Positions 1-64,000 of a stretch of 64,000 nt of DNA are shown here, piece by piece. Within the stretch, counting starts at the first letter, position 1. Each line of letters starts with the position of its first letter. Both the position numbers and the translations under genes were made by a program. Under the pieces are notes generated by a model. That model had not been told where the DNA came from. It saw only the letters and a list, made by a program, of their open reading frames with translations, and made no database searches. The DNA comes from Myxococcales bacterium (GTDB lineage Bacteria > Myxococcota_A > UBA9160 > SZUA-336), in NCBI GenBank assembly GCA_013215565.1, contig JABSQV010000023.1:111442-175441 (forward strand), in the 5' to 3' direction.

Positions 1-2
1 TT

Positions 3-203
3 CTCTACCTGCTCGAGTTTCTGGCTCAACTGGCTCCGCCGGGAGTCGGGCAGGAACTGATCCGCTACCTGGGCTTGAGTTCGCACTTCCAGCCCGCGCT
101 CGAGGGGGTGGTTCGTACTCAGGACCTCGTCTACTACGCGATTATCGTGACCTTCCTATTGGCCCTGATGCGCGCCGCGATCGAATCGCTGCGCTGGAGG
201 TAG
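3..203 (+). CDS. ABC-2 type transporter permease, C-terminal fragment (GldF-like); the gene begins upstream of the window
   Basis: Frame-3 translation ...LYLLEFLAQLAPPGVGQELIRYLGLSSHFQPALEGVVRTQDLVYYAIIVTFLLALMRAAIESLRWR* resembles the C-terminus of GldF-type ABC-2 permeases. Stop TAG at 201-203 lies immediately before the GldG-like gene. Confidence 0.5.
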   Translation, partial: LYLLEFLAQLAPPGVGQELIRYLGLSSHFQPALEGVVRTQDLVYYAIIVTFLLALMRAAIESLRWR

Positions 204-205
204 GG

Positions 206-1747
206 TTGGGTCTTCTCGCTGCGGTTCTGGGTCTCGTCTTTCTGTGCTTCGCGCTGATCGCGCTGGTGCTCGGCGCGCACCTCTGGGTGCTCTACCTGCA
301 CTTCGGCGCCGGCGCGGCGGCCCTTCTGTTCGCCGGGATCACCAGTTTCGGAGAGCTGCGCGAGCTGATGGGACGCGGCTCGAGCCGGCGGGGGATGCGC
401 TCGGGCGGGAATACCGTGCTCCAACTCGTCGCGCTGGGCGTGATCCTCGGATTGCTCGGCTTCCTGTCCGTTCGGCACTCCCTGCGCTGGGACTGGACCG
501 AGGGCAGCGTGCACACACTGAGTGCGGGGACGCTCTCGGTGCTCGAGCAGATTCCCGACGCGGAGCCGGTCGAGCTGCTCGTCTTTGTCACGCCCACGTT
601 GGAGCCCCAGTTTCGCAAGCTCCTGGACCTGTTCAGCTACGAGACCCCGAAGCTCGAGATCGAGTACGTGGATCCCCGCCGGAATCCCGGCCGCGCCGAG
701 CGTCACGAGGTTCGGACCGACGGGACGCTGATCGTCTGTGCGGGGCCCTGCGAGACGGCGTCGGGCACCGCGCGGGTCACGGCCGCGGGCGAGCCCGAAA
801 TCACGCGCGCCATCCGAAGCGTGATCTCCGAGAAGCGCAAGATCTACTTCGTGACGGGACACGGCGAGGCGGACATCGACGACGACGAAGCCGAAGGCTT
901 CTCGAGCGCCCGGGCCGCGCTGCGCGACGAGAATCTCGAGGTCGAGAGCCTGCTCCTCGCGGCCCAGGAGGAGGTCCCCGAAGACGCTGCCGCGCTGGTG
1001 ATTGCTGGCCCGGACCGCTCCCTGCTCCAGCGCGAACTCGGCGCACTGGATCGCTATCTGGCGCGCGGCGGCTCGGTCCTGTTCCTGGTGGACCCGATCC
1101 TGACGACGGGTCTCGAAGCGCCGCTTCGAGGCTGGGGCGTGGAACTCGGCCTCGATCTCATCGTCGACGAGCAGATCCAGCTGTTTGCCGGGCCCCAGAT
1201 CGGGGTCCAGCCGATCGTGAACTCCTACGCCGACCATCCGGTGACGGAGGATCTGGGAAATGAGCCGACCTCCTTCTATCTCGCGCGCTCGGTTCGGGCG
1301 AGTGATCCCGGAGACGAGCAGGTCGTCGAACTCGCCCTCACCGGACCCGCGAGTTGGGCCGAGACCGACCTGAAACTGTTCCTGGACGAGGGCAAGGTGG
1401 GCGTCGGGCCGGACGACCGCGTGGGTCCGGTCGCCGTCGCGCTGGTCCGGCGGCTGGCAGCCGCGGACGGGCAGGGAAAAGGGGCGCGACTGGCCGTTGT
1501 CGGGGACTCCGACTTCGGCCGCAACCGTCACATCGCCGAGTTCTACAACGCGGATCTGCTGCTGAACCTCGTAAACTGGCTGGTGGGCGACGAACAGTTT
1601 GCGACGATCGAGCGGAACCTGCCCCGTGCCTCGCTGGTCGCGCTGACACCCCGGGACGTCAACAATTTCCGCTACCTGTCGCTCTTCGCATTTCCGGAGG
1701 CGCTGCTCGTGCTCGGCATCTGGGTCTGGTGGCGCCGCCGAACCTGA
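206..1747 (+). CDS. ABC transporter auxiliary component, GldG-like (ABC-type uncharacterized transport system)
   Basis: 513-aa ORF with N-terminal TM helices, a large central domain and a C-terminal TM helix (YLSLFAFPEALLVLGIWVWWRRRT), the architecture of GldG/ABC_transp_aux proteins. It follows an ABC-2 permease and precedes a DUF4340-like gene. Start is ambiguous: TTG 206, GTG 266 or ATG 368 (ATG 368 gives a positive-inside N-terminus followed by a single TM). Codon third-position GC bias supports coding from 206. Confidence 0.65.
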   Translation: MGLLAAVLGLVFLCFALIALVLGAHLWVLYLHFGAGAAALLFAGITSFGELRELMGRGSSRRGMRSGGNTVLQLVALGVILGLLGFLSVRHSLRWDWTEGSVHTLSAGTLSVLEQIPDAEPVELLVFVTPTLEPQFRKLLDLFSYETPKLEIEYVDPRRNPGRAERHEVRTDGTLIVCAGPCETASGTARVTAAGEPEITRAIRSVISEKRKIYFVTGHGEADIDDDEAEGFSSARAALRDENLEVESLLLAAQEEVPEDAAALVIAGPDRSLLQRELGALDRYLARGGSVLFLVDPILTTGLEAPLRGWGVELGLDLIVDEQIQLFAGPQIGVQPIVNSYADHPVTEDLGNEPTSFYLARSVRASDPGDEQVVELALTGPASWAETDLKLFLDEGKVGVGPDDRVGPVAVALVRRLAAADGQGKGARLAVVGDSDFGRNRHIAEFYNADLLLNLVNWLVGDEQFATIERNLPRASLVALTPRDVNNFRYLSLFAFPEALLVLGIWVWWRRRT

Positions 1748-1751
1748 GTCG

Positions 1752-3188
1752 ATGAGCCTGCGCGGCAACCTCGCGCTCGTGGCCGTTGCCCTGATCCTGG
1801 GTGGCGGGGTCTGGTGGTTTGAGTTTCGCGGCGCAGAACAGCGGGCCGGTAAGGCTGCGGCGGCCCGCCGGATTCTCGGGATCGAGGCCGGGTCGGTGCG
1901 CGCGCTCGAAGTGCCGCTCGCGGGCGGTGAGCGTGCGCGCCTGGTGCGCGACCCGGGCGGCGCATGGCGGCTCGCGGCGCCGCTCGACTTTCCGGCCGAC
2001 CCCGCCGCGGTCGACGCGATCGTGCGGGCGCTGGCCGAACTCTCCTCCGAGGCGGTGATCGAGGACCCGCCCGAGGACCTGAGCCCGTTCGGGCTCGACG
2101 AGGGGCGCGGGAAGGTGCGGATCTGGGTGGGCGAGCAGGAGGCGCTCGAACTCTGGCTCGGGGCCGACACGCCTTTCGGGGGTTCGCGCTACGTGGCCGT
2201 CGACCGCGCACCCCCGCGCATCTTCACGGTCGCGCGCTTTCGCACCCAGGGACTGGCGCCCGAACTCGACGACCTGCGCGATCGCAGGCTGGGGCGATTC
2301 GACCCGGCCGAGGTGTCCCGGGTATCGCTCACGTCTCCGGCGGGCCTGGTCTTCCGGGCCGAGCGCACCGACCTCGGCTCCCCGCAGGCCTGGAAGATCG
2401 TGGCACCCCTCGAAACCGCGGCAGACGATCGCCGGCTCCGGCGGCTGCTCCAAGACCTCGCCTCGGCCCGGGCGACCGGTTTCGTCGACGCCCCCGCGGA
2501 GGGTCGCGGATACGGGCTTGCGCCGCCCGAGCGGCGGCTCGAGATCGAGACCGCAGCCGGAGTCTACGAACTCGAGCTGGGCCGCGAGGGTGGCAGAGTC
2601 TTCTTGCGCGGTTCCGGGGTTCCGGCGCTCCTCGAGGTGGAGGATCGGATCTTCAGAGCGGTGCCGGACGACCTGTTCGAGTACCGCGACAAGCAGGTCC
2701 TCCGACTCGAAGACCAGCGCGTGCGCCGCCTGACCCTCGAGTTTCCGCGAGACGGCCAGCGCTATGCCTTCGTCCGGGACGAGCGCAGCTGGAGTCCCGA
2801 GCGGGAACTCTCGACGCCCGTCGACTCCCTGCGGGTGGACGACGTGGTGTATGCGCTGCGCGACCTCGAAGCGACCGGACTCGAGGCAGCCTCGGGCCCG
2901 ATGGAGCTCGCCGGGCTGGGCCTCGATCCCCCGCTGGTGCGGGTCGTTCTCGAAGCCGCGGACGGCCAGGAACTCGGCTGGCTGGAGCTGGCCGGTCCCG
3001 AGCCCTCCGTCGGAATGGCGGCGCGCTCTTCTCAGAGCGGCCAGATCTGGCGGGTCCGAAACGACCTCGCCGAGGACGTGCCGATGGGGCTCGAGGCGTT
3101 CGAGAACCGCTTCCTGGAGGCGTCCATTGCCGACGACCCGGGCACTCCCTCCAGCTCGCCGTCCGACGCCGGTTCCGCGGGGCCCTAG
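1752..3188 (+). CDS. DUF4340-like protein (typical GldG-operon companion)
   Basis: 478 aa with an N-terminal TM helix (LALVAVALILGGGVWWF). Position immediately downstream of the GldG-like gene matches the conserved ABC-permease/GldG/DUF4340 arrangement. Confidence 0.55.
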   Translation: MSLRGNLALVAVALILGGGVWWFEFRGAEQRAGKAAAARRILGIEAGSVRALEVPLAGGERARLVRDPGGAWRLAAPLDFPADPAAVDAIVRALAELSSEAVIEDPPEDLSPFGLDEGRGKVRIWVGEQEALELWLGADTPFGGSRYVAVDRAPPRIFTVARFRTQGLAPELDDLRDRRLGRFDPAEVSRVSLTSPAGLVFRAERTDLGSPQAWKIVAPLETAADDRRLRRLLQDLASARATGFVDAPAEGRGYGLAPPERRLEIETAAGVYELELGREGGRVFLRGSGVPALLEVEDRIFRAVPDDLFEYRDKQVLRLEDQRVRRLTLEFPRDGQRYAFVRDERSWSPERELSTPVDSLRVDDVVYALRDLEATGLEAASGPMELAGLGLDPPLVRVVLEAADGQELGWLELAGPEPSVGMAARSSQSGQIWRVRNDLAEDVPMGLEAFENRFLEASIADDPGTPSSSPSDAGSAGP

Positions 3189-3967
3189 CGGACGGGCCCT
3201 GAGGCGCCGAGCACCTCGAGCATCACCCGGTGGAGGGCTCCGTTCGAGGCGACACAGGCCTCGGGCGTCGCGGGGCCGCCCTCGAGGTCGCTCAGGCGTC
3301 CGCCCGCCTCCTCCACCAGCAGAAAGCCCGCGGCCACGTCCCAGGGGTGCAGGTTTAGCTCCCAGAATCCGTCGAAGCGCCCGCACGCGACGTAGGCGAG
3401 ATCGAGCGCCGCCGAGCCTGCACGGCGCACGGCCTGCGCGCGTTTGATAAAGCGCGCGAAGTGATCGAGGTTGTCGATCTGGGCCTGGTGCACGTCGTAG
3501 GCGAAGCCGGTTCCCAGCAGCGCGCGCTCGAGCTGGCCGATCTCGGAAACTCGGATCGGGATCCCGTCGAGCCACGCGCCCGAGCCGCGCAGCGCCGAAA
3601 ACAGCTCGTCCTTGATCGGGTCGTAGACGACGCCGGCGACCGCTTCGCGCGCGTTCTCGATCCCGATCGAGACGGCGAAGTGCGGGAAGCCGTGTGCGTA
3701 GTTCGTGGTTCCGTCCACGGGGTCGATCACCCAGCGGAACTCGCCTGGGCGCTCGTGGGCGCCGCTTTCCTCGCTGAGCACGCTGTCCTCGGGCCGGCTC
3801 GCGCGGATGCGTTCCAGGATCAGGGCCTCGCAGGCGTGATCCACGTCGGTCACGAGATCGATCCGGCTACTCTTGGTCTCGATCGTACGCACCTCGTGGA
3901 AGCGGTCCCGCTGCAGCGCGCCCGCCTCACGCGCGATCGCCACCGCGAGTTCGAGCAGCTCTTTCAC
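3185..3967 (-). CDS. suhB: inositol monophosphatase family protein
   Basis: 260 aa carrying the IMPase motifs ...WVIDPVDGTTNYAHGFP... and ...WDVAAG.... Confidence 0.85.
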   Translation of the reverse strand: MKELLELAVAIAREAGALQRDRFHEVRTIETKSSRIDLVTDVDHACEALILERIRASRPEDSVLSEESGAHERPGEFRWVIDPVDGTTNYAHGFPHFAVSIGIENAREAVAGVVYDPIKDELFSALRGSGAWLDGIPIRVSEIGQLERALLGTGFAYDVHQAQIDNLDHFARFIKRAQAVRRAGSAALDLAYVACGRFDGFWELNLHPWDVAAGFLLVEEAGGRLSDLEGGPATPEACVASNGALHRVMLEVLGASGPVR

Positions 3968-4797
3968 GGACTTCCCGAGGGCTCGATCCCGAACGCGGCC
4001 CGGGCCCGCTTCGCAGTCAGCCGGGCCACCTGGTCGGCGGGCCGGCCGTGCAGTTCGGCCAGACAGCGGACGACCCGGGTCACGAACGCGGGCTCGTTGC
4101 GCTTGCCCCGGTAGGGCACGGGCGCCAGCAGCGGAGCGTCGGTCTCGACCAGCAGCCGATCCAGCGGGAGGTTCCGGGCCACCTCGCGGAGTTCCCGCGC
4201 GTTCTCGAAGGTCAAAATCCCCGAGAAGGAAATGTCGAAGCCGCGCTCGAGACAGGCCTCAGCGAACGGGGCATCTCCCGTGAAGCAGTGGATCACGCCC
4301 CCCGCCTCGCGCGCGCCCTCGTCGTCAAAAATTTCGATCAACTCCTCGAACGCGTCGCGCGAGTTTGCGCTCGGGCGTACGTGAATCACCAGCGGGAGCC
4401 CGTGGCTGCGAGCGAGCGCGATCTGGGCGCGCAGGCAGTCGCGCTGCGTATCCCGGGGCGAGTACTCGTAGTGGTAGTCGAGCCCGCACTCGCCGACGGC
4501 CATCACCCGGCGGTGATGCAGCCAGCCCTCGATCGCGCGCTCCGCCCGCGAGTTCCAGAGCGAGGCGTCGTGTGGATGGACCCCGACGCTGGCCCACACG
4601 TCCCGGTGCTCGTCCGCGAGCGCGACGGCGCCGGCATTCGCCTCGATTCCGTAGCCTGCGCCGACCGCCAGCACACCCTCGACGCCCGACGCGCGTCCGC
4701 GGTCGAGCAGGGCGGCGGCTTCGGGCAGTAACTCGGGCGCCCCGATGTGCGCGTGGCTGTCGAAGCTTCCGGGGAGCGCGATCTCTGCGCCGCTCAC
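3964..4797 (-). CDS. tatD: TatD family metal-dependent hydrolase (DNase)
   Basis: SFDSHAHIG near the N-terminus, with ...GECGLDYHY... and ...VETDAPLLAPVPYRGKRNEPAFV.... GTG start at 4797 overlaps the metG stop in a GTGA arrangement. The 557-aa ORF in the track is an upstream extension running antisense into metG. Confidence 0.8.
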   Translation of the reverse strand: MSGAEIALPGSFDSHAHIGAPELLPEAAALLDRGRASGVEGVLAVGAGYGIEANAGAVALADEHRDVWASVGVHPHDASLWNSRAERAIEGWLHHRRVMAVGECGLDYHYEYSPRDTQRDCLRAQIALARSHGLPLVIHVRPSANSRDAFEELIEIFDDEGAREAGGVIHCFTGDAPFAEACLERGFDISFSGILTFENARELREVARNLPLDRLLVETDAPLLAPVPYRGKRNEPAFVTRVVRCLAELHGRPADQVARLTAKRARAAFGIEPSGSP

Positions 4798-6320
4798 TCG
4801 GACTCGATTCTGGGAAAGAGCGGCTCGCCGGGCCGGGTCGCACTGCCCGGGCTCAGCTGTCCCCATGCGAGGTCTCGCGAGAGCGTCCCCTCGTGTGGCG
4901 CAGCCCCGAGCGCCGCCAGGATCCGTGGGCCGGCCTCGGGCAGGAACGGTTCCACGAGCACCGCGATCACGCGCAGCGCTTCGAGAATCTCGTAGAGCAC
5001 CGTCTGCAGGCGCTCGCGCTCCGCCGGCTCGCGCGCGAGTTTCCAGGGCGCCTGCCGGTCGATGTACTTGTTCGCGGCCGAGACCAGTCCCCAGAGCGCG
5101 ATCAGGGCATCGCGCAACGAGAACGCCTCGATCGCGTCGTCGACCTCGCTCGCGGCCCGCTCCGCGGCGGCGCGCAGGTCCCCGCCTTCGCCCACCGGCT
5201 CGGGAACTTCGCCGTCGCAGTAGCGGCCGACCATGCCGAGGCTTCGACTCAGGAGGTTTCCGAGATCGTTGGCGAGGTCCGCGTTGTAACGGGCCACCAC
5301 GGCTTCTTCCGAGAATTCTCCGTCGAGGCCGAAGGGAAGTTCCCGCAGCATGTAGTAGCGGAGCGCGTCGAAGCCGTACTTGTCCTTGACCGCGAGCGCG
5401 TCGACCAGGTTCCCGAGGCTCTTGGAGATCTTCTGCGAACCCAGGTTCCAGTAGCCGTGCACGTGGAGGCCCCGGTAGAGCGGGAGCCCGGCCGCGTGCA
5501 GCATCGTGGGCCAGAAGATTGCGTGGGGTTTCAGGATATCCTTGGCCGTCAGATGGTGGACGGTCCCCCAGCGTTCCTTCCAGCCGTCCTGGTCGGGGTA
5601 GCCGGCCCCGGTCAGGTAGTTCACGAGCGCATCGCACCAGACGTAGAGCACGAACTTCTCGTCAAAGGGCAGGGGGATCCCCCACTCGAGCCGCTCCCGC
5701 GGGCGCGAGATGCAGAGATCCCCGAGCGCCCCGCTCTCGAGCAGCGCGAGGGCTTCGTTGCGGAAGCGATTCGGGGTGACGAGTTCCGGGTTGCGGCGGA
5801 GTTCGTCGATCCACCAGTCGAGGTGGCTCGACATCCGAAAGAAGTAGTTGGACTCGGTCCGTTCCTCGGGCTCGACGAGATGCTGGGGGCACTTTCCGTC
5901 TACGAGTTCCCGCTCGGTCAGGAACACCTCGCAGCCCACGCAGTAGCTGCCGGTGTAGTCCTTGAACTCGATCTCTCCGCGCTCCTGCAGTTGCTGCCAG
6001 AAGTGCTGCGTGGCCCGGATGTGGTCGTCGTCGGTGGTGCGGATGAAGCGGTTCGGGGTGAGACCCAGTTCCTGCCAGGTGGCATTGAACTGGGGAGAGA
6101 TTCGGTCCACGAACTGTTGCGGGGTCAGCCCCTCTGCCTCGGCAGCCTGTGCGATCTTCTCGCCGTGCTCGTCGGTTCCGGTCAGGAACAGCGTCTCTTC
6201 GCCCCGCGCGCGGTGGTAGCGGACCAGCGTGTCGGCGTAAGTGGTGGTGTAAGCGCTGCCCAGGTGAGGCGGCGCGTTCGGGTAGTAGATGGGCGTCGTC
6301 AGGTAAAAGTGCTGCGGCAT
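4794..6320 (-). CDS. metG: methionine--tRNA ligase (short form without C-terminal tRNA-binding domain)
   Basis: MPQHFYLTTPIYYPNAPPHLGSAYTT... (HIGH-type motif), the Zn knuckle CVGCEVF...GKCPQH, and KISKSLGN (KMSKS). ATG at 6320. The track ORF extends 290 codons further upstream with no homology. Confidence 0.95.
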   Translation of the reverse strand: MPQHFYLTTPIYYPNAPPHLGSAYTTTYADTLVRYHRARGEETLFLTGTDEHGEKIAQAAEAEGLTPQQFVDRISPQFNATWQELGLTPNRFIRTTDDDHIRATQHFWQQLQERGEIEFKDYTGSYCVGCEVFLTERELVDGKCPQHLVEPEERTESNYFFRMSSHLDWWIDELRRNPELVTPNRFRNEALALLESGALGDLCISRPRERLEWGIPLPFDEKFVLYVWCDALVNYLTGAGYPDQDGWKERWGTVHHLTAKDILKPHAIFWPTMLHAAGLPLYRGLHVHGYWNLGSQKISKSLGNLVDALAVKDKYGFDALRYYMLRELPFGLDGEFSEEAVVARYNADLANDLGNLLSRSLGMVGRYCDGEVPEPVGEGGDLRAAAERAASEVDDAIEAFSLRDALIALWGLVSAANKYIDRQAPWKLAREPAERERLQTVLYEILEALRVIAVLVEPFLPEAGPRILAALGAAPHEGTLSRDLAWGQLSPGSATRPGEPLFPRIESE

Positions 6321-6436
6321 TCTCGGGCGAGTGTAGCGAGCGGCGCGCACGGTCGCCGCGACGATTGCCGAGGTCGGGGTGGCGTCGCGCCCCGTGGGGC
6401 CCGGCGCCCGTCGGCTCGCGCCGCCGTGCTCGCTGC

Positions 6437-7375
6437 CTAGGCTTCCTTCAGATCGAGCAGCAGGTTCTCGACGAGGATCTGCGGATTCAGGTTGCGGCGC
6501 TGGAGTTCCCGTCGGGAACTTGCGGCTGCCTCGATTCGGTCGAGCCAGCCCACGAGGCCGGGGTGGTTGCGCTTGTCGGCGGCGGCCTCTGCAGCCCTGC
6601 GCGCCACGGCGTCGAAAACGGAGAGCAGGAGTTCTGTCCTGGGGCGGCTCTTCTCGGTGGGCCCGCGGAAGCTCTCGGCGAAATCGAGGATCTCGGAGAC
6701 GCTGGCTTCCTGCACGCGTGCCAGGAACTCGCACATCTCGAGCGCTGGCTCGAGGTTCAGGTCCGCCCACTCGCGGGCCGCGCCGTGGCTGCCGCCCCCG
6801 ATCTCGGCTGCCAGCCAGGCTGCTTCTTCGGAGAGTCCGTCGGCCAGAAGCAGCTCGATGAGTCGGGCCGCGGCTTCGGGCGCGAAGCGCACCAGCGTGG
6901 TCCGGGACCGGACCGTGGACAGAAGCGCATTCGAGCGCTCGGCCACGAGGACCAGCGTGGTTGCGTCCGGGGGCTCTTCGAGCGTCTTCAGCAATGCGTT
7001 GGCGGCTTCGACCCTCAGCCGATCCGCCTCGAAGATCAGGACCACGCGGTGGCCGCGTTCGTTCGAGACCAGGCTCAGGCCGCGTTGCAGCATCCTGATC
7101 TGCTCGACGCGGATGAAGGCTCCGTCCGGGCGGACGATCTGCAGATCCGGGTGAACCGGATCCGCTGCTTCCGTCGCCAGGATGCGACACGAGCGGCAGC
7201 TGCCGCAGGGGTCTTCCTGCGTGCTCCGGCAGAGCAGCAGCCGTGCGAACCAGAGCGCGATCTCGCGCTTTCCGGTCCCGAGCTCTCCGCAGAACGCGTA
7301 GGCCCCGTGAATTCGCCCGCTGCTGCGGGCGCGCCGGAGTTCCCGGCGGACTCCTTCGAGGCGGTCGGAGGTCAT
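6437..7375 (-). CDS. holB: DNA polymerase III subunit delta'
   Basis: 312 aa: HGAYAFCGELGTGKREIALWFARLLLC (AAA+ P-loop), a Zn module CGSCRSC, and ...LKTLEEPP.... Position adjacent to metG is conserved. Confidence 0.8.
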   Translation of the reverse strand: MTSDRLEGVRRELRRARSSGRIHGAYAFCGELGTGKREIALWFARLLLCRSTQEDPCGSCRSCRILATEAADPVHPDLQIVRPDGAFIRVEQIRMLQRGLSLVSNERGHRVVLIFEADRLRVEAANALLKTLEEPPDATTLVLVAERSNALLSTVRSRTTLVRFAPEAAARLIELLLADGLSEEAAWLAAEIGGGSHGAAREWADLNLEPALEMCEFLARVQEASVSEILDFAESFRGPTEKSRPRTELLLSVFDAVARRAAEAAADKRNHPGLVGWLDRIEAAASSRRELQRRNLNPQILVENLLLDLKEA

Positions 7376-7526
7376 GCGGCCATTATCTCAAGCCGACGAC
7401 CATTTGGCCGATAGGCAGCAGGTGCGCAGAACTCAGAAAGCGCTGAAGAGATTGGACCGGACGTGGGCGCTGGGCCGTCGCTCGTCGCAGGAAGCTCCGG
7501 CGACCGCGGAGACGAAAGGAGATGGC

Positions 7527-8048
7527 ATGGGTTTTCAGGATGCGAAGAAGGGCAGCAGCGAGGCTGCGAGCGTACGCCGCCCGGCGGGGTCGGGGCCGCT
7601 GACGGCATTCATCGACCAGGGATCCGAGTTCTCGGGCAAGCTGTGTTTCAAGGATACGGTCCGGATTGACGGCAAGCTGGAGGGTGAGATCACGAGCGAC
7701 AATACCCTCATCGTGGGCGAGACCGGGGAGATCCGGGCCAGCATCGTCTCAGAAGTCGTGATCGTATCGGGGCTCGTCGAGGGGGATGTCGTCGCCAACC
7801 GCCAGCTCACGCTTCAGAAGACCGCGCGTCTGCACGGCGACGTCCAGACCGGGAGCCTGCTCGTCGAGGACGGGGCGGTTCTGAACGGCACCGTCAAGAT
7901 GGGCGGGAGCCCCAGGCAGACGAGGCCGGTCCTGCCGGAAGCCGGCGGCCCGGCGAAGTCGTCGCAGACACCCGGCCAGGCCTCCCGGACCGACCCGAAG
8001 GCCGGCCAAGCCGTCGCCGGGGGCACCAAGGGCCCACTCAAGAACTGA
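7527..8048 (+). CDS. bactofilin family cytoskeletal protein
   Basis: MGFQDAKKGSSE... followed by a beta-helical bactofilin (DUF583) repeat core (TLIVGETGEIRASIVSEVVIVSGLVEGDVVANRQLTLQKTARLHGDVQTGSLLVEDGAVLNGTVKMG) and a Pro/Gly/Lys-rich C-terminal tail. Strong SD AAGGAG 6 nt upstream of ATG 7527. Confidence 0.8.
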   Translation: MGFQDAKKGSSEAASVRRPAGSGPLTAFIDQGSEFSGKLCFKDTVRIDGKLEGEITSDNTLIVGETGEIRASIVSEVVIVSGLVEGDVVANRQLTLQKTARLHGDVQTGSLLVEDGAVLNGTVKMGGSPRQTRPVLPEAGGPAKSSQTPGQASRTDPKAGQAVAGGTKGPLKN

Positions 8049-8092
8049 GCCGGCCGCTTGCGCGGCTCCGAGGCTCTGCGTAGGCTCCGCGT

Positions 8093-8764
8093 GTGCGGGT
8101 ACGCGTGCTCCTGTTCGCGGGGCTTCGGGAAACAATCGGCCGGAAGGAAGTCGCGCTCGACCTGCCCCCGGAAGCGACCCTGGGCGATGCCGTCGTCGAA
8201 CTCGAGCGCTGCTGGCCCGCGCTGGCCGGATCCCGGCGCCGGCTCCTGGTCTCGCTGAACGCCGAGCGGGTGCCCCTGGATCGGCCACTCGCGGATGGAG
8301 ACGAGGTTGCGCTGCTGCCGCCCATGAGCGGGGGTTCGGGCGTGCAGGCGGGCGCGCTGCAACTCCTGGCGGAGCCGCTCTCCCTGGATCGTCTGATCGA
8401 TCGGGTGAGAGGGCCGGAGCGCGGTGGAATCGTCACCTTTACGGGTGCCGTGCGGAAACACTCCCGGGGCGAGACGATCGACCACCTAGAGTACGAGGCG
8501 TACGAACCGATGGCCCTCGGCGAGATGCAACGGATCGCGGACGAGGTCGGGGCGCGCTGGCCCGGGGTCCGGCTCGCGATCGCGCACCGGGTCGGGCGGC
8601 TCGAGATCGGGGACGCGGCCGTGATGATCGCGGCGGCGGCGCCCCACCGGGCCGAGGCCTTCGAGGCTTGCCGCTACGCAATCGACACGCTGAAGCGGAC
8701 CGTTCCGATCTGGAAGAAGGAGTTTGCCGAGAACGGTGCCTACTGGGTGGACGAGAACCCATGA
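8093..8764 (+). CDS. fused molybdopterin synthase sulfur-carrier (MoaD) and catalytic (MoaE) subunit, MoaX-like
   Basis: N-terminal ~82 aa is MoaD-like and ends in the diglycine ...LLPPMSGG. The remainder is MoaE (GIVTFTGAVRKH...LEYEAYEPMA...IAHRVGRLEIGDAAVMIAAAAPHRAEAFEACRYAIDTLKRTVPIWKKE). GTG start; ATGA overlap with moaB. Confidence 0.8.
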   Translation: MRVRVLLFAGLRETIGRKEVALDLPPEATLGDAVVELERCWPALAGSRRRLLVSLNAERVPLDRPLADGDEVALLPPMSGGSGVQAGALQLLAEPLSLDRLIDRVRGPERGGIVTFTGAVRKHSRGETIDHLEYEAYEPMALGEMQRIADEVGARWPGVRLAIAHRVGRLEIGDAAVMIAAAAPHRAEAFEACRYAIDTLKRTVPIWKKEFAENGAYWVDENP

Positions 8765-9279
8765 GCGACGCCGACAGCGCCCCTCACCAGCACCGCGCGT
8801 ACGCGCCCGATTCCGTGAACTGCTGGGTGCTCACGGTGAGCGACAGCCGCTCTGCCGCAAGCGACAGCTCGGGAAGGCTCATCGAGGAGAAGCTCGAGGC
8901 CGCCGGTCACCGGGCCCTGTCGCGCAGCATCGTGCCGGACGACCCCGAGGCGATCCGGAGCGCCCTCGAGCGCGCGATCGCGCTTCCGGAGGTGGACGCC
9001 GCGCTCGTCACGGGGGGCACCGGCGTGTCGCCGCGGGACCGGACGCCGGAAGCCGTGGCGCCACTGCTCGACAAGCTCCTGGACGGCTTCGGCGAGCTCT
9101 TCCGCGCGCTCTCCTTTGTGGAGATCGGGCCCGCCGCAATGCTGTCCCGGGCCCTCGCCGGCACCGCGGGCCGGACCGTCATCTACGTGATGCCGGGATC
9201 GAGGGCCGCGGTGGCGCTCGCCCTGGACCGCCTGATCCTTCCCGAGATCTGCCACCTCGTCGGACAGTTGCGCCGCTAG
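8761..9279 (+). CDS. moaB: molybdenum cofactor biosynthesis protein B (MoaB/MogA family)
   Basis: ...VLTVSDSRS...GRLIEEKLEAAGH...ALVTGGTGVSPRDRTPEAV...IYVMPGSRAAV.... Confidence 0.8.
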   Translation: MSDADSAPHQHRAYAPDSVNCWVLTVSDSRSAASDSSGRLIEEKLEAAGHRALSRSIVPDDPEAIRSALERAIALPEVDAALVTGGTGVSPRDRTPEAVAPLLDKLLDGFGELFRALSFVEIGPAAMLSRALAGTAGRTVIYVMPGSRAAVALALDRLILPEICHLVGQLRR

Positions 9280-9356
9280 CCCGGGTCCTCGGGCAGCGCG
9301 GCGACGACCTCCGGGCTGTGCTTCAGGCGCCCCGGGCGGCTTCCGAAGAAGCTCCC

Positions 9357-10655
9357 ATGGAGTCCCGGACCGCCCGCCGGCTGCGGCAACTTCTGCTCTG
9401 GGGCGCCGGTGCCTGCCTGCTGGTGCTGTTCCTGCCCGCCACCGTGGCCGTGTTCGTGGACGCACGCGGCCACCCATACCTCACCGACCGCGACCGCGTG
9501 CCGGTTGAGGGAGCCGCGCGGCTCACCCCGGCCGAACTCAGGCGGCGCTGGAGCGGCGATCTGCTGGGCCCCCCGCTCGATCTCCCGCCCGACCCGGGTG
9601 GCGAGGAAGGGCGCTACCGGCGGAACCTCGACGCCGCGCGTGACGACCTCGCTCGCGGAGATGTGCGGCACGCGCTCGAGTCTCTGCGGCGCCTCGGCCA
9701 GGACCGGCCGGGACGTCCCGAGGCGCTGTTTCTGATCGCAAAGGTGGAACTGGAGCGGGGCCACTACGCGCCCGCGCGCGAAGCGATCGAGGAGATTCTG
9801 GGCACTGCGTCCCCGGTCGCGGACGGGTGGCGCGAAGCCGCAGCCGCCCTCGCCGACGAGATCGCGGCCGAGCGGGCGTTGTCGGAATCCCGTCCCGGCG
9901 CTCGGAGTCCGGTCCGGACCCGAAGCTCTGCGCATTTCCGGGTGACCTACGACCACCGCTTTGCGCGCAACGACTTCGGCGCGGCGGTCCTGGAACTCCT
10001 CGAGCGAGTGCGGAGCGAGAGCCTGGATCGCTTCGGACGCAGACTCCGGGATCCGCTCGCGGTCAAGCTGTACTCGCGTGCGCACTATCTCGATCGCTAC
10101 GGGCACCGCTTCGGATTCGCGACAGTCGGCTTCTACGACGGGGCAATTCACGTAGTGTCGGCCCGGCACCCGCGCCTGGAACTGGAAGCGCTGCTGGTGC
10201 ATGAGTACCTCCACGCGTTGTTCCACGACGCGCTCGGGAGTCATCGGCCCTTCTTTCTGAACGAGGGGATCGCGGAATCGGAAGAGGAGCGAGTGCGGGG
10301 CCGGTCCGCACTCAGCCGGCGCGACTGGCGAGAGTTGCTGGAGGCGTTGCGCGCGGACGGGTGGATTCCGCTCGCGTCGCTGGTACGCGGCTTCGGCGGC
10401 CTCGAGGGTGGGCGCTCCGCCGCGGCCTACCTCGAGTCGCGCGCCGCGGTTCAGCTGATCGAGAATCGCTTTCCCGGCGCCGTCGCGCGCTGGCTTGAGC
10501 GCTGCGCCGAGGGAGCGCGCTGGGAAGCTGCGATGGAAGCCGAGACCGGCTGGAACCTGGAGCAACTCGAGCGCGCGCTGATCGCCGACGTGGAATCACG
10601 CTTCGTCCCGGACCCCCTGGCCGCCGCCGGGGCTCAGCTCTCGGGTGCGAAGTAG
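9357..10655 (+). CDS. hypothetical exported protein with HExxH motif (putative MA-clan zinc metallopeptidase-like)
   Basis: N-terminal signal/TM (LLLWGAGACLLVLFLPATVAVFV) and the motif ...LLVHEYLHALFHD.... The 643-aa track ORF (8724..) is a read-through in this frame over moaB; ATG 9357 follows the moaB stop. Confidence 0.5.
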   Translation: MESRTARRLRQLLLWGAGACLLVLFLPATVAVFVDARGHPYLTDRDRVPVEGAARLTPAELRRRWSGDLLGPPLDLPPDPGGEEGRYRRNLDAARDDLARGDVRHALESLRRLGQDRPGRPEALFLIAKVELERGHYAPAREAIEEILGTASPVADGWREAAAALADEIAAERALSESRPGARSPVRTRSSAHFRVTYDHRFARNDFGAAVLELLERVRSESLDRFGRRLRDPLAVKLYSRAHYLDRYGHRFGFATVGFYDGAIHVVSARHPRLELEALLVHEYLHALFHDALGSHRPFFLNEGIAESEEERVRGRSALSRRDWRELLEALRADGWIPLASLVRGFGGLEGGRSAAAYLESRAAVQLIENRFPGAVARWLERCAEGARWEAAMEAETGWNLEQLERALIADVESRFVPDPLAAAGAQLSGAK

Positions 10656-11689
10656 TCGAAGTCCACGAGCCTCTCGCGCATGAATTCCCGGATGCGCTTG
10701 ACGAGCTGCGCCTCGATCTGGCGCACGCGTTCGCGCGTGAGTTCGAACTCATCCCCGATCTGCTGCAGGGTCAGGCGCTCCTCGGCCAGAATTCGGTTCC
10801 GCAGGATCCGCGTCTCGCGCTCGTCGAGTTCCGTGCTGAATTCCTCGATCAGGCTGCGGAGCGTTCGGACCATGTCTGCCTCCGCCACGACTTCCTCGAT
10901 AGGCGGTGACGACGAACTCAGCGAGTCGCCGAAACTCCGGCCGTCGCCCTCCGCTCCGAGCGGTGCGTCGAGTGAGAGGTCGGGATCCTGAAGCCGCCGC
11001 TCGATGTCGACCACGGCGGCCTCCGGGACGTCGAGCCGTTCCGCGATCAGGCGAGGCTCGGGCTGGAATCCGCCGCGCTCGAGTTCGCGCCGAACCCGGT
11101 TCAGTTGAAAGAAGAGCTTCCGTTCCGCGCGGCTCGAGCCGACCCGGACCAGGCGAATGTTGTCGATCAGGTACTTGAGTACGTAGGCCCGGATCCAGTA
11201 GGCGGCGTAGGACGAGAGCTTGACGCCGCGCGACGGGTCAAAGCGCTTGACGGCCTGAAGCAGTCCGACGTTTCCCTCCTGAATCAGGTCGAGCAGGTTC
11301 GTCCAGACGCGCCGGTAGTCCATCGCGATCTTGACGACCAGCCGAAGGTTCGAGACCACCAACTGGCGGGCCGCTTCGGGGTCTCCGGTCTCGCGAACCT
11401 GCAGCGCGAGGGCGTGCTCCTCCTCGCGGGAGAGCAGCGGGTAGCGGCCGATCTCCTGAAAGTAGCGATCGAGCGTGTCGCGGGCGACGAGATCCGAGGC
11501 CCCGGCGGTCTCCGGTTCGGGCGAGAGGGGAACCAGGGCAGAACCCTCGCCGAGCGCGGCGGACGCCTCCGCCGCTGGGAGCCCGGCAGCATCCGCGGGC
11601 TCGGGCTTCTTCTTCACCCGGGGAGTGGGCTTCTTTTTCGCCCTGGGGTTGGGCTTCTTTTTCGCCCTGGGGCTGGGCTTCTTCTTCAC
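10634..11689 (-). CDS. rpoH: RNA polymerase sigma factor, RpoH (sigma-32)-like, with N-terminal Lys/Pro-rich repeat extension
   Basis: Sigma-70 regions 2 and 4 (...LVVSNLRLVVKIAMDYRR...DLIQEGNVGLLQAVKRFDP...) and an RpoH-box-like ERKLFFQLNRV. The N-terminus reads MKKKPSPRAKKKPNPRAKKKPTPRVKKKPEP. There is no in-frame ATG/GTG/TTG between the repeats and region 2, so the repeats must be translated. Confidence 0.85.
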   Translation of the reverse strand: MKKKPSPRAKKKPNPRAKKKPTPRVKKKPEPADAAGLPAAEASAALGEGSALVPLSPEPETAGASDLVARDTLDRYFQEIGRYPLLSREEEHALALQVRETGDPEAARQLVVSNLRLVVKIAMDYRRVWTNLLDLIQEGNVGLLQAVKRFDPSRGVKLSSYAAYWIRAYVLKYLIDNIRLVRVGSSRAERKLFFQLNRVRRELERGGFQPEPRLIAERLDVPEAAVVDIERRLQDPDLSLDAPLGAEGDGRSFGDSLSSSSPPIEEVVAEADMVRTLRSLIEEFSTELDERETRILRNRILAEERLTLQQIGDEFELTRERVRQIEAQLVKRIREFMRERLVDFDYFAPES

Positions 11690-11690
11690 C
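11602..11690. repeat. about 4 tandem copies of a 24-nt unit (gggcttcttyttcrcccyggggnt) inside the 5' end of the sigma-factor gene
   Basis: Direct reading of 11601-11690; encodes the KKKPxPRA peptide repeats on the minus strand. Confidence 0.9.
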
Positions 11691-11710
11691 CGGTATAGGT
11701 TACCGCTCAG

Positions 11711-12115
11711 CTACTGCTTGAGGGTCCGGATATACGCGACGAGATCCCAGCGGTCCTGTTCCGGGATGACGGCGCCCCAGGGCGCCATCAACGGGGAACC
11801 GCCCTTGGAGGCGGCGCCGTTCGAAATCGTGTCGAAGATCTCCTGGCTGGTGCCCCCGAACTTGAAATCTCCCACCGAGAAGTCGCGCGGAGGCGGGGTC
11901 AGGGTCTTGCCCACCGGACCGTCGCCCTTGCCGGTGGCTCCGTGGCAGGTGATGCAGTAGATCTGGTAGACCTGCTGGCCCTTCGCGGCGTCGGCGTCGG
12001 CGTCGGCGGCGCTGGCGTCGGAGTTGCTGAACACCGCGAGCGTGAATCCGAGTGCCGCGAGTGTGGCGATGAGCGTGGCCGTGATGGTGGTTCTGGCTGT
12101 ACGGGGGTAGGGCAT
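11711..12115 (-). CDS. class I c-type cytochrome (mono-heme)
   Basis: 134 aa with a signal peptide, the heme-binding CITCHG (CxxCH) and a distal Met (MAPWG). Confidence 0.75.
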   Translation of the reverse strand: MPYPRTARTTITATLIATLAALGFTLAVFSNSDASAADADADAAKGQQVYQIYCITCHGATGKGDGPVGKTLTPPPRDFSVGDFKFGGTSQEIFDTISNGAASKGGSPLMAPWGAVIPEQDRWDLVAYIRTLKQ

Positions 12116-12227
12116 GGGCTGGCTTTCTCCGTTCGTCGACGAGTCCGCGGCTCGCGGGACTGCGCCGAAGGTATAGTTGTCGGCCCGGGGAGTGTCAAAG
12201 GTCCCGGCGCCCGCGAGGCCGTCGCCG

Positions 12228-13757
12228 CTAGCGCCAGTTTCGCAGCAACTCGACCAGCAGACGCACGCCGAAGCCGGTGGCGCCTTTCACGCACAGCGCC
12301 CGGTCCCGACCGGTCCAGGCGGTGCCCGCGATGTCCAGGTGCGCCCACGGGATCTCGCCCACGAAGTGAGACAGAAAGGCCGCGGCCGTGAGCGTCCCGG
12401 CCTCGCGCCCACCCGTGTTCTTGATGTCGGCGATGTGGCTTTTGATCTGGTCGCGGTGTTCGTCCCAGAGGGGAAGCGGCCAGACCCGTTCCTGGGCGCG
12501 CTCGCCGGCTGCCCGGACGCGCTCGATCAGGGCGTCGTCGTTCCCCATCACCCCTGCGGCCGCCGAACCCAGCGCCACGACGCACGCGCCGGTGAGGGTG
12601 GCGAGGTCGACGATGGCGTCGGGTTCGTAGCGCGTTGCGTAGTGGATGGCGTCCGACAGCACGACCCGCCCCTCGGCGTCGGTGTTGATCACCTCGATCG
12701 TTTTTCCCGACGCAGTTTCGATGACGTCGCCGGGAAGGTAGGCGTCGGCGCCCTGCTTGTTCTCGGCCGCGGGGATGATGCCGACGACGTGCAGCGGCAG
12801 CTTGAGCAACGCGATCGCCCGCATGCAGCCGAGGACCGCGGCGCCGCCGGACATGTCGTGCTTCATGTCTTGCATGCTGGCGGAGGGCTTGAGCGACACG
12901 CCGCCCGTATCGAAGGTGATCCCCTTGCCGACCAGCGCGATGGTCGGCCGTCGCCGCGGCGACCGGCCCGTCGCCTTGCGGCCCCGGCGCGCGGGGGCCT
13001 TAGGCGGAGCGCCGTGCTCGAGCACGATCAGCCGGGGTGGATTCGCACTGCCGCGGCCGACCGCCAGGAGACCGCCCATCTTGTGGGCCTCGAGTTCGCG
13101 CGGCCCCAGCACGCGTACGCCGAGCCCGAACTCGCGGCCGAGTTCGCGCGCACGCTGGCCGAGCCAGTTGGGTGTGTGGACGCTTCCGGGCTCGTTGGAG
13201 AGGTCGCGCGCGAGGTTCTCGGACTCCGCCGTGATCGTCCCGATCCCGATCCCCTGCCGCAGCGCCCGGGCGTGCGATGCATCCCGTGTAAACAGGTCGA
13301 GCGACGCCAGCGCCACGGGATTGTCTTCGGTGGTTCGGTATTTGTCGAAGCGGTAGGAACCGAGGAGCGCGCCCTCGGCCAGTGCCTGGCCCGCGTTCTG
13401 CGCGGGAATCCGCCGCAGCGTCGGGACCACGAGCCCCGCGTGCTGCGATTTGCGCCGTGCCGCCTCCCGGACAGCGGTCGCGGCCGCGGCGCGCAGCGTC
13501 TGCTCCGCGACCTGTTTCGGGTCTCCGAGACCGATCAGGATGATTCGTTTCGCCGCGTGGTCTCCGCCGAGCAGGATCGCGAGCTCGTTGCGTTTCCCGA
13601 CGAAGTCGCCCCACTTCAGGCTGCGCGTAATCGCTCCGCCGAGGCCGGCGTCGAGGTTCCGCAGCGCGGGCGGAAGCCCGTCGGATCGGATCAGCGGGAT
13701 GATCAGGGCATCGAGTTCCTGTCCGACCGGATCCCCACTGCTGGCGCGAAGCCTCAT
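12228..13757 (-). CDS. pepA: leucyl aminopeptidase (M17)
   Basis: ...ALVGKGITFDTGGVSLKP...NTDAEGRVVLSDA...ATLTGAC... M17 signatures. ATG 13757 has an AGGAGG SD. An 18-20 aa Arg-rich insert (PPKAPARRGRKATGRSPRRRP) sits before the VGKGITFD motif. Confidence 0.9.
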   Translation of the reverse strand: MRLRASSGDPVGQELDALIIPLIRSDGLPPALRNLDAGLGGAITRSLKWGDFVGKRNELAILLGGDHAAKRIILIGLGDPKQVAEQTLRAAAATAVREAARRKSQHAGLVVPTLRRIPAQNAGQALAEGALLGSYRFDKYRTTEDNPVALASLDLFTRDASHARALRQGIGIGTITAESENLARDLSNEPGSVHTPNWLGQRARELGREFGLGVRVLGPRELEAHKMGGLLAVGRGSANPPRLIVLEHGAPPKAPARRGRKATGRSPRRRPTIALVGKGITFDTGGVSLKPSASMQDMKHDMSGGAAVLGCMRAIALLKLPLHVVGIIPAAENKQGADAYLPGDVIETASGKTIEVINTDAEGRVVLSDAIHYATRYEPDAIVDLATLTGACVVALGSAAAGVMGNDDALIERVRAAGERAQERVWPLPLWDEHRDQIKSHIADIKNTGGREAGTLTAAAFLSHFVGEIPWAHLDIAGTAWTGRDRALCVKGATGFGVRLLVELLRNWR

Positions 13758-13924
13758 CCCGTTCCCTCCTTTAGGTCGGTTGCGGGGCAGGCTAGCAACT
13801 GTGGAGCCGGTCGTGGAGCCCCGTCGGATTTGACGCTCCCCGGGGGCCCAAGTAGCTTCCCGTGCGGAGTGCATCGCAGCGCCGCCGTTCGATTTCCACC
13901 CCCGCCCAGGCACGAGTCCGAAAC

Positions 13925-14587
13925 ATGTTCGACCTGATCCTCGGAGCCGGCATCGTCGTCCAGGCGGTGCTCCTGCTGCTCTTGTTCCTGTCGGTGGCAT
14001 CCTGGGCCATCATCGTTTTCAAGCTGCGCGAGTTCCGAGCGGTCGAAGCGGCCTCGGCGGGCTTTCTCGACGCCTATCTCGGCGGCAGCATCGCGTCCGC
14101 GCGCGAGGCCGCGCGCACGCGGGAGAACAGCCCGCTGTGTGCGGTCTTCAGCGGGGGATACGAAGACCTGCGCCGTCTCCACGAAAATGGGACGGACGCC
14201 GGCGAGGTCGAGCCCGAGCTTCTCGAGGGTGCGGTTCAGCGGCTGGCCTGGGTGCAGACCGAGCAAGCACACCGGCTCGAGCGCGGGCTCTCCTTTCTGG
14301 CCACGACGGGCAGCGCCGCGCCCTTCATCGGACTGTTCGGAACCGTCGTGGGCATCATGAACGCGTTCGGGGAAATCGGCACCAGCGGTTCGGCCAGCAT
14401 CGCGGTCGTGGCCCCCGGGATTGCCGAAGCCCTGTTCGCGACCGCGGCCGGGCTCTTCGCCGCGATTCCGGCCGTGATCGCCTATAACTACATGAGCGCC
14501 CGTCTGGGTCGGATCCTGGAGCAGACCGACTCCTTCCGGGGCGAGTACGCCGAGCGCATCCGGCGCCTCGCGCTCCGGGCCGCCTGA
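13925..14587 (+). CDS. tolQ: Tol-Pal system protein TolQ (MotA/TolQ/ExbB proton channel family)
   Basis: 220 aa with 3 TM helices and ...FLATTGSAAPFIGLFGTVVGIMNAF.... First gene of the tolQRAB-pal-cpoB cluster. Confidence 0.85.
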   Translation: MFDLILGAGIVVQAVLLLLLFLSVASWAIIVFKLREFRAVEAASAGFLDAYLGGSIASAREAARTRENSPLCAVFSGGYEDLRRLHENGTDAGEVEPELLEGAVQRLAWVQTEQAHRLERGLSFLATTGSAAPFIGLFGTVVGIMNAFGEIGTSGSASIAVVAPGIAEALFATAAGLFAAIPAVIAYNYMSARLGRILEQTDSFRGEYAERIRRLALRAA

Positions 14588-14594
14588 GGTTCAG

Positions 14595-14987
14595 ATGCGG
14601 CGGCGTCCGCCGATGTCCGAGATCAACGTGACGCCGTTCGTCGATGTGATGCTGGTGCTTCTCGTCATCTTTATGGTCACGGCGCCGCTGATCCAGCAGG
14701 GGGTGCCGGTGGAGTTGCCCAAGACCAAGTCCGAGGGACTTCGCTCGCGCGAAGAGCCGCTGGTAATCGCGGTCGATGAAAGCGGGACGATTTTCGTGCA
14801 GCGGGCGACGGTGAAGCCCGAAGCCCTCGAGGAAAAGTTGATTGCGATCTTCGAAACACGTGGAAACAAAGAGGTATTTCTGCGTGCCGACGCGCGTGCC
14901 AGCTACGGCGCGGTGGCTCGGGTCCTGGCGGCCATGCAGCGCGCGGGGGCGGGCAAGATCGGAATGGTGACCGAGCCCCAGGCATGA
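14595..14987 (+). CDS. tolR: Tol-Pal system protein TolR (ExbD/TolR family)
   Basis: ...SEINVTPFVDVMLVLLVIFMV.... ExbD/TolR fold. Confidence 0.85.
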   Translation: MRRRPPMSEINVTPFVDVMLVLLVIFMVTAPLIQQGVPVELPKTKSEGLRSREEPLVIAVDESGTIFVQRATVKPEALEEKLIAIFETRGNKEVFLRADARASYGAVARVLAAMQRAGAGKIGMVTEPQA

Positions 14988-15661
14988 CCGGGCGACTCGG
15001 GATGCACGTGCCCCTGCGGGCGGATCCCGCCTTTCGCTGGCTTGTGGCCTGGAGCCTCGGGGCGCACCTCGGCCTCGGGATGGTGCTTACGCTCTCTCCT
15101 TCGGGGCGCGCGCTGATCCCGGCCCCGCACGCCGTGATGGTCGAACTGCTGACGGCGCTGCCCGGGGCGCCCGCGCATCGGCCGCGCCGCCAGGTGGTGG
15201 ACGAGCCGGTGGTGATTCCGAAGCGCCCGAAGCCCGCGAAGCCGGTCTCCCCCAGGCCCGAAGCCAGGAAGCCGCCGCCGCTCACGGCCGCGCAACTGAT
15301 CGCGAAGATCCGCAAAGAGATCCCGGCGGAAGCTGCCGGGCCGGGGACTTCCAATCCCGCCGCCCGGTCGGGCTTCGTGGACCCGCTGCTGGCGGCCTAC
15401 CGTTCTCGCTTGCAGGCGCGGCTCAGAAGGAACTGGTCGGGGGCTCGGGCGTTTGCGGCTCAGCCTTCGTTGCTCGCGCGCTTCGAAGTCGAGATCAACC
15501 AGGCTGGCAAGCTGGTTGGGATCGCGCAGCGCGAGGGCTCGGGAAACCGCTACTTCGACGAGTCCGCCGAGCGCGCGATCTGGCGGGCGGCGCCGTTTCC
15601 GGCGCCGCCGCGGGGTGCGCTCACGCTGGACGTCAACTTTCGTCCCGGAGCCGTGTTCTGA
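14984..15661 (+). CDS. tolA: TolA-like protein (TonB/TolA C-terminal domain, Pro-rich linker)
   Basis: N-terminal TM helix, a Pro/Lys-rich linker (PKRPKPAKPVSPRPEARKPPP) and a C-terminal TonB_C-like domain. ATGA overlaps with both tolR and tolB. Confidence 0.6.
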   Translation: MTGRLGMHVPLRADPAFRWLVAWSLGAHLGLGMVLTLSPSGRALIPAPHAVMVELLTALPGAPAHRPRRQVVDEPVVIPKRPKPAKPVSPRPEARKPPPLTAAQLIAKIRKEIPAEAAGPGTSNPAARSGFVDPLLAAYRSRLQARLRRNWSGARAFAAQPSLLARFEVEINQAGKLVGIAQREGSGNRYFDESAERAIWRAAPFPAPPRGALTLDVNFRPGAVF

Positions 15662-16977
15662 TGCCCGCCTGGCTCGCGGCGTTGTGGCTGCTGATTGCCG
15701 CCGCCTCGGCAGTCGCCGAGGACCGGCTGCAGGTCGACGTCGATCAGGGAGCGGGCCGCGCCTATCGGGTGGCGGTTCAACACTTCGAGCGTGGGCCCGG
15801 GGTCGACCCGGAGCTCGAGGAGCGTTTCCACCAGGCCCTGATTTCGGGGCTCGAGTACTCGGGCATCGCGGAGGCGGTTTCTCCCCGGGCGTTCCTCGGG
15901 CCGCTCGAGACCCGCGACTACGAGGACGCGAGCTTCCAGTGTGACGACTGGCGCGCGATCGGCGCCGATGCGCTGCTGCAGGGTCGGATCGAGTCTGCGG
16001 ACGCGGGCCTCCGGATTCGGTTCCGGCTCTTCGACAGCGTCCGCTGCCTGCCGCTTGGAAAGCCCCACCGCTACCAGTCCGAGGCGGGCCCGAGCGACGC
16101 TGGCCGGATCGGCTACCTGGCCCGCCGCCTGGCGGATGAGGTCGTCCGCCGCTTCACCGGGCAGCGCGGGGTCTCATCGACCCAGATCGCGTTCGTGTCG
16201 GACCGGGGCGGCAATAAGGAGGTCTTCATCATGGGAGCCGACGGGAGCGCGCCGACGCGCGTCACCGGGAACGGGGACATCAACCTGTTTCCTTCCTGGT
16301 CTCCGGATGCGGACTCGCTGGCCTACACCTCCTACAAGAGCGGCAGGCCGGACGTCTGGCTGCTCTCGCGGGGCGCGCGCCGCAACGGGCCTCTGCTCGG
16401 TAGCCGGGATGCCAAGTACCGGGGGGTCTGGGCGCCTCGCAACGGCGACCTCGCGCTGGTGATGAGCCGGGAGGGAAATACCGACATTTACCTCGTCGGG
16501 GAGAACGGACGGGGTCTGCGGCGGGTGACGCGCGACCGCTCGATCGAGACCTCGCCGACCTGGTCGCCCGACGGCCTCAGACTGGCCTACGTCTCGGATC
16601 GGTCCGGTTCTCCTCAGCTCTACGTCCGGGACTTGGCCTCGGGGAAGTCGCGGCGGCTGACGTTCGAGGGCAGCTACAACGCGAGTCCCGCGTGGTCTCC
16701 GACCGGGGAGTGGATCGTCTACGCGGCCCGATCCGGGAGCAACTTCGATCTCTACCTGATCGACCCCGACAGCGGCTACACCCGGCCGCTCGTCTCTCAT
16801 CCCCGCCAGGACGAGGAGCCTGCCTGGTCCCCGGACGGGAGGAAGGTGGCCTTCGTGTCATCGCGCCGGGGGCGCACGGATATCTACGTAGTCGACGTCG
16901 ACGGGCGGAATCTGCGTCGCCTGACCGCCGACTTCGGCAACAGCAGCAACCCGGCCTGGGCCTCCTGGCTGGACTAG
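15661..16977 (+). CDS. tolB: Tol-Pal system beta-propeller protein TolB
   Basis: Signal peptide, a TolB N-terminal domain, and repeated WSPDG/PxWSP beta-propeller blades (FPSWSPDADSLAYTS, SPTWSPDGLRLAYVS, SPAWSPTGEWIVYAA, EPAWSPDGRKVAFVS). Confidence 0.9.
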   Translation: MPAWLAALWLLIAAASAVAEDRLQVDVDQGAGRAYRVAVQHFERGPGVDPELEERFHQALISGLEYSGIAEAVSPRAFLGPLETRDYEDASFQCDDWRAIGADALLQGRIESADAGLRIRFRLFDSVRCLPLGKPHRYQSEAGPSDAGRIGYLARRLADEVVRRFTGQRGVSSTQIAFVSDRGGNKEVFIMGADGSAPTRVTGNGDINLFPSWSPDADSLAYTSYKSGRPDVWLLSRGARRNGPLLGSRDAKYRGVWAPRNGDLALVMSREGNTDIYLVGENGRGLRRVTRDRSIETSPTWSPDGLRLAYVSDRSGSPQLYVRDLASGKSRRLTFEGSYNASPAWSPTGEWIVYAARSGSNFDLYLIDPDSGYTRPLVSHPRQDEEPAWSPDGRKVAFVSSRRGRTDIYVVDVDGRNLRRLTADFGNSSNPAWASWLD

Positions 16978-17079
16978 GATGTTCGGGTGTGCCGGGGTCA
17001 TTGCATCCGGGGGCGGATCCGGCTAGAGAATCATGCGGCCGGCTCGTTTCGGGCCCGGCCTCCAGAGGAGTACAGGACC

Positions 17080-17580
17080 ATGGGGCAGCGACTTCTTATG
17101 TGCCTGGCTTTGGTGGCCCTGGTTGGCTGCCAGACGGACGGGACCGGGAGTCCCTCCTCCAGTACGGGCTTTCCTGAGGAGAGTGCGAGCGGATCCTCAG
17201 AGATGCCGCCCGCGGCACGCAGCAGTTCGGAGCCGGACATGGATCTCCAGCTCGAGACCGTCTACTTCGCCTACGACCGCGCGAGTCTGGATGCAGGCGC
17301 GCGCGGTATCCTCCGTTCGAATGCGGAATATCTGAAGACGAACTCGGGCGCCACCGCGCGCATCGAGGGCAACTGCGACTCGCGAGGCTCGGCGGAATAC
17401 AACCTGGCACTTGGGGAGCGTCGCGCGCTGGCGGCGAAACAATATCTGGTCGATCTCGGAGTGGATGCTTCGCGGCTATCGACGATCAGCTACGGCGAGG
17501 AACGGCCCGCGGTCCGCGGCCAGACGGAAGCGGCCTTTGCCAAGAACCGCCGCGACGATTTCCTTCCGACCGCCCGGTAG
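17080..17580 (+). CDS. pal: peptidoglycan-associated lipoprotein Pal (OmpA-like domain)
   Basis: Lipobox LVGC, and the OmpA-like region ...VYFAYDRASLDAGARGILRSNAEYL...IEGNCDSRGSAEYNLALGERRALAAKQYLVDLGV.... GAGGAG SD before ATG 17080. Confidence 0.85.
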   Translation: MGQRLLMCLALVALVGCQTDGTGSPSSSTGFPEESASGSSEMPPAARSSSEPDMDLQLETVYFAYDRASLDAGARGILRSNAEYLKTNSGATARIEGNCDSRGSAEYNLALGERRALAAKQYLVDLGVDASRLSTISYGEERPAVRGQTEAAFAKNRRDDFLPTAR

Positions 17581-17589
17581 CCGCTGCCG

Positions 17590-18363
17590 ATGACTGGGAT
17601 CGGCAGAGCCGTCCGGATCTCGGCGAGCGCGGCCTTTGGGTGGCTGCTTTGTGCCTGCGTGACGGTGGCGGATTTCAGGGCCCTGGAGGGGGAGGTTGCG
17701 GCGCTCCAGTCACGGGGCGGTCAGGATGCTTCGGCTGACGCATCCCGGCTTGCCGACCTGGGCGCATCGCTCGATGCGCTGGAGCGAGAGGTCGCCGGAC
17801 TCCGGGGTCTGCTCGAGGAGGCAGACCGGAACGCGACTCTGGCCCGCGAGGAACTGGCGGAGGTGCGCGAGTTCCTGGGAAGCGCACGGGAGACGCCGGC
17901 CGCTTTCGGGTCCGGCCCGGGACCTGCTCGGATGGCTCCGACGGCTCCGGGCGCCCGGGCGAGTGACGAACTCCGCGCCTATGAGGCGGCATTTCGCTTC
18001 TACCGCTCGGAGGACTACGAGACCGCTATTGACCGCTTCGAAAAGTTACTGCAAAACTACCCGGCTTCCGACTACGCGGACAACGCGTTGTTCTGGATGG
18101 GGGAGTGTTATCTGAAGCTCGACGATCACGAGCGGGCCGTCCTGACCTTCGAGGACGTGACCAAGCGTTACCCGAACGGGAACAAGGCGCCCGATGCGTT
18201 GTACCGGCAGGCGGTTGCGATTCTGGAGATCGGACGGCGGACCCAACAGGAAGGCAGGTACGCTGCGGCGGCGCGGGAGATCTTCGAGAAAATTGTTCGC
18301 GACTATCCTGAGTCCGATCGGGTTCCGGAAGCGCGGCGCCAACTGGAAAAGCTGAGTTCGTGA
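17590..18363 (+). CDS. cpoB: cell division coordinator CpoB/YbgF (coiled coil plus TPR)
   Basis: Signal peptide, a coiled-coil segment (ALEREVAGLRGLLEE...) and C-terminal TPR repeats (YEAAFRFYRSEDYETAIDRFEKLLQNYPASDYADNALFWMGECY). Last gene of the tol-pal cluster. Confidence 0.75.
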   Translation: MTGIGRAVRISASAAFGWLLCACVTVADFRALEGEVAALQSRGGQDASADASRLADLGASLDALEREVAGLRGLLEEADRNATLAREELAEVREFLGSARETPAAFGSGPGPARMAPTAPGARASDELRAYEAAFRFYRSEDYETAIDRFEKLLQNYPASDYADNALFWMGECYLKLDDHERAVLTFEDVTKRYPNGNKAPDALYRQAVAILEIGRRTQQEGRYAAAAREIFEKIVRDYPESDRVPEARRQLEKLSS

Positions 18364-18713
18364 GAAAAACCGAGTTACGGAAGTTCGAGAAAGTGCTGAA
18401 CGAGATGCGCGACGGGCTCGCCGAGAACGCCCAGCGTGCCGTCACGGGTGACATGCAACTCGATCCCGACGACTTCCCGGACGAGATCGATTCGGCTTCG
18501 TCCGACGCGAGTCTCGCCTTCATCGGGCGGCTCCGGGAGCGGGAGCGGGTACTGTTGCAAAAGATTGATCAGGCGCTGGTTCGAATCGAAGAGGGCGAGT
18601 ACGGTCGCTGCAGCCTCTGCGAAGAGGAGATCGGAATCAAGCGGCTCCAGGCCAGGCCCGTCGCCATGCTCTGCATCGACTGTAAGAGTCAGCAGGAGAA
18701 GCTCGAGCGCTGA
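18360..18713 (+). CDS. dksA: DksA/TraR family C4-type zinc-finger transcription factor
   Basis: Coiled coil followed by CSLCEEEIGIKRLQARPVAMLCIDC (C4 zinc finger). GTGA overlap with cpoB. Confidence 0.8.
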   Translation: MRKTELRKFEKVLNEMRDGLAENAQRAVTGDMQLDPDDFPDEIDSASSDASLAFIGRLRERERVLLQKIDQALVRIEEGEYGRCSLCEEEIGIKRLQARPVAMLCIDCKSQQEKLER

Positions 18714-18720
18714 AGCGCCC

Positions 18721-19752
18721 ATGTCGCTGGTACTTGGCATCGAATCGTCGTGCGATGACCTCGGGGCGGCGCTGGTGCGCGACGGCCGCGAGATCCTGTC
18801 TTCGATCGTGCACCGCCAGGACGAGGTACACGCGCCCTTCGGCGGTGTGGTCCCCGAACTGGCGAGCCGCGATCACGTCGAATTCGTCTGGGGAACGGTG
18901 GAACGTTCGCTCGAGCGGGCCGGCGTCGGTCTCGATCAGGTCGATGCGATTGGAGTCACGACGGGTCCGGGTCTGATCGGATCCCTGCTGGTCGGGCTCT
19001 GCTTTGCGAAGGCGCTCGCCTACCGGGCCGGGAGGCCCCTCGTCGGGGTCCATCATCTCGAGGGCCACATCGCATCCGCGCGGCTCGAAGAAGATCCGAT
19101 CGCATTTCCATTTGTGGGGGCCGTGCTTTCCGGGGGCCACAGTGCGTTCTACCGAGTGGACAGCCTGGCCGAGATCGAGTTGCTGGGTCAGACCCGCGAC
19201 GACGCAGCAGGGGAAGTGTTCGACAAGGTGGCGAAGCGGCTCGGCCTCGGTTACCCGGGGGGTCGGGAGGTCGACCGCGTCGCGGCCGAAGGGGGTGCCT
19301 CGGAGCGGGCTGCGATCCCGTTTCCGCGGCCGCTGCTGAATCACGGGCTCGACCTCTCCTTCTCGGGTCTCAAGACGGCCGTCGCGCTCGAAATCGCGCG
19401 TAGGGAGGGACCCGACGGCAAGCTGTCGGCTCGCGATCGGGTTCGGATCTGTGCGTCGTTCCAGGAGGCGGTGGGCGACGTAGTGATCGCGAAGTCGGAG
19501 CGGGCGCTGGGCGAAACCGGGCTGTCGCGGCTCGCGGTGGTGGGGGGGCTCGCGGCGAACCGCCGGCTCCGGGAGCGCATGGCCGGGTTCGCGGAGCGGG
19601 CGGGAGTATCCGTGCGCTTTCCGCCGGTCGCGCTCTGTACCGACAATGCGGCCATGATCGCGGCGGTAGCCGACGGTCTGTGGCGGGAGGGGCGCCGGGC
19701 GGATCTGCGTCTCGACGCGTTCTCGCGCGCGCCCCTCGGGGGTGAGAAATAG
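18721..19752 (+). CDS. tsaD: tRNA N6-adenosine threonylcarbamoyltransferase
   Basis: MSLVLGIESSCDDLGAALV...GVHHLEGH...LSGGHSAFY... Kae1/TsaD signatures. The 438-aa track ORF extends upstream out of frame. Confidence 0.9.
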   Translation: MSLVLGIESSCDDLGAALVRDGREILSSIVHRQDEVHAPFGGVVPELASRDHVEFVWGTVERSLERAGVGLDQVDAIGVTTGPGLIGSLLVGLCFAKALAYRAGRPLVGVHHLEGHIASARLEEDPIAFPFVGAVLSGGHSAFYRVDSLAEIELLGQTRDDAAGEVFDKVAKRLGLGYPGGREVDRVAAEGGASERAAIPFPRPLLNHGLDLSFSGLKTAVALEIARREGPDGKLSARDRVRICASFQEAVGDVVIAKSERALGETGLSRLAVVGGLAANRRLRERMAGFAERAGVSVRFPPVALCTDNAAMIAAVADGLWREGRRADLRLDAFSRAPLGGEK

Positions 19753-19757
19753 CCTCG

Positions 19758-20576
19758 ATCCGCCGCTATCTCGCCGAGCGGGGTCTGGCGCCGTCTCGGG
19801 CGCGCGGCCAGAATTTTCTGCGCTCGGACCAGACGGCCGGGCGCATCGTGGCGGCCGCCGGGATCGAGCAGGCGGACGCGGTCGTCGAGATCGGCCCGGG
19901 CCTCGGCCGCCTCACCCGCGCGATCGCGGCGGTCGCGCGCCGGACTGTGGCCCTCGAGGTCGACCGGGGCCTGTTCCGGTTACTCGTCGACCTGGAACTC
20001 GGAGCAGGGGTCGAGCTGCGCCACCAGGACGTGATGAAAGCCGACCTGGGTGGCCTTGCCCGAGAACTGGGAGCGCCCGTGGTCCTGATTGGCAACCTGC
20101 CGTACCGCATCTCGGGACGCCTGCTCGGGAGCCTGCTCGGGCCCCGGACGCCGTTTCGCCGCTGGTGCTTCATGCTCCAGCGCGAGGTCGCGGACCGCGT
20201 GCTGGCGCAGCCCGGGACCCGGGCCTACGGACCGCTCGCGGTCTGGACCGGCATCTGGGCCGAAGCGCGGCGCGTGCTGTCCCTCTCCCCCGAAGACTTC
20301 GACCCGAAACCGCGGGTGCACTCGAGCTTCGTGCTCTTCGATCCCGCGCCCAGCCCGCCAGAGGTGACGTCTCCGCCCGCGCTGCGCGAGCTCGTCCGGT
20401 GTGCGTTTCAGCACCGCCGGAAGACCCTGCGAGCGGCCCTCAGGGGGCGAATTCCGGGGGCCGAGCGCGCCCTGGAGCGGACGCGGATCGACCCCGGAAG
20501 CCGCCCCGAAGCCCTGTCCCCGGATGATTTCGTGAGCCTTGCGAACGCGGTTTCGGAGGCTGGCAGGGTCGGTTGA
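19758..20576 (+). CDS. rsmA: 16S rRNA (adenine1518/1519-N6)-dimethyltransferase
   Basis: ...RGQNFLRSDQTAGRIVAAAGIEQADAVVEIGPGLGRLT...GNLPYRIS.... The reading frame opens right after the TGA at 19743-19745, but there is no ATG/GTG/TTG before the conserved GQNFL. Candidate non-canonical starts are ATA 19749 and ATC 19758; the start coordinate is uncertain. Confidence 0.8.
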   Translation: MRRYLAERGLAPSRARGQNFLRSDQTAGRIVAAAGIEQADAVVEIGPGLGRLTRAIAAVARRTVALEVDRGLFRLLVDLELGAGVELRHQDVMKADLGGLARELGAPVVLIGNLPYRISGRLLGSLLGPRTPFRRWCFMLQREVADRVLAQPGTRAYGPLAVWTGIWAEARRVLSLSPEDFDPKPRVHSSFVLFDPAPSPPEVTSPPALRELVRCAFQHRRKTLRAALRGRIPGAERALERTRIDPGSRPEALSPDDFVSLANAVSEAGRVG

Positions 20577-20868
20577 AGCTGCCTCGGACGCGGATTCCGG
20601 GGGGACTGCGCGCCCACGTGTGCTGGATGGGAGCGGCCGTCGGGTACGGGTTGACACCCCCTGCGGCTTCCGCATAGGCTCCAGCGGGTCATAGGAGCAG
20701 CAGAAGCCGCCTGAAGCTTGGATCCCGCGAGGGACCGAGACCGAACGGCCGCCCTGTCTCTCGCGCTGCGCACACGCGCTCGCGACGCAGAAGCGTCGAT
20801 CGGACCGGTCGGGATGATCGGTAGGCCGGAGGGCCGGTCGGCTCTGCGGATCGCGAGGAGAGAATTCG

Positions 20869-21672
20869 ATGCGAGAGGTCAGGGTCACGGTGCCCGCGCT
20901 GGCGAAGCTCAAGCGCGCAGGCCGGAAAATCGCAATGCTCACGGCCTACGACTATCCGTTTGCGCGGATTCTCGACGAAGCCGGGATAGACGTGCTGCTG
21001 GTGGGCGACAGTCTCGGAACCTGCGTGCAGGGGCGCGAAACCACGCTGCCCGTCTTGCTGGACGAGATCGTCTATCACTGTGGGATGGTGTCGCGCGCCG
21101 CGCGTCGGGCGTTGGTCGTGGGCGACATGCCCTTCGGGAGCTACCACCGCTCGCTGGAGGCGGCACGCGACAGCGCCTGCCAGTTGGTCAAGGAGGGGGG
21201 CGCGCACAGCGTGAAACTCGAAGGCGGTGAGCGCATGGCCGACCGGATCGAGGCGATCGTGCGGCTCGACATCCCGGTGATGGGCCACGTGGGCCTCACG
21301 CCTCAATCGGTCCACCGGATGGGCGGCTACCGCGTACAGGGCCGCGGCCCGTGCTCGCGCGAGCAGGTGTTCCGCGACGCGCGGGCGGTTCAGGAAGCGG
21401 GCGCATTTTCGGTGGTGCTGGAGGGCGTTCCGGCCGAACTCGGGACCGAGATCACCCAGGAGCTGCGGATCCCCACGATCGGGATCGGCGCGGGCCCGAA
21501 CTGCGACGGCCAGGTGCTGGTGATGCACGATCTGCTGGGGCTCGGCGAGGATCCGCCCCCCCGCTTTGCGCGCCAGTACCTGTCGCTCAGCGAGGTCGTC
21601 GGAAGGGCGGTCCGGATGTACGCGGAAGACGTTCGCGAGAGCAAGTTTCCGGCGGATCATGAGTCCTACTGA
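20869..21672 (+). CDS. panB: 3-methyl-2-oxobutanoate hydroxymethyltransferase
   Basis: ...KIAMLTAYDYPFARILDEAGIDVLLVGDSLG...VKLEGG...PVMGHVGLTPQS.... AGGAGA SD. Confidence 0.9.
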   Translation: MREVRVTVPALAKLKRAGRKIAMLTAYDYPFARILDEAGIDVLLVGDSLGTCVQGRETTLPVLLDEIVYHCGMVSRAARRALVVGDMPFGSYHRSLEAARDSACQLVKEGGAHSVKLEGGERMADRIEAIVRLDIPVMGHVGLTPQSVHRMGGYRVQGRGPCSREQVFRDARAVQEAGAFSVVLEGVPAELGTEITQELRIPTIGIGAGPNCDGQVLVMHDLLGLGEDPPPRFARQYLSLSEVVGRAVRMYAEDVRESKFPADHESY

Positions 21673-22522
21673 GCCGCGCCGCCTGACCGGCATTCGGGAA
21701 CTGCAGTGCTGGGCGGACGCGGAACGCGCCGCCCGGCGCCGGATTGCGCTGGTCCCGACCATGGGAGCGCTGCACGAGGGGCATCTGGCTCTGGTACATG
21801 CGGCGGGTGCGTGGGCCGATCGCGTGGTGGTGAGCGTCTTCGTCAACCCCACCCAGTTCGGTCCGGATGAAGACTTCGAGCGCTATCCGCGCGACCTCGA
21901 ACGGGATTGCGAGTTGCTCGGCGAGGCGGGCGCCGACCTGGTGTTTGCGCCTACCGTCGACGAGATCTACCCCCCGGGTGACGTCACGCGCGTCGAGGTC
22001 CAGCGTCTGTCCCGCGGGCTCTGCGGGGCCAGTCGACCCGGTCACTTTCTCGGCGTGACCACTGTGGTCGCGCGGCTCTTGCTGGCCGCGAAGCCGCACG
22101 TGGCCGTCTTCGGGATGAAGGACTACCAGCAACTCGCCGTGATTCGCCGTATGGAGCGCGATCTGCACTTCGGCGTCGAGATCGTCGGGGTTCCGATCGT
22201 CCGCGAGCCGGACGGGATCGCCATGAGTTCTCGCAACACGTATCTGAGCCCGGTCGAACGCAGGCAGGCGCGGGCGCTCTACGCCGGACTCTGCGAGGCG
22301 CGCGCGCGCTTCGAGTCCGGGGAGCGGCGTGCGGGCGCGCTCATCGAGGCGGTCCGCCTGCGCGTTGGCAAGGAGCCGCTGGCCGAGATCGACTACATCG
22401 AGCTGTGCGCGACGGATGACCTCGAACCCGTCGAGTCCGTCGAGGGTCAGGCCCTGCTGGCGCTGGCGGTGCGTTTTGGGGAGACCCGGCTGATCGACAA
22501 CCTGATCCTCGAGGAAGGCTGA
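21659..22522 (+). CDS. panC: pantoate--beta-alanine ligase
   Basis: ...[17 protein letters not shown]...[21 protein letters not shown]...FGMKDYQQL.... Start ATG 21659 overlaps the panB 3' end. Confidence 0.9.
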
Positions 22523-22869
22523 TGCTGGTTACGCTGCTCAAGTCGAAAATCCACCGTGCGACCGTGACCCAGGCGAATCTCGACTACGACGGGTCGATCA
22601 CGATCGACCGCGATCTGATGGACGCGGCCGACCTGCTCGATCACGAGCGGGTCGAGCTCTACGACATCACGAACGGTGCGCGTCTGCAGACCTACGTGAT
22701 TCCGGGAGCCCGCGCTTCCGGGACGATCGGCATCAACGGCGCGGCCGCTCACCTGGTGAAGCCTCACGATTTGGTCATCGTCGCAAGCTACGTACAGATG
22801 GATACGGACGCGGCCCGCAGGCACAAGCCCAGGATCTGCCTCGTCGACTCGTCCAATCGCCTCCGCTAG
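22522..22869 (+). CDS. panD: aspartate 1-decarboxylase
   Basis: [60 protein letters not shown]... (pyruvoyl-dependent, with the Gly-Ser cleavage site DGSIT). Confidence 0.9.
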
Positions 22870-22955
22870 GCTTCCTGCCGGTTCCGCTCTGGCCCCGCAG
22901 GGCTCCGGGCGGCGAGCAGGAGGACGGCGTCGTGTGGAGACCGACCTGGCGGGGC

Positions 22956-23609
22956 ATGGCCGAGAGGCTGCGCCGGGATTTCGTTGCCGGGCTGCTGGTC
23001 TTCGTCCCGGTCGGGTTCACGATCATCGGGGTCTGGTGGATCATCGACCAGCTCGATCGGCTGGTCTTGCCCCGAATCTTCTCCGCGCTGGGCCTGGAAG
23101 GCGGTCAGCCGTTCTTGCTGGGGACCCTGGTCACGCTGCTTCTGATTCTGAGCGCCGGTGCGCTCACCCGGAGCTTCATCGGGCGCGGCGCGCTCGGCTT
23201 CTGGGAACGCATCGTGGAACGGATTCCGGTGGCCCGCAGTCTCTACTCGGTCGTGAAGCAGTTCATGCAAGCGACGATGGGTGAGGGGACGCGGAACTTC
23301 CGGCGCGTGGTGCTGATCGAGTATCCGCGACGGGGCATCTATTGCTACGCGTTCGTGACCGGGTCCGTGGATCAAGGCTTCCCGGGGCAACAGGGTCCGC
23401 TCACGAAGGTCTTCGTTCCGAGCACCCCGAATCCGACCACCGGCTATTACCTGCTGCTTCCGAATCGCGAGATCCGGGAGACCGGACTGACGATCGAAGA
23501 AGCATTTAAGCTGATCATTTCGGCCGGAATCGCGAGCCCGGGCGGCGAATTGCCCGTGGCCACAGCCGCGGAGGGTACGGCCGCCGGCGAGCGTGCCTCG
23601 GGGCGGTGA
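22956..23609 (+). CDS. DUF502 domain membrane protein
   Basis: MAERLRRDFVAGLLVFVPVGFTIIGVWWI... matches the DUF502 N-terminus and core. Confidence 0.7.
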   Translation: MAERLRRDFVAGLLVFVPVGFTIIGVWWIIDQLDRLVLPRIFSALGLEGGQPFLLGTLVTLLLILSAGALTRSFIGRGALGFWERIVERIPVARSLYSVVKQFMQATMGEGTRNFRRVVLIEYPRRGIYCYAFVTGSVDQGFPGQQGPLTKVFVPSTPNPTTGYYLLLPNREIRETGLTIEEAFKLIISAGIASPGGELPVATAAEGTAAGERASGR

Positions 23610-24088
23610 AGGAGCCCAAACCCGATCCGGCCATCCGGACCATCTGCAAGAATCGCCGTGCGCGTTATCGCTACCGCATTGAAGAGACGGTGGAGGCAGG
23701 TCTGGTGCTCGTGGGACCCGAGGTCAAGTCGCTCCGGGCCGGCAAGGCGAACCTCGTCGACAGCTACGCGCGCATCCAGGGCGGCGAGATCTTTCTGATG
23801 AAGGCGCACATCGCCCCCTACGAGCAGGCCAACCGCGAAAATCCAGATCCGACTCGCGAGCGCAAGCTCTTGCTTCACCATCGCGAGATTCATCGGCTTC
23901 ACGGAAAAGTCCGGGAGCGTGGCTACACGCTGATCCCGCTCGAGATGTATTTTCGAGACGGCCGTGCGAAGGTCGAACTCGGCCTGGCGCGCGGAAAGCG
24001 CACACACGACAAACGCGAGGCGATCGCCAAGCGGGATAGCGAGCGAAGGCTGCAGCTGATTCGAAAGCGCAGGAGCAGGGAGCGGTGA
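23606..24088 (+). CDS. smpB: SsrA-binding protein
   Basis: ...ICKNRRARYRYRIEETVEAGLVLVGPEVKSLR...HIAPYEQAN...LLLHHREI... with a basic C-terminal tail. tmRNA is encoded 3.3 kb downstream. Confidence 0.9.
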   Translation: MKEPKPDPAIRTICKNRRARYRYRIEETVEAGLVLVGPEVKSLRAGKANLVDSYARIQGGEIFLMKAHIAPYEQANRENPDPTRERKLLLHHREIHRLHGKVRERGYTLIPLEMYFRDGRAKVELGLARGKRTHDKREAIAKRDSERRLQLIRKRRSRER

Positions 24089-25392
24089 CCCCGGTGGGGC
24101 GGCGCTTCGGGGGACTTGCGGCGACGCTGCTGCTGCTCTCCTGTGTGCAGGGACCCGGCCCCTACACGCACTCGCGCTACGACTACGCCTCGTTCCGGGC
24201 CTGGATCGGCGCTTTGCCGGAACCGAACTATCTGCCCTGGGTTGCGCACCGTGAGCGGCTTGCAGGTGGAGCCGGCGCGCTCGTGATCTGCCGCTGGCCG
24301 GATTCCGCGTTTCCGCTGCGCTACCACGTGGTTCCACCCGTGATCCCGGATGCGCGCCAGAACGAATTTCATCCGCGGGACCCGCTCGAGTACGTCGCGT
24401 CCGTTCACCAAGCATTCACGGAGTGGCAGGACGTGATCGGACGCCCGGTGCGCTTCGTCCCGGTCGATGATCCCGCCGCTGCGTCGGTCGTGGTGAGGAT
24501 CGAGGCGCCCCTCGTCGAAGAGGGGAGCGCGCACCTTTTCGAGGGCGTGCGCGTACTCGGCCTCGGCATGCTGCCGGGCGAAGAGGAGCGCTGTTCCGTG
24601 ACGGGCGAGGGCGAGACGCCGGGCGTCGTCGAGATCTCCTACGCGCCGCCCGAGATCTTGCTGTTCGTGACCGACCCGCAGGGACTGCTGACGCCGCGCC
24701 AGGTACGCCGCGTGGCCATGCATGAGATCGGCCACCTGCTCGGAGCCTCGGGCCAGCACAGTCCGCTCCGCGGAGACCTAATGTTTCCGATCGCCGAGGA
24801 CAGTCGCGTCGAGAACCTGTCTGAGCACGACGTGAACAGCTTCCGGGCCCTCTACCGGATTCCGCCGGGAACGGTCTATGCGCGGGTCGGGATCCCCCGA
24901 GCGACTCCGATGCCCGAGGCACGTCGTGCGCCGCCTCGGCTCGGGCACGCGCGCGCACACGAGCAGTTTCCGATCGAGTTGCGCTTTCCGGTCGAGTGGC
25001 AGGTACTCCGCACCCCGCGCGGCTGGATCGCAGTGGACGGGCTGTTCTGGGACAACGACGCCTCGATCCAGGTGATGGCGCTCCGCGGTTCCTTCGACTC
25101 CTACCTCGGGCCCCGGGGCCGCGCCCTCCTGATGCGCGGAGAACTGGTCTCGAGCGAGCAACTCGAGGTGGATGGGCGCAGGAGTGCCCGAATCGTCTCG
25201 CGCACGCGAAACGCCGTCGAGGAAATCACCCTGATGGAGTGGGATCCCGGCTGGGTGCTAGTCGTGATCGGCGAGACAGCCGATGAGAACTATGAGGTCT
25301 ACAAGCCCTGGTTCCGGTTCACGGTGCTCTCGATCGACCGGCCCGAGGACGCGCCCGACCGCGGGACGCGGGCTGACCGGGAAGGCCGCTAG
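24085..25392 (+). CDS. hypothetical lipoprotein with HExxH zinc-metalloprotease motif (matrixin-like)
   Basis: Lipobox LLLLSCVQG, and ...VAMHEIGHLLGASGQHS... (HEIGHxxG). GTGA overlap with smpB. Confidence 0.5.
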   Translation: MTPVGRRFGGLAATLLLLSCVQGPGPYTHSRYDYASFRAWIGALPEPNYLPWVAHRERLAGGAGALVICRWPDSAFPLRYHVVPPVIPDARQNEFHPRDPLEYVASVHQAFTEWQDVIGRPVRFVPVDDPAAASVVVRIEAPLVEEGSAHLFEGVRVLGLGMLPGEEERCSVTGEGETPGVVEISYAPPEILLFVTDPQGLLTPRQVRRVAMHEIGHLLGASGQHSPLRGDLMFPIAEDSRVENLSEHDVNSFRALYRIPPGTVYARVGIPRATPMPEARRAPPRLGHARAHEQFPIELRFPVEWQVLRTPRGWIAVDGLFWDNDASIQVMALRGSFDSYLGPRGRALLMRGELVSSEQLEVDGRRSARIVSRTRNAVEEITLMEWDPGWVLVVIGETADENYEVYKPWFRFTVLSIDRPEDAPDRGTRADREGR

Positions 25393-26087
25393 GACTCCGG
25401 TTCGTCCGGGAGCCTGAAGAGCCAGCGGCGCGCGGGTGCTGCGGCCAGCACTGCCAGTGCCGCGATCCCGAGGACCAATGCGAATCGGATCCAGTCGAGC
25501 TCGAAGACCGCATCACCGAGCGAGCTGTAGACGATCGTGCGCGGCAACAGTCCGATCGTGCTCGCAATCAAAAACGGAACCGGGCGCATGCTGGTGAGCC
25601 CGGCGCCCAGGAATGCGGGCGTGAGCGGTGTGGCCGGGTAGGCGCAGTAGGCCCCGAGCAAGACCGGACCCCGCGCTGCCTGGTAGCGGTCGATGTGCGC
25701 GAAGGGTCCAGGGAACCAGCGCACGAGCGCGTCCCGGCCCAGATTGCGTGCGACGAAGAAGGTCAGTCCCGCGCCGATGGCCCCGCCGATCGTGCCCCAC
25801 ACGGCTCCCCAGACCGCGCCGAACAGTAGGCCGCCGGCCGCGAGCACGACGAAAGAGGGCAGCAGGAGCAGGAAGCGAAACGCCACCATTGCGGAGAAGA
25901 TCAGCGGGGCGGCGATGCCGAACTCGCCGATTTGCTCGCGGATCATTTCGGGTTCCAGGGTCATGCCGCTCGCGAAGTAGAGCCAGTAGAATCCGGCAAA
26001 ACCGGCTGCGAGCAGGCCGAGCGCTGCGACGCGGGAGAGCGTTTTTCGGATTCGTTCGGATCTGTCTGGATCTGCTCCGCGACTCAC
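25389..26087 (-). CDS. TVP38/TMEM64 (DedA/SNARE-associated) family membrane protein
   Basis: Multiple TM helices and a Gly-rich signature (GLLFGAVWGAVWGTIGGAIGAGLTFFVARNLGR). GTG 26087 overlaps the rlmI stop (GTGA). The upstream extension to 26345 has no support. Confidence 0.65.
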   Translation of the reverse strand: MSRGADPDRSERIRKTLSRVAALGLLAAGFAGFYWLYFASGMTLEPEMIREQIGEFGIAAPLIFSAMVAFRFLLLLPSFVVLAAGGLLFGAVWGAVWGTIGGAIGAGLTFFVARNLGRDALVRWFPGPFAHIDRYQAARGPVLLGAYCAYPATPLTPAFLGAGLTSMRPVPFLIASTIGLLPRTIVYSSLGDAVFELDWIRFALVLGIAALAVLAAAPARRWLFRLPDEPES

Positions 26088-27250
26088 GCGTTCCGGTCTC
26101 CGACGCGAAGCAGGAAACCCTTCAGGTACTCGCCCTGGGGATGGTTGAGATCGACCGGGTGATCGGGCGGGGCCCCGAGTGCTTCGAGCACCTGGATGCG
26201 GATTCCCGCCTGCGCGGCGGCGGTGAAGATCGTCTGCCGGAAGCGGGCTGCGTCCACGTGGTGGGAGCAGCAGAAGGTGAGTACCTGTCCCCCCGGGGCG
26301 ACCCGGGCGAACGCCCGCTGGTGTAATTCCTGATAGGCGCGGCACGCGGCGCCCGCATCCCGCTTCCGTTTTGCGAAGGGGGGCGGATCGATCGCGACCA
26401 GGTCGTAGTGTCGCCTGTCCTCTCGCAGGAACGCGCCCACGTCTCCGTCGATCCGCTCGGCCTCGGGAGCGTTGCGCGCGAGCAGGTCACCGGCCGGCTT
26501 GGACGACTCGACACAGACCGCCACGCGGGCGCCTCCAGCCAGCGCGGCGGTCGCGAAGCCCCCGCTGTAGGCGTACAGATCCAGAACCCGGGCGCCTTCC
26601 GCGAGGCGCTCGAAACGGTCGCGCGAGTCGCGCTGGTCCAGGTAGAAGCCGGTCTTCTGGCCGCGCCGCAGGTCGACCTGGTAACGGCGTCCGCGTTCCT
26701 GGATCTCGATCGGCTCCTCGGGGACGGAACCGCCCAGGCTCCGGTTCGTGCCGTCCTCGCGTGTGGGCCCCCGGAGCCACGCCCCGTCGAGTTCGCGGGT
26801 CTCGAGCAGCGCGCGCGCAGTCCGCTCCGCACGCCGAGCCATGGCCGCGGTCGCGGGTCGGATCGCGATCCAGCGCGCGTAGCGGTCGACGGTGAGCCCG
26901 GGCAGGCCGTCGGCCTCGGCGTGGACCCAGCGCACGGCATCGGTCCCGGCGAGCAGGGGATGCTCCTCGCGCCAGGCGAGCGCGGCCAACAGTCGCTCCT
27001 CGAACCAGGTCTCTTCGGGATCGGGCGCCGCATCTCCAAAATGTGTCAGCCGCACGCGAATCTGAGAGTCGGGATCGAAGTCTCCGTGCGCGAGTAGTCG
27101 CCCATCGGCCGTGAGCACCCGGACCTGCCCCCCGGGCTCCGGGTTGCCGTCCACCCGTTCGATGCTGCCCGAGAGCAGCCAGGGGTGGCGTAGACGAACC
27201 GAGCGCTCTCGCGCTTGCCGTAGGATCACGCTCGCCAGTGGGATGCTCAC
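26084..27250 (-). CDS. rlmI: class I SAM-dependent rRNA methyltransferase (RlmI-like, PUA plus MTase)
   Basis: N-terminal PUA-like region, ...VLDLYAYSGGFA..., and ...LVAIDPPPFAK.... Confidence 0.8.
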   Translation of the reverse strand: MSIPLASVILRQARERSVRLRHPWLLSGSIERVDGNPEPGGQVRVLTADGRLLAHGDFDPDSQIRVRLTHFGDAAPDPEETWFEERLLAALAWREEHPLLAGTDAVRWVHAEADGLPGLTVDRYARWIAIRPATAAMARRAERTARALLETRELDGAWLRGPTREDGTNRSLGGSVPEEPIEIQERGRRYQVDLRRGQKTGFYLDQRDSRDRFERLAEGARVLDLYAYSGGFATAALAGGARVAVCVESSKPAGDLLARNAPEAERIDGDVGAFLREDRRHYDLVAIDPPPFAKRKRDAGAACRAYQELHQRAFARVAPGGQVLTFCCSHHVDAARFRQTIFTAAAQAGIRIQVLEALGAPPDHPVDLNHPQGEYLKGFLLRVGDRNA

Positions 27251-27352
27251 TTCGTGCTCGCGCAGGCAATCTACCAGATGGCGGCAGAACGCCCGCTGGC
27301 CTTCAGCTCAGCGCTTGACTCGCCGACCCGGATCTCTAGAGTGGGGGGGAAA

Positions 27353-27706
27353 GGGGGCGATCGGTTTCGACGGGTGGTGGACGTTCGTTGTTGCGTGTCG
27401 AGGTGCCGTGTCCTCGTGAATCCCGCGGTAAGGCAAATTCAATTGCCGATAATAATCTCGCTCTCGCTGCCTAGATAACGCAGCGAGCGTTCCCCGGTCC
27501 GACGCCTGCTGAGGCCGGGGGGCGTCAACTCAGCAGGCTGGCCCAAGCCGTCGTCGGTGCGGTGCGGGCGAGAAAGGTGCCGACTCGCGGCCGAAGAGCC
27601 GGGCTTCCGGAGCTCCCGGTCCGCTAAATTGATCCGGCAGCTACACACGTAGACGCAGCGGAAACAGCCCATTCGGACGCGGGTTCGATTCCCGCCGCCT
27701 CCACCA
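27353..27706 (+). ncRNA. ssrA: transfer-messenger RNA (tmRNA, ssrA), one-piece
   Basis: 5' GGGGGCGAUCGGUUUCGACGGG and 3' ...GGACGCGGGUUCGAUUCCCGCCGCCUCCACCA (T-arm plus CCA). The 5' 7 nt pair with the 3' end as an acceptor stem (one G-U). An internal tag reading frame ends ...GCC GAU AAU AAU CUC GCU CUC GCU GCC UAG (…ADNNLALAA*). No protein ORF is plausible here. smpB lies nearby. Confidence 0.9.
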
Positions 27707-27777
27707 TTTCCAAGCGGTCGCGGCGCCTTCCGGGCCCTCCCGGCCCGGGGGGTCTCGAGAGGCGGGAGCACCGAGCC

Positions 27778-28659
27778 ATGCCGGAGCGGACGCAACTCAA
27801 GCTCGAAGCGATCGGTGCCAGCTTCGGTGCGATGGTGCGCGGTGTCGATCTACGAGAACTCGACGCGCGCGGCTTCGAGCGGCTCTACGAGGCTTGGCTC
27901 GAGTACGCACTGCTGATCTTTCCCGAGCAGCACCTGAGCGACCAGGAACAGGTCGCGTTCGCCCGGCGCTTTGGAAAGCTCGAGTTCGACCTGGCCCCGC
28001 TCAGCAACCTGCGTGCGGACGGCAGCCTGCGACCCGAGCATGGCGATGATGAGGTGGTGAAGATTCTCAAGGGCAACATGGGCTGGCACTGCGACAGCAC
28101 CTATATGCCGGTCCAGGCCAAGGGAGCGGTCTTCACCGCGCGCATCGTCCCGAGTTCGGGCGGAGAGACGGGCTGGGCGGACATGCGGGCCGCTTACGAG
28201 GCCCTCGATGCGGAGACGCGGGAGAGGATTCAGCAGCTGTCGGCCTTTCACTCGCTGTACTACAGCCAGTCGAAGCTCGGTCACATCCCGAAGGCCGGCA
28301 GCCGCAGTCAGCCGGACGCCTACAGCGGGTATGGATTTCACGATCAGGGTCCGCCGCTGCGCCCGCTCGTGAAGGTCCACCCGGAGACCGGCCGCCCGTC
28401 GCTGCTGATCGGACGCCACGCCTACGGAATCCCGGGTCTGGCAGAGGCCGAGTCGGAGAAGCTGCTCCGGGAACTGGTCGAGTTCGCGTGTCAGCCGCCC
28501 CGCACCTATCACCACGCGTGGACGCCTGGCGACGCCGTCGTCTGGGACAACCGCTGCCTGCTGCACAGGGGGATCCCGTGGGACATGGCGGAGCCGCGCG
28601 TCATGGTTCACAGCCGGATCGCCGGAGACCGCGAGAGCGAATTCGCGCCTTCCCCCTGA
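27778..28659 (+). CDS. TauD/TfdA family Fe(II)/2-oxoglutarate-dependent dioxygenase
   Basis: ...GWHCDSTY... (HxD), and ...VWDNRCLLHRG.... Confidence 0.8.
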   Translation: MPERTQLKLEAIGASFGAMVRGVDLRELDARGFERLYEAWLEYALLIFPEQHLSDQEQVAFARRFGKLEFDLAPLSNLRADGSLRPEHGDDEVVKILKGNMGWHCDSTYMPVQAKGAVFTARIVPSSGGETGWADMRAAYEALDAETRERIQQLSAFHSLYYSQSKLGHIPKAGSRSQPDAYSGYGFHDQGPPLRPLVKVHPETGRPSLLIGRHAYGIPGLAEAESEKLLRELVEFACQPPRTYHHAWTPGDAVVWDNRCLLHRGIPWDMAEPRVMVHSRIAGDRESEFAPSP

Positions 28660-28701
28660 CCCGGGTGCAGGCTGAGCGCTGACGCGAGCTAGGAGACCTC
28701 G

Positions 28702-29541
28702 ATGCGTTTTGGAATCAAGACGGCGCCCCAGCACACGAGCTTCGAGGAGATGCTCGCGGTCTGGCGCGCGGCCGACGGGATCGAGCTGTTCGAGTCGGCC
28801 TGGAACTTCGACCACTTCTATCCGCTCGTGGGCGACACCGACGGGCCCTGCCTCGAGGGCTGGGTCACGCTCACGGCGCTCGCGACCGCGACGAGCCGGA
28901 TTCGGGTGGGCTGTATGGTGAACGGCACGCCCTACCGCCACCCGGCCGTGATCGCGAACATGGCCGCGAGCCTCGACATCATCTCGGGGGGGCGGCTCGA
29001 TCTCGGCCTCGGGGCGGGCTGGAACCAGAAGGAGGCGGACGCCTACGGCATCGACCTGCTCCCGATGCGCGCGCGCATGGACAAGTTCGAAGAGGCGGTC
29101 GAGGTCGTGGTCTCGCTGCTCTCGCAGGAACGCAGCGACTTTTCAGGCAAGTACTTCCGGCTCGAGAATGCGCGCTGCGAGCCCAAGGGTCCCCAGCGTC
29201 CGCACCCGCCGATCGTGATCGGGGGCGGGGGCGAGAAGCGCACGCTCCGGATCGCGGCCCGCTTTGCCCGGCATTGGAACCTGCCGTTCGCGACGCCCGA
29301 GATTTTCAAGCACAAGAGCCAGGTGCTCGACGCGCACTGCGCCGATGTCGGGCGCGAGCCGGCCGAGATTCTGCGCTCGGTTCAGATCGCCGTGATGCCG
29401 GACCAAGATCCCGCCGAGGTCGCGGCCACGGCCGCGGCGCTCGGAGAGGTCGGCGTCGAGAAGCTGATCCTGACGCTGCGGACGCCCTACCGCGCGGACC
29501 GGGTCGAGCCGTTGGCGAAGGAGCTGGCGTCGCTGGCGTGA
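28702..29541 (+). CDS. LLM-class flavin-dependent oxidoreductase (luciferase-like)
   Basis: TIM-barrel LLM signatures (...LDIISGGRLDLGLGAGW...). Confidence 0.7.
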   Translation: MRFGIKTAPQHTSFEEMLAVWRAADGIELFESAWNFDHFYPLVGDTDGPCLEGWVTLTALATATSRIRVGCMVNGTPYRHPAVIANMAASLDIISGGRLDLGLGAGWNQKEADAYGIDLLPMRARMDKFEEAVEVVVSLLSQERSDFSGKYFRLENARCEPKGPQRPHPPIVIGGGGEKRTLRIAARFARHWNLPFATPEIFKHKSQVLDAHCADVGREPAEILRSVQIAVMPDQDPAEVAATAAALGEVGVEKLILTLRTPYRADRVEPLAKELASLA

Positions 29542-29548
29542 GGAGGCT

Positions 29549-30346
29549 TCAGTTCCGCTCCGGAGGCGGCAGGTTCGGGTAGGAACCGACTGTTCCTCCG
29601 CGGTCCATCACCAGGTTGGTCCCGTTGTAGACGGCGGCCTCGTCGTTTGCCAGGAACCATACGGCGTCGGCCACTTCCGAGGGTTCGAGTTGCGCGCGCC
29701 AGGGGTTTCCGGCGCCGACCGCGCCACCCCGGTTGCGGAGCGATTCGGTCAACTCGGGCGGGAGCGGGGTGCGGGTCGACATCTCGGTGTTGAGCCAGCT
29801 CGGCGTCACGCAGTAGACGCGGATGCCGAAGCGGCCGAGTTCGAGGGCCGCACTCTCGGTGAGCGAGATTACGGCCGCCTTGGTGGCGCCGTAGGGCGCC
29901 ATGAAAGCGCCCGCAACGCCGCGCAGCGCGTGGATCGTAGACAGGTTGACGATCGCGCCTCCGCCAGCCTCGCGCATCGGGGCCACGACCGCGCGAATCC
30001 CCAGAAAGGTCCCGAGTTCGTTCGTGCGGAAACTCCGCAGGTAGTCGTCGGCCGTCGTGCGTTCGATCGTCTCCATCTGGAGCACGCCCGCGTTGTTCAC
30101 GAGGACGTCCAGCCGCCCGAAGTGCTCCCGGAGTTCGCGCACCGCGGCGTCCCAGTCGCCGGGCTCGCCCACGTCGCAGCGCACGAAGTGGGCGTCGACC
30201 TGCTTTGCGAGCGCGCGTCCCCGCGCTTCGTCGACGTCGAGCAGGGCGACGTCGGACCCCTCCTCGCGGAAGCGTCGCACGATCGCCTCCCCGATCCCGC
30301 GGGCACCCCCGGTCACGACACACACCGGCCGATCCTTCTGACTCAC
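29549..30346 (-). CDS. SDR family oxidoreductase
   Basis: ...VCVVTGGARGIGEAI..., NNAG, and Y-x3-K (YGATKAA). Confidence 0.8.
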   Translation of the reverse strand: MSQKDRPVCVVTGGARGIGEAIVRRFREEGSDVALLDVDEARGRALAKQVDAHFVRCDVGEPGDWDAAVRELREHFGRLDVLVNNAGVLQMETIERTTADDYLRSFRTNELGTFLGIRAVVAPMREAGGGAIVNLSTIHALRGVAGAFMAPYGATKAAVISLTESAALELGRFGIRVYCVTPSWLNTEMSTRTPLPPELTESLRNRGGAVGAGNPWRAQLEPSEVADAVWFLANDEAAVYNGTNLVMDRGGTVGSYPNLPPPERN

Positions 30347-30521
30347 GTCGGTTCCCCCGTGGCGTTGCGCTTACACTCGCGCGCTTCCGGAACGCGTTTG
30401 GGTCGTCGTACCCTCCCGTGTCGGAAAACTCAAGTGGCCCCGCGGGTAGTTGCGGAGCGGCGATCGCCGCTGGCGACGCATCGACTCCGAGATCCCGGGC
30501 TCCGAGCGGCCGGGATGTGGC

Positions 30522-31481
30522 TCAGCGCGCCCTGCCGACGCGGCGGCTCTGGGCCGCCATGAACTCGATCAGGGCTTCCGCGTCGGCGTCGTCGAGCCGC
30601 AGGTTCGGCATCGCGAGCTGGTTGTAGCGCTCGAAGAGTTCGCGAGCGATCGGGTCGCCCTCGGCCAGCATCTCGTCCGGCTCCTTGAGCCAGCGCACCA
30701 GCCAGGCGTGGTCTCGCAGTTTGGTCACGCCGTGAAGGTCTGGCCCAAGCGACTCGCCACCGCCGATCGTGTGACACGACGCGCAGCGGCTGCGATACAG
30801 GTACTCCCCGCGCGAGTACTTGGGCGCGTCGGGCACGTTCGCGTAGCTCCGGGCGTTGCTCCGCTGCAGCATGCCGTCGAAGAGCCCGTAGCCGATCAGG
30901 TTGGCCAGGCTCTTGGGGTTGTCGAACGGCGAACGCTTGATCCACTTCCCGGTGCGGTCGTTCCCGACGATGAAGCTGATGTTGTGATCGCCCGAGCCGT
31001 CCTGGATCTCGTCCAGGTAGAGGCCGAGCTTCTGACGCAGCAGCGTGATGTCGGCTTCCTCTCCGGTCAGGAAGACCCAGCCCGGCCCGATCTGGAACTT
31101 CTTCCGAAATTTCTTCAGGACCGCGGGCGTATCGTGCTCGGGGTCGATACTGATCGAGTACATGAAGACGTCGCGCCCGACCCGGTCGCCGAGTTCGTTG
31201 TAGACCTGCTTGAGCTTTGCGGTCTCGGCCGGACACGAGTCGGGGCAGCTCGTGTAGATGAAGTTGACGGCTACGACCCGGTTCTCGACCAGGTCGTCGT
31301 AGAAGCGGACGGACTCGCCCTCGTGCGTGATGAGCGGGATGTTCGGGAAGTAGCCCGCGCCCCGCGAGCCGGCCAGGGCCGGGCAGGCGCTCGCCTGGAC
31401 CACGAACGCCGCGAGTAACAGCGCCGCGATTCGGTTCTTTCGCCGGAGACGCTTCGGGCTGGGCACTTTCATGGGTCTCAT
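30522..31481 (-). CDS. Sco1/SenC family copper chaperone fused to a C-terminal mono-heme cytochrome c domain (module A)
   Basis: Signal/TM N-terminus; thioredoxin-fold Sco core with CPDSCP (CxxxCP) and ...DPEHDTPAVLKKF.... The C-terminal domain carries CASCH (CxxCH) and MPNL. The start lies 5 nt downstream of the stop of the preceding giant gene. Confidence 0.8.
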   Translation of the reverse strand: MRPMKVPSPKRLRRKNRIAALLLAAFVVQASACPALAGSRGAGYFPNIPLITHEGESVRFYDDLVENRVVAVNFIYTSCPDSCPAETAKLKQVYNELGDRVGRDVFMYSISIDPEHDTPAVLKKFRKKFQIGPGWVFLTGEEADITLLRQKLGLYLDEIQDGSGDHNISFIVGNDRTGKWIKRSPFDNPKSLANLIGYGLFDGMLQRSNARSYANVPDAPKYSRGEYLYRSRCASCHTIGGGESLGPDLHGVTKLRDHAWLVRWLKEPDEMLAEGDPIARELFERYNQLAMPNLRLDDADAEALIEFMAAQSRRVGRAR

Positions 31482-31486
31482 CCCGG

Positions 31487-34400
31487 CTAGCGTCGCCGTG
31501 CCCGGCGCCGGTCGCGTTCTGCCTTGCGCTGCGCCCGGCGTTCCTCCAGCCGTCTCACCTGTTCCGTTCGCTGCTCGGCACGCGCCCTGGTGCGTTCCGC
31601 CTGACTCGCGGCCAGGGTCATCGCCAGTTGTGATTGCTCCGCCGCGCGAATCCGCTCGGCCTCTTCCCGAGCTGGGCTTTGAGACGGCTGCCGGTGCGTG
31701 CCGGACGTGTCCTCCTGGGCCAGCCTGCGTGAGCGGGCGGCTGTGCGGAGGGCCTCGGCCTTGGCGTTCCGCCGGGCGGTCCTGGCGTCCCTGACTGCCT
31801 TGCGCATCGCGTTTCTCTGCGCTCGGAGCGTCGTGCGGGTGCTGGGGGGCGAAACCAGGTCCGGGGCGCTCGCGATCTCGGCCGGGTTCGTCCGGGAGTC
31901 GGGCCCTACGCTCGGGGGATCGGGGATCGGGGTCGACGCGACCGGCTCAGGCCGAACCGCATTCGCGTCCGAATCGAGATCCGAATCCGCGTCGTCGTTC
32001 TCGATTTCGTTCTCATCAGCGGGTTCCGGGATCGAAGCCACCGGGCTGAACGGCGGGACGGAGTCGAGCAGCCCGGCGGCCGCGGAGCTCTGGAGGAACT
32101 CTTCCTTGGCCTTCGGGTCGCCCACCACGCGGGAGCGGTTGCCGCTCGCGGTTGCGAGTTCGTAGCTCTCGGTATAGCTGCAGCCGTTCCATTGCGGCTG
32201 GGGCGTCAGGAAGGGTTTGAGCTGGCCCGGGTTCTCGATGTCCCAGCGCATGAGCATCGCGTGGTCTTCGTGCGAAGTATTGTGGCAGTGCTCCATGTAG
32301 GTGCCCGCGAACTCGCGGAAGCGAATCGCGACTGTGACCTCGCTGCCGCTGTCGTCCATGCGTCCGACGCGGTAGATGTCCTTGCGCGCCCACTTCTCCC
32401 ATTCGGGGGGCGGCTTGCCGTCACGTGTGAGGATTCGGCCTTCCTCGAAGTGAATGTGGACGTTGTGGCTCCAGCCGCCGTTGCCCTCGAGGTGCCAGAT
32501 TTCGAGATCACCGAGCCCTGGCGCGGCCGAGACTCGGTGCGGATCCATGCCGAGCATGCCACCGCTGCCGTCGTCCGTCTTGATGCCCCACGGGTTCTCT
32601 CCGCGCATCGCCAGCTGGCCTTCCTCGACGTTGTTCACCGATACGCCGCCCTGCTCGAACTCGAAGCTCCCCATCCGGTTGGGCGCGGGACTACCCTGCG
32701 TGTCGGTGAAGACCGCGTTCGTGATGGTTACCGGCTGTTTGTCAGTGGCGGCGCCGCGTCCGAACTTGAAGGTGCGGTGATGCGCGCGGGCAAGCTGCGT
32801 CGCGGGAAGCGCGGGCAGAGGGATCATCTTCTTCTTGCCCGGAACGTAGTCTGCGGGATCCAGACTCGGGTCGGAGTCGGCGTAGGCGTGTACCCGAAGC
32901 TCGAGGAACTTTCCGACGATCGTATCGCAGTTTCCGTCCCGCTCGTATTCCCCGGAGAGGACGTCAGCGAGCGGAACCGCGCGGTGTGGGCGCTTGCCGT
33001 TGTGGTGCTCGAGCAGGTTGACCATGTAGAGCCGGTCGTCGGGTTCGAGCTTGGCAGGATTGTGCTCGCTGAAGTCGACGATGATGTCGTAGCGCTCCGC
33101 GATTGACTGCGTCGGCAGGATGCCGTTGTGATCCTGGGTGTCTCCGTCCGCATCGAGGTCCATGCTGCCGTCGAAGGGCACGGCATGCTCGAGGATATTG
33201 CCGTCGTTGGCGATCAAGTGAAACGGCACCCGGTCGTAGGAGGTTCCCGGGTTCTCGCCCGAAAATTCCCCGCCGGCGTGATTCCGCTTTACCACCAGCG
33301 CGATCCGGAGAAAGCGCGATACGTGGGCATTCAGCATGCGGAATCGGTACCGGCGTGCGCGCACATCGAAGTAGGGGTCGTGGAGCCAGTTGATGGTCAT
33401 CCGGTCGCCCAGAAACCCGTCGGTGTTGAAGGTCGCGAACCAGAGTTGGCCGCTTGTATCGTCGACCTCGGTTCCCTCGTACCTCTGCGTGTCCTGGCCC
33501 CAGGCCTTTCCAGCCAGTTCCAGGTTGATGTCGTAGTCCCGGTTCCCCCAACTGCTCTCCCCGAGCGCACATCCGCTCGGGAGCCTCAGGTTGACCCCGT
33601 CGTCGACGCACTCGTTGCCGCGGTCGATCGCGCTGTACATGTTGAACATCGCGGCGTTGCCCTTGTAGACGTTCTGTGCGGTGTAGTCGAGCATGTGGTC
33701 GTGGAACCAGTGCGAGCTCATGATCTCGCGCCAGTCCCCGAACACGTTGATGCGGCCGTCTTCGCAGCGCTTCTCGATGCGCTTCCAGCCACAGGCCGCC
33801 GGATCGTCGTAGGCGGACACTCCAAAGGCGCGCGTGGCGTTCTCCGAGAGCTTCTGCTGCCGCGTGCATGCCTTGCCGTTCCCGTCACTGAGCGGGGACG
33901 GATGCGAAATCACGAGCGACTCGCCTGGCTGACACGGGGTCGACGCACGCGGATCGCTGGCGTCGGTATTGTCGACCTGGTTTCCGTCGAGCGGATCGTG
34001 CGCGGCCAGGATCATCGGCCAGTGGTAGTCGTAGTGCTGGCCCGGGAGGAAGAACGCCTGAGTGTAGCCGTCGCTCTCAGCCGGGTTGTGGCCGTTGTGC
34101 TCGTGAGTGGTGATGAAGTGGTTGCCGAAGCCGCGGTTGGCGTCGAAGCGGATCGGGAGCGCGTTGTGGTTCCGAAACAGGACGCCCTCGCTGTAGCGTG
34201 CCTTGAGCAGCTTTGGCGGAAAGGTGCCGTCGAAGGTCCAGAGTGCCTGATGGTCCTGGACCGGAATGTTCGGGTGGAACCGGACTTCAATCCCGGCCGT
34301 CGTGCCGTCGAACCTTCCGCTGCAGCGACTGGTCGCGGCGTCCCACTTGCAGATCCGGTCCGCCGGGTTGGTCAGAGGATTCGCCCGGGCCTCGCAGGCC

Positions 34401-35335
34401 GCCTGCTCGCTCAGGCTGGAACAGACCTTCGCTGCAACACCGTGCACGGGGTTGTGGTAGAGGCCACCGGGCGCGAACTCGCCTTTGTTGTAGCGGTGGC
34501 TCTGGGAGGAATCGCGCAGACCGCTGTTGGTGCGTGCACCCGACACGACCGTCTCGGCGTACACCGGGGGGAAGAACTCGTCCCAGCGCTGGTGCCCGTA
34601 CTGCGGTCCCTCGGGGCGGCCGTCGCAGTAGCTGCTGATCCCGCCTGGCTCCATCGGGAAAAGCTTTCCCGTGTGTGTGTTCTCGATGCACTCTTCCCAG
34701 TCGTTGGTGCGCGATTGGAAGATTCCCTCGGACTCGGACTCCTCGGCCGGATAGGGGTGGATGCGTTGAGTCAACAAATCGTCGAGCGCCGCGCCGTTCA
34801 CGCTGCAGCTCGCGCAGTCGTTTCCATCAGCGTCGTGGGGATCCGGCAGCTTCAGGGGGCAGGCCTCGCAGGGCTCCGCGTTGCTCTCGCCGTGAACGCT
34901 GCTGCGGCTCGGACAGCAGGAACCCGCGAGCGGGTCGTGATCCGTGGGCTGGGGCAGCGGACTCGTGCCGAACTCCTCGAGGCGCATCAACTGCTGGCTG
35001 AACGGCGTCGCGCCGAAGAGCGGGCTGTGGGCGCCATCGGTGGGGACGTTGCAGGCTCCGCCGAAGTTCTGGTTTCCGCGGAGTCCCGCGCTGAGCGCCG
35101 GGTTTGCGGCACTCACCGGGCTGTCGCTCGGGTCGGGATCGGCTGCTGCCGGCTGCGGGAGGGCCGCGAGCAGGCTGCAGGCCAGGGCGAGCGCGAGGCC
35201 GAAGCCCGTGACGCGAGTTCCCGCCGGGAGCCGGAGTGCTGCGGGGCGGGACCGCGATGGGTCGTGCTCGTGGGCTGGGTTCGGGAGCAGCTCCAGCGCC
35301 CTGCGCCAACTTCTGTCTCTTGGTTCCCTGGTCAT
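31487..35335 (-). CDS. giant multicopper oxidase family protein (~1280 aa; MnxG/MofA size class), secreted, with Cys-rich N-terminal region and highly charged C-terminal tail (module A)
   Basis: Cupredoxin copper-ligand motifs HEHNGH, HWFHDHMLDYT, WSHNVHIHFEEG and MEHCHNTSHEDHAM (HCHxxxHxxxxM, the T1/T3 signature). Hydrophobic signal region GFGLALALACSLLAALPQPAAA. C-terminal ~250 aa is acidic (DENEIENDDADSDLDSD), then Pro-rich, then Arg-rich helical (…RRLEERRAQRKAERDRRRARRR). Start ATG 35335; an alternative is GTG 35353. Confidence 0.75.
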   Translation of the reverse strand: MTREPRDRSWRRALELLPNPAHEHDPSRSRPAALRLPAGTRVTGFGLALALACSLLAALPQPAAADPDPSDSPVSAANPALSAGLRGNQNFGGACNVPTDGAHSPLFGATPFSQQLMRLEEFGTSPLPQPTDHDPLAGSCCPSRSSVHGESNAEPCEACPLKLPDPHDADGNDCASCSVNGAALDDLLTQRIHPYPAEESESEGIFQSRTNDWEECIENTHTGKLFPMEPGGISSYCDGRPEGPQYGHQRWDEFFPPVYAETVVSGARTNSGLRDSSQSHRYNKGEFAPGGLYHNPVHGVAAKVCSSLSEQAACEARANPLTNPADRICKWDAATSRCSGRFDGTTAGIEVRFHPNIPVQDHQALWTFDGTFPPKLLKARYSEGVLFRNHNALPIRFDANRGFGNHFITTHEHNGHNPAESDGYTQAFFLPGQHYDYHWPMILAAHDPLDGNQVDNTDASDPRASTPCQPGESLVISHPSPLSDGNGKACTRQQKLSENATRAFGVSAYDDPAACGWKRIEKRCEDGRINVFGDWREIMSSHWFHDHMLDYTAQNVYKGNAAMFNMYSAIDRGNECVDDGVNLRLPSGCALGESSWGNRDYDINLELAGKAWGQDTQRYEGTEVDDTSGQLWFATFNTDGFLGDRMTINWLHDPYFDVRARRYRFRMLNAHVSRFLRIALVVKRNHAGGEFSGENPGTSYDRVPFHLIANDGNILEHAVPFDGSMDLDADGDTQDHNGILPTQSIAERYDIIVDFSEHNPAKLEPDDRLYMVNLLEHHNGKRPHRAVPLADVLSGEYERDGNCDTIVGKFLELRVHAYADSDPSLDPADYVPGKKKMIPLPALPATQLARAHHRTFKFGRGAATDKQPVTITNAVFTDTQGSPAPNRMGSFEFEQGGVSVNNVEEGQLAMRGENPWGIKTDDGSGGMLGMDPHRVSAAPGLGDLEIWHLEGNGGWSHNVHIHFEEGRILTRDGKPPPEWEKWARKDIYRVGRMDDSGSEVTVAIRFREFAGTYMEHCHNTSHEDHAMLMRWDIENPGQLKPFLTPQPQWNGCSYTESYELATASGNRSRVVGDPKAKEEFLQSSAAAGLLDSVPPFSPVASIPEPADENEIENDDADSDLDSDANAVRPEPVASTPIPDPPSVGPDSRTNPAEIASAPDLVSPPSTRTTLRAQRNAMRKAVRDARTARRNAKAEALRTAARSRRLAQEDTSGTHRQPSQSPAREEAERIRAAEQSQLAMTLAASQAERTRARAEQRTEQVRRLEERRAQRKAERDRRRARRR

Positions 35336-35410
35336 CTGGCTCTCCGGATCCACGCCTGTGCGGAACTATTTTAGGGGCATGTGGCTAAAATAGAACAGTT
35401 TGTTGGGCTC

Positions 35411-35440
35411 ACTATATGGCCAAATAAACACTATTGTCAA
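35411..35440 (-). promoter_or_regulatory. sigma-70-like promoter candidate for module A (minus-strand -35 TTGACA / 18-nt spacer / -10 TATAGT)
   Basis: Reverse complement of 35411-35440 reads TTGACAatagtgtttatttggccaTATAGT. It lies 60-75 nt upstream of the MCO start, inside an AT-rich patch (35361-35470). Confidence 0.35.
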
Positions 35441-35810
35441 TAGATTCGTGTCTTTTTGGCAACACATCGTTCACCGAAGGGAGAGCTGAAGGGTGCCGGG
35501 CGGGACGAATTCGAGCTTGATCGGGCCCTAGAACTCGTGTCGGTTCAGCGGGATCTGCAGGGCGTTGCCGCTTGGAGGCGACCCGGTCGGGGGCCTGGAA
35601 GCGCGGCGTCGATTCCGAGAACGGGGTTGCGCCCTGGTTCTCAGGGGCGCGCGCTAGGGCGCGCGCGGAACTTCGGAGGTCTAGAGGCCCCTGGGGAGTG
35701 GGGAGGCCTCCCGGGCCGCGCACCGGGTGCGCGGGCAGATTCCTCCCGGCGCTCGGTCGGGCGGAGCCCGGGCGCGGTGCGCGCCGATCGGAATTCGACC
35801 TGGGCGGGTC

Positions 35811-36757
35811 TCAGTCCGCCTGTCTGACGCCGCGGCTCTGGGCCGCCATGTACGCGATCAGGGCGGCCGCATCGGCATCGTCCAGCCGAAGATTTGGCAT
35901 CGCGAGCTCGTTGTACCGAGCGAACTGGTCACGCGCGATCGGATCACCCTCCGCCAGCATCTTGTCCGGCTCTTTGAGCCAGCGCATGAGCCACGCGTGC
36001 TCTCGCTGCTCGGTCACGCCCAGAAGATCCGGCCCGAGTGAATCACCAGCGCCAATGGTGTGACAGGAGGTGCAGCGGCTGCGGTACAGGTACTCCCCAC
36101 GCGAGAATTTCGGCACATCGGGAACCTCCGAATAGCTCCGCACGTTCTCCCGGGGGGTGATCCCACCGAAGAGGTCGTGGCCGATCAGAGTGGCCAGGCT
36201 CGTGGGGTCGTCGAAGGGCGAGCGCGTGATCCACTTGCCCGTACGTTCGTTTCCAACGATCAAGCTGAGGTTGTGGTCTCCCGATCCGTCCTGGATCTCC
36301 TCCATGTAAAGGCCGAGCTTCCTGCGCAGCAGCGTGATGTCCTCTTCCTTGCCGGTGAGGAAGACCCAGCCCGGTCCGATCCGGAACTTTGTTGCGAACT
36401 TCTTCAGCACCGCAGGCGTATCGTGCTCGGGGTCGATGCTGATGGAGTACATGAAGACGTCGCGACCGACGCGGTCCCCCAGAATCTGATAGACCTGCCT
36501 GAGCTTGGCGGTCTCGGCGGGACAGGAGTCCGGACAACTCGTGTAGATGAAATTGATCGCCACCACCTTGTCCTTGATCAGATCCTCGTAGAAATAGACC
36601 TGCTCTCCGTCGTGGGTGGTCAGGGGGACGTTGGGGAAGTAGCGGCTGCCGTACGGACCCCCGGAGGCAGTGTGTCTGCCTCCGAAGGCCAGCACCAGCA
36701 GTGCCGCGAGGATCAGCGCCCGGGTCCAGAGTCGGAATTTGTTAGAGCGGATGAGAC

Positions 36758-36761
<4 letters not shown>
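35811..36761 (-). CDS. Sco1/SenC-cytochrome c fusion protein (module B paralogue)
   Basis: Same architecture as module A: CPDSCP, DPEHDTPAVLKKF, CTSCH (CxxCH), MPNL. About 80% nucleotide identity to 30522-31481 by eye. ATG 36759-36761 overlaps the stop of the upstream giant gene (ATGA). Confidence 0.8.
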
Positions 36762-40279
<3,518 letters not shown>

Positions 40280-40384
40280 CAGTTCAGCCTCCCAGTTCAG
40301 TAGGCGAGGGAATGCACCGAATCCGTTGTGCGTCTCTGGGACGACTCTCCAGGTGCTGCGCCGACTGCGACACCGCCGAAGCGA

Positions 40385-40530
40385 TCTTCGGAAATACCGG
40401 AATATGTTAGTTCTCAAAATCTTCAACAAGTAGGTAACTTGTACGCATCTAATCGGAAATAGTCAAGCTTTCAAAATGTTGATTCATATAATCTATATGT
40501 GTAAAATAGTATCAGCGTGTGACGAACTCG
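40385..40530. promoter_or_regulatory. AT-rich intergenic island between module B (minus) and a glutaredoxin-like gene (plus)
   Basis: About one-third GC by eye in a ~70% GC background. A plus-strand sigma-70-like promoter TTGATT-17-TAAAAT sits at 40479-40507. Minus-strand candidates for the MCO gene are weaker (TTGACT ... TACAAG). Confidence 0.4.
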
Positions 40531-40692
40531 CATGCCCCGCGCAGCATGGACGCAGAAGCGGCTGCAAGTATCCGAAACGGTCTAAAGCTCGGGGCTCCTG
40601 ATCCCATCTGAGGGCGTATGCTGTCTGCGAAGCAGCGCTCGCTGGGACCCGGTCGGGGCCGTGTGCGTTTCTTACACAGAGGGAGAGCCCGC

Positions 40693-40950
40693 GTGAAGCA
40701 AACGCTTCGCTTTTATTCACGGCCGGACTGTCCGCTGTGTGACAAGGGGCTCCCGGCGGTGCGGCGGTTGGCGCGCCGCCACGGCCTGGAACTCGAGAAG
40801 GTGAACATCGCGTCGGATCCCGGGCTCGAAGCCCGGCATGGTCGACGTATTCCGGTCGTCGAGGTCGCGGGCCGCACGCTCGGCTGGGGCCTGCTTTCGG
40901 AACGCGCGCTCGAACGCGAACTTGCCCGCTGGTGTGGGGAAGCTGGCTAG
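40693..40950 (+). CDS. glutaredoxin-like protein (DUF836/thioredoxin fold, CPLC active site)
   Basis: VKQTLRFYSRPDCPLCDKGLPAV...RRIPVVEVAG.... GTG start with a GGGAG SD. The track ORF starts earlier with an Arg-rich, unsupported extension. Confidence 0.6.
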   Translation: MKQTLRFYSRPDCPLCDKGLPAVRRLARRHGLELEKVNIASDPGLEARHGRRIPVVEVAGRTLGWGLLSERALERELARWCGEAG

Positions 40951-41054
40951 AATCGGGTCCCGGACCGCGGGCGCGCAACCCATGGATCTCCCGCGCCCGG
41001 CGCCCGTTCGGGGTTGCCGAATTCGCATCCACGAAAATCTGGAGGAATCGAAAC

Positions 41055-41570
41055 ATGAGACCTGGTCGAAGCCTGCTCTCGGCGTTCGGCGCGGCCGGCC
41101 TGGCCCTGGCTATGTGGACGCTCGCACCCGATGGCGCACTCGCGGATCGCGGCGCGCAGCCGACCTTCCGCGGTGGAGGTGGTGACGTCGCCGCGGGCCT
41201 CTACGAAGAGGCGCTCGAAAAGATTGCGGATGCGCGCTACCGGAAGGCCATCAAGCTCCTGAAGAAGGCCAGCCGCCGGGACTCGGGGAACCCCGACATT
41301 CTCAACATGCTCGCGTTCTCGGAGAGAAAACTCGGGAATCTCAAGGCTGCGTTCTCCTACTACGGGCGAGCGCTCGAACTTCGGCCGACCTTTCCCGAAG
41401 CGCGAGAGTACCTGGGCGAGGCGCACATCGATGCGGCGCTCCGCCAGCTCGCGCTGCTCAGGAGCTACGGCGAGGACGGCAAGCAGGCGCACGCCAGCCT
41501 GCTCGATGCGCTCAAGCGGGCCGCGGCCGGCGGCGACGCCGACGCGACCGGCCAGCCCCGCTCCTGGTAG
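41055..41570 (+). CDS. exported TPR-repeat protein
   Basis: Signal peptide LLSAFGAAGLALAMWTLAPDGALA and TPR-like helices (YRKAIKLLKKASRRDSGNPDILNMLAFSERKLGNLKAAFSYYGRALELRP). GGAGGA SD. Confidence 0.5.
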   Translation: MRPGRSLLSAFGAAGLALAMWTLAPDGALADRGAQPTFRGGGGDVAAGLYEEALEKIADARYRKAIKLLKKASRRDSGNPDILNMLAFSERKLGNLKAAFSYYGRALELRPTFPEAREYLGEAHIDAALRQLALLRSYGEDGKQAHASLLDALKRAAAGGDADATGQPRSW

Positions 41571-41612
41571 GGTCTGCGCCTGCTGCGGGCCCGGGGTTCC
41601 CCGGGCTGCGCG

Positions 41613-42227
41613 CTAGCGCGCGAGTAGCGCGTACATGATGTCCTGCGCGGTGGAACAGCTCGCGTTCTGGTTCATGCCCGTGAACAGGTTCCCGTCGCGC
41701 GTGCGGTAGTTCGTGAACAGCTCGTGCTCGCCCTCGTGATCCTCCTCGAAGATGGCTCCGACACGGCGGAGTTCCGTCTCGGGATGCTGGGGCGTGCAGG
41801 TGATTCCGAGTGCCTCTACCGCTTCATCGGTCACGCCCGTGACCCGCCGGCCCCGGAGAAGTGGCGCACCGCTCTCGTCTCGTGCCTGGATCAATCCCAG
41901 CGCCCCGTGGCAGACGGCCCCCAGAAGCGCGCCCGCCGCGTTTGCCTGGGTCATCTTTCGGCCCAGGACCTCCGAGGTCCCGAGATCCCGGGCCGCGCCC
42001 CATCCGCCCGCCAGGAAGACGACGTCGTAGTTCGTGAAGTCGATGTCGTCGATCCTGCGAGAACCTGCGACCTTCTCGAGCAGAACGCGATCCTGCAGGT
42101 AGCGCTCCCCGTATTCGGTCGCGAGCGGCCAGTCGGGGTGGAGTCCAAGCCCGCGGAGCAAACGCGGAAGACCGATCCAGACCACGGCCACGACGACCAA
42201 GAGCGCAATCACGGTCTTCTTGAGCAT
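41613..42227 (-). CDS. DJ-1/PfpI family protein (class I glutamine amidotransferase-like)
   Basis: N-terminal TM helix and ...AVCHGALGL... (Cys-His nucleophile elbow). ATG 42227 has a GGGAGAAG SD. Confidence 0.7.
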   Translation of the reverse strand: MLKKTVIALLVVVAVVWIGLPRLLRGLGLHPDWPLATEYGERYLQDRVLLEKVAGSRRIDDIDFTNYDVVFLAGGWGAARDLGTSEVLGRKMTQANAAGALLGAVCHGALGLIQARDESGAPLLRGRRVTGVTDEAVEALGITCTPQHPETELRRVGAIFEEDHEGEHELFTNYRTRDGNLFTGMNQNASCSTAQDIMYALLAR

Positions 42228-42267
42228 TTCTCGCTTCTCCCTTTCCGGGATCCATCCGGGGCGGACC

Positions 42268-43140
42268 ATGATGTCTCACTCGTCCCGTCCGAATACGATC
42301 TCGCTGAGATCCCGGCTGCTATCCTGGCGCGGAAAGGGAGGCGTTCTGTTCGGGTTCAAGAAGCGCCAGCGCCGACGACTTCGCGAGACGCCGCTGCGGC
42401 CCGAGGCCGTTGCGCTGCTCGAGCGGAATCTGCCGTATCTCGCAGCGCTTCCGCCGAAGGATCGCCGCGAACTCCAGGGGCTGGTCCAGATTTTCCTCGC
42501 CGAGAAGTCGTTCACGGGTTGCGGCGGGCTCGAGATCACTGAAGAGATTCGGCTCACGATCGCGGCCCAGGCATGCATGCTGCTGCTTCGGCGAAAGATC
42601 GACCGCGTCTATCCCGGTCTGTACAGCGTCCTCGTCTATCCCTCCGCCTACATCGCCCGGGCGCCCCGGCTCGGGGCGGGCGGGATCATGATCGAAGGCC
42701 GGCAGGTTCGGCTGGGCGAATCCTGGGACCGCGGCAGCCTGGTGCTCTCGTGGGACGACGTGCAGCAGGGAGCGGCCGACGTCCACGATGGGCACAACGT
42801 CGTCTTTCACGAGTTCGCGCATCAACTCGACCAGCAGGCGGGTGGGGGCCCCGGGGCGCCCGAGCTCGGCAGTCGCTCGCGCTACATCGCGTGGGCGCGG
42901 GCGCTCGGAAACGAGTACGAGGAACTCACGCGTGCGGTGTACGCGCATCGCAATACCCTGATCGACAGCTACGGCGCGACCAATCCCGCCGAGTTCTTTG
43001 CGGTCGTGACGGAGTGTTTCTTTGAAAAAGGCGTGCAGCTCCGGAAGCGGCACCCCGAGGTCTACCAGCAGCTATGCGGCTTTTACGCTCGGGATCCTGC
43101 GGCGCTCGAACTCGGTGAAGCGGAGCAGATCCCGTCCTGA
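42268..43140 (+). CDS. zinc-dependent peptidase, M90 (MtfA-like) family
   Basis: ...VVFHEFAHQLD... (HExxH) and ...NPAEFFAVVTECFFE... as in MtfA. Confidence 0.7.
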   Translation: MMSHSSRPNTISLRSRLLSWRGKGGVLFGFKKRQRRRLRETPLRPEAVALLERNLPYLAALPPKDRRELQGLVQIFLAEKSFTGCGGLEITEEIRLTIAAQACMLLLRRKIDRVYPGLYSVLVYPSAYIARAPRLGAGGIMIEGRQVRLGESWDRGSLVLSWDDVQQGAADVHDGHNVVFHEFAHQLDQQAGGGPGAPELGSRSRYIAWARALGNEYEELTRAVYAHRNTLIDSYGATNPAEFFAVVTECFFEKGVQLRKRHPEVYQQLCGFYARDPAALELGEAEQIPS

Positions 43141-43168
43141 GTGCGCACACTGCGGGCGCTGCCGCGGC

Positions 43169-44749
43169 TCAGCTCCCGGGCAGGACGCCGGGTCTCGCGA
43201 TGTCGCTGTAGCGCAGCAGGGAGTCCGTCAGGCGCTCGCCGAGGTGGAAGCGGCGGTCGCGACCCTCCGGACGGCTGGCCAGGTTCGTGAGTTCCTGCGG
43301 GTCGCCCTCGAGGTCGAAGACTTCGACCTCGCCCGTCGAGTAGCGCGAGATCCGGCCCGCGTCGGAGATCAGTGTCCGGGTCTGAGCCGGCAGGAGCGGC
43401 ATCCGCGCGTGGTTCGGAAAGTCGTCTTCGATGTAGACGTGATCGCGAACCGAGGCCGCAGGGTCCTCGAGCACGGGTCCGAGGCTCACTCCCTGCATTC
43501 CGTCGTAGGGCTCGAGTTCGCATAGCTCGAGTACGGTCTGGGCGAGGTCGAGGCTCGAGACCAGTGAGTGCGTACGCGCATGCGCCTGGCCGGGCCGCGC
43601 GATCACGAGCGGTACGCGCAGGCAGCCCTGATAGTGCATCCAGCCTTTCAGCATCAAGCCGTGGTCGCCGAACATGTCGCCGTGATCGCTGGTGAAGATC
43701 ACGATCGTGTCGTTGGCGGCGCCGGAGCGTTCGAGCCCGGTCAGAAGCTGGCCGACCCCTTGGTCGACCAGCTCGAGCATGCCGTACTCGGCCGCGCGTG
43801 CGTGACGGACCTGGTCGCGCGTCGGGCCGAACATCTGCACGGGATTTCGGCCGGGCTTGAGCCCGCGAAACGCGCGCAGGTGCCGGGGTGCGTCTTCGAG
43901 CGGATCGTCGAAGGTCTCCGAAACTGGCATCAGCTCGGGGTCGTACGCGTCCCACCAGTCCCCGGGGGGCGTGAACGGGTGGTGCGGATCAGGGTAGGAG
44001 CACTGCAGGAACCACGGCTCCGAAGCCGCGGCGGCCTTTTCGATCCAGGCGATGCTCCGCTGCGTGACGAAGGTCGTCGAATACAGTGATTCGGGGACCG
44101 TGGGCTGATACACCTGCCACCAGTCTGCGTAGCGGGTTCGGGCCGGGCGCTCCGGTCCCCATTCGCCGCTCAGGGCTTCGAGTTCGCCGCCCCGCTCGAG
44201 CGCCCAGCGCAGGTGGTGGCCGCCCACGATGTCGCCGTGGCCGATCGCGAACTCGACGTGACCGAAGCCGTAGAAGTCGTCCGGGACCTCGACCGGGCCG
44301 CGCCAGTAGCGCTCGGGATGTTCCCAGGTGTCCCAGCCTTCCGTGTAGGGATCGCCCAGGGCGGGTTCCTGTTCCGGGACCGGGGCCTGGTCCGCGCTCA
44401 GTCCGTGCTGAATGTGCGACTTTCCGACCAGGGCGGTCTGGTAACCCGCCCCGCGCATCACGCGCACGAAGGTATTCGCGCTCCAGGCGAGCGAACGATC
44501 GTTGAACAGCACGCCGTGTGCGGTCGGGACGCGCCCCGTGAGGATGCTGCAGCGATTCGGCATACAGATCGGATTTGCGACGTAGCAGCGGTCGAACTGG
44601 GTTCCGCGCGCCGCCAGGGCATCCAGGTTCGGTGTGCGCAGAATCTCGTTGCCACCGAAGCCGACGTGATCGGCCCGCTGCTGATCGGTGATGATCAGGA
44701 GCACGTTCGGGCGCTTCGCGCGTGGGGATGCGCTGGCTTCGGGCGTCAT
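43169..44749 (-). CDS. sulfatase (arylsulfatase family)
   Basis: ...NVLLIITDQQRADHVG..., CMPNRCS (CxPxR formylglycine motif), ...GKSHI.... No obvious signal peptide. Confidence 0.85.
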   Translation of the reverse strand: MTPEASASPRAKRPNVLLIITDQQRADHVGFGGNEILRTPNLDALAARGTQFDRCYVANPICMPNRCSILTGRVPTAHGVLFNDRSLAWSANTFVRVMRGAGYQTALVGKSHIQHGLSADQAPVPEQEPALGDPYTEGWDTWEHPERYWRGPVEVPDDFYGFGHVEFAIGHGDIVGGHHLRWALERGGELEALSGEWGPERPARTRYADWWQVYQPTVPESLYSTTFVTQRSIAWIEKAAAASEPWFLQCSYPDPHHPFTPPGDWWDAYDPELMPVSETFDDPLEDAPRHLRAFRGLKPGRNPVQMFGPTRDQVRHARAAEYGMLELVDQGVGQLLTGLERSGAANDTIVIFTSDHGDMFGDHGLMLKGWMHYQGCLRVPLVIARPGQAHARTHSLVSSLDLAQTVLELCELEPYDGMQGVSLGPVLEDPAASVRDHVYIEDDFPNHARMPLLPAQTRTLISDAGRISRYSTGEVEVFDLEGDPQELTNLASRPEGRDRRFHLGERLTDSLLRYSDIARPGVLPGS

Positions 44750-44783
44750 TATTGATCACTCCCTTTTCGCTGACCCCGCGGGG

Positions 44784-45239
44784 TCAGGCCGGGGGGGTGC
44801 CGTCTTCCGGGCCCTTCTCGCGCACGGCGTAGAGCACGCGGCCGCGCGCGCAGAGGCGGTCCCGGTCGTCGAGAACGCTCACCTCGATCACGGCGATCCG
44901 GCGTCCCTTGCGAAGTACCGCGGCCTCGACGAACACGCGCTCGCCGACCGCCGGCCGCAGATAGCTGAGGTTCAGGTCGATCGTGCCCCCGGGCTGCTCC
45001 TTTTCCGAGAACATCGGCAGTACCGCTTCGAGCATCGCGATGTCGGCGAGCGACGCGAGGATTCCCCCGTGAATGCTGCCGTGGATTCCCCCGCTCACAT
45101 TCGGCCCGGTCGCCAGGCTGAGCCGCGCGAATCCGGGTTTGCGCTGCTCGACTTCGACGCCGAGAAAGCGAAAGTAGGGCGACTGCGCGAACGGGCTTCG
45201 CGCGAAGCCCCGGGTCGTCTCTCCGTCTTCGGCCGGCAT
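44784..45239 (-). CDS. PaaI-family (hotdog fold) thioesterase
   Basis: ...GGIHGSIHGGILASLADIA.... Confidence 0.7.
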   Translation of the reverse strand: MPAEDGETTRGFARSPFAQSPYFRFLGVEVEQRKPGFARLSLATGPNVSGGIHGSIHGGILASLADIAMLEAVLPMFSEKEQPGGTIDLNLSYLRPAVGERVFVEAAVLRKGRRIAVIEVSVLDDRDRLCARGRVLYAVREKGPEDGTPPA

Positions 45240-45287
45240 GGCTGGCAGGCTAGCACCGCATGGGGAAAGGTTCCGGCACGCGTTGCG

Positions 45288-46229
45288 TCAGGAGAACCTG
45301 CGCCGCAACCAGTCGAGCATCAGTCCGGAAAGCTCCTCGGGCTTCTCCTGCTGGGTCCAGTGACCGCAGGCCTCGATCGTGTGCATCTCGAGGTCCGAGC
45401 AGAGCGCGGGCATGCCGGAGGCCAGCTCGGGCGGGAGCGCCCGGTCCCAGGCGGCCCCGATCTGGAGGCAGGGCAGGTCGAGCTTCCGAACGCCGATCTC
45501 CGGGACCAGTTCCTTGTTGCGATCGATGTTGCGATACCAGCTGACCGGGCCGAAGAAGCCGGACTTCTCGAAGCCCCGGGCATAGATCTCGATCTCTTCC
45601 TCGCTGAGCAGCGGTTCGCCCAGATCTTCGAGTTCCGCGAGCCGCCGGAAGGGATTCGCGTCGCCCGTCTCGACGAGCGACTCCGCGGGCGGCGTGCCTC
45701 TGCGCATCAGCTTCTCGAAGACGAGCCTCGGTTCGCGTTCCAGGACCGACTCCGCGATGCCCGGTTCCTGGAACCAGAGGATGTAGAGCTTCTCGGGGTC
45801 CGGGAATGCGGCGCGCAGCAGGTCAGTCGTCGGAAACGGGACGTAGGGTGTGTTGACGCCGATCACGCCCAGACAACGTTCCGGGTAGAGGAGCGGCATG
45901 GCCCAGGCCACGAAGCCGCCCCAGTCGTGTCCCGCAAACACCGCGCGCTCGATCTCGAGGGCATCGAGCAGGAACACGAGATCGCCTGTGAGATGCGCGA
46001 GGTCGTAGGCTTCGACGGTCCGCGGCGCGCCGCTCTCGCCGTAGCCGCGCTGGTCGGGCGCGATCGCGCGAAAGCCTCCCCGGGCCAGTGCGTTCAGCTG
46101 GTGTCGCCAGGAGTAGGCCAGTTCGGGAAAGCCGTGGCAGAGCACGACGGCGGGTCCGGTCCCGTCCTCGTGGACGCACAGGCTCTGGTCGGGCAATTCG
46201 AACAGGCGTCCGGGCGGAAATGTCGGCAT
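45288..46229 (-). CDS. alpha/beta hydrolase (epoxide hydrolase-like)
   Basis: ...VVLCHGFPELAYSWRHQL..., GHDWGG nucleophile elbow, and a C-terminal HW. ATG 46229 has a GGAGAGGAGG SD. Confidence 0.8.
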   Translation of the reverse strand: MPTFPPGRLFELPDQSLCVHEDGTGPAVVLCHGFPELAYSWRHQLNALARGGFRAIAPDQRGYGESGAPRTVEAYDLAHLTGDLVFLLDALEIERAVFAGHDWGGFVAWAMPLLYPERCLGVIGVNTPYVPFPTTDLLRAAFPDPEKLYILWFQEPGIAESVLEREPRLVFEKLMRRGTPPAESLVETGDANPFRRLAELEDLGEPLLSEEEIEIYARGFEKSGFFGPVSWYRNIDRNKELVPEIGVRKLDLPCLQIGAAWDRALPPELASGMPALCSDLEMHTIEACGHWTQQEKPEELSGLMLDWLRRRFS

Positions 46230-46332
46230 CTGCGGGGCCTCCTCTCCAGGCGCAATCATGCCACAAGCCCGCGTGTGGCAGGCGGGCGCGCCCGGAGAGC
46301 TGACCGCGGCCATTCTCTAGTATGCTGCGCGC

Positions 46333-47217
46333 ATGGAGTACTCGATCTGCATTCCCTACATGGAAGCGGGCTACGATCGCGGCACCACGCTCGACTGGTG
46401 TCGAGAGGTCGACGCGGGTCCGTTTGCGACGCTCTCGTGCGGAGAGCGTGTCATCTCCTACAGCCAGGATATGCGCGTGATCCTTTCCGCGGCCGCGGCG
46501 CTCACCGAGCGCGTGCGGATCATGCCGTCGCTGTACGTGCTGCCCGCTCACGCGCCGGTGCGCGCTGCGAAGGAGATCGCGACGCTGGACGTGCTCTCGG
46601 GCGGCCGAGTGCGGGTCGGGGTCGGGGTGGGAGGGCGCGAACAGGACTACCGTGCCGTGGGCGCTTCTTTCGAACGCCGCCACCAGCGGCTCGATGATGC
46701 CGTAGCCGAGATGCGCCGGGTCTGGAGCGGGGCCCCGGTCTTCGAAGGCGGCGATCCCGTGGGGCCGGCGCCGGTTCAGGCCGGCGGTCCCCCGATCTAC
46801 GCGGGCTCGATGGGTCCGAAGGCGATCGCGCGTGCGGCCCGCTGGGCGGACGGGCTCTACGGGTTCACGGTGAACGCGGATCCGGCCCCGGCAGGCGCGC
46901 AGTTCGACTGGGCGCGCAGCGCGTGGCAGGAGGCCGGGCGCGAGCAGGCGCCACGGCTGATGACGGGCTTCTGGTACTCACTTGCCGACGACGCGGCGAC
47001 GAAGCTCGAGCGCTACGTGTTCGAGTACCTGAAGGTGGCCGGGACCGAGATCGCGCGCGCAATGGCCGCGAACATGGTCGCGAACAACCCCGACACGATT
47101 CTGCGCGCGATCGACGCGATCGAGGAACTCGGCTGCGACGAACTCTTCTTCGTCCCCGCGACGCTGGAGCTGACCGAACTCGAACGGCTCTCGAAGCTGC
47201 TCGCAACGCGCGGCTAG
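46333..47217 (+). CDS. LLM-class flavin-dependent oxidoreductase
   Basis: Luciferase-like TIM barrel (...LDVLSGGRVRVGVGVGG...). Confidence 0.65.
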   Translation: MEYSICIPYMEAGYDRGTTLDWCREVDAGPFATLSCGERVISYSQDMRVILSAAAALTERVRIMPSLYVLPAHAPVRAAKEIATLDVLSGGRVRVGVGVGGREQDYRAVGASFERRHQRLDDAVAEMRRVWSGAPVFEGGDPVGPAPVQAGGPPIYAGSMGPKAIARAARWADGLYGFTVNADPAPAGAQFDWARSAWQEAGREQAPRLMTGFWYSLADDAATKLERYVFEYLKVAGTEIARAMAANMVANNPDTILRAIDAIEELGCDELFFVPATLELTELERLSKLLATRG

Positions 47218-48122
47218 GGAGCGGGTCCGGGCAGTCGGCCTCCGCCGGGGGGCGAGCCGTCCAGGGCGAGCGTTCGGAAGTCTCGCAGTTGCGCATCGTC
47301 GAGGCCGAGCGCCTCGCGTCGGTACCGGTCGAACGATTGGTACTCCTGGTCGATCGCGTCGAACGCGGCCTCGAGATAGCGGCGCTCCACGCCGAGCACG
47401 GGGCGCAGTTGCTCGCCGTCGATCCGAAACAGCGAGAAGATTCGCGCCCGGAGGATCGTGCGCTCGATCTTCTCGGCCGTGTAGTGATTCGTGAGCAGAA
47501 AGTCGTCGTAGATCGTTTCGAGCGGGACGCCCAGGCTGCGGAGGATCAGGGCCGAGGCGAACCCGGCCCGGTCCTTTCCGGCGGTACAGTGCACCAGGGC
47601 CGGGAGGTTTTCGGGTTGCGTGATTCGCGCGAACATCGCTGCGTAGCGATCCGCGAAGCGGATGGCAAAGAGCCGGTTCCCGCGGACCAGGAGTCCTGCG
47701 AGGTCCATGTCTTCGATGTCCCCTGACTGGATCTTTTCGCGCAGCGATCCGGCCGAGAAGCTCTCGTCCCAGACTTCGAGTTCTGCGACCTCGGGTGGAT
47801 TCACGGCCGGGAGCCGGTCGGGCTCCTCGGCGCGTTCCTCGGGCCCGCGGAAGTCGCAGACGAGCCGGATGCCGAGTTCTCCGAAGCGCTCGAGGTCGGC
47901 ATCGCTCAGGTGGTGGAGGTTGTCGGAACGGAAGAGGAGGCCCCACTTTACGCTGCGGCCATCCTCGGTGGCGTAGCCCCCCAGATCCCGGAAATTCGGG
48001 GCGCCCTCGAGCGCCAGGTGTCGGCGCTCCACGTGCGCGGGCATGCCGGCGTAGAGTTCGGGCGCGTCCGAACACGCCGGCGCGACACCGAGCAGCACCC
48101 ACCCGATGGCCATCCCTCGCAT
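47214..48122 (-). CDS. protein-tyrosine phosphatase family protein
   Basis: Signal/lipoprotein-like N-terminus and the CX5R catalytic loop VHCTAGKDRAG. Confidence 0.7.
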   Translation of the reverse strand: MRGMAIGWVLLGVAPACSDAPELYAGMPAHVERRHLALEGAPNFRDLGGYATEDGRSVKWGLLFRSDNLHHLSDADLERFGELGIRLVCDFRGPEERAEEPDRLPAVNPPEVAELEVWDESFSAGSLREKIQSGDIEDMDLAGLLVRGNRLFAIRFADRYAAMFARITQPENLPALVHCTAGKDRAGFASALILRSLGVPLETIYDDFLLTNHYTAEKIERTILRARIFSLFRIDGEQLRPVLGVERRYLEAAFDAIDQEYQSFDRYRREALGLDDAQLRDFRTLALDGSPPGGGRLPGPAP

Positions 48123-48192
48123 TGCGCTTCCTTCCGCTGTTTGGAGCGCCTGCGGCACCCTCGCGACCGGGGCCGCATGATATCGTAGCCGC

Positions 48193-49353
48193 ATGAGCTA
48201 CGCGGGGGAGCGGCGCATCCTGGATGCCGACAGCCATCTGATGGAGTTGCCCGACTTTCTCTCAGAGCACGCGGATCCGGGGATCCGCGACCGCCTGCCC
48301 GACGTGGCCGGCATATCGGAGATGTTCGGGATCGAGAACATTGATGTCGGCCGCCACGGGGACGTTCACGCGCACCCCGACGCGGTGGTCGCGGCACTCG
48401 AGGCGCGGGGAAGCGCGCTCCTGCGCGGCCCGAAGTGGTACGACGCGCTCGGCGCCTTCAATGGCGCGGAACGCGGACGAGCACTCGATCTGCTCGGATT
48501 CGAGCGCCAGATCGTGTTTTCGTCGATCACGGGCGGAGCGCTGTTCGGCGTTTCCGATCTCGATACCGTGTACGGCGGGCTGCGTGCGCACAATCGTGCC
48601 GTCGCCGCCTTCTGTTCCGCGGACGCGCGCCTGGTCGGTGCCGCTGCGGTGGTGCTAGACGACGTCGCGCGGGCCCTGGACGAGATCGACGCCTCGTTGG
48701 AACTCGGGCTAGGCGTGATCTGGATTCCGGCGCGCGCGCCGGGCGGCCGCTCCCCGGGTCATCCCGACCACGATCCGATCTGGGCCCGGCTCGAGCAGGC
48801 CCGCGTCCCCTTCGTGCTGCACGTCGGCAGCGCGCCGTTGACGATCGCGGACGAGTGGATGAACGATGGGCGCCCCGAAACGCGCACGGCGCGCGGCGGA
48901 GCCGAGGTGATCGGGTCCAAGGATCTCTGTGTCATCTATCACGCTCCGGAACGGTTTCTTTCGATCCTGGTGCTGGACGGGGTGCTCGAGCGCTTTCCCG
49001 GGCTACACGGTGGCTGCATGGAACTCGGCGCAGGCTGGGTCCCGGCGATGATCCGGCGCCTCGACCACGCAGTCGAGATCTGGTCGCGCTCGGAGCCCCA
49101 GCTCGCGGAGATGAAGCGCCCGCCGTCCGAGCAGGTCCGCGCGCAGCTTCGCTTTACCCCGTACCCGTTCGAAGACGTGGGCCAGCTGATCCGCGAGTCG
49201 AGCGACGAACTCTATCTCTTCTCGAGCGACTACCCACACGCCGAGGGCGGTCGCGATCCGCTCGCGCGTTTCGAGCGCGCGCTGGAGGGCATCGGAGAAG
49301 AATCGAAGGACCGCTTCTACGCCCGTAACCTGGATCTCCTTCTGGGATCCTGA
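48193..49353 (+). CDS. amidohydrolase family protein (metal-dependent hydrolase, amidohydrolase_2)
   Basis: N-terminal ...LDADSHL... and TIM-barrel amidohydrolase pattern. Confidence 0.65.
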   Translation: MSYAGERRILDADSHLMELPDFLSEHADPGIRDRLPDVAGISEMFGIENIDVGRHGDVHAHPDAVVAALEARGSALLRGPKWYDALGAFNGAERGRALDLLGFERQIVFSSITGGALFGVSDLDTVYGGLRAHNRAVAAFCSADARLVGAAAVVLDDVARALDEIDASLELGLGVIWIPARAPGGRSPGHPDHDPIWARLEQARVPFVLHVGSAPLTIADEWMNDGRPETRTARGGAEVIGSKDLCVIYHAPERFLSILVLDGVLERFPGLHGGCMELGAGWVPAMIRRLDHAVEIWSRSEPQLAEMKRPPSEQVRAQLRFTPYPFEDVGQLIRESSDELYLFSSDYPHAEGGRDPLARFERALEGIGEESKDRFYARNLDLLLGS

Positions 49354-49361
49354 GGCGGGCC

Positions 49362-50162
49362 ATGTTCGTCGAGATCGAAAAGCCGCGCCCAGCGGTTCGC
49401 GTGATCAGGCTGAACCGGCCTGACCGTCTGAACGCGCTCTCCTTCGAGGTCGTGGAGCCACTCTACGAGGCATTCCGGAGCGTGGCATCCGACAACGAGT
49501 GCCAGGTCGTGATTCTGACGGGCGCTGGACGCGGATTCTGTTCGGGCCTCGACCTGGAGTCGACCGGGCTGCCGCCCAACGCCGAGGGCCTGAGCATGTC
49601 CCGGATCGCGATCCGGGCCATGGAGTACATGTCGGACCTGGTTCCCGCCATGCGCGCGCTCCCGCAGCCCGTGATCGCGGCCATCAACGGACCCGCCTAC
49701 GGCGGCGGACTGTGTCTGATCCTGGGTGCGGATATCCGGATCGCGGCCGAGTCCGCGACCTTTCGGGGCGCCGGGATCAACAACGGACTGACCGGGACCG
49801 AACTCGGTGTGAGCTTCCTGCTCCCGCGCGCGATCGGGGCCTCGCGCGCCTTCGAGATCATCCTGAGCGGCCGCGAGCTGGATGCCGTCGAGGCGGAGCG
49901 GATCGGGCTGGTCTCGCGCATCGTGCCTGATGCGCAGCTGCTCGAGAGCGCCCTCGAGTTGTCCGACCAGATCTGCGGCTACAGCACGCACGGGGTCGCG
50001 ATGACCAAGAAGGTACTCTGGTCGAACCTCGAGAGCGGAAGTCTCACCCAGGCGATCGATCTCGAGAACCGTAACCAGCTGCTGGTCCGGATGACGACCG
50101 AGAATCTCGACGAGGCGATCCGGGCCCGGCGCGACGGCCGGAAGCCGGACTATCTCGACTGA
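49362..50162 (+). CDS. enoyl-CoA hydratase/isomerase (crotonase) family protein
   Basis: ...VILTGAGRGFCSGLDL...AAINGPAYGGGLCLILGADIRIAAE.... Confidence 0.85.
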   Translation: MFVEIEKPRPAVRVIRLNRPDRLNALSFEVVEPLYEAFRSVASDNECQVVILTGAGRGFCSGLDLESTGLPPNAEGLSMSRIAIRAMEYMSDLVPAMRALPQPVIAAINGPAYGGGLCLILGADIRIAAESATFRGAGINNGLTGTELGVSFLLPRAIGASRAFEIILSGRELDAVEAERIGLVSRIVPDAQLLESALELSDQICGYSTHGVAMTKKVLWSNLESGSLTQAIDLENRNQLLVRMTTENLDEAIRARRDGRKPDYLD

Positions 50163-50176
50163 GGGGGGATCTTTCG

Positions 50177-50554
50177 ATGAGCTCGAATTCCGAGATCGTG
50201 CGCGACTTCGTCGCCGCTTGTAACGCCAACGACCTGGAGCGGATGCTGGCCTTCTTCGATCCCGAGTGTGTCTATCACAACATCCCGCTCGAGCCTGTTG
50301 CCGGGATCGACGGCATCCGTGGAGTGCTCGCGGGATTCATGGGCATGGCGCAGAAGGTGGACTGGGTCATCCACCAGCTCGCCGAGAACGCCGAGGGCGT
50401 GGTGCTCACCGAGCGTACCGACCGCTTTCTCGTCGGAGAGAACTGGGTCGAGCTTCCGGTCATGGGGGCGTTCGAGCTTCGCGAGGGCAAGATCGTGGGC
50501 TGGCGCGACTATTTCGATATGAAGCAATTCCAGTCGCAGCTCGCGGGCGAGTGA
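50177..50554 (+). CDS. SnoaL-like/limonene-1,2-epoxide hydrolase family protein
   Basis: 125 aa; ...IVRDFVAACNANDLERMLAFFDPECVYHNIP... NTF2-like fold pattern. Confidence 0.55.
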   Translation: MSSNSEIVRDFVAACNANDLERMLAFFDPECVYHNIPLEPVAGIDGIRGVLAGFMGMAQKVDWVIHQLAENAEGVVLTERTDRFLVGENWVELPVMGAFELREGKIVGWRDYFDMKQFQSQLAGE

Positions 50555-50564
50555 TCGAGGACGA

Positions 50565-51878
50565 TCAGGACCGCGCCTTCCAGACGCGGCCGTCCGGCCA
50601 GCGATAGGCCTCGAGACTCTCGGCCTTGATTTCGGCCCCGAGCCCCGGCCCGAGTGGTACGAGGTAGCGGCCGCCGCGCACGGCAGCGGGCTGGACGAAG
50701 TGCTCGTGCAGGTGGTCGGCGTACTCGGTGACCCGATGTTCGAGGCTGCCGCTCACGCAGACGTAGTCGAAGATCGAGAAATGCTGGACGTGCTCGCAGA
50801 GCCCGACCCCGCCCGCGTGCGGGCAGACCGGGACCCCGAAGCGCGCTGCGAGCAGCAACACCGCAATCACCTCGTTGATGCCGCCGAGCCGGCAGCCGTC
50901 GAGCTGCACGAAGTCGATCGCGTTCGCCTGCAGGAACTGCTTGAACACGATGCGGTTCTGGCAGTGCTCGCCGGTCGCGACCCCGATCGGGCGCACGGCG
51001 CGCGCGATCTGCGCGTGCCCGAGCACGTCGTCGGGACTCGTTGGCTCCTCGATCCACCAGGGGTCGAAGGCGGCGAGCTCGCGCATGGCCGCGATCGCCT
51101 CGTCGACCTCCCAGACCTGGTTCGCGTCGAGCATCAGCTTTCGTCCGGGCCCGATCTCCTCGCGGACTACGCGCGCCCGCCGCAGGTCGTCGTCCAGGTC
51201 GCGGCCCACCTTGATCTTGAAGCAGGTCCAGCCCGCGGCGATGCCCTCGCGGCAGAGTTCGCGGATCTTCTCGTCTGAGTATCCGAGCCAGCCTGCAGAG
51301 GTCAGGTAGGCCGGGTAGCCGTCCCGCCGGATCTCGGTCTCGCGTTCCGTGCGCCCCGGGAGCTTTTCTTCGAGGAGCGCCAACGCCTCGTCGGGCGTGA
51401 GCGCGTCGCGTATATACCTGAAGTCCACGGCGCGCACCAGCGCGTCGGGTGGCAGATCGCAGAGGTATTTCCAGAGGGGCTTTTCGCTGCGGCGCGCGAG
51501 CAGGTCCCAGGTGGCGTTCACGACCGCAGCGAGCCCGAGATGAATGGCACCCTTCTCGGGCCCGAGCCAGCGCAGTTGGCTGTCCCCGGCGAGACGACGC
51601 CAGAAAGCACCCGTATCCGCCTCGATCTCATCCAGCGCGAGGCCACAGACCAGCGGCCGAAACGCCTCGATCGCGGCCACGCAGACTTCGTTCCCGCGCC
51701 CGATCGTGAATGTCATTCCGTGTCCCTCGAGACCGGGCGTATCGGTCTCGAGACTCAGGTAGGCGGCGGAGTAGTCGGGGTCCGGATTCATCGCGTCCGA
51801 TCCGTCGAGGAAGTCGGAGGTCGGGAAGCGAATGTCGCGGACGCGGAAGCCCGTGATGCGCGCACTCACGGAGCGCAT
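50565..51878 (-). CDS. L-fuconate dehydratase-like enolase-superfamily enzyme (MR/MLE family)
   Basis: N-terminus ...ITGFRVRDIRFPTS... typical of FucD, with enolase-superfamily metal ligands (KIKVG..., LDANQ...). Confidence 0.8.
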   Translation of the reverse strand: MRSVSARITGFRVRDIRFPTSDFLDGSDAMNPDPDYSAAYLSLETDTPGLEGHGMTFTIGRGNEVCVAAIEAFRPLVCGLALDEIEADTGAFWRRLAGDSQLRWLGPEKGAIHLGLAAVVNATWDLLARRSEKPLWKYLCDLPPDALVRAVDFRYIRDALTPDEALALLEEKLPGRTERETEIRRDGYPAYLTSAGWLGYSDEKIRELCREGIAAGWTCFKIKVGRDLDDDLRRARVVREEIGPGRKLMLDANQVWEVDEAIAAMRELAAFDPWWIEEPTSPDDVLGHAQIARAVRPIGVATGEHCQNRIVFKQFLQANAIDFVQLDGCRLGGINEVIAVLLLAARFGVPVCPHAGGVGLCEHVQHFSIFDYVCVSGSLEHRVTEYADHLHEHFVQPAAVRGGRYLVPLGPGLGAEIKAESLEAYRWPDGRVWKARS

Positions 51879-51946
51879 CGTGGGAGGCGGGGCGAGTCTT
51901 TGTCAACGCGCGTGTTTCGGATAGAGTCGCGCTCGCCAGGAGAGCC

Positions 51947-52970
51947 CATGGATCCCGCCGGCCGAAGACGCATCGGTGAGACCGCGCTCGAGGTCACATC
52001 CCTCGGCATGGGCGGCGCAGCCATCGGAAACCTCTACGCGCCGGTCGCAGAGGAGACTGCGCTCGATGCGGTCGCGTCCGCACTCGAAGCAGAGCTCGGG
52101 TTCTTCGACACCGCGCCGCTCTACGGCTTCGGACTCAGCGAAGCGCGTCTCGGTCGCGTGCTCCGCGAACGCGCGCGACCGAGTTACGTATTGTCGACCA
52201 AGGTCGGGCGCCTGCTCGAAGAGCGCCCGTCCGGAGCTTCCGAGGACCCGGCGTTCGTTGACGCGTTGCCCTTCGAGGCGCGCTACGACTACTCCTACGA
52301 TGGAGTGATGCGCTCATTCGAGGAGAGCCTGTCCAGGCTCGGCACCGGGCGCATCGACATGCTCTTGCTCCACGACATCGGGCTGCTCACGCACGGCGAG
52401 TCCGCGCACGCCGCGCTTTTCGAGACGGCCATGGCCGGAGGATTCCGCGCGCTCGAGGAGTTGCGCCGAACCGGGGCGGTCGCAGCCGTGGGTCTCGGCG
52501 TGAACGAGAGCGCCGTGTGTTTCGAGGCGCTCCAGCGCGTGGCACTCGACTGCATTCTGCTCGCGGGCCGCTACACGCTGCTCGAACAGGGCGCACTCGA
52601 ACTCCTGCGGCTGTGTGAGGAGCGCGGTGTGTCGGTCGTGGTCGGGGGTCCCTACAACTCCGGACTCCTGGCGACAGAGGCCGGCTCCGGATCCAGCTAC
52701 GACTACCGCCCGGCGCCCGGGGCGGTGGTCGAGCGGGCACGGCGGATCGGCGCGGTCTGTGCCCGACACCGCGTTCCGCTCCAGGCGGCGGCGCTCCAGT
52801 TCCCGCTGAGGCACCGGGCAGTGGCTTCCGTGATCCCCGGCGCGCGTTCCCGCACGGAGCTGGAGCAGAACGCGGACTTCGTGCGTCACCCGATTCCAGA
52901 CGCGCTCTGGAGCGAACTCTGCGCGAACGGGTTGCTCGATCCGGGCGCGCCGACCGCGGAGTTCGCGTGA
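51947..52970 (+). CDS. aldo/keto reductase
   Basis: ...LGMGGAAIGN...FFDTAPLYG... AKR signatures. AGGAG SD before ATG 51947. The track ORF has a spurious 5' extension. Confidence 0.85.
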
Positions 52971-53824
52971 GTCCTGCCCGCGTCGATGCCCACCAGCACT
53001 TCTGGGAGCTCGCACGCGGCGACTATGCCTGGTTGACGCCGGAGCTCGAACCGCTTTATCGCGACTTTGGACCCGCAGACCTCGAGCCGTTGCTGCGCCA
53101 GGCGGACATCGAGGGCACGGTGCTGGTGCAGGCGGCCCCGACGCTGGCCGAGACGCGCTACCTGCTCGAGATCGCGGCACGTACGCCCTGGGTCGCCGGC
53201 GTCGTCGGCTGGGTGGACCTCGCAGCCCGGGACGTGGGGGAACAGCTCGAAGGGTTCTCCGACGCGCTGGCGCTTCGGGGGATCCGGCCGATGCTCCAGG
53301 ATCTGCCCGATCCGGACTGGATTCTCCGGCCCGAGGTGACGCGCGGCCTACGAGAGGTCGAAGCTCGAGGGCTCCGTTTCGACGCTCTGATCCGGCCCGA
53401 ACACCTGTCCCGTTTGCCGTGGCTCGTGGAGCGTCACCCCGAACTCCGGATCGTGATTGATCACGCGGCAAAGCCCGAAATCGAGAAGGGGGGCTTCGAG
53501 CCGTGGGCGCGCGAACTCGCGCGGGTCGCGCGCGGGACCGGGATCTGCTGCAAGCTCTCGGGCCTGGTGACGGAGGCGGGCGCCGGCTGGTCGGTCGAAG
53601 CTCTGCGTCGCTACGTCGACCTTCTGCTCGAGAGCTTCGGGCCGGAGCGACTGCTCTGGGGCAGCGACTGGCCCGTCGTCGAAACTGCGCGCGGCTTTCG
53701 CGAGTGGCGGCGAGCGACCGAAATCCTGCTCGAGCCGCTCGCGGCGCACGAACGCGCAGCGATCCTGGGTGGGAGCGCGGTCGAATTCTATGCGCTCGAG
53801 ATCACCGAGGAGCTGGGCGAGTGA
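52967..53824 (+). CDS. amidohydrolase-2 family lactonase (L-fucono-1,5-lactonase-like)
   Basis: ...VDAHQHFWE...IDHAAKP.... ATGA overlap with the AKR gene. Confidence 0.7.
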   Translation: MSPARVDAHQHFWELARGDYAWLTPELEPLYRDFGPADLEPLLRQADIEGTVLVQAAPTLAETRYLLEIAARTPWVAGVVGWVDLAARDVGEQLEGFSDALALRGIRPMLQDLPDPDWILRPEVTRGLREVEARGLRFDALIRPEHLSRLPWLVERHPELRIVIDHAAKPEIEKGGFEPWARELARVARGTGICCKLSGLVTEAGAGWSVEALRRYVDLLLESFGPERLLWGSDWPVVETARGFREWRRATEILLEPLAAHERAAILGGSAVEFYALEITEELGE

Positions 53825-53827
53825 AAC

Positions 53828-54973
53828 TCAGGCGATCGCCTTCTCCTCTCGCAGCTTCTCGATCTCGGCGGTCGAGAAGCCCCAGTCGGACAGCGCCTCC
53901 TTGGTGTGCTCACCCGGGAGCGCGGGCGGCCGGTCGAGATCGGGAGCAGTGCGGCTGAAGCGCGGAGCCGGTCCGGGCTGAATCACCCCCTCGACGTTGC
54001 GGAAGGCGTTGCGCGCGACCGCGTGTGGGTGCTCGGGCGCCTCCGACAATGTCAGCACCGGCGCAAAGCAGACGTCGCTGCCCTCCATGATCTCGCACCA
54101 CTCGTCGCGCGTGCGGGTGCGGAAGATCGCCGCGAGCCGTTCCTTCATCTCGGACCAGTGCGAGCGGTCGTTCTGGTTCGGCAAATCCTCCGCAGCCAGG
54201 CCCGAGTGCTCGACCAGGAGCTTGTAGAACTGCGGCTCGATCGCCCCCACCGAGACGTACTTTCCGTCCTTGGTTTCGTAGGTCTCGTAGAAGTGGGCGC
54301 CCGTGTCGAGCATGTTGACCCCGCGCTCGTCGTGCCACCAGCCCGAAGAGTGCGCGCCGAAAATGATGGCCATGAGCGCCGCCACGCCGTCTACCATTGC
54401 GGCGTCGACCACCTGGCCCTGGCCCGAGCGGTCGCGTTCGACCAGGGCACACACGATTCCGAAGGCCAACAGCATGCCTCCACCGCCGAAGTCTCCGACG
54501 AGGTTGAGCGGCGGAACCGGGTTTTCACCTTTGCGCCCGATTGCGTGCAGCGCGCCCGCGAGCGCGATGTAGTTGATGTCGTGGCCGGCGGCCTGCGCGA
54601 GCGGCCCCTCCTGGCCCCACCCCGTCATGCGGCCGTAGACGAGCCGTGGGTTCCGTTCGAGACAGACCTCGGGACCGAGCCCGAGCCTCTCGGTAACGCC
54701 GGGCCGGAAGCCCTCGTAAAGCACGTCTGCCTTTTCGGCCAGGCGCAGGACCGTTTCGATGCCGGCCGGACTTTTGAGATCGACGGCGACGCTGCGTCGG
54801 CCGCGGCCCAGGATGTCGGCGCGCGGGCCGTCCGGAAAGGAGCCGCCGGCCGCGTTCACGCGGTCGATGCGAAGCAACTCGGCGCCCATGTCCGAGAGCA
54901 TCATGCCGCAGAACGGACCGGGTCCGATCCCGGCGAGTTCGATGATCTTCACTCCAGCCAGCGGTCCCGCCAT
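53828..54973 (-). CDS. CoA-transferase family III (CaiB/BaiF-like)
   Basis: ...[26 protein letters not shown]... with the conserved Asp region. Confidence 0.85.
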
Positions 54974-55138
54974 CGTTCCTCCTCGCTTCGGGTGGGGGCC
55001 AAGGATACACCGCAGCGCCGCGACCGGGTCAGCACGGCGCGGGGCGCCTCGTCCATACTCGCCGCTCGAGCAGGCTCCCGCGTGCGCTTCCAGAGCGAGG
55101 TCGCGTCCGAGTCTCGCTGAGCCCGGCTACGCCTGGGC

Positions 55139-56044
55139 TCAGCGATCGTCCAGCAGCGTCTGCGTGCGCTGTCGCCGCTTCATGCTGGCTTGCATGTGCT
55201 GCTGGAGCTCGCGCACGCGCGGGTCGTTCGGGTCGGGATCGGCTTGCGTCCGCGCGTCGCGCAGGCCGCCGTCGATGATCAGGTAGGAGCCGGTCATGAA
55301 TTCGCCGTCGGGCCCGCACAGAAACGCGACCAGTCCGCCGATGTCCTCGGGCCGGCCGACGCGCCCGACGGGCGTCCGCTGCTCGACCGAGGCCCGGATC
55401 GCACCCCCCTCGTCTCCGGCCAGCGCGTGTGCGAGCGGGGTATCGATAATCCCGGGACCGATCGCGTTGACGGTGATCCCGTATGGGCCGAGTTCCTGGG
55501 CCCAGCCGCGAACCATGATCCGCACCCCGGCTTTGGTGGCCGAGTAGCCCCAGATCGAGGCGCCGGTGTTGGCGGCCGCGAGCGAGGCCATGCACACGAT
55601 CCGGCCGCCGTGTCCGAGTTCGACCATGCGGCGCGCCGCTGCCTGCACGCTCAGGAACACCCCGGTCAGGTTCACGTCGAGCTGGTCCTGCCAGTCCTTG
55701 AGCGCGAACTCGAGGATCGAGCCTCCGCGCGCGATCCCGGCGTTGGCCACGGCGAAGTCGAGCCGGCCCAGGCCCGAGACGCAGGCCGAGACCGCGTCCA
55801 GGACTTGCGGCTCGGACGCCACGTTGGCGCGGACCACGAGCGCCTTTCTTCCCGCCTTCCGGACCAGCTCCCCGGTCTCCTCCGCGGCTTCGAGATCCAT
55901 GTCCGAGACGCAGACGTCGGCGCCGTCCTGCGCGAGGCGGAGCGCGACTCCGCGCCCGATCCCCGAGCCGCCGCCCGTGATGAACGCCACCTTGCCCTCG
56001 AAGTTCGCCACGGCCCGCCTCCCGTCCGTTTCGCCCACGCCCAT
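55139..56044 (-). CDS. SDR family oxidoreductase
   Basis: ...GKVAFITGGGSGIGRG..., NAG, and YSATKAG. Start is uncertain (ATG 56044, GTG 56038 or TTG 56071). Confidence 0.8.
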   Translation of the reverse strand: MGVGETDGRRAVANFEGKVAFITGGGSGIGRGVALRLAQDGADVCVSDMDLEAAEETGELVRKAGRKALVVRANVASEPQVLDAVSACVSGLGRLDFAVANAGIARGGSILEFALKDWQDQLDVNLTGVFLSVQAAARRMVELGHGGRIVCMASLAAANTGASIWGYSATKAGVRIMVRGWAQELGPYGITVNAIGPGIIDTPLAHALAGDEGGAIRASVEQRTPVGRVGRPEDIGGLVAFLCGPDGEFMTGSYLIIDGGLRDARTQADPDPNDPRVRELQQHMQASMKRRQRTQTLLDDR

Positions 56045-56117
56045 CCTCCGTGCGGGGCGGGAAAGCGTCAACTCGGGGGCGGCGGCCGGGGGCCGGGTGC
56101 GGTATCAAGGTCCCGTG

Positions 56118-57296
56118 GATCCGGGACAGCGCAGCGAGATCAACCGGGACGTCGAACCCGTCTACGAGGGCGAGTTCGCTGCGGTCCGGGTCGGGCCGAT
56201 TGCGGTCTCGCCCCCGGTGGTGCTGGCGCCCATGGCAGGCGTGACGAACGCGCCGTTCCGCAGGCTCTGCCGCGGTTTCGGGGCTGCGCTCTACGTGAGC
56301 GAGATGATCACGGCCCGGGGCCTCGTCGAGGGGCACGCGAAGACGCGGAAGCTCGCGGGCTTCGCCCCGGATGAGACGCCGCGCAGCCTTCAGCTCTACG
56401 GGACCGACCCTCACTACACGGCCGAGGCCGTACGGCGCCTGGTGGGCGAGGGGGCTGTCGACCATCTGGACCTCAACTTCGGGTGCCCCGTGCGCAAGGT
56501 CACGCGCAGGGGCGGGGGCGCGGCGATCCCGCTCAAGCGGGCGCTGCTTCGCAACATCGTCCGCGCGGCCGTGCACGCCGCGGGTGCGGTACCGGTGACG
56601 ATCAAGTTCCGAATCGGGATCGATGACGATCACCCCACCTTTCTGGAGACCGGACGGATTGCGGAAGGGGAGGGCTGTGCGGCCGTGGCCCTACACGCGC
56701 GCACCGCGGCGCAACTCTACGACGGCGAGGCGCGCTGGTCGGCGATCCGCGAACTGGCGGACGCCGTCGATACGATCCCGGTCTTCGGTAACGGAGACGT
56801 CTGGGAGGCCTGGGACGCGGTACGCCTGTTGCGTGAGACCGGGTGCGACGGAGTTGTGGTCGGCCGCGGCTGTCTGGGTCGGCCCTGGCTGTTTCGCGAT
56901 CTCGCACGAGTCTTCTCGGGACGGGAGCCGGAGCCCCCGCCGAACCTCGGAGAGGTGATCGACGTCATGCGTGATCACGCTCGTCTACTTGCCGAGTGGT
57001 TCGGCGAGAGCTACGGGCTGCGGAGTTTTCGGAAGCACGCCGGCTGGTACACGAAGGGGTTTCGCGGAAGCGCGTCGCTGCGCGTGCGACTCGTCTCGGT
57101 CTCGAGCCTGGACGAACTCGAGCGCACGCTCGAGGGTCTCGATCGGCACGAGCCGTTCCCGCGCTCGGCGCTGCGCGTGAGTCGGGGCAAGAGCGCGGGC
57201 ACGCAGACCGTCGCGCTGCCCCCGGGCTACCTGGATGACCTGGAAGACCCGACGCCACCGCCCGCGGAGGCCGAAGCACTGCTCTCGGGGGGCTAG
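56118..57296 (+). CDS. dus: tRNA-dihydrouridine synthase
   Basis: ...PVVLAPMAGVTNAPFRRLCR...DLNFGCPVRKV...IKFRIG.... Start codon uncertain (GTG 56118 or 56097); C-terminal extension of about 60 aa. Confidence 0.8.
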   Translation, partial: DPGQRSEINRDVEPVYEGEFAAVRVGPIAVSPPVVLAPMAGVTNAPFRRLCRGFGAALYVSEMITARGLVEGHAKTRKLAGFAPDETPRSLQLYGTDPHYTAEAVRRLVGEGAVDHLDLNFGCPVRKVTRRGGGAAIPLKRALLRNIVRAAVHAAGAVPVTIKFRIGIDDDHPTFLETGRIAEGEGCAAVALHARTAAQLYDGEARWSAIRELADAVDTIPVFGNGDVWEAWDAVRLLRETGCDGVVVGRGCLGRPWLFRDLARVFSGREPEPPPNLGEVIDVMRDHARLLAEWFGESYGLRSFRKHAGWYTKGFRGSASLRVRLVSVSSLDELERTLEGLDRHEPFPRSALRVSRGKSAGTQTVALPPGYLDDLEDPTPPPAEAEALLSGG

Positions 57297-57314
57297 GATG
57301 CCAGCGCGGCAGGG

Positions 57315-58421
57315 ATGTTCGCGTCGAACGGCCGACTGGCGCATGATCTCCCAAATCCTGGAGGCACAGAGCGCTTGAGCGAGATTCGGCTCACACAGCT
57401 CGTCCCGGCCGGCGGCTGAGCCCGCAAGCTCGGAGCCGAGGACCTGGTTCAGGTCCTGCGTCGGGTCGCTCCCTTCGATCATCCATGGGTCGATGCTGCG
57501 GTCGCTCCCATGGAGGATGCGGCACTGCTGCGTCCGCCCGATGGCGCAGCCCTCGTCTTCACAGTCGATTTCATCACGCCGATCGTGGACGAGCCCGAGA
57601 TCTACGGTGCGATCTCGGCCGCGAATGCGCTCTCGGACGTGTACGCGATGGGGGGCGAGCCGCAGGTCGCGCTCGCGATCTGTGGCTTCCCGGAGGACGA
57701 GTTGCCCCACGAGATTCTCGCGCGCATCTTCCGCGGCGGACGCGACAAGGCGGCGGAGGCAAACTGCGCGATCGTCGGCGGCCACACCGTGATCGACCCG
57801 GAACTCAAGTACGGGCTCTGCGTCATCGGTCGGGTGGACCCGGGGCGCGAACTGACCCAGGCGGGAGCGCGGCCCGGCGACCGGCTCGTCCTGACCAAGG
57901 CGATCGGAACCGGGATCGCGGCGCAGGCGATCAAGAGCGGTGTGCTTTCCGCGAAAGACCGTGCTTGCGCGATCGAGTCGATGATGACCCTCAATCGCGG
58001 CGCGAAGGACGCGGCCCTCGCCGCCGGGGTTCGGGCGGCCACCGACGTGACCGGCTTCGGCCTGCTCGGACACCTGCATCAGCTCGCGCTCGCTTCGGGC
58101 CTGGGTGCGCGCGTCGACGGCGCTCGGGTTCCGCTGTTTCCCTTCGCGCGCGAACTTGCCGAGAAGGGCCAGGTGCCGGGTGGCACGAAGCGAAACCTGG
58201 CATACGTCGAGCCTCACCTCCGCTGGGATGGCCCGGTCGCGGAACACGAGCGGCTGCTGCTCTGCGATGCGCAGACCTCGGGCGGGCTCCTGCTCGCGGT
58301 TCCCGCGGAGGGAGAGCGCACCCTGCTCGACGAACTCGAACGCGCCGGCGTTGGCAGCTTCGCCTCGATCGGTGAACTGGTCGAGAGCACGCCGGGCGGA
58401 ATCGAGGTCGGGGGCGTCTGA
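57315..58421 (+). CDS. selD: selenide, water dikinase (selenophosphate synthetase), selenocysteine-containing; in-frame TGA (Sec) at 57417-57419
   Basis: The track shows only the 57510.. fragment. The same frame extended upstream gives MFASNGRLAHDLPNPGGTERLSEIRLTQLVPAGG-U-ARKLGAEDLVQ.... This aligns with the E. coli SelD N-terminus [21 protein letters not shown], with TGA at the essential Cys17 position. Downstream core ...TVDFITPIVD...AMGG...VTGFGLLGHL... is canonical. Confidence 0.85.
57432..57472 (+). promoter_or_regulatory. SECIS-like stem-loop downstream of the selD UGA
   Basis: AGGACCU-GGUUC-AGGUCCU perfect 7-bp stem (57439-57445 with 57451-57457), G/U-containing apical loop, flanked by GGAGC...GCUCC. 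Begins about 19 nt after the UGA. Confidence 0.5.
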
Positions 58422-58550
58422 AGCGGATCCAGCGCGGGTGCGGGTCGGCCGACCCGCGACGCTGCCCGACCAGGCCGGCAGTCGATCGAACGCGCGGCCC
58501 CTGATAGGATCGGCCGGCTGGCGGCGGCTCGCCGCCCAGAGGAGAAGCGC

Positions 58551-59729
58551 ATGGCCGACCGGGCACAGATTCAGGGAGCGTGTGACCCGCGCTTCGAGCG
58601 CGTACGCGAGGCCTTCGAGAAGAACTTTCGCGACTCCGAAGGGACCGAAGGCGGAGAGGTTGGAGCCGCGGTTGCGGTCGTGCTCGACAACCGGCCGGTC
58701 GTCGATCTGTGGGGCGGCTTTGCGGATGCCGGGCGAACGCGTCCCTGGGAACCCGATACGATCGTGAACGTCTACTCGACCACCAAGGGAATGACGGCGC
58801 TGTGTGCGCACCGTCTCGTCGAGCAGGGACGGCTGGATCCGGATGCCCCGGTTGCCGACTACTGGCCCGAGTTCGCCCAGGCCGGCAAGGGCAGCCTGCC
58901 GGTCTCGTACCTGCTCTCGCATCGGGCCGGGCTTCCGGCGGTTCGTAAGCCGCTTCCCACGACCGCGCTGGCCGACTGGGAGTTGATGACGAGCGCGCTT
59001 GCGGAGCAGGAGCCCTGGTGGGAGCCCGGGACCAAGCATGGCTACCACGCGCTCACCTTCGGATACCTGGTCGGCGAGGTGGTGCGGCGCATCGACGGGC
59101 GTAGCCTCGGAACCTATTTCAGGGAGGAGTTGGCCGAGCCTCTCGGCGTCGATTTCCACATCGGCCTCGGTCCCGAGCACGATGCGCGCGTCGCCGACAT
59201 GCTGCCCGCGCCGGAGCCTCCGGCGAGCGCCCCGAACCCGTTCGCCGACATGGCGAAGGACCCGGAGTCGATGGCTTCGAAGGCCTTCAACAATCCCGGA
59301 ACCGGTCCCGGCACCGTGAATACGCGCGCGTGGCGCGGGGCCGAGATTCCGGCCGGTAACGGTCACGGCGATGCGCGCGGGCTCGCGCGCGTCTACGGCG
59401 CACTGGCCGTGGAGGGCGAGGTGGACGGCATCCACGTGCTCGGTACCGAGGCGCGCGATCGCGCGATCAGCGAGCAGGCGAACGGGCCCGATGCGGTGCT
59501 CTTCGGGATGCCGATGCGCTTCGGGCTGGGCTTCTTCCTGACGCAGCCGATGATCCCGCTCGGACCGAACCCGCGTGCCTTCGGTCATCCCGGCGCCGGC
59601 GGCTCGATCGCCTTTGCGGATCCGGACGCGAAACTCGCGTTTGCCTACGTGATGAACCAGATGCAGATGGGCCTGGCCGGCGACGCGCGCGGCTTCGGGT
59701 TGATCGAGTCCGTCTACGACGCACTCTAG
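58551..59729 (+). CDS. serine hydrolase (beta-lactamase/transpeptidase-like fold; esterase family VIII-like)
   Basis: ...VNVYSTTKGMTALCA... (S-x-x-K). Confidence 0.8.
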   Translation: MADRAQIQGACDPRFERVREAFEKNFRDSEGTEGGEVGAAVAVVLDNRPVVDLWGGFADAGRTRPWEPDTIVNVYSTTKGMTALCAHRLVEQGRLDPDAPVADYWPEFAQAGKGSLPVSYLLSHRAGLPAVRKPLPTTALADWELMTSALAEQEPWWEPGTKHGYHALTFGYLVGEVVRRIDGRSLGTYFREELAEPLGVDFHIGLGPEHDARVADMLPAPEPPASAPNPFADMAKDPESMASKAFNNPGTGPGTVNTRAWRGAEIPAGNGHGDARGLARVYGALAVEGEVDGIHVLGTEARDRAISEQANGPDAVLFGMPMRFGLGFFLTQPMIPLGPNPRAFGHPGAGGSIAFADPDAKLAFAYVMNQMQMGLAGDARGFGLIESVYDAL

Positions 59730-59771
59730 CGTCCTGCGCCGTAGCAGCGCGTAGCGCGGGGGCCATTTCGA

Positions 59772-60854
59772 GTGAGCGGAAAATGCGGATCGGGTGTCCT
59801 GAGACCGGCGCTGTACGCGTTGCCGCTGCTGCTCGGCCTGGGCTCCGCCTGCTCCCAGGCTCCGAGCGACGCGCCGGTCCCGAGGTCGCAGGTTCGACTC
59901 AAGGTGCAGTCGGCCTTCAGCTTCAACCAGCCGGTCCTCGGCGAGAGCGCCCAGCACCTCGCAGAAATCATCGAGTCGATGGGCCGGGACGACATCCGAC
60001 TCCGCGTCTACGACGCGGACAAGTTGGTCCCGCCGCTCCAGATCTTCGACGCGGTCACGGCGGGCTTTCTCGATGCCGGGTATTCGTGGCCCGTCTACTG
60101 GATGGGGAAAATTCCGGCGATCACGCTCTTTGGGGCGGTGCCCTTCGGCCCGGAGGCGGGCGAGTTTCTCGCGTGGGTCCAGCAGGGGGAAGGCCTCGCG
60201 CTCTGGCGCGAACTCTACGCGCGACACGGCGCAGTTCCGGTCCCGTGCGGAGTGCTGCCGCCCGAAGCGTCGGGCTGGTTCGCGAGCCCGATCTACGAAC
60301 TCTCGGACCTCGAGGGCCTGAAGATTCGCTTCGCCGGACTCGGGGGGGAGGTGCTCCGAAAGCTCGGGGCTTCGGTCACGATGCTGGCGGGCGGAGACAT
60401 CTTTCCGAGTCTGGAGCGCGGCGTGCTCGACGCAACCGAATACTCGATGCCCGCCGTCGATCGCGCGCTCGGGTTCTACAAGGTCGCGAAACACTACTAC
60501 TTTCCCGGTTGGCATCAGCCGTCTTCGATTCTCGAGTTGATCGTGAACAAGCAGGTGTGGGACGGGATGTCGCCGGAGCAGCGCGCCTTCATCGAGACCG
60601 CGTGTAACGCGAACATCATCTGGAGCATGACCCGAGGCCTCGCGCTTCAGGGCGATGCGATCGCCTATCTGGAAGCGCAGGGGGTGGTGCTGCACAGTTG
60701 GCCCCCGGAGATCCTGGAGCGATTCCGAGAACTGTCTCTCGAGGTTCTGGCGGAGGCGTCTGCCGAGGACCCGGATTTTGCCCGCGTGCTCGCCTCGCAG
60801 GAGGCGTTCCGGGCCGAGCATGCCCGGTGGGCTTCGATCGCCTACCAGCGGTGA
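59772..60854 (+). CDS. dctP: TRAP transporter substrate-binding protein (DctP family)
   Basis: Signal/lipoprotein N-terminus (LLLGLGSACS) and DctP-family fold. Confidence 0.8.
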   Translation: MSGKCGSGVLRPALYALPLLLGLGSACSQAPSDAPVPRSQVRLKVQSAFSFNQPVLGESAQHLAEIIESMGRDDIRLRVYDADKLVPPLQIFDAVTAGFLDAGYSWPVYWMGKIPAITLFGAVPFGPEAGEFLAWVQQGEGLALWRELYARHGAVPVPCGVLPPEASGWFASPIYELSDLEGLKIRFAGLGGEVLRKLGASVTMLAGGDIFPSLERGVLDATEYSMPAVDRALGFYKVAKHYYFPGWHQPSSILELIVNKQVWDGMSPEQRAFIETACNANIIWSMTRGLALQGDAIAYLEAQGVVLHSWPPEILERFRELSLEVLAEASAEDPDFARVLASQEAFRAEHARWASIAYQR

Positions 60855-61366
60855 ACTTGCTCCAGCGCTTCGCCAACGGCGTCGACGCCCTTTCGACCCG
60901 GATCGGGACCGCCGCTGCCTGGGTGTACCCGCTTCTCATGGCGGTCCTGATCGGGAACGTGGTGATGCGCTACGGCTTCGGGCGCGGATTCATCGAGCTC
61001 GAGGAACTGCAATGGCATCTCTTTGCCGCAGGTTTCCTGCTTGCGTTCGCCTACACCTACGCGGTCGATGAGCACGTTCGGGTCGACCTGCTGCGTGCGC
61101 GCTTCTCGGCGCGAACCCGCGCGTGGATCGAGCTTCTGGGCTGCCTGGGGCTGCTCCTTCCCTTCTGCCTGATCGTGGCCTTCGATGCCTGGGGTTTCTT
61201 CTGGAGCTCCTTCACGATCGGTGAGCGTTCAGGAAATCCAAGCGGTCTTCCCGCTCGATACCTGATCAAGGGCGTGCTCTTCGCGGCGATGGTTCTGCTG
61301 GCGCTGCAGGCACTCGGCGTGGCAGCCCGGAATCTCGCGACCCTGCGTGCGCGCGAGACGGAGTGA
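60851..61366 (+). CDS. dctQ: TRAP transporter small permease (DctQ family)
   Basis: 4-TM protein immediately after dctP; GTG 60851 overlaps the dctP stop (GTGA). Confidence 0.7.
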   Translation: MNLLQRFANGVDALSTRIGTAAAWVYPLLMAVLIGNVVMRYGFGRGFIELEELQWHLFAAGFLLAFAYTYAVDEHVRVDLLRARFSARTRAWIELLGCLGLLLPFCLIVAFDAWGFFWSSFTIGERSGNPSGLPARYLIKGVLFAAMVLLALQALGVAARNLATLRARETE

Positions 61367-61375
61367 TCGAGCGGG

Positions 61376-62737
61376 ATGGAACTCGAACTCAACCTCGTCT
61401 TTGTGTTGCTGATGTTCGCGACCTTCGTGGTGGGCCTCTTCTCAGGTTACCCGGTGGCGTGGGTGCTGGCGGGGGTCGGTCTGCTGTTTGCGGTTGCCGG
61501 GCAGGTCCTGAACGGATTCGGGGTTTACGTCGATGCGGATCTCTCCTATCTCGGGCTCGTGGTCGACCGGATCTACGGGACCATGTCGAGCTACAGCCTG
61601 GTTCCGCTGCCGCTGTTCATCTTCATGGGCCACATGCTCGACAAGAGTGGGATCGCGGTCGAGTTGTTGCGCTCGATCCAGCGCGTCCTCGGGCGGGTTC
61701 CGGGAGGGCTGGCGCTTGGCGTGACTTTTCTCGGCGTGATCCTGGCAGCCTCGACCGGAATCATCGGGGCGTCGGTCGTATTGCTGGGAACCCTGGCGCT
61801 TCCGGCCATGCTTCGAGACCGCTACCAGCCGGAACTCGCGGTCGGAACGGTGGCGTCGGCGGGTTGTCTCGGCATCTTGCTGCCGCCGAGCATCATGCTC
61901 GTGTTGATGGCCGACCGGATGCAACTCTCGGTCGGAGACCTCTTTCTGGCAGCCGTGTTCCCGGGCCTGCTACTCGCGGGGCTCTACGCGAGCTACATCG
62001 CCCTGGTCGCATTCGCGCGCCCGCACCTCGCCCCTCGGATCCCGGCGCATCTGCGTACCGCCGGGACGGACGCGCGTCCGCTCTTCAGTCTGTTCCGGGA
62101 TCTGGTTCCGCCACTCGGACTCGTGCTCGCCGTGCTCGGGTCGATCTTCTTCGGGATCGTATCCCCGTCGGAGGCGGCCGGGGTAGGTGCGTTCGGAGCC
62201 ACCCTGCTCGCACTCGCTCGGGGGCGACTCGATCTCTCCACCCTGCGCGAGGTATCTCGCAGCACGGCGCGCACCAGTTCGTTCATCTTCGCGATTTTTC
62301 TCGGGGCGACCTGTTTCTCGGTCGTGCTGCGTGGGCTCGGAGGAGACGAGGTGATCGAGGCCGCGGTGACCGGGTTGCCCTTCGGGCCAACGGGCATCGT
62401 TCTTTCGCTGATGCTGCTCGTCTTCGTGCTCGGCTTCTTCCTCGACTGGATCGAGATCACGTTGATCGTGCTTCCGCTGGTCGAGCCCATCATCGCCGCA
62501 CTGGGCGTAGACCGCCTGTGGTTCACGATGCTGATCGCGGTCTGTCTCCAGACCTCGTTCCTGACCCCCCCGGTCGGGTTTGCGCTCTTCTACCTGAAGG
62601 GTGTCGCGCCTCCCGAGATCGAGGTCGGGCACCTGTACCGCGGAATCATTCCCTTCGTGATCCTGCAGCTCGTGGGTCTCGCGGCGGTCTTCGCCTGGCC
62701 CGGGCTCGTAACCTGGCTGCCCGCGCTCGCGTACTGA
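61376..62737 (+). CDS. dctM: TRAP transporter large permease (DctM family)
   Basis: 453 aa polytopic membrane protein with a DctM pattern. Confidence 0.9.
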   Translation: MELELNLVFVLLMFATFVVGLFSGYPVAWVLAGVGLLFAVAGQVLNGFGVYVDADLSYLGLVVDRIYGTMSSYSLVPLPLFIFMGHMLDKSGIAVELLRSIQRVLGRVPGGLALGVTFLGVILAASTGIIGASVVLLGTLALPAMLRDRYQPELAVGTVASAGCLGILLPPSIMLVLMADRMQLSVGDLFLAAVFPGLLLAGLYASYIALVAFARPHLAPRIPAHLRTAGTDARPLFSLFRDLVPPLGLVLAVLGSIFFGIVSPSEAAGVGAFGATLLALARGRLDLSTLREVSRSTARTSSFIFAIFLGATCFSVVLRGLGGDEVIEAAVTGLPFGPTGIVLSLMLLVFVLGFFLDWIEITLIVLPLVEPIIAALGVDRLWFTMLIAVCLQTSFLTPPVGFALFYLKGVAPPEIEVGHLYRGIIPFVILQLVGLAAVFAWPGLVTWLPALAY

Positions 62738-62765
62738 GAGCGCCGCAGCCTCGATGGGGGCGCGG

Positions 62766-63719
62766 CTAGAGGCCCTGGCTCAGGTCCTGCTGCCAGCGGA
62801 AAAGCGCCATCGCGATCAGTACCAGCCCTTCGAGGCGCGAGAGTCGCCAGCCGCTGCGCATGAAGATCAGCAGCACCAGCGTCATCGCGCCCATGTAGTA
62901 GAGACTGGGTGAGGTCATCTCGGGCGTCGAGATCTCGAGCGGGTGGACGATGGCGGTCAGCCCGAGTACGCCGAGTACATTGAACAGGTCGCTCCCGATT
63001 AGGTTCCCGATTACGATGCCGGGTCGATTCTTGAGGATCGCGGCCACGCAGACCGCGAGTTCAGGCAGCGACGTGCCCATCGCCACGAGCGTGACCCCGA
63101 TCGCCCACTCGTCGATGCCGAAGTCGTGTGCCATCTGGACAGCGGCCCGCACAAGGAGCCATGAACCGCCCACCACGCCGGCCAGGCCAATCAGGAAGAG
63201 GGGGAGGTCCCGCCAGGTGGCGCTTCCGAACCGCGCATCGTCGGGAAGTTCGTCCGGCGCCTGCTTCCGCTTGAGCAGGTAGACGAGATAGGCGATCAGC
63301 AGTCCGAGCATCAGCAGACCATCGGGACGCGTGAGACCGAAGTCGAATTGCAGCAGCGAGATCAGCAGCAGGCCCGCTCCGAGCAGCATCGATGTGTCGC
63401 GGTAGACCAGCGTGTGACTGGTCGGCAACGCGCGCACCAGCGCGCAGCCGCCCAGGATGATGCCGATGTTGAAGATGTTCGAGCCGACCACGTTCGAGAC
63501 CGAGATGTCGTCGTAGTCGCCGAGGGCGGCGGTCAGGGTGACCATCATTTCGGGCGCCGAGGTCCCGATCGCCACGATCGTCATGCCGATCACGAGGTCC
63601 GAGATCCCGAAACGGCTCGCGGTGCGCGCGGCCGAGGTCACGACCCAGTCCGCGCCCTTCCACAGCAGCCCGACCGCGATCGCGAAGCTGGCGAGGTCGG
63701 CGAGGGTGTCCTGCGTCAC
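62766..63719 (-). CDS. calcium/sodium antiporter (CaCA family, YrbG-like)
   Basis: Two alpha-repeats, ...GTSAPEM... and ...GTSLPEL.... GTG 63719 overlaps the purE stop. Confidence 0.85.
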
Positions 63720-64000
63720 CCGCTCTTCGGCCGGGACTTGCGCGCCCTGAGCCGCCGCTGGATCTCGTCCTCGATCCGCTCCGGCCGGTAGCGCTCTCGG
63801 TCGTGTTCGGCAATTTCCCGGAGGCGCTCGCGAAGCTCCGGGTGGGCGGCGCCGAGAATCCTGCCAGCGAGCAGGGCCGCGTTCCGGGCCCCGTCGATGG
63901 CGACGCTCGCGACCGGCGTTCCGCGCGGCATCTGCAGCGTCGATAGCGCGGCGTCGATTCCGCCGAGGGCCCCGGCCGAGACCGGGACGCCGATCACGGG
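63716..64000 (-). CDS. purE: 5-(carboxyamino)imidazole ribonucleotide mutase, C-terminal part (gene continues beyond the window edge)
   Basis: ...[45 protein letters not shown].... Confidence 0.8.

Follow-up and report, generated by a model that had tools for sequence, protein, structure and literature searches.

selD and its in-frame UGA

The 64-kb stretch of DNA analysed here (the window) very probably carries, at 57375..58421 (+), an intact selD gene for selenide, water dikinase (selenophosphate synthetase), in which codon 15, an in-frame UGA at 57417..57419 (+), would be decoded as selenocysteine (Sec). The gene was not recognized in this form by automatic ORF calling. The called ORF at 57510..58421 (+) codes for 303 amino acids and is opened by the ATG at 57510..57512 (+), a false start which corresponds to Met46 of the full protein; the TGA lies upstream of this ORF, in frame with it. 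The ENA gene call on an independently assembled contig carrying an identical gene gave the same 303-amino acid truncated product, with the Pfam domains AIRS and AIRS_C. The part of the selD profile which holds the catalytic Sec/Cys and the Lys is missing from this product.

Translation across the TGA gave LSEIRLTQLVPAGG before and ARKLGAEDLVQVL after the stop symbol, as had been read in the first-pass annotation of this DNA, and the longer readthrough (57300-58421 in the frame of the ORF) gave GTERLSEIRLTQLVPAGG and ARKLGAEDLVQVLRRVAPFDHPWVDAAVAPMEDAALL on the two sides. The first-pass annotation had supposed that ORF calling cut selD short, and this was confirmed, since the 303-amino acid call is devoid of the N-terminal catalytic loop and the readthrough restores the N-terminus of SelD. 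The whole coding sequence has 348 codons including the one for Sec (347-348 residues in the product), its GC3 is 0.82 and its terminal stop is TGA.

In the profile and structure comparisons of the extended protein (start at 57375) the UGA was written as Cys. The NCBIfam equivalog TIGR00476 (selD) matched with 340.9 bits at a cutoff of 125, residues 5-312 of the protein being aligned with positions 1-309 of the 311 of the profile, and NF002098 gave 296.5 bits, just below its cutoff of 299. Since the TIGR00476 alignment begins at profile position 1, the extension corresponds to the true N-terminus of the family. In phmmer searches against the PDB the Aquifex aeolicus SelD (2yye) was matched with an E-value of 1.2e-67 and the E. 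coli SelD (3u0o) with 2.1e-64, and the N-terminus was covered from residue 3-4 on. The query segment eIRLTQlvpagGcarKlg placed U15 on Cys17 and K18 on Lys20 of E. coli SelD, and U15 also fell on the Cys of the SSGCAAK loop in 2yye. The earlier claim that the upstream extension aligns to the SelD N-terminus is therefore well founded.

The motifs DDAA(V), TxDF..PIVD, NA.SD..AMGG and TDVTGFGLLGH were all intact. In the window they read EDAA, TVDFITPIVD, ANALSDVYAMGG and TDVTGFGLLGH, they align with the motifs of the E. coli and A. aeolicus proteins, and we take them to be the ATP/metal binding motifs of the AIR-synthase-like fold. The features expected of a member of the SelD family, namely a full-length profile match, a Gly-rich loop with Sec/Cys and Lys, and the Asp/Asn motifs, were all found in the extended protein.

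The start of the gene is most likely the TTG at 57375..57377 (+). This codon aligned with the start codons of the closest relatives, in which the N-terminus at this position is M-SE[IV]RLT with ATG or GTG as the first codon, and it was kept in the independently assembled contig. A Shine-Dalgarno-like GGAGG could be read from the sequence at 57360..57364 (+), 10 nt 5' of the TTG, and GGAG/GAGG motifs stand 4-9 nt before the start codons of selD in the relatives. The first-pass annotation had begun the protein at the ATG at 57315. This start was rejected, since the relatives begin at the position of TTG 57375 and the ATG is changed to ACG (C at 57316, position 2423 of the other contig) in the 99.87% identical assembly.

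This independent assembly is the ENA metagenome contig ERZ23487716 scaffold_2218 (10.96 kb), referred to as L001. It differs from the window at 12 positions over 9107 nt, which shows that there are two strains or populations, closely related to each other. No difference falls in the TTG, the TGA or the hairpin described below, thus the TGA is not an assembly error. The more general explanation that selD is a pseudogene here, or that the TGA arose by a sequencing or assembly error from a Cys codon, draws on the fact that a single base change turns TGC or TGT into TGA and that an uncultured organism is the source of the sequence. However, the same TGA is present in L001 as well as in 72 of 80 relatives (the best 80 of 582 loci), and the remaining gene is intact, its coding statistics being normal and none of the conserved motifs missing. 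We regard the chance of a pseudogene or a sequence error as close to negligible.

Comparison with related selD loci

Related loci were sought in a scan in which each species was represented by one genome; 582 related stretches were found, and of these the best 80 loci were kept. The best eight relatives were 63-71% identical, their genomes being metagenome-assembled and labelled mostly Myxococcota, 'Deltaproteobacteria' or Binatia, and no conspecific genome was present in the scan. Among the best 80 of the 582 loci, which come from several phyla, the position of the Sec codon was occupied by TGA in 72 cases and by TGT/TGC in 8.

The close clade, i.e. the window and seven relatives (n=8), was used for the comparison of codons around the UGA. 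Upstream of it, the invariant residues R5, L6, T7, V10, G13 and G14 were each encoded by 2-4 synonymous codons, and the same number was observed for each of the invariant A16, R17, K18, L19, G20 and A21 downstream. Amino acids which are kept while their codons vary synonymously are a sign of purifying selection on the protein, and translation in this frame thus takes place upstream as well as downstream of the UGA.

These data bear directly on the view that the TGA is a genuine stop, that the product is a 303-amino acid, N-terminally truncated SelD made from ATG 57510, and that the 45 codons upstream are an untranslated leader. The 303-amino acid product is the one obtained by mechanical listing of ORFs as well as in the ENA gene call, and TGA is the commonest stop in the window (34 of the 49 Pfam-supported ORFs). 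Nevertheless, such a product would be without the loop bearing the catalytic Cys/Sec17 and Lys20; codons 2-45 keep their amino acids with synonymous variation in the relatives, hence they are translated; the relatives possess a start codon and a Shine-Dalgarno-like motif at the position of TTG 57375; and the TGA is found at one exact codon in 72 of the best 80 of 582 loci. We consider termination at this codon to be very improbable and retain the reading of the UGA as a Sec codon.

The hairpin downstream of the UGA

A SECIS-like hairpin was located at 57439..57457 (+). Its 5' arm AGGACCUG (57439-57446, +) and its 3' arm CAGGUCCU (57450-57457, +) form 8 bp around the loop GUU (57447-57449, +), which becomes GGUUC if the closing G-C pair opens. 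The minimum free energy (MFE) was -11.6 kcal/mol and the loop lies 27 nt from the UGA. The first-pass annotation had put a stem-loop about 19 nt 3' of the UGA, and the hairpin indeed starts exactly 19 nt after it. According to the bacterial SECIS consensus (PMC13188914, Fig. 2) the apical loop has 3-9 nt and the upper stem 4-16 bp, a G occurs in the first two positions of the loop and G or U usually comes next, the distance between UGA and loop is 16-37 nt and the MFE is -7.5 kcal/mol or lower. All these constraints agree with the selD hairpin, which has a 3-nt loop, 8 bp, G then U, a distance of 27 nt and an MFE of -11.6 kcal/mol. When both strands of the 64 kb were screened, the TGA of selD was the only one which is preceded by an open frame, followed by a sequence with coding potential and accompanied by a hairpin of 7 bp or more at SECIS distance.

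The fold of the 66-nt region was no better than that of dinucleotide shuffles (z = -0.68). The hairpin codons GAG GAC CTG GTN CAG GTC CTG are preferred codons of the GC-rich genome, and synonymous resampling of the window alone gave a chance of approx. 46% for a hairpin of at least 7 bp from the peptide EDLVQVL and the gene's own codon usage. Since the chance is so high and the shuffle test was negative, the hairpin of the single sequence is weak evidence and its weight comes from the relatives. Rfam at gathering thresholds gave no match in the whole window except the tmRNA, and at E-values up to 10 only two chance-level matches were obtained in 57300-57560, both away from the hairpin. Bacterial SECIS elements are diverse, and a matching curated Rfam model may be lacking.

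Of the 72 TGA genes of the relatives, 69 have a hairpin of 6 bp or more in register A or register B (both discussed below), whereas the 8 Cys genes have none (Fisher 5.7e-9, a value not corrected for phylogeny). The eight Cys-type relatives also lack the hairpin-encoding peptide DL[VAG]QVL. The first-pass annotation had described selD as a selenoprotein gene in which a UGA takes the place of the catalytic Cys codon, and the alignment with SelD, the conservation of the TGA and its association with the hairpin all support this description.

The synonymous sites of the hairpin were unusually constant. Codons 22-28 had the top identical-codon fraction of 286 seven-codon windows, 0.874 as compared with 0.532 gene-wide (n=8), and their sole variable synonymous site in these eight sequences was the third loop base. 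Hairpin A occurred in 51 of the 72 TGA genes, as opposed to the 15.6 expected from the peptide and codon usage of each gene. In the 71 TGA-type sequences 89.8% of the cells of register A were paired, against 52% or less in slid controls, and compensatory changes were found at 3 pairs (C-G to U-A, G-C to C-G and G-C to A-U). RNAalifold recovered the hairpin de novo from the eight closest sequences, with zero covariation. Judged from these sequence comparisons, i.e. the synonymous conservation, the excess of 51 over 15.6 and the pairing relative to slid controls, the hairpin is conserved beyond the coding constraint. The Cys/Sec pair, the UGA-containing orthologues with flanking coding conservation, the agreement with the SECIS model and the constraint on the hairpin, by which bacterial selenoproteins are recognized, were all found for this gene.

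An outer complementarity, GGAGC at 57432-57436 with GCUCC at 57468-57472 (57432..57472, +), had also been pointed out in the first-pass annotation. The two segments are present and complementary in the window; their conservation, on the other hand, was not confirmed and this part of the structure is doubtful. Only 36.1% of the cells were paired in the 71 sequences, compared with 29-44% in the slid controls for the combined structure, and there was no informative covariation. In the close clade, the four constant pairs fall on the first and second positions of Gly-Ala and Ala-Pro codons, and the wobble-wobble pair, the only free one, is matched in 4 of the 8 close sequences, approximately as by chance. 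The outer stem was rejected as a conserved element, since its pairing is at control level and its free pair is near chance.

In the mechanism suggested, the mRNA hairpin at 57439-57457 would act as a bacterial SECIS element and SelB would presumably bind to it. The tRNA would be placed at the ribosomal A site when this is reached by the UGA, which lies 27 nt upstream of the loop, and Sec would probably be inserted instead of termination. The predicted product is a selenophosphate synthetase whose N-terminal Gly-rich loop, PAGG-U-ARK, carries Sec where the E. coli enzyme has its catalytic Cys17.

The UGA might also be read as another residue, either as Cys carried on tRNA-Sec under selenium limitation or as Trp or Gly by near-cognate decoding or reassignment. 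The evidence presented comes from sequence, with which such a residue would also be compatible. On the other side, the co-occurrence of the SECIS-model hairpin with the TGA speaks against this reading, and Trp or Gly at the catalytic Cys17 would be expected to inactivate the enzyme, judging from E. coli SelD. Reassignment of UGA in the genetic code was rejected, since 34 of the 49 Pfam-supported ORFs, selD among them, end in TGA. Taken as a whole, decoding as a residue other than Sec appears quite unlikely, and Sec is kept as the preferred reading.

Two registers of the hairpin

The hairpins of the orthologues are found in two registers. Register A, in which the loop stands at 27 nt from the UGA, occurs in the window and its Myxococcota-like clade as well as in most Dehalococcoidia. 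Register B is located 6 nt further 3', with the loop 33 nt after the UGA, and was observed in Gemmatimonadota, Latescibacterota and others. Since only 3 bp of register B are possible in the window, its hairpin belongs to register A. In register B 77.3% of the cells were paired in the 71 sequences, against 36% or less in slid controls, and 38 double-change cells were counted in comparison with 15.3 in shuffles (0 of 500), so that covariation is clear in this register.

The two registers are mutually exclusive and the conserved CAGGUCCUG is common to both (related loci L002-L081, in the 60 nt which follow the Sec codon). About a dozen genes, e.g. L041, L043, L050, L061, L068 and L075, are able to form both. 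When all 71 TGA-type sequences were submitted together to RNAalifold no consensus structure was obtained, and this is explained by the competition of the two registers. A shift of the SECIS register within one gene family, or a bistable SECIS, is a tentative suggestion, which we regard as rather less probable than its absence. If it is true, the register might track differences between phyla in SelB recognition or in the tolerance of spacing.

Selenocysteine machinery and genomic surroundings

No tRNA-Sec was found by ARAGORN or Rfam in the 64-kb window, nor in the 81 loci. The E. coli SelA and SelB proteins gave no tblastn match in the window or in the regions which flank the 80 related selD loci, in a database which was shown to be working by the SelD matches. 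The Pfam scan of 60 ORFs of the window revealed no selA, selB, ybbB, yqeB, yqeC or other selenoprotein family, and selA, selB and selC were not detected within the approx. 20-kb surroundings of the 80 related selD loci. Since these genes are absent from the flanks of the 80 loci, selD is unlinked to selA/selB/selC in these lineages. A Sec-dependent SelD would imply that they are located elsewhere in the genome.

Besides the TGA of selD, the search of the window for in-frame TGAs which have coding potential on either side, whether or not a hairpin accompanies them, returned ordinary gene ends only, and no second selenoprotein gene was found within the 64 kb. The synteny check of the selD neighbours other than Dus in the relatives gave no matches.

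The window is otherwise ordinary chromosome, with holB, bactofilin, moaDE, a sigma-70 factor, pepA, tolQRB, dksA, tsaD, ksgA, panBC, smpB and tmRNA, followed by assorted oxidoreductases, hydrolases and a TRAP transporter. The tmRNA at 27353-27706 (+) scored 171 bits in Rfam and encodes the tag peptide ADNNLALAA, and smpB (23510-24088, +) lies about 3 kb upstream of it. A single ORF at 8084-8764 (+) contains both ThiS/MoaD and MoaE, i.e. a fused small and large subunit of molybdopterin synthase.

Two neighbouring ORFs, at 31487-35365 (-) and 36758-40462 (-), code for 1292 and 1234 amino acids; the sole Pfam match in each is one C-terminal multicopper-oxidase domain (Cu-oxidase_2), and the greater part of both proteins is unannotated. 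An SCO1/SenC-cytochrome c fusion at 30522-31946 (-) adjoins them. The ORFs at 9276-10595 (-), 7814-8485 (-) and 52886-53827 (-) had coding-like GC3 and no Pfam match at 1e-5, and some of them may have arisen as antisense artefacts because the GC content is high. The ORF at 56985-60821 (-), of 1278 amino acids, is antisense to selD and to three neighbouring genes. With a GC content of 67.6% and real genes on the opposite strand, it is an artefact and not a gene.

Relation to known selenoproteins

FdhA and SelD have been reported as the bacterial selenoproteins with the widest distribution (PMC1794560, PMC5029168), and the first-pass annotation had correctly noted that Sec-containing SelD is known in many bacteria. 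SelD is listed as a selenoprotein in Anaeromyxobacter (A. dehalogenans, of the Deltaproteobacteria), Geobacter, Desulfovibrio and others (PMC1794560), and another description ranks it second in distribution among the selenoprotein families of prokaryotes and places its Sec in the flexible loop at the N-terminus (PMC13188914).

The selD of the window shares with the Sec-type bacterial SelD (A. aeolicus, 2yye/2zod) the TIGR00476 family, the UGA at the catalytic residue of the Gly-rich loop near the N-terminus and the hairpin in the coding sequence just downstream. It differs in being a new sequence of an uncultured lineage, whose best relatives are 63-71% identical, and in its loop PAGG-U-ARK an Arg stands at the position of E. 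coli Cys19 with no Cys nearby. With the E. coli SelD (Cys17, 3u0o) the protein is collinear over residues 3-341, and the IRLTQ N-terminus, Lys20 and the Asp ATP/metal motifs are conserved. The E. coli gene, in contrast, has a Cys codon (UGC/UGU) and no SECIS, and KISPKVLETIL follows its loop instead of the hairpin-encoding EDLVQVL.

Like the SECIS of E. coli fdhF and the bSECISearch model, the selD hairpin is a stem-loop which lies 3' of the UGA within the coding sequence and has a small apical loop of G then U. There is, however, no detectable sequence homology with the fdhF element, and the upper stem of the selD hairpin is without an evident bulged U. The loop GGUY of the selD hairpin resembles the GGUC loop of fdhF, and it is further from the UGA than the loop in fdhF.

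The Sec-containing SelD is thus a known, widespread kind of bacterial selenoprotein, and the present result is a correction of the annotation rather than a discovery; nothing in it challenges the current understanding. In the corrected form the gene is 57375..58421 with Sec at codon 15, instead of the 303-amino acid fragment. Since SelD would need Sec, and the synthesis of Sec needs SelD, an autocatalytic dependence follows, which has already been discussed (PMC1794560). In this uncultured, apparently Myxococcota-like bacterium a Sec-dependent SelD implies, without proving it, the presence of the full Sec-decoding machinery and the use of selenium.
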